DNA of 15,825 nt, taken from the IMG/VR virus record IMGVR_UViG_2778261180_000007; one strand, written 5' to 3'. Positions 1 through 15,825 of this stretch are shown here, one piece after another. The position numbers were made by a program, and so were the translations under genes. The notes under the pieces were generated by a model. It made no database searches. It saw only the letters and a program-made list of their open reading frames with translations, and was not told the DNA's origin. Every line of letters starts with the position of its first letter. The first letter of the stretch is position 1. This stretch comes from a virus. Its lineage: Duplodnaviria; Heunggongvirae; Uroviricota; Caudoviricetes.

Positions 1-483
1 ATGACGAAGAAAAAAGCACATAAACCTGGTTCAGCGACCATCGCGCTTAACAAGCGCGCCCGTCACGAATACTTTATCGAAGAAGAGTTCGAAGCGGGAC
101 TTGCCCTGCAAGGCTGGGAGGTTAAATCCCTGCGCGCAGGAAAAGCCAATATCAGCGACAGCTACGTCCTTCTGCGTGACGGAGAGGCATTTCTGTTTGG
201 CGCTAACATCACGCCAATGGCCGTGGCCTCCACGCATGTGGTGTGCGATCCTACCCGTACCCGCAAGTTACTTCTCAACCAGCGCGAACTGGACTCATTG
301 TACGGTCGCGTCAATCGAGAAGGCTATACCGTAGTGGCGCTCTCCCTGTACTGGAAAAATGCCTGGTGCAAAGTGAAAATCGGCGTCGCCAAAGGTAAAA
401 AACAGCACGATAAACGTTCAGATATCAAAGAACGCGAATGGCAGGTGGATAAAGCACGTATCATGAAAAACGCCCACCGTTAA
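1..483 (+). CDS. smpB: SsrA-binding protein SmpB
   Basis: 160-aa ORF starting at the ATG at base 1. The translation ([25 protein letters not shown]...) is recognisable as SmpB, and it sits directly upstream of the tmRNA gene as in enterobacteria. Confidence 0.95.
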
Positions 484-646
484 ACCTGCACTCCAATTAT
501 TGACCAGTTCCTCACCGCGCCTCCCTCTCCGGCGGCGCGAATGAACATCTTATTGGCTATCACATCCGACACAAATGTTGCCATCCCATTGCTTAATCGA
601 ATAAAAATCAGGCTACATGGGTGCTAAATCTTTAACGATAACGCCA

Positions 647-690
647 TTGAGGCTGGTCATGGTGCTCATAAATCTGGTATACTTACCTTT
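647..690 (+). promoter_or_regulatory. candidate ssrA promoter
   Basis: Extended -10-like TGgTATACT at 675-683 lies about 15 nt upstream of the mature tmRNA 5' end, consistent with a short 5' leader removed by processing. A TTGAGG hexamer at 647-652 is too far away to be a standard -35. Assigned by eye only. Confidence 0.35.
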
Positions 691-697
691 ACACATT

Positions 698-1060
698 GGG
701 GCTGATTCTGGATTCGACGGGATTTGCGAAACCCAAGGTGCATGCCGAGGGGCGGTTGGCCTCGTAAAAAGCCGCAAAAAATAGTCGCAAACGACGAAAA
801 CTACGCTTTAGCAGCTTAATAACCTGCTTAGAGCCCTCTCTCCCTAGCCTCCGCTCTTAGGACGGGGATCAAGAGAGGTCAAACCCAAAAGAGATCGCGT
901 GGAAGCCCTGCCTGGGGTTGAAGCGTTAAAACTTAATCAGGCTAGTTTGTTAGTGGCGTGTCCGTCCGCAGCTGGCAAGCGAATGTAAAGACTGACTAAG
1001 CATGTAGTACCGAGGATGTAGGAATTTCGGACGCGGGTTCAACTCCCGCCAGCTCCACCA
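698..1060 (+). ncRNA. ssrA: tmRNA (transfer-messenger RNA, SsrA), 363 nt
   Basis: Starts GGGGCTGATTCTGGATTCGACGGG and ends GGTTCAACTCCCGCCAGCTCCACCA (tRNA-like acceptor/T-arm with CCA). Internal tag reading frame GCA AAC GAC GAA AAC TAC GCT TTA GCA GCT TAA at 787-819 encodes (A)ANDENYALAA. Confidence 0.95.
1038..1060. other. attL core: last 23 nt of ssrA (TTCAACTCCCGCCAGCTCCACCA)
   Basis: A P4-type integrase gene follows ssrA directly, and an imperfect copy of this segment recurs at 12922-12943 at the far end of the P4-like gene set. Confidence 0.4.
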
Positions 1061-1093
1061 CTTGCTCTTCCGGATACGTCCGGAGAAATCCTG

Positions 1094-1128
1094 AAAGCCC
1101 GCATGGCACAAGCTCTGCGGGCTTTTTT
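1094..1128 (+). terminator. intrinsic terminator downstream of ssrA
   Basis: GC-rich hairpin AAAGCCCGCA...TGCGGGCTT followed by TTTTTT (1122-1128). Confidence 0.5.
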
Positions 1129-1172
1129 GTGTCTACCGTTGTCCGAGGATATCCAGCTAAATCCAGTGATTA

Positions 1173-1224
1173 TTGGTATACGTTTAGGTATACGGTAGGA
1201 TGTATACCTAAACGCGTATACCAA
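1173..1224. repeat. inverted pair of a 21-bp motif (TTGGTATACGnTTAGGTATAC) upstream of int; candidate integrase arm-type or operator sites
   Basis: TTGGTATACGTTTAGGTATAC at 1173-1193 and its near-perfect reverse complement GTATACCTAAACGCGTATACCAA at 1202-1224. A third copy, TTGGTATACGATTAGGTATAC, lies at 12848-12868 next to the attR-like site. Confidence 0.5.
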
Positions 1225-1244
1225 TTCATGAAGGAACGGCTAAA

Positions 1245-2444
1245 GTGGCAAGAACGACACGCCCCCTGACCAACACAGAAGTTCTGCGCGCTAAAGCGTT
1301 AGAAAAGGATCTAACGTTGCATGATGGCGATGGTCTTTTTCTGCTCGTTAAAACGAACGGTAAGAAGTTATGGCGTTTCCGTTATCAACGTCCAACAACA
1401 AAGCAGCGAACAATGATGGGGCTAGGTGCATTTCCCGCCCTCTCACTTGCTGACGCCCGGCGGTTAAGAGCGGATTACCTTTCCTTGCTAGCCAACGGAA
1501 TTGACCCGCAAATTCAAGCTGAGATTGTAGAGGAACAGCAACAAATTGCACTGGACAGTATTTTTTCAACAGTCGCCGCTAACTGGTTCCAGCTTAAAAG
1601 CAAAAGCGTTACCCCTGATTACGCGAAAGACATTTGGCGTTCACTAGAAAAAGATGTATTCCCTGCCATCGGTGAGATTCCAGTTCAGCAAATCAAAGCC
1701 CGAATGCTTGTTGAAGCCCTAGAGCCAATCAAAGCACGTGGGGCGCTAGAGACGGTACGTCGTCTGGTGCAGCGCATTAATGAGATAATGATTTATGCCG
1801 TAAACACAGGTCTGATTGATGCCAATCCAGCATCAGGTATTGGGATGGCCTTTGAGAAACCTAAAAAGCAAAACATGCTTACTCTCCGGCCAGAAGAATT
1901 ACCGAAGCTGATGCGTTCTTTAATTATGTCTAATCTATCCGTTCCGACACGTTGTCTTATTGAGTGGCAACTACTGACCCTTGTGCGCCCTTCTGAAGCC
2001 TCCGGTACAAGGTGGGCAGAGATCGATCTCGCAGCAAAGGTCTGGACGATTCCACCCGAACGGATGAAGGCCAAGCGTGAGCACATTGTTCCTCTATCTT
2101 CTCAGGCATTAGAAATTCTGGAAGTAATGAAACCAATCAGTGCTCATCGTGAACATGTTTTTCCCAGTAGAAATGACCCGAAACAGTCAATGAATAGCCA
2201 AACTGCTAATGCAGCACTCAAACGCATTGGTTATGGTGGGAAATTAGTTGCTCATGGGTTACGATCCATCGCAAGTACTGCACTCAATGAAGCCGGATTT
2301 AATCCTGATGTAATTGAAGCAGCTCTAGCACATAGTGATAAAAATGAAGTACGAAGAGCTTATAACCGCTCAACGTACCTTAATAAAAGAATAGAACTTA
2401 TGGCATGGTGGGGAAGGTTTGTTTATAAAACAAACCTTTTATAA
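1245..2444 (+). CDS. int: P4-family tyrosine integrase (site-specific recombinase)
   Basis: 399-aa ORF with a GTG start preceded by AAGGA. N-terminal arm-binding-like region (LHDGDGLFLLVKTNGKKLWRFRYQRP) and C-terminal catalytic signature (AHGLRS ... AHSDKNEVRRAYNRSTY) typical of P4-like integrases. Position directly 3' of a tmRNA gene. Confidence 0.9.
   Translation: MARTTRPLTNTEVLRAKALEKDLTLHDGDGLFLLVKTNGKKLWRFRYQRPTTKQRTMMGLGAFPALSLADARRLRADYLSLLANGIDPQIQAEIVEEQQQIALDSIFSTVAANWFQLKSKSVTPDYAKDIWRSLEKDVFPAIGEIPVQQIKARMLVEALEPIKARGALETVRRLVQRINEIMIYAVNTGLIDANPASGIGMAFEKPKKQNMLTLRPEELPKLMRSLIMSNLSVPTRCLIEWQLLTLVRPSEASGTRWAEIDLAAKVWTIPPERMKAKREHIVPLSSQALEILEVMKPISAHREHVFPSRNDPKQSMNSQTANAALKRIGYGGKLVAHGLRSIASTALNEAGFNPDVIEAALAHSDKNEVRRAYNRSTYLNKRIELMAWWGRFVYKTNLL
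2414..2444 (+). terminator. possible terminator hairpin inside the 3' end of int
   Basis: AAGGTTTG (2414-2421) pairs with CAAACCTT (2431-2438) and is followed by TTTTATAA. The int stop (2442-2444) directly abuts the stop of the convergent ATPase gene (2445-2447). Confidence 0.3.
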
Positions 2445-4142
2445 CTATACTTTAAAGAACTTATTTGTCGAAGATAACTCAAGGATCGAGTTACTCATCA
2501 TCATTTTCATGTCCGCATCTTCTGAAAACTTATCACTTAATATTGACACAATATATTGACCATTTATATTATTTGCTTCAAAAAATATATCTCTAATTTG
2601 ATTCACATCGACATCTTCAATGCTATCATGAATAACAAAAGTAGGTCTCTTTAATTTAATCTTATCCACAAACTTAATATAAGCCAAATCAAATGCAGTT
2701 ATTTCACCTTTCTTCTTGCCGCCATTACTGTTTGGTGTAACGCATGATATATCAAAATTACACTTACCTTTATCAACATCAAAGGAAAGATCAAAAATGT
2801 ATCTTTCCCCATATATTTCCTTTGTAAGATCACCAAAAAACTCATTGAAAATCTCGATGTTTTTTTCCAGACCTTGAACTGCTAACTCTATTTCTAAAAG
2901 TAATTTCTCTCGACTATCTTCAAGAGATTTTATAAGGGCATTTGTATCATTAATACGCGAAAGATTAGACTCTATGCTAGCAAGATTTTCACGTAATTCA
3001 GTAAGCTTATTAAATAATTGATTTATAGACTTTAATGTTTCAGGTTCTTTGATTGTTCTAAATAGGGATGATTCTTGTTCATGAAGATCATTGATTTTTT
3101 TATTTACAGTTTCTATTTCTTCTTTTTTCTTTAACAATTCAGATTCTAAAAAACTGATTTTATTCTTAATAATATCATTATGGAACAATACCATTTCTTC
3201 GTAAGTCCTTTTAAGTTCCCCATTAAAATAAATCCCCGCAGAATTATATATTTCCATTAAATCATTTTCTACAAGTTGTGTGATATTATTCTTCAAGGAC
3301 AAGATCGATTCTTCGATATTTCTTACTCGCATATTTAAGGAGGCATAGCTCAAAGAATAATCACTGATATTCTTCTGTATTTCTGAAAGCTTTTTTAAGC
3401 TTTCATCATGACTATCTTTAAAATCGAAGTTCTTAATATTTCTTTCCGCCTCTGCAATTTCTTTCTTCAGAGGCTTAATCATTTTTGCTAAAACAGTCTC
3501 TCTATTTGGATTCCTGTATGCGGCAAGATATGTCTTTTGTTTTTTTATCTCTTTGTTAAAATCACCTTTTTTCTTTATCAGAGGTAACCCATTGAACCCA
3601 AATAAAAACAAGTATAATAGATCATAGACATCAGGAGTCGTATTCCCATGTAAGAAATTAAGCGTTTTCTGCATTTTATCATTCGTGTTTCTAATAAATT
3701 TATGCGAAACATTCCTCAGTGATGGCTTATCTGTAGTTAACCCAAACACTGCTTGAGCTATAAATTCAGAATATTGTTTCTTATCTACTTCAACATCATT
3801 TAAAAAATATTTTGAATTTTTATCATCAATAGATATTATACGTGAAACAACTGCCTTTTTATTTTCTACCGTATTGAAATCCAATGAAAATTTCAAAACA
3901 TTATTATTAATTAACGATACAATTTCAGGTATATCTTTTCCAAACTCTGCATCATGATAAATATCATGACCTGATGACATAAATAAATAATCTAAAACAC
4001 GCGATAATGTGGATTTACCTACACTATTGCCGCTATCTTTGCCTGATGTTCTTTTATTTACAATTAGATTCAGACCGTCTTTAAACGTCACCTCTCTTAC
4101 AAGAGAGTCATTTTTTAAAATAATAAGTTTATTGAGCCTCAT
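2445..4142 (-). CDS. ABC-type (SMC/RecF-like) ATPase with long central coiled-coil; candidate defence-system ATPase
   Basis: 565-aa ORF. N-terminal strand-plus-P-loop layout (LNLIVNKRTSGKDSGNSVGKSTL, Walker A lysine K43). About 300 aa of heptad-like K/E/L/N-rich sequence. C-terminal signature-like SNGGKKKG followed by Walker-B-like TFVIHDSIEDVD. Start overlaps the upstream gene by 14 nt; GGTGGA lies upstream of the ATG. Confidence 0.75.
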   Translation of the reverse strand: MRLNKLIILKNDSLVREVTFKDGLNLIVNKRTSGKDSGNSVGKSTLSRVLDYLFMSSGHDIYHDAEFGKDIPEIVSLINNNVLKFSLDFNTVENKKAVVSRIISIDDKNSKYFLNDVEVDKKQYSEFIAQAVFGLTTDKPSLRNVSHKFIRNTNDKMQKTLNFLHGNTTPDVYDLLYLFLFGFNGLPLIKKKGDFNKEIKKQKTYLAAYRNPNRETVLAKMIKPLKKEIAEAERNIKNFDFKDSHDESLKKLSEIQKNISDYSLSYASLNMRVRNIEESILSLKNNITQLVENDLMEIYNSAGIYFNGELKRTYEEMVLFHNDIIKNKISFLESELLKKKEEIETVNKKINDLHEQESSLFRTIKEPETLKSINQLFNKLTELRENLASIESNLSRINDTNALIKSLEDSREKLLLEIELAVQGLEKNIEIFNEFFGDLTKEIYGERYIFDLSFDVDKGKCNFDISCVTPNSNGGKKKGEITAFDLAYIKFVDKIKLKRPTFVIHDSIEDVDVNQIRDIFFEANNINGQYIVSILSDKFSEDADMKMMMSNSILELSSTNKFFKV

Positions 4143-4362
4143 ATACTATTCCACCATTTCCATCTAACTCAATTGCGCCGATTATGAAAAGCCAATCTAA
4201 TGAGTAAAGAAAAAGATCAAACGATAACTCGAAGATAGAATTTACTAAATCATACAATCGAGATATTTCAATGACCATTGAATCATTACTTTGAAAGATC
4301 CCAAGCACTACACTTCCAATATATACAGGATTTGCTTTTGGATCCGTATCAATTGTAATCAT
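4129..4362 (-). CDS. hypothetical small protein (77 aa) with hydrophobic C-terminal half; operon member
   Basis: ORF preceded by GGAG with 8-nt spacing. Overlaps both neighbours by 14 nt, indicating coupled translation. Hydrophobic segment FDLFLYSLDWLFIIGAIEL. No family recognised. Confidence 0.5.
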   Translation of the reverse strand: MITIDTDPKANPVYIGSVVLGIFQSNDSMVIEISRLYDLVNSIFELSFDLFLYSLDWLFIIGAIELDGNGGIVYEAQ

Positions 4363-4897
4363 TTGGATTCTCCAGCACTATACATTCGATAATAGCATAG
4401 CTAACAATCATACGAATGCCATAATCAATATCTTCCTGTAAAAACTCTGAATCTAAATTAGAACACGAACTAACTGTTTCTTGAGCAGCTCTAATAACAT
4501 CATCTATAATATTATCCGAGTTTTTCCTTATGAGTTCAATGTTAAATGGTTTCTCATAAAGACCATATAATCCCAATGCAGTATTATAATAACCTCTAAA
4601 CTGTCTTTTCAATTTGACACTACCATTTAAAATTATAGCATCAAGTGTTTTTATGGATTCATCAACTAGCAGAGCATCTTCTTTATAAAGTTCAGCTACC
4701 CATCTGTTTCTTTTAAGATCATTGAATTCTATTTTAACATCAATATTTGATGCTATTCTGTTTAAGTTTTGCTCGCTACCAACTGAATTAGAAATAATTT
4801 CAATTAACTTACCAATAACACTGGCTCTTAACATTCTTGGCTGGTTGTTTATATGCACAGGACCAGTATTATTATTGAAATTAACACCAGAACCCAT
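4349..4897 (-). CDS. hypothetical protein (182 aa); operon member
   Basis: ORF preceded by GGGGG. Starts 3 nt after the stop of the upstream small gene. N-terminus carries an NNNTGPVHINN motif that repeats the C-terminus of the upstream protein. No catalytic motif recognised. Confidence 0.65.
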   Translation of the reverse strand: MGSGVNFNNNTGPVHINNQPRMLRASVIGKLIEIISNSVGSEQNLNRIASNIDVKIEFNDLKRNRWVAELYKEDALLVDESIKTLDAIILNGSVKLKRQFRGYYNTALGLYGLYEKPFNIELIRKNSDNIIDDVIRAAQETVSSCSNLDSEFLQEDIDYGIRMIVSYAIIECIVLENPNDYN

Positions 4898-4899
4898 AA

Positions 4900-5172
4900 T
4901 TACCCCCGATTATCAATATTCACAGGACCATTATTATCTTGAAAATATTGAGAACGCGCTCCTTGATTAATGAAGTTTCTATTAGTTGTAATTTTTACAA
5001 TCTGGGAATTAAGATCATTTATTGTAATGTTAAGTTGTTTTATCTCATTATCTTTCTTGGTTACTTGCATAGTCTGATATATTGCTATACATCCAGAGAT
5101 CACCCCAACAATATATCCAAAGGCACTTACATATTCGTTAGCAAGTAGTGATGCAATCATTTGGAGCTCCAT
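4900..5172 (-). CDS. small membrane-anchored protein (90 aa; 86 aa from the alternative ATG at 5160); first gene of the operon
   Basis: Predicted N-terminal transmembrane helix (IASLLANEYVSAFGYIVGVISGCIAIY) followed by a charged helical stretch. The second in-frame ATG at 5160 has a better-placed GGAG. C-terminus NNGPVNIDNRG. Confidence 0.55.
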   Translation of the reverse strand: MELQMIASLLANEYVSAFGYIVGVISGCIAIYQTMQVTKKDNEIKQLNITINDLNSQIVKITTNRNFINQGARSQYFQDNNGPVNIDNRG

Positions 5173-5429
5173 TTCAAGCTGAAAGATTTAAAGTCACAAC
5201 AATCTCATCCTATTAGGGTAGCTAGGATAGCAACTCATGAAGAGTAAATAAATAGGTATTAATCATTATCGTTTACATGATCTAATTCAACATAGATCCA
5301 CTCATGGCCTCTATACTTTCTCATAAACACAGTGTTTAGCTATGTGGGCTTAAGAGGTCTAAATTGATGTACTTACTTTATCAATTGATATAACCCCAAA
5401 TTATAATCGTTTCATATCATTGACGCGCA

Positions 5430-5448
5430 GTGCTTTCCCCGCCTCGCC
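5430..5448 (-). other. cos site: 19-nt cohesive-end sequence GGCGAGGCGGGGAAAGCAC (minus-strand reading)
   Basis: Plus-strand GTGCTTTCCCCGCCTCGCC is the exact reverse complement of the cohesive-end sequence I recall for P2 and P4. It lies between psu and the cargo operon, where cos sits in an integrated P4. Confidence 0.75.
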
Positions 5449-5548
5449 CGCCCGCTTTGCGGGGCGGTTTTAATGCAGTTGCACTGACACGCTCAGACCG
5501 CGCCGGGAATGGCGCGGTCTGCAGAAAATGAGGCAGGGAAACGCATGC

Positions 5549-5582
5549 AAAGCCATGCACCTTATCGATGCATGGCTTTTTT
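5549..5582 (+). terminator. hairpin plus T-tract between cos and the psu 3' end
   Basis: AAAGCCATGCA (5549-5559), loop CCTTATCGA, TGCATGGCTTT (5569-5579), then a T run. May stop read-through into or out of the late operon; orientation of function uncertain. Confidence 0.35.
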
Positions 5583-5612
5583 CAGTAAAAACGGGCGGAT
5601 TTTCGGGGAATT

Positions 5613-6185
5613 TTACACAGACTGACGTGATGCCAGTTGCGCACTTTTACGCGAAAAAATCATGTTCTGCGCAGGGGTGAATTTTTCACGGCTGTCATCC
5701 ACCGAAGCCGCGTCAGGTCTGAATCCAATGGCCGTTAAAATGTCGCTATCCTGTGCGGAATAATTAATTTTTTCACCCTTCGCAAGCCAGGACAGGAGGG
5801 CTTCACGCAGGGCATCTGTGGCACGCTGTATGGCACAGTTTCGGGCAATGGCCGTCAGCTCACTGTAGCCCATCAGCTCCGGTGCCAGTGCCGCCGCCAG
5901 TGCTGTGCCGTGCTGCTGCATAAAATCATTCAGCCGGTCGCGGATGCTGATGTGCTGAACGGCTTCATGCGAACGAATATAACGACCGGCGGCCTGATTC
6001 ACCTGCCATTTTCTGACTTCGATAATATTGCGTAATTCGTCCAGGCGACTGACGTTTCTGCCTTCTCCTGACAGAAGCCGCAGATATTCCTGTTCGGCCG
6101 CAGCCAGCTCATTTTTGCGTTGCAGCCATGCTGCTTTGTTATTCTGACAGGTGTCAAAGGCCTGCTGTAAGGCTGTGCTTTCCAT
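5613..6185 (-). CDS. psu: Psu (polarity suppression / capsid decoration protein), P4-like
   Basis: 190-aa ORF, the size of P4 Psu, last gene of the sid-delta-psu array next to cos. Sequence MESTALQQAFDTCQNN... recognised as Psu-like. Confidence 0.85.
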   Translation of the reverse strand: MESTALQQAFDTCQNNKAAWLQRKNELAAAEQEYLRLLSGEGRNVSRLDELRNIIEVRKWQVNQAAGRYIRSHEAVQHISIRDRLNDFMQQHGTALAAALAPELMGYSELTAIARNCAIQRATDALREALLSWLAKGEKINYSAQDSDILTAIGFRPDAASVDDSREKFTPAQNMIFSRKSAQLASRQSV

Positions 6186-6258
6186 CGTTATCTCTTTCTC
6201 ATCATGCTGAAGAATAAAAATACGGTGTGCGGCGACGGCCGGTGTTAACCGGCAGCCC

Positions 6259-6759
6259 TCATTCCAGACGCAGCGAATATGATTGTGTTTTTAACCGTAC
6301 TGGCGGCAGTTCCTGTTTTTCATGCAGGCTTTCTGCAAGCTCGTCCGGCGTGACCGGGCGGACAATGAAGCGGTTGATGGTCTGAAGCGTTTTAAACACC
6401 AGACCACAGCCCGGATCCGTGCACACATAAAAACGCTCGGTGACTTCCTGAGACAGACGCCGCGATGTTCTTGACAGTGCAAGGCCTTTACATCTCCGAC
6501 AACAATATCCGGTAACAAGCATTCTTTTCGGGCGTTTCATACTGCCGGAGGCTGACGTCAGTGAATCGCGGTATCTCTGTTTGCCTGAAATGTATTCCAT
6601 TCCTGAATCTTTACTGTCAGAGAAAAAGCTTTCACTCGCTTCAAATGTCGCAGAGCAATAAATATTCCGGCACTGTGCAATCATTATCTTGGTGCCATCG
6701 TCCATGAAATGTGCGCGACGGGTGTGAGCAACATGTCCACACGACGGGCAGTAAATCAT
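6259..6759 (-). CDS. delta: Delta, Ogr/Delta-family zinc-finger late-gene activator (tandem Ogr-like repeats)
   Basis: 166-aa ORF with two Ogr-like units, each carrying CPxCGH...C-x-N-x-x-C(S)ATF-type Cys motifs (MIYCPSCGHVAHTRR...QCRNIYCSATF and ...CRRCKG...CTDPGCGLVF). ATGA overlap with the sid stop. Confidence 0.85.
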   Translation of the reverse strand: MIYCPSCGHVAHTRRAHFMDDGTKIMIAQCRNIYCSATFEASESFFSDSKDSGMEYISGKQRYRDSLTSASGSMKRPKRMLVTGYCCRRCKGLALSRTSRRLSQEVTERFYVCTDPGCGLVFKTLQTINRFIVRPVTPDELAESLHEKQELPPVRLKTQSYSLRLE

Positions 6760-7490
6760 GACAGCAGTCCTCTGGCCTTAAGCTCTGCTCCCTGCTGGTC
6801 TATTTTGTCCTGCCACACCTTGCGCTGTGCCGGTGTGCCTGCCACCTCATAATCCATGTGCGGGAGTGTTGCCGCTGACAGTCCGGTCAGCCGGAGAACC
6901 GGCTCACCGGTGAGGCTGATTTGCATCTGTTTTATTTTCTGTTCCAGCGATGATTTCACCTGCTGCATGACAGCCTTTTCCGGTGCGACGTAGCCCTGAT
7001 GGCCGGTGGTGTTGGCGAGCGGATTTTCCTGTACCAGGATGCTCAGATGCATTGCCCGGACAAGCACCTCACAGGTTTCATTCAGGGCGTGTTCCAGCTC
7101 ATGCTCTGCATACAGACTCAGAAGGTGATGATGTGCCTTCCGGTAGGCGGTGGCCGTGCTGTCACACGCCCCTTTCAGGCGTTCACGTTCAAAATTCAGC
7201 ACCACGGCCAGATTGTCATATTCCTGTACCAGCTCCCGGCGTGCCACGCGCTCAATGTGGCGCTGTTTCAGCTCGTCGCTCAGGACACCACCGGCTGCAC
7301 GAAAGGCCGTGCGCCAGTCGTCAGCGTCGTTTCCGTCGGCCTGCGCCAGCGCATTTTTTTCCTGCTCTGCCCGTTCAATGGCCGTGACGGTCTCATCCAT
7401 CAGGCGGGCGTTCTCAAGATGGGCGGCTCTGGCCTTTTCCAGTTGTGCCAGCGCGGGTTGCAGATATTCAGGGATGGTGTTGTCAGACAT
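6756..7490 (-). CDS. sid: Sid (capsid size determination, external scaffold), P4-like
   Basis: 244 aa from the ATG at 7490, which is preceded by AGGAG (MSDNTIPEYLQPALAQ...). The ORF track's earlier ATG at 7556 lacks a Shine-Dalgarno and would overlap the promoter region. Confidence 0.8.
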   Translation of the reverse strand: MSDNTIPEYLQPALAQLEKARAAHLENARLMDETVTAIERAEQEKNALAQADGNDADDWRTAFRAAGGVLSDELKQRHIERVARRELVQEYDNLAVVLNFERERLKGACDSTATAYRKAHHHLLSLYAEHELEHALNETCEVLVRAMHLSILVQENPLANTTGHQGYVAPEKAVMQQVKSSLEQKIKQMQISLTGEPVLRLTGLSAATLPHMDYEVAGTPAQRKVWQDKIDQQGAELKARGLLS

Positions 7491-7562
7491 TTTCCGGCTC
7501 CTCGTCACTTCAGGTTGAGAAAATTGTGACGTACACCGGACAACAACACGACGCATTGCAGA

Positions 7563-7580
7563 TGTGCCAGCCCTGACACA
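7563..7580 (-). promoter_or_regulatory. candidate Delta/Ogr activator site (TGT-N12-ACA) of the sid late promoter
   Basis: TGTGCCAGCCCTGACACA. Its centre is about 82 bp upstream of the sid ATG, compatible with a dyad centred near -55 and a ~27-nt leader. Confidence 0.35.
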
Positions 7581-7659
7581 GGAGACTCATCCTCAGACCG
7601 GCAAGCCAGGAAAAGGTCGCAGGAAAAACCGGCTTACTGTTTGTTTTTTTATATTTTAC

Positions 7660-7763
7660 TGTTCACCTCTGTTCACCATAAGAAAAAAGATAAGTAATAC
7701 AGTAAGTTAAAGGGTGAACAATCGCAGTAATGACTGTTCACCGTCTGTTCACCACTGTTCACC
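7660..7763. repeat. iteron cluster: six copies of the P4 type-I octamer TGTTCACC; candidate alpha-binding origin
   Basis: TGTTCACC at 7660-7667, 7670-7677, 7735-7742, 7746-7753 and 7756-7763; inverted copy GGTGAACA at 7713-7720. Flanked by a T-rich tract (7641-7657). Lies between the divergent sid and vis promoters. Confidence 0.7.
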
Positions 7764-7922
7764 CGTTGATGGGCTTTTTGTGCTGTTTATTACTGTTTGT
7801 TTTTATTAATTCGCCGGGAATGAATAAGAAAAAACGATTTGTATTTCACTATAAAAATTACGAATTGCTTTAAGTGGCTTTAAATGACTTTAAGTGGAGA
7901 TGAACAAAAAACACACAAGCAT

Positions 7923-7940
7923 TGTAAGGCTGCCGGAACA
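7923..7940 (+). promoter_or_regulatory. candidate Delta-dependent late-left promoter activator site (TGT-N12-ACA) upstream of vis
   Basis: TGTAAGGCTGCCGGAACA. Centre is about 111 bp upstream of the vis ATG, and about 395 bp upstream of the putative early promoter. Confidence 0.3.
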
Positions 7941-8042
7941 AATCCCCCCTGTTGCGTCTGCTGAAAATATTCACAAAATAAAACGCTACCCGAAGCCGGA
8001 CGGACTTATCCGGTGCTGTATGGACATTAACGAGGTAGCCCG

Positions 8043-8309
8043 ATGCAAGCTGTTTTTTCTTCCCCGTCTCCTGCCCCTGTGACGCCACTGATGCCGCTGC
8101 CGGACATCACACAGGAGCGTTTTTTACGTCTGCCGGAAGTGATGCACCTGTGCGGCCTGTCACGCTCGACCATCTATGAACTCATCCGTAAGGGGGAATT
8201 TCCGCCGCAGGTGAGTCTTGGCGGTAAAAATGTGGCCTGGCTGCACTCTGAAGTCACCGCATGGATGGCCGGCCGCATTGCCGGACGCAAACGGGGGTAT
8301 GACGCATGA
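8043..8309 (+). CDS. vis: Vis/AlpA-family DNA-binding regulator (excision and late-transcription control)
   Basis: 88-aa ORF, the size of P4 orf88/Vis. AlpA-type helix-turn-helix core [48 protein letters not shown] lies 7 nt upstream of the ATG. Confidence 0.8.
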
Positions 8310-8896
8310 TGATGCCCGCTCTGCAAAAACTCCCTTTTTCTGGCTTGCCTTTTTCCGGCATTTGCGGATATAGTTTTTCCGTTGCCGCAAAATCGGCAGC
8401 CGGGCGTGAGAACCCGTGTAACTCGAAGGCGACATATGACGCGCCATGCGTCTTTTTTTGTGTCGCAATCAACGCCACAGAGCGCCAGATTATGGTGTGG
8501 CGTGTGGTTTGCCGTGCAGGTATGATCCTGTTCGCAATCGCATGTTATGCCACTGAGTCAATGGTAGCTCAGGCGGGGCAGCCTCCGGGCTGGCCGGTAT
8601 TCTTCGAGGCCGGTATTCTCACCCCCGTCTGGGCTATCGCCATCGAGCGTGAGAACTCCGGCGATAGCAGTTATTTGCTACTCGAAGGAGGCTGCCTTAT
8701 GGCTACAACCCTTACCCCCTCACACCCTGAATTTGTCTTTGTGTTTGCGGCTGTCCGTCGCGCAGACCGTCATCCCCGTATCTGTATGCTTCGCACCGTC
8801 GCCGGTGATGAACGCAGTGCCCGCCGTTCCCTTGTCCGTGACTATGTGCTCTCCCTTGCTGCCCGTCTGCCGGTGGTGGAGGTGTCCCGTGCGTAA
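8306..8896 (+). CDS. eta: eta-like long ORF (194-196 aa, three consecutive ATGs) enclosing kil and spanning the immunity region
   Basis: Open frame from an ATGATGATG start that overlaps the vis stop (ATGA). Matches my recollection of P4 eta: about 197 codons, three candidate start codons, kil nested in the same frame at the 3' end. Coding status itself is uncertain. Confidence 0.4.
8345..8374 (+). promoter_or_regulatory. candidate early promoter (PLE-like)
   Basis: TTGCCT (8345-8350), 18-bp spacer, TATAGT (8369-8374); alternative -10 GATATA with 16-bp spacer. Lies just upstream of seqA. Confidence 0.3.
8406..8687 (+). promoter_or_regulatory. P4-type RNA immunity region: seqA (8406-8428), seqB within a candidate CI RNA (8602-8622), seqC (8649-8687)
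   Basis: seqA GTGAGAA...CTCGAAG and seqC GTGAGAA...CTCGAAG are each complementary to seqB CTTCGAG...TTCTCAC (reverse complement GTGAGAAtaccggcCTCGAAG). seqC runs into the GGAGG Shine-Dalgarno of kil. Confidence 0.45.
8699..8896 (+). CDS. kil: Kil-like small protein (65 aa)
   Basis: ATG at 8699 preceded by GGAGG that overlaps seqC. 65 codons, the size I recall for P4 Kil. Shares frame and stop with eta. Confidence 0.5.
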
Positions 8897-9176
8897 TAAA
8901 AAAGCCCCTCAGACCGTCTCAGCACGTCATGACGCCCGTGAACACCTCAGCATTGAGGCTTACCATAAGCTCAACCGCGCCAGCGCCGTATCCCAGTTTG
9001 TTGGGGGTGATTTGATTCACCGTGAACTCTCCGGCCTGCATCAGCTCTACATTCCGCATATTTTCAGCTACCTGAATGAAGATATTGATTTTGTGCTGAA
9101 TGAGCTGAAAGCCAAAGGCCTGTGCCGCGATTTTCTCGCCCAGCAGAAAGACCGGGGAGACAGGACGCATGTTTGA
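8889..9176 (+). CDS. Eps-like protein (95 aa), candidate helper-derepression factor
   Basis: GTG start at 8889 preceded by GGAGG and overlapping the kil stop. Stop overlaps the start of the orf151-like gene. Assignment is by position and size relative to P4 epsilon. The ORF track's longer form (from 8649) lies in the immunity region. Confidence 0.5.
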
Positions 9177-9624
9177 TTTTCCCCAGCCCGGTGAGATTTA
9201 CCGTTCTGCCGGTTTTCCCGATGTGGCCGTAGTCGGCATTCTGGAAGACGGTATTCCGTGGGAAATGCCGTACCGCTGCCCGGACATTGTCTGGAACCCG
9301 TACCGCCGTAAATTCAGTATTCTTGTGCGTATCCTCGCCGACGGGCGCACCACAGACATCCCGCTGGGGCGTTTTCTGCGGGAATTTACCTGTGACCGTC
9401 CTGACCTGTTTAAACGCAGCCCCGTAAACCGGCATGCGGTACTGAAAGAAATGGCCGGAGACCCGGAATTACAGAAATGGCGGGAGAAATATCTGGATAT
9501 TTACCCGCAGGAGCCTGTTCCGGTCAGCCGGGCGGCACCGGTGGCGCGGGAATGGCGGGAAATTCCCCGCACGGAGCCTGACCCGGAAATCACCCCGGAT
9601 AACAGTTACCGCAATTATCTGTAA
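9169..9624 (+). CDS. P4 orf151-like hypothetical protein (151 aa)
   Basis: Size and position (between eps and alpha) match P4 orf151. Start overlaps the upstream stop. Confidence 0.7.
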   Translation: MFDFPQPGEIYRSAGFPDVAVVGILEDGIPWEMPYRCPDIVWNPYRRKFSILVRILADGRTTDIPLGRFLREFTCDRPDLFKRSPVNRHAVLKEMAGDPELQKWREKYLDIYPQEPVPVSRAAPVAREWREIPRTEPDPEITPDNSYRNYL

Positions 9625-9759
9625 TTAAAAAACGACACCCGAAAAATTAAATGTGCGTATTCGCGCAGGGATACGCACGTCTTCAGGAGACGCAGATATG
9701 CCTTATCAGTTAATGCAACCGGCACGGAATGCAGTCATCTGTCACAGGGAGGAAAGCAA

Positions 9760-10080
9760 ATGAAAACACCCTTACCGCCCGTCTTACGCGCTGCCCTTTA
9801 CCGTCGCGCTGTCGCCTGTGCCTGGCTGACCGTGTGCGAACGTCAGCACCGCTACCCGCATCTCACCCTTGAGTCACTGGAGGCGGCCATCGCCGCTGAG
9901 CTGGAAGGCTTTTATCTGCGCCAGCACGGTGAGGAAAAAGGGCGTCAGATAGCCTGTGCCCTGCTGGAAGATTTAATGGAATCCGGCCCCCTGAAGGCCG
10001 CGCCGTCGCTGTCCTTTCTCGGGCTGGTTGTGATGGATGAACTCTGTGCCCGTCACATAAAAGCGCCGGTACTGCACTGA
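9760..10080 (+). CDS. P4 orf106-like hypothetical protein (106 aa)
   Basis: GGGAGG lies 7 nt upstream of the ATG. Sits directly upstream of alpha. A 21-codon upstream ORF overlaps its start. Confidence 0.65.
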
Positions 10081-10094
10081 AGGAGAACAACACC

Positions 10095-12428
10095 ATGAAA
10101 ATGAACGTAACCGCCACCGTCAGCCATGCACTCGGCCACTGGCCGCGTATTCTCCCGGCGCTGGGGATTCAGGTGCTGAAAAACCGTCATCAGCCCTGTC
10201 CGGTCTGTGGCGGGAGTGACCGCTTCCGTTTTGATGACAGGGAGGGGCGCGGCACCTGGTACTGCAATCAGTGTGGTGCCGGTGACGGCCTGAAACTGGT
10301 TGAAAAGGTGTTTGGTGTTTCCCCGTCCGACGCGGCCGCAAAGGTGGCTGCCGTGACCGGCAGCCTGCCCCCGGCTGACCCGGCAGTGACGGCCGCCGCC
10401 GGTGCTGAAACAGACGCTGCCCGGAAGAACGCCGCCGCACTGGCACAAACCCTGATGGCAAAAACCCGTCCCGGAACCGGTAACGCCTACCTGACCCGCA
10501 AGGGCTTTCCCGGCCGGGAATGCCGGATGCTGACCGGCACACACAGAGCCGGTGGCGTGAGCTGGCGCGCCGGTGACCTTGTGGTGCCACTGTATGACGA
10601 CAGCGGCGAACTGGTTAACCTTCAGTTAATCAGTGCTGACGGCCGTAAGCGCACCCTGAAAGGCGGACAGGTCAGGGGCACCTGTCACATCCTTGAAGGA
10701 CAGAATCAGGCCGGAAAACGTCTGTGGATAGCGGAGGGATACGCGACCGCACTTACCGTGCATCACCTGACCGGTGAAACGGTGATGGTGGCGCTTTCTT
10801 CCGTGAATCTCCTTTCTCTGGCCAGCCTTGCCCGGCAGAAGCATCCGGCCTGTCAGATTGTCCTTGCTGCTGACCGTGACCTCAGCGGTGACGGCCAGAA
10901 AAAAGCCGCCGCAGCCGCAGATGCGTGTGAAGGTGTTGTTGCCCTGCCGCCGGTCTTCGGTGACTGGAATGATGCCTTCACGCAGTACGGCGGGGAAGCC
11001 ACCCGTAAGGCCATTTATGATGCCATCCGGCCACCGGCTGAAAGCCCGTTCGACACCATGAGCGAAGCGGAGTTTTCCGCCATGAGTACCAGCGAAAAGG
11101 CCATGCGTATCTATGAGCATTACGGCGAGGCGCTCGCGGTTGATGCCAACGGCCAGCTTCTGTCCCGTTATGAAAATGGTGTCTGGAAGGTGCTGCCACC
11201 ACAGGACTTTGCCCGGGATGTGGCCGGGCTGTTTCAGCGGCTGCGCGCGCCGTTCTCCTCCGGGAAGGTGGCCTCCGTGGTGGACACCCTGAAGCTGATT
11301 ATTCCGCAGCAGGAAGCCCCCTCCCGCCGCCTGATTGGCTTTCGTAACGGCGTGCTCGACACGCAGAACGGCACGTTCCACCCGCACAGTCCGTCACACT
11401 GGATGCGCACCCTGTGCGATGTGGATTTCACCCCACCGGTGGAAGGGGAAACGCTGGAAACCCACGCCCCCGCGTTCTGGCGCTGGCTTGACCGTGCCGC
11501 CGGTGGCCGTGCGGAAAAACGCGACGTGATTCTGGCCGCACTGTTTATGGTGCTGGCAAACCGCTATGACTGGCAGCTCTTTCTGGAGGTGACCGGTCCC
11601 GGCGGAAGCGGCAAAAGTATCATGGCCGAAATAGCCACCCTGCTGGCCGGGGAGGATAACGCCACGTCGGCCACCATTGAGACGCTGGAATCCCCGCGTG
11701 AACGTGCCGCGTTAACTGGCTTCTCACTGATACGCCTGCCGGACCAGGAAAAATGGAGCGGCGACGGAGCCGGACTCAAGGCCATCACCGGCGGCGATGC
11801 AGTGTCCGTTGACCCGAAATACCGGGATGCGTACTCCACGCACATCCCGGCGGTGATTCTGGCCGTGAACAATAACCCGATGCGCTTCACCGACCGCAGC
11901 GGCGGCGTGTCACGCCGGCGGGTGATTATTCACTTCCCGGAACAGATAGCCCCGCAGGAGCGCGACCCGCAACTTAAGGACAAAATCACCCGCGAGCTGG
12001 CGGTCATCGTGCGTCACCTGATGCAGAAGTTCAGCGACCCGATGCTCGCCCGGTCACTGCTTCAGTCCCAGCAGAACTCAGACGAGGCACTGAACATCAA
12101 ACGGGATGCCGACCCGACGTTTGATTTTATCGGCTATCTGGAAACCCTGCCGCAGACCAGCGGCATGTATATGGGGAACGCCAGTATCATCCCGCGTAAC
12201 TACCGTAAATACCTCTATCACGCCTATCTGGCCTACATGGAGGCAAACGGCTACCGGAATGTACTCAGTCTGAAAATGTTCGGGCTGGGGCTGCCGGTGA
12301 TGCTGAAGGAATACGGGCTGAATTACGAGAAGCGCCATACCAAACAGGGGATACAGACCAACCTGACGCTGAAAGAGGAAAGCTACGGCGACTGGCTGCC
12401 AAAATGTGACGACCCTGCAACAACCTGA
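10095..12428 (+). CDS. alpha: Alpha: P4-type primase-helicase replication protein
   Basis: 777 aa, the size of P4 alpha. AGGAG Shine-Dalgarno. N-terminal zinc motif CPVCGGSDRFRFDD...CNQCG. Toprim-like EGYATAL and AADRD. Helicase Walker A VTGPGGSGKS. Iteron arrays lie on both sides. Confidence 0.9.
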   Translation: MKMNVTATVSHALGHWPRILPALGIQVLKNRHQPCPVCGGSDRFRFDDREGRGTWYCNQCGAGDGLKLVEKVFGVSPSDAAAKVAAVTGSLPPADPAVTAAAGAETDAARKNAAALAQTLMAKTRPGTGNAYLTRKGFPGRECRMLTGTHRAGGVSWRAGDLVVPLYDDSGELVNLQLISADGRKRTLKGGQVRGTCHILEGQNQAGKRLWIAEGYATALTVHHLTGETVMVALSSVNLLSLASLARQKHPACQIVLAADRDLSGDGQKKAAAAADACEGVVALPPVFGDWNDAFTQYGGEATRKAIYDAIRPPAESPFDTMSEAEFSAMSTSEKAMRIYEHYGEALAVDANGQLLSRYENGVWKVLPPQDFARDVAGLFQRLRAPFSSGKVASVVDTLKLIIPQQEAPSRRLIGFRNGVLDTQNGTFHPHSPSHWMRTLCDVDFTPPVEGETLETHAPAFWRWLDRAAGGRAEKRDVILAALFMVLANRYDWQLFLEVTGPGGSGKSIMAEIATLLAGEDNATSATIETLESPRERAALTGFSLIRLPDQEKWSGDGAGLKAITGGDAVSVDPKYRDAYSTHIPAVILAVNNNPMRFTDRSGGVSRRRVIIHFPEQIAPQERDPQLKDKITRELAVIVRHLMQKFSDPMLARSLLQSQQNSDEALNIKRDADPTFDFIGYLETLPQTSGMYMGNASIIPRNYRKYLYHAYLAYMEANGYRNVLSLKMFGLGLPVMLKEYGLNYEKRHTKQGIQTNLTLKEESYGDWLPKCDDPATT

Positions 12429-12440
12429 CCCTCATGACTC

Positions 12441-12800
12441 ATCTGACCGGCATCTGCCGGTCTTTTTTCATCCCTGAATCCCCCGAAGGTGAACAATCCA
12501 CTGTTCACCCTTCACCGTATATTCACCCGTTATCACACTGAAATTAAAAGAGAAAAATGAAAGGTGAACAGTGTGAACAATCAAATCAAAAAAAACTTTT
12601 TTCTCCCTGTGTGATTTCAGTACGGGGGATTAATCACCGGTATGAGTCACACCGGCAGAATGCCGGAGGTGAAGAATCGAATGTTCACCCTTCACCCATT
12701 ATTCACCACCTATCAAACTGAAATAAAAGGAGAAAAAAGAAAGATGAACAGTGTGAACAGTTCTTCCGAAAAAAAATTTTTTTCCTGTACGATATAGCAT
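12441..12800. repeat. two tandem ~180-bp imperfect direct repeats with TGTTCACC/GGTGAACA iterons and A8/T6-7 tracts; cis-replication-region-like
   Basis: Unit 1: GGTGAACA 12488-12495, TGTTCACC 12502-12509, degenerate copies 12510-12528, GGTGAACA 12563-12570, GTGAACA 12573-12579, A8cT6 12588-12602. Unit 2 repeats this 180 bp later (TGTTCACC 12682-12689, A8T7 12769-12783). Each unit begins with a CCGGCA...TGCCGG hairpin. Confidence 0.65.
12445..12468 (+). terminator. intrinsic terminator of the alpha (left) operon
   Basis: GACCGGCA, loop TC, TGCCGGTC, then TTTTTT, 17 nt after the alpha stop. Confidence 0.55.
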
Positions 12801-12847
12801 CAATCCAAGTAAAAATGCGCTTTCATTTCACATTAACTTACAGCCAT

Positions 12848-12868
12848 TGGTATACGATTAGGTATACA
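12848..12868. repeat. third copy of the 21-bp TTGGTATACGnTTAGGTATAC motif (candidate arm-type site)
   Basis: TTGGTATACGATTAGGTATAC, 54 bp before the attR-like sequence. Confidence 0.4.
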
Positions 12869-12921
12869 CACAAAAACTGAATTAAACAAAATCATTAAAA
12901 ATCAAAGCAATACAATATTTA

Positions 12922-12943
12922 TTCAAACTCCGCCAGCCCACCA
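12922..12943. other. attR-like degenerate copy of the ssrA 3' end (TTCAAACTCCGCCAGCCCACCA)
   Basis: Aligns to the attL core TTCAACTCCCGCCAGCTCCACCA with three single-base indels. Lies immediately beyond the last P4-like feature and before the chromosomal autotransporter gene. Confidence 0.35.
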
Positions 12944-13070
12944 ATCATGATTGGACGGTATAAGGACAACACCAATAAAAACAGGAAGTTAGCAGTCTCA
13001 GCAGGACACCGACCAGACGGTGAAGAGACATAAAAGGATACGCAAAGGAGCCGCGGCTCCTGGTGACATG

Positions 13071-13094
13071 AAAGCCCACAGATGTGGGCTTTTT
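13071..13094. terminator. hairpin with T-tract just 3' of the autotransporter gene (orientation ambiguous)
   Basis: AAAGCCCACA, loop GAT, GTGGGCTTT, then TTT; A-rich on the other side, so possibly bidirectional. Confidence 0.35.
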
Positions 13095-13103
13095 CGTTGA
13101 TGG

Positions 13104-13430
13104 TCAGAACGACCAGTTCACACCAGCTACCCCGTTCCACGGGGATTCCACACCGGCACCATGGCTATACCCCACCCCAAGATGCCCGCTTAACGTACTG
13201 CTGAATGAGGCTTTAATACCTGCCTGGTATATTCCACGTCTGCCCGACAAATCATTGACAAAATTACCGTCACTATTCACTTTCACCCGATTATCATCGA
13301 CAAATTCTTTGCGCACAGCCGCCTTCAGGCAGGGTTCAATTTCCATACCGTTCCCCAGACGCATGTTGTAACTCAGCGTTGCACCCAGTTCACGATATAA
13401 ACTGCGGGTATCGACTGATTTCGATTCCAT
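13104..13430 (-). CDS. autotransporter C-terminal beta-barrel segment (108 aa), in a different frame from the upstream passenger ORF
   Basis: Ends ...GVAGVNWSF with a terminal aromatic residue, typical of outer-membrane beta-barrel C-termini. Separated from the passenger ORF by a stop and a frame change at 13431-13461. Confidence 0.5.
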   Translation of the reverse strand: MESKSVDTRSLYRELGATLSYNMRLGNGMEIEPCLKAAVRKEFVDDNRVKVNSDGNFVNDLSGRRGIYQAGIKASFSSTLSGHLGVGYSHGAGVESPWNGVAGVNWSF

Positions 13431-13458
13431 GCCATTGGATAAATGATATTCAGGGTTA

Positions 13459-15825
13459 TCAGCGGTGAACCCCCGTTAACGATGCATACGGCGTCAGGTT
13501 CCAGTTACCATCGGTAAATCGCATCCCGGTTTCAATGTGACCGCCCAGCCCGTTGCTGCGATAACTGCCGTTGGCGGCTCCACCGCTGCCAACCGTGGAG
13601 TCGCGAGCTTCGGTACCTGCTAATACCAATAAATTACCGCCATTTTCCAGCAACATATTGGTCGCTAAATTGCCGGAAATGGAAAAAGTGCCGTACTGGT
13701 GAGTACCGCTGATTTCAATACCGTTAGCCGTGCTCGTCTGGAGAGCGGCACCGCTGTTCTGGACGATATCTGTCGCTTTGCCATTATCGTTAACTGTCAG
13801 CGTACCGCCTTCATTGATCTTTGTTTTTATTGCCTCTCCGTTAGCTGAAACTGTTTGTATTCCGCCGTCGTTAATCGTTGTCTCATTCGCCACCCCCTCG
13901 ACGATTTGTTCGCCGCCGGTGAGCGTCGTGCCTGTCGCAGTGGCTTTTGTTTTGACGATCTCCCGTCCGCCCGTATTGACCTGTGTTTTGTCAGAAGAGG
14001 TGTCTGACTCCATGGTTAACACGCCGCCATTTGCCAGCAGGATATTGTTCGCCGCACCCTGCTCGATGCTGAACGCGACGCCATCCGCGCGTGTTCCTGT
14101 GACCCGCGTCGCCCTGGTGGTTGCAACCAAAGCGTCCTGGCTACTCTGCTGTATCCCCGTTGCGCTGCCTTTCTCCCGCACATCGAGTGTGCCGCCGTCA
14201 TTAAGCACCGAGTTTTCAGCCAGACCGCCCTCATTAACTACCTGTGAACACCCATTAATAATGGAACCTTCCGCTGTCCCGTTTGCCATAATTTGTTGTA
14301 GGCCAGAGACGATATCGGTATTGATTGCCTTACCATAATTCTGAACGGTTTGCGTGCCACCATTGATGTGTGTTTTCTCTGTTGACCCACCATCAACAAT
14401 TTGTTCACCACTTTCGATATTTGCCTCAGTGGCTAATCCATATACCGTTTGCTTGCCACCTTTGATATTTGCTTTATCAGAAGTGGCACTGGCATATATT
14501 GTTTGGGTGCCAGCACTATTGAGTACAGTGCCAACATCTTTTCCATAAACATCCATTTTGCCGTTGGCATTAATAATCGTATCAACTGCCCGGGAACCAG
14601 TGACGACTGTTAATGAGCCAGCGTTTTCCAGCACTACATTTTTAGCTTCTGAATTCCTGATGTAGAAAGCATCACCATAACTGTTGGTTCCTTCGATAAG
14701 GGTTCCGGAAGTTGTGGAAGCAATTAATGCGCCGCCGGATTGTTGCTCAACATGCTTAGCCTCACCACCGTCCTGAACCTCCAGAACGCCACCATTATTA
14801 AGTCTGGTGGTATCTGTTTTAGCCTCCTTCTGGGCAATCAGCTTACCGCCAGCATCAACGGTAGTATTTTTCGCCGAGGTTTTAGCCACTACCGTCAGTT
14901 CGCCGGTATTTTCCAGCACAACATAATTAGCCTCCCCTCCGGTAATAGTGAAGTGAGAGAGCTTGTTGTATCCTTCAATATCAGTCCCTGCGCCCGTGTT
15001 GGCAACTAAAGCACTGCCCGTCTCCTGGTTAACCCCATGTGCAATACCACCGGTATAGACAATCAGCGAGCCTCCGGCGCTAATATTGCTGCCAGTTGCC
15101 GTACCATCTTTCTCAACAACCTGCCGGCTCCCGGAGGATATAATTGTCGTGTCAGCTTTCCCGCCGCTCTTGATATTTTGCGTTCCGCCGTTGATATTGG
15201 TACCCGTGGCAATACCATGATTATTAATATTCTGTGTACCACCATTGATTATGGTATTGGTCGCGTTTCCGGTAACATCCATTACCCCGCCGTTATCTAT
15301 TCGGGTCGCATCAGCTTTAGCATTCGTTAAAACTGACATTGTTCCTTTATCTTTAATAATCGTCTTGTTTGCCGAACCATATGCGTTTATGTCTAAATGA
15401 CCACCGTTTTCCAGCAACACATTGTCTGCCACGTGATTGTGGATGGAGAATGCACCTTCACTATTCGTACCGCTCACCGTCGTACCGTTAGTGTTTGTTT
15501 TTAAAATTGCACCATCGTGCTGGGTAACATTTGTTGCCGTACCACCACTAACATCAAGCACGCCACCGGAATAAACTTCAATAACATCCGAGGAGCTGGT
15601 GTAATCAACAATTTGCGTACCACCAGAATAGATCTGAGTATTTTTTGCCGTTGACTTATTATTCAGAGACTGAGTTCCACCTTCAATCGTCGTGTCCAGC
15701 GCATGGCTTTCATATACTCTTTGCTCACCGCCATTTTTAATGGTGGTTGTTCCTACTGTGCTCTGTTCAACAGTAACCGGCTCATTTAAACCGTCTGGTC
15801 TGTTTCCTCCGGCTCTACAAAAATA
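13459..15825 (-). CDS. AIDA-I/Ag43-type autotransporter adhesin, passenger region (5'-partial; continues beyond the window end)
   Basis: Reading frame is open from the window edge (15825) down to the stop at 13459-13461. Dozens of G/T/N-rich ~19-aa beta-helix repeats (e.g. INGGTQNI, TIINGGTQ, VLENAGSLTVV). The ORF track's GTG at 15561 is not the true start. Confidence 0.8.
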   Translation of the reverse strand, partial: YFCRAGGNRPDGLNEPVTVEQSTVGTTTIKNGGEQRVYESHALDTTIEGGTQSLNNKSTAKNTQIYSGGTQIVDYTSSSDVIEVYSGGVLDVSGGTATNVTQHDGAILKTNTNGTTVSGTNSEGAFSIHNHVADNVLLENGGHLDINAYGSANKTIIKDKGTMSVLTNAKADATRIDNGGVMDVTGNATNTIINGGTQNINNHGIATGTNINGGTQNIKSGGKADTTIISSGSRQVVEKDGTATGSNISAGGSLIVYTGGIAHGVNQETGSALVANTGAGTDIEGYNKLSHFTITGGEANYVVLENTGELTVVAKTSAKNTTVDAGGKLIAQKEAKTDTTRLNNGGVLEVQDGGEAKHVEQQSGGALIASTTSGTLIEGTNSYGDAFYIRNSEAKNVVLENAGSLTVVTGSRAVDTIINANGKMDVYGKDVGTVLNSAGTQTIYASATSDKANIKGGKQTVYGLATEANIESGEQIVDGGSTEKTHINGGTQTVQNYGKAINTDIVSGLQQIMANGTAEGSIINGCSQVVNEGGLAENSVLNDGGTLDVREKGSATGIQQSSQDALVATTRATRVTGTRADGVAFSIEQGAANNILLANGGVLTMESDTSSDKTQVNTGGREIVKTKATATGTTLTGGEQIVEGVANETTINDGGIQTVSANGEAIKTKINEGGTLTVNDNGKATDIVQNSGAALQTSTANGIEISGTHQYGTFSISGNLATNMLLENGGNLLVLAGTEARDSTVGSGGAANGSYRSNGLGGHIETGMRFTDGNWNLTPYASLTGVHR

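Follow-up and report, generated by a model that had tools for sequence, protein, structure and literature searches.

The window, that is, the whole stretch of 15,825 nucleotides that was analysed, is part of an E. coli chromosome. It holds smpB (1-483), the tmRNA gene ssrA (698-1060) and a tyrosine integrase gene (1245-2444), and a prophage spans approximately 1038-12943. With a length of about 11.9 kb, this element is the size of P4. Its int, psu, delta, sid, ori, immunity RNA, cnr and alpha are all intact. The 7.3 kb from 5449 to 12782 are 97.7% identical to P4 (4291-11624) and comprise psu, delta, sid, ori, the immunity region, cnr, alpha and the counterpart of the P4 crr, the cis replication region. 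Three of these components bear directly on the present analysis. The alpha ORF encodes a primase-helicase-origin-binding protein, residues 671-770 of which are 100% identical to PDB entry 1KA8, deposited as “putative P4-specific DNA primase”. In the literature, this fragment of P4 alpha is cited as the origin-binding winged-helix domain. The ori matches the rep_origin of P4, with its six “ori type 1” and three “ori type 2” repeats, and cnr aligns with “ORF 106” of P4.

Rfam places three P4 immunity RNAs in the element: the c4-a1b1 target (8368-8420), isrK (8381-8458) and the C4 antisense RNA (8557-8644). Together (8368-8644) they fall partly within an ORF that PGAP names “Icd-like”. Between int and the P4 core, the minus strand of 2445-5172 is a variable block of four genes. 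One codes for a DUF2326 protein (565 aa), another for an “ABC-three component system middle component 6” (77 aa), and the products of the remaining two are hypothetical. This four-gene block lies at the place of a known defence hotspot of P4 (PMC9122126). On the 3′ side of the prophage resides ypjA (13092-15561, minus strand), a fragmented gene for an adhesin-like autotransporter. The near-identical strain 14EC029 has ypjA annotated as a pseudogene, together with a separate beta-barrel ORF.

The left attachment site, attL (1038-1060), is the 3′ end of ssrA. A search of the two element ends for exact att duplicates of 12 nt or longer found none; gapped local alignment found a copy of attL that is degenerate, with 1-nt indels at two places. 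Genomes without the element have the sequence at 12922-13100 of the window contiguous with ssrA, where it overlaps the annotated 3′ end of this gene. As these genomes join this sequence to the ssrA 3′ end, and the degenerate copy lies at that very place, 12922-12943 is identified as attR. With attR degenerate, precise excision of the element may have been lost. A 22-nt repeat, ATTGGTATACG(A/T)TTAGGTATAC, is found near both prophage ends, at 1172-1193 beside the integrase gene and at 12846-12867. It is predicted that these 22-nt repeats are probably arm-type integrase or excisionase sites. Additional copies of GGTATAC/GTATACC are located at 1176-1225.

The homology to P4 breaks off exactly at the last base of the second crr repeat (12782), which is 140 bp before the right end of the prophage. 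The 139 bp that follow (12783-12921) are element-specific and unrelated to P4. As the integration and att module beyond 12782 (12783-12943, with int at 1245-2444) is unrelated to that of P4, the end of the crr coincides with a boundary of module exchange.

Repeats, iterons and hairpins downstream of alpha

The flagged bases, 12441-12800 (360 nt), sit directly 3′ of the 777-codon alpha ORF. The original prediction described this region as two tandem repeats of ~180 bp downstream of alpha, each opening with a CCGGCA/TGCCGG hairpin, carrying three to five octamers or degenerate copies of them, and closing with an A8-T6/7 tract. The repeats are real and do lie downstream of alpha, but their size and tandem arrangement were wrong. 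A repeat search returns two direct copies of 120 nt each, which are 81% identical and start 180 nt apart (Table 1). Beyond these 120-nt cores, identity at a lag of 180 is 30%, i.e., at the random level. Thus, the structure is one of 120 + 60 + 120 bp, in which 180 is the period and not the length of a unit. The “2 x 180 bp tandem” reading was dropped on this ground and because Tandem Repeats Finder reports no 180-bp tandem array in the flagged region.

The order downstream of the alpha stop codon (12428) is the terminator, followed by the crr from 12483, with ori some 4.7 kb upstream. The 3′ two-thirds of each crr repeat have an A+T content of ~70%. The A/T tracts are where they were predicted to be: an A8-C-T6 tract at 12588-12602 closes repeat 1 and an A8-T7 tract at 12769-12783 closes repeat 2.

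Table 1. Positions of the crr, its repeats and iterons, and of the associated genes and sites in the window.
Feature	Position	Strand	Remarks
ori	7660-7897		six exact type-1 iterons (7660-7763); three 10-bp type-2 repeats (7867-7897)
cnr (ORF106)	9760-10080	+	intact; Pfam DUF5375 (2.9e-63)
alpha	10095-12428	+	intact; 777 aa; trans-acting partner of crr; Pfam Zn_Ribbon_Prim, Toprim, D5_N, Pox_D5
alpha rho-independent terminator	12445-12468	+	stem GACCGGC/GCCGGTC, loop ATCT, then T6; outside the crr repeats
crr, whole	12483-12782		two 120-bp direct repeats and 60-bp spacer, after P4 annotation; 11 substitutions and 0 indels relative to P4
crr 120-bp direct repeat 1	12483-12602		five iterons, A8-C-T6 tract; one base (12558) differs from P4
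Repeat 1 iteron	12488-12495	-	exact octamer
Repeat 1 iteron	12502-12509	+	exact octamer
Repeat 1 iteron	12520-12527	+	TATTCACC, one mismatch
Repeat 1 iteron	12563-12570	-	exact octamer
Repeat 1 iteron	12572-12579	-	TGTGAACA, one mismatch
crr inter-repeat spacer	12603-12662		60 bp; contains most of the second hairpin
crr 120-bp direct repeat 2	12663-12782		five iterons, A8-T7 tract; P4 homology stops at 12782
Repeat 2 iteron	12668-12675	-	GGTGAAGA, one mismatch
Repeat 2 iteron	12682-12689	+	exact octamer
Repeat 2 iteron	12700-12707	+	TATTCACC, one mismatch
Repeat 2 iteron	12743-12750	-	GATGAACA; P4 counterpart is exact GGTGAACA
Repeat 2 iteron	12752-12759	-	TGTGAACA, one mismatch
attR	12922-12943	+	TTCAAACTCCGCCAGCCCACCA; displaced degenerate copy of the ssrA 3′ end, from local alignment with 1038-1060

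The exact octamer, TGTTCACC/GGTGAACA, occurs 11 times in the whole window, where 0.43 copies are expected, and 0 of 200 shuffled sequences reach this number. Four exact copies reside in the crr, three of them in repeat 1 and one in repeat 2, and six in the ori. When one mismatch is allowed, each 120-bp repeat contains five octamers, giving 10 in 300 bp. The chance level at this stringency is 0.18 per 300 bp in shuffled sequences (maximum 2) and 0.36 in the rest of the window. The five octamers follow the same orientation pattern in both repeats (- + + - -), and all ten map one-to-one onto the positions annotated in P4 as “ori type 1 repeat”, five per repeat. A small cluster of near-iteron octamers is also present at ~14000-14500 inside ypjA; it looks coincidental, arising from coding repeats.

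The first of the two hairpins, GACCGGCATCTGCCGGTC at 12445-12462, begins 17 nt past the alpha stop and is followed by T6. Its fold is terminator-like (-14.1 kcal/mol, z -5.0), and it aligns with the feature annotated in P4 as “talpha put. rho-independent terminator” (X51522 4604-4628). Both observations bear out its proposed role as the terminator of alpha. The second hairpin, CCGGCAGAATGCCGG at 12652-12666, is of similar energy (-14.5 kcal/mol, z -3.1), with no T-run and with a 3′ arm that enters repeat 2. It lies 205 nt from the first and not 180, so the two hairpins do not occupy equivalent or homologous positions of the repeat. In the two-unit loci of other genera, whose spacers of 51-65 nt were compared, neither the second hairpin nor the spacer sequence is conserved. 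Thus, both hairpins exist, but a hairpin that opens each unit does not: the second is lineage-specific and, being out of register, devoid of a T-run and missing from the spacers of other genera, it was rejected as a conserved feature of the crr.

Searches for other functions in the crr support neither a coding, nor an RNA, nor a promoter reading. The ORFs that overlap the crr are all of 54 aa or fewer, and PGAP annotates none of them in strain 14EC029. Rfam, at gathering thresholds, finds no structured RNA in 12400-13100, and a promoter search of 12300-13200 found none.

Match to the cis replication region of P4

The sequence at 12400-12850 of the window was compared by blastn with 50,697 phage records. 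Only three records match, all of them phage P4, with 93% identity over 12400-12782 (X51522.1 4291-4664). The matching stretch spans the P4 features “crr”, “crr 120bp direct repeat” (twice), “ori type 1 repeat” (ten times) and the alpha terminator. The record X05623.1 is likewise annotated, with a “direct repeat 1 cis replication region (crr)”. The original prediction saw here a resemblance to the P4 cis replication region as two direct repeats with type-I iterons, and named in advance the lack of a match to P4 as grounds for abandoning it. The blastn match, the common anatomy and the ten iteron positions all uphold this resemblance.

Over the 300 bp of the crr, the window and P4 differ by 11 substitutions without indels (96% identity), and one substitution falls within an iteron. 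This is a G to A change at 12744 relative to P4, by which an exact GGTGAACA iteron of repeat 2 is weakened to GATGAACA. The substitution at 12652 extends the stem of the second hairpin. On the strength of this homology, and with no observation to contradict it, the stretch is almost certainly the crr of a satellite prophage of the P4 type that has inserted at the 3′ end of E. coli ssrA. Together, the crr, ori, cnr and alpha probably mark the ssrA-linked island as a satellite of the P4 type that is predicted to be replication-competent. The discovery value is small, as the crr is already known. Descriptions of it in P4 go back to the 1980s, the GenBank records of P4 list it as a feature, and the present copy is near-identical to that of P4.

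The crr unit in other genomes

Homologues of the crr are present in 1157 of 5426 complete E. coli genomes (about a fifth), where they are always chromosomal. They are almost never annotated, PGAP giving “none” beneath nearly all matches. As PGAP leaves this stretch of E. coli genomes unannotated, its identification is useful for annotation.

Using alpha as a probe, 80 loci were collected from one-genome-per-species contigs across the Enterobacterales, of which 77 have enough downstream sequence. These were searched by nhmmer with an HMM built from the four units of the window and P4. A crr unit is located 3′ of alpha in 53 of the 77 loci, mostly 45-60 nt past the alpha stop; 18 loci carry two units, 35 a single one, and the other 24 no recognizable unit. 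With the exception of one Edwardsiella locus, two units occur only where the 150 C-terminal residues of alpha are at least 82% identical to those of the window. A single unit is found in more distant satellites and in some elements of E. coli whose alpha is intact, e.g., EcPF15. Where the C-terminus of alpha is at most 65% identical (Pectobacterium, Serratia, Yersinia, Rahnella), there is mostly no recognizable unit. A de novo 7-mer search for alternative iterons common to the region downstream of alpha and the ori zone yielded hints only, e.g., CTTCACC in a Pantoea locus.

The variant GGTGAAGA is the leading iteron of the second unit in all two-unit loci that were examined, a pattern that suggests a single old duplication. 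The exceptional locus, from Edwardsiella hoshinae (L057), has its units ~220 nt apart rather than ~60, within ~58-500 nt past the alpha stop, and its second unit is preceded by a terminator-like GCCGGTC-T7 hairpin of its own. This looks like an independent duplication that took in the 3′ end of alpha. Four of the collected loci (L008, L009, L010 and L044) are on short MAG contigs labelled Clostridiales, Ferruginibacter, “bacterium” and Ruminococcus, with alpha and crr 98-100% identical to those of P4-like elements of E. coli. These are almost certainly the result of binning contamination with E. coli.

Among 64 unique units, the iteron columns have a mean information content of 1.58 bits and the A/T-tract columns 1.68, against 1.04 for the remaining columns (Mann-Whitney p = 2e-5 and 8e-4, respectively), in a profile that is somewhat biased towards the consensus of P4 and the window, to whose HMM the units were aligned. 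This pattern indicates that the iterons and the A/T tract are under selection. The survey is a modest comparative addition to what is known of the crr: most loci with a crr carry it as one unit, a duplicated unit is, with one exception, a trait of the clade closest to P4, and the iterons and A/T tract are constrained.

Proposed role in replication and comparison with known systems

Recent papers refer to the crr as the “cis required region for replication” and describe it as essential for P4 DNA replication. The P4 GenBank annotation also has it as required in cis for replication. In the present element, the crr would serve as a non-coding array of sites at which alpha, the initiator that the element itself encodes, is predicted to bind. 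Once the element is excised and circular, the C-terminal winged-helix domain of alpha would bind the octamers at both ori and crr. In P4, it is this C-terminal domain that binds the type-1 iterons of the two loci, and binding to the present crr can be expected from the identical protein domain and the near-identical sites. The alpha-loaded ori and crr would then be brought together in a looped nucleoprotein complex. This complex, required in cis, would license the helicase and primase of alpha for bidirectional theta replication at ori, which is the mode by which P4 replicates. For the present element, the cis requirement, alpha binding, looping between ori and crr and the sufficiency of one repeat are inferred from the literature on P4. 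The P4 crr functions at variable distance and in either orientation, and a single repeat is enough.

The A/T tracts had been proposed as either unwinding or bending elements. An A-tract and T-tract at the 3′ end of the repeat would most likely confer curvature or flexibility on the nucleoprotein complex, and bending is plausible, the tract being strongly conserved. The alternative, in which the A8-T6/7 tracts make the crr a DNA-unwinding element or a second origin, could draw on the A+T-richness of the repeats and on the place of the A7-N-T6 tract among the most conserved columns. However, an unwinding site is unlikely here because the P4 rep_origin is annotated at another locus, which maps by homology to ~7660-7900 in the window, and that locus, ~4.7 kb away, has type-1 and type-2 repeats of its own. 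The tract also consists of two homopolymer runs spanning 15 nt rather than of AT-rich repeats of the 13-mer unwinding type, and junctions of the A(n)T(n) kind are classically associated with DNA curvature. Taken together, a function in unwinding or as a second origin is very improbable.

Another possibility concerns the direction of the effect. The crr could be mainly a negative element of copy-number control or incompatibility, which titrates alpha or “handcuffs” the ori, with Cnr strengthening the binding. Its iterons lie outside the origin, are common to ori, and adjoin an intact cnr, a gene that controls copy number in the plasmid state, working through alpha (PMC8628076). Against this, the GenBank annotation and current literature give the crr a positive role, with which a negative one conflicts if taken as the sole role, and a pure titration site would need no conserved position, iteron arrangement or A/T tract. 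Cnr reportedly stimulates the binding of alpha to ori and crr and, by enhancing this binding, inhibits initiation. Deletion of the crr in P4 is said to abolish replication rather than to raise copy number. A mainly negative function is doubtful; as an additional role, compatible with the positive one, it is plausible. It could also be argued that the prophage is decaying and that its crr is a relic no longer in use. In favour of this are the chromosomal integration of the element, the one iteron that is weaker than in P4, and the several crr homologues of E. coli that lie in elements in clear decay, where alpha is truncated or pseudogenes occur. Nonetheless, all P4 core genes are intact, the element is P4-sized, and only 11 substitutions separate the 300-bp crr from that of P4, of which one is in an iteron. 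The relic reading is, on balance, improbable.

The preferred reading, that of a cis-acting partner of ori, can be extended to the parts of the unit that are not iterons. The 120-bp unit contains additional conserved blocks outside the iterons: CTTCACC (12510-12516), TATCAC (12531-12536) and TGAAAT (12539-12544). As a speculative proposal, for which the chances are rather low, these blocks and the tract might form an architectural module, i.e., a bend or host-factor site, that is essential for synapsis between ori and crr. The duplication into two units would then represent clade-specific tuning of copy number, and the 24 of 77 loci without a unit would use a different or relocated cis element.

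Compared with known systems, the crr of P4 (X51522.1 4291-4590; X05623.1 2733-3032) has the same place right after the alpha terminator, the same 120 + 60 + 120 bp layout, the ten type-1 iterons in the same positions and orientations, the A/T tracts and an identical origin-binding domain in alpha. The copy in the window differs from it by the eleven point changes, including those at 12744 and 12652 that weaken an iteron and lengthen the stem of the second hairpin. Beyond the crr the two elements diverge, as in P4 the crr is followed by attP and its own int, whereas the element of the window has another integrase and att module and resides at ssrA. The single-unit crr of more distant satellites (Kluyvera, Raoultella, Pantoea, Mangrovibacter) and of E. 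coli EcPF15 shares the unit of ~115 nt, the iteron arrangement and the A7-N-T6 tract, and differs in having one unit where the window has two. Outside the satellites, P1 incA, F incC and the gamma, alpha and beta loci of R6K, with looping by pi, likewise hold groups of repeats that bind the initiator at a distance from the origin and interact with the initiator bound there. Most of these arrays inhibit replication, through handcuffing, or serve as alternative origins, whereas the crr of P4 is annotated as required in cis for initiation. Their initiators are of the Rep or pi type, while that of P4-type elements is a primase-helicase fusion.

Follow-up and report, generated by a model that had tools for sequence, protein, structure and literature searches.

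At its far end, the stretch of DNA analysed here (the window, 15,825 nt) carries on the minus strand a remnant of the Escherichia coli autotransporter gene ypjA. We put at about 95% the probability that this remnant is non-functional, bears at least three lesions and lies where ypjA usually does, beside the integration site in ssrA. We identified a 1320-bp in-frame deletion, a +1 frameshift in a run of G and a junction with an IS66-family insertion sequence. From the letters alone, the initial annotation had proposed a pseudogene: a large ypjA-like or AIDA-family autotransporter gene next to a prophage, hit by both a frameshift and a deletion. Alignment to intact K-12 ypjA bore this out: the region is colinear with the K-12 gene, a P4-like element adjoins it, and both the deletion and an extra G are present. 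The deletion allele was already known, and RefSeq lists it as a pseudogene; what is new is the IS66 junction.

The ypjA locus beside ssrA

A megablast search of 5426 complete E. coli genomes matched the region to the gene that PGAP calls "adhesin-like autotransporter YpjA/EhaD." When we compared it by blastn with MG1655 ypjA (4581 nt, 1526 aa), we obtained two colinear blocks with 96-97% nucleotide identity. Block 1 corresponds to gene nt 594-2786 (97.3% over 2193 nt, 0 gaps), and block 2 extends from gene nt 4097 to past the stop (96.3%). This colinearity and the conserved position beside ssrA point to orthology by descent. Judged by its sequence, the minus-strand remnant is the chromosomal E. 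coli ypjA gene (ehaD; K-12 b2647), which codes for an AIDA-I-type (type Va) autotransporter adhesin. Overexpression of YpjA/EhaD leads to more biofilm, and the protein has been classed with the self-associating autotransporters (PMC9289746, PMC12547504).

The window copy shares its locus, its AIDA repeats and its C-terminal barrel end (...GVNWSF) with K-12 ypjA and EHEC ehaD, and it is 96-97% identical to them over the retained parts. It differs from both in three ways: codons 927-1366 are absent, the frame shifts by +1 past codon 1405, and an IS interrupts the gene at nt 594. We found no closer intact parent for the window allele than K-12 or E67. Strain E67 has an intact ypjA beside ssrA, the barrel side of which is the same as the window across the junction region. 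As the closest intact parental allele, E67 was nevertheless rejected: its passenger is only 95.5% identical, further off than that of K-12.

Gene order in the window is smpB (1-483) and ssrA (tmRNA; 698-1060), then the prophage, then ypjA. On the far side of ypjA, related genomes carry a pinH remnant, ypjB/ypjC and ileY, and the synteny agrees with that of K-12, IAI1, E21845/O/A and E67. In the prophage-free strains IAI1 and E67, ypjA directly adjoins ssrA; in K-12, the same integration site is filled by the cryptic prophage CP4-57. The element adjacent to ypjA in the window is a P4-like satellite prophage of ~11.9 kb in ssrA. It encodes an integrase, Psu, Delta, Ash and an alpha-type primase-helicase, along with the RNAs C4, c4-a1b1 and isrK, and it has TGTTCACC iterons clustered at 7660-7763 and 12488-12689 (11 matches versus 0.43 expected). 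A 565-aa candidate defence protein (PADLOC PDC-M68B, E=1e-45) adjoins the integrase. The prophage gives way to the ypjA locus at attR (12921-12945), which imperfectly repeats the 3' end of ssrA. It is here that homology to K-12 (psaA remnant) and to strains lacking the prophage ends. In loci without the prophage, the genuine 3' end of ssrA sits where attR lies in the window.

Lesions and a converted patch in the remnant

Reading from the window edge, the minus-strand frame at 13459-15825 runs for 789 codons without a stop and ends at a TGA at 13459-13461. The initial annotation had taken this entire frame for adhesin. The open frame is indeed there, but its first ~18 codons at the edge (YFCRAGGNRPDGLNEPVT) are IS66 sequence and not part of the adhesin. 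The passenger fragment proper occupies 13588-15772 (minus strand) and matches K-12 nt 594 to ~2778 (codons 199-926), in frame and gapless. It consists of AIDA-type beta-helix repeats: a Pfam search with the long ORF (700 aa) returned eight AIDA repeat stretches (PF16168, E=3.8e-130) and no barrel match.

Compared with MG1655 ypjA, the window lacks 1320 bp, or 440 codons (K-12 residues 927-1366). When we set the window beside the left and the right K-12/E67 flank in a three-way display, the deletion junction fell at 13577-13587 (minus strand). The crossover lies within a shared GCA, inside the imperfect repeat GCAnnGGTGGnGC; the parental flanks, GCAAGGGTGGGGC and GCAGCGGTGGAGC, both contain this GCA, a microhomology judged against K-12 and E67 only. 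The deletion keeps the frame, so that ...ARDSTVG is followed directly by SGGAANGSY... Illegitimate recombination or slippage between such short imperfect repeats may have removed the 1320 bp. Pfam places the Pertactin domain of K-12 YpjA (PF03212) at residues 1057-1179, a Pro-rich segment at 1179-1240 and the Autotransporter barrel at 1265-1504. The deleted codons hence include the pertactin-like autochaperone and the Pro-rich linker, along with the distal part of the passenger on one side and the first ~102 residues (~40%) of the barrel on the other. Could the 1320 bp instead be an insertion in K-12? This is unlikely, because the missing piece encodes obligatory autotransporter domains.

A second and separate event lies ~110 nt downstream of the deletion. 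The interval 13462-13576 (minus strand) holds ~39 barrel codons (K-12 residues 1367-1405) that are still in frame with the passenger, and then three out-of-frame codons, VHR. Translated and compared with the K-12 protein, the end of the frame reads ...STVGSGGAANGSYRSNGLGGHIETGMRFTDGNWNLTPYASLTGVHR before the stop. The cause is an extra G: at 13470-13474 (minus strand) the window has five Gs (G5), intact K-12 ypjA has four (G4), and this +1 insertion is the sole gap in a 669-nt alignment to K-12. The frame thus departs from barrel sequence past K-12 residue 1405 and, after VHR, ends at the premature TGA (13459-13461, minus strand) that the frameshift creates. The initial annotation had sought the site at 13431-13461, a few bases away from the G run. 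A +1 slip in the G4 run, 39 codons past the deletion junction, would account both for the TGA and for the last 108 barrel codons becoming an orphan ORF.

Barrel coding sequence continues in the +1 frame at 13104-13469 (minus strand), where the alignment to K-12 covers codons 1406-1526 and the stop. Within it lies the barrel-terminal ORF that had been reported in another frame at 13430-13104, which we observed as described: 108 codons on the minus strand, ending in ...GVNWSF. It starts at the ATG at 13430, equivalent to K-12 Met1419 and the first Met of the +1 frame, and it matches the Pfam Autotransporter model (PF03797) at profile positions 164-254 of 255 only. The corresponding ORF in other strains is WP_000444409.1, an [quoted passage not shown] Just 3' of the ypjA stop, at 13071-13094 (minus strand), a hairpin can be read from the sequence, AAAAAGCCCACA-TC-TGTGGGCTTT, and is conserved with K-12. 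It was not called by a consensus terminator scan; it is presumably the ypjA terminator.

The third lesion is at the window edge. Sequence derived from ypjA starts at 15772, and the window ends inside an IS: 15773-15825 (minus strand) are the terminal 53 nt of an IS66-family (ISCro1-like) element ending in ...GAGCCGGTTAC. These 53 nt match no ypjA allele. They are 100% identical to positions 6001-6053 of the LSN03-016011/A locus (L005), where an annotated IS66-like ISCro1-family element, flanked by the 8-bp duplication ACTCAGTA, has its tnpA-side end. The IS end in the window stops at the same terminal base as the LSN03-016011/A copy, with its 8-bp target duplication, and its terminus, ...CCGGTTAC, directly abuts ypjA nt 594. 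The 5' 593 nt of ypjA are not in the window; they may lie beyond the IS, as after a simple insertion, or may have been lost. An IS66-family insertion at nt 594 would cut the remnant off from its promoter, start codon and signal peptide. If the insertion was a simple one, ypjA nt ~587-594 should be found beyond the far IS end, as the 8-bp duplication TGTTGAAC. We found the IS66/ypjA junction neither in the 5426 complete E. coli genomes nor in eight public contigs that encode the exact 108-aa ORF. For this reason, we regard the junction as private to the source strain.

The barrel remnant also contains a foreign patch. Differences between the window and loci L001, L003 and L005 cluster at 13260-13340 (minus strand), where six consecutive diagnostic sites match the barrel remnant of the ycgV locus and not other ypjA alleles. 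Over a 121-nt segment here, the window is 100% identical to the barrel remnant that W2-5 and many other genomes carry between ymgJ and minE. In a three-way alignment, diagnostic sites outside the patch (13400; 13181-13128) match ypjA. We conclude that 13260-13340 is a probable ectopic gene-conversion tract from the paralogous ycgV remnant, with a size of at least 81 nt and at most ~218 nt (13182-13399). The ycgV-locus paralog has a barrel ~96-100% identical to that of ypjA, and its full-length copy has the same architecture; it differs in lying at another chromosomal locus with other flanks, and its role here is likely that of patch donor only. The patch alters the 108-aa ORF, for example from EVEPW to EIEPC, and it is here that the window ORF differs from WP_000444409.1. 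The EIEPC-type variant of the ORF is widespread in public draft and metagenome assemblies. The patch itself may not have been recorded before.

Distribution and decay of the deletion allele

We searched the complete genomes with a 161-nt probe centred on the deletion junction, counting as carriers those with at least 80% of the probe covered; intact alleles match one half only. The junction was present in 323 of 5426 genomes (~6%). RefSeq marks the deletion allele as pseudo, "incomplete; missing C-terminus," together with an orphan barrel ORF. The deletion alleles of IAI1, E21845/O/A, O121 RM8352 and others have the same junction and the same G5 as the window and are 99.7% identical to it overall. 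Relative to IAI1, E21845/O/A and O121 RM8352, the window adds the IS66 element at nt 594 and the ycgV-like patch. Deletion alleles differ from one another at few sites. The order of events would be that the deletion and the frameshift are old and were inherited together in a clade that includes IAI1, and that the IS66 insertion came later.

Several carriers have acquired further lesions on the background of the deletion and G5. We observed an A6-to-A5 frameshift at the window equivalent of 15646 (L009, L011 and L013), a CAA-to-TAA change at the window equivalent of 14295 (L014) and IS3-family insertions (L016 and IAI1). Independent added lesions of this kind are typical of a gene that drifts, free of selection.

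Coding capacity and alternative readings

In a classical type Va autotransporter, five parts must be joined in a single polypeptide: the signal peptide, the passenger, the autochaperone, the alpha-helical linker and, at the C-terminus, a full 12-strand barrel, through which the passenger reaches the cell surface. In the window, the beta-helical passenger is present as AIDA repeats (PF16168). The autochaperone, or pertactin-like domain, is absent: the PF03212 region falls inside the deleted codons, and Pfam found no Pertactin match in either window ORF. Nor is there a complete 12-strand barrel with its linker in one frame. The barrel had been judged too short from the letters, and it is: 160 of ~262 residues are left (K-12 1367-1526), split by the frameshift into 39 and 121 codons, with linker and autochaperone gone. 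Set against intact orthologues, the deletion, the +1 frameshift and the IS junction together identify the copy as a pseudogene. With three of the five autotransporter parts missing and the rest cut off from the start, the window copy is predicted to be incapable of yielding a surface adhesin, and no product is expected from it.

Perhaps the frameshift is only a homopolymer error of sequencing or assembly, and a single frame really runs from the passenger to GVNWSF? A one-base change in a G run is a classic site for such an error, and the initial annotation had offered this alternative for 13431-13461. There is also one K-12-like assembly, BHUCD02, that has G5 in an otherwise undeleted ypjA annotated as "frameshifted"; it is a lone case and possibly an assembly error itself. 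However, G5 was present in all three deletion-allele loci that we read directly, from independent genomes (E21845/O/A, IAI1 and LSN03-016011/A), and in eight public loci encoding the exact window 108-aa ORF; MG1655 has G4. A synthetic 200-nt query combining the deletion with G4 had no perfect match among the genomes searched. Its best matches were 99.5% identical and spanned 201 nt, and they therefore carry the extra G. From the best 12 matches to this query, we infer that G5 is linked to the deletion across the remaining carriers among the 323. In the converse search for G5 in undeleted alleles, the best matches to a synthetic K-12-plus-G5 query were 99.8% identical over 401-nt spans and so have G4, a result that holds for K-12-like backgrounds only. 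Moreover, 266 indexed blocks of public assemblies, from many projects, contain the exact 108-aa ORF. Restoring the frame would still leave no functional translocator, given the 1320-bp deletion, and the alignment to K-12 gave two lesions in place of a single intact frame. We regard a sequencing error as very improbable. There is almost no chance that the two ORFs are unrelated genes, one for a passenger-only protein and the other for a small separate barrel protein. Their frames do differ, and the 108-aa ORF has a RefSeq protein accession to itself, but both ORFs are colinear with one K-12 gene at 96-97% identity and are parted only by the G-run indel, and the 108-aa piece spans only positions 164-254 of a 255-position barrel model.

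It is likewise most unlikely that the truncated allele keeps a function, as a periplasmic or trans-secreted beta-helix or through a slippage switch in the G run. In favour of such a function, the deletion itself is in frame, and in some strains (e.g., L010) the passenger frame is open from the native ATG for ~930-968 codons. The independent lesions added in carriers argue against it: frameshifts, a nonsense codon and IS insertions have been gained repeatedly. Furthermore, five Gs make a short run for phase variation, the allele lacks the autochaperone, the linker and 40% of the barrel, and in the window copy the IS separates the gene from its start. Carriers without secondary lesions could export to the periplasm a signal-peptide-bearing beta-helix of ~930 residues with 39 barrel residues; alternatively, the beta-helix could be displayed in trans via the near-identical barrel of a ycgV-type paralog. 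For the window copy, any residual export is moot, because the IS cuts off the gene start. A combined scenario, in which the deletion allele is partly active in carriers and the paralogous remnants serve as a reservoir for barrel recombination, also seems improbable to us. We conclude that a ypjA pseudogene is the best reading of the remnant, and none of our observations speaks against it.

The deletion junction together with G5 makes a handy clade marker, and the IS66 junction a strain-specific one. The ycgV-like patch provides a small, clean case in which paralogous autotransporter remnants have probably undergone ectopic gene conversion. For the adhesins of E. coli, the allele bears on surveys of the adhesiome and of virulence genes in which ypjA serves as a marker (e.g., PMC12547504): tools that score ypjA/ehaD as "present" from nucleotide matches would count a non-functional allele as an adhesin.

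The P4-like satellite and its candidate defence cargo

The prophage that adjoins ypjA, at 1061-12945 of the window, is a P4-like satellite with ssrA as its integration site. It carries genes for an integrase (1245-2444), Psu (5613-6185), Delta (6259-6759), Ash (8306-8896) and an alpha-type primase-helicase (10095-12428), and ends at an attR (~12921-12945) that is an imperfect copy of the ssrA 3' end. Next to the integrase lies a minus-strand ORF of 565 aa (2445-4142), which matches PADLOC PDC-M68B (1e-45) and LmuB (4e-16) as well as DUF2326/AAA_21 in Pfam. This ORF, at the variable cargo position of the element, is a candidate anti-phage defence gene. The family search returned no match for the two small minus-strand ORFs adjoining it (4349-5172).

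Immunity-region RNAs and iterons

Within the satellite's immunity region, Rfam found the C4 antisense RNA, the C4 target a1b1 and isrK (8368-8644, plus strand). The P4-type iteron TGTTCACC has 11 matches in the window, compared with 0.43 expected, and these form two clusters (7660-7763 and 12488-12689) that resemble the ori and crr of P4. Of these, the one at 12488-12689 lies inside a 120-nt direct repeat (12483-12602 and 12663-12782) whose copies are 81% identical.

Probable gene conversion and continuing decay of ypjA

In the ypjA barrel remnant, six clustered substitutions at 13260-13340 produce identity with the barrel remnant at the ycgV locus, between ymgJ and minE. This patch probably arose by ectopic gene conversion from one autotransporter pseudogene fragment to another. 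Many genomes carry only a 345-nt barrel remnant at the ycgV locus (L008, 4913-5257). Some other genomes have a full-length paralog there that PGAP names "ypjA" (L007, 2183-5485); ypjA counts by name therefore mix both loci.

BHUCD02 (L002), a K-12-like assembly, has five Gs (L002 position 7612) in the G-run that carries the extra G in the window, within an otherwise undeleted ypjA annotated as "frameshifted"; the cause is either recurrent slippage at this run or an assembly error in the homopolymer. Other strains carry further lesions in the window's ypjA allele, with its 1320-bp in-frame deletion and extra G: an A6-to-A5 frameshift at window-equivalent 15646 (L009, L011 and L013), a CAA-to-TAA nonsense codon at window-equivalent 14295 (L014) and IS3-family insertions (L016 and IAI1, L003). 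These additional lesions are independent of one another, and the ypjA remnant is still decaying.
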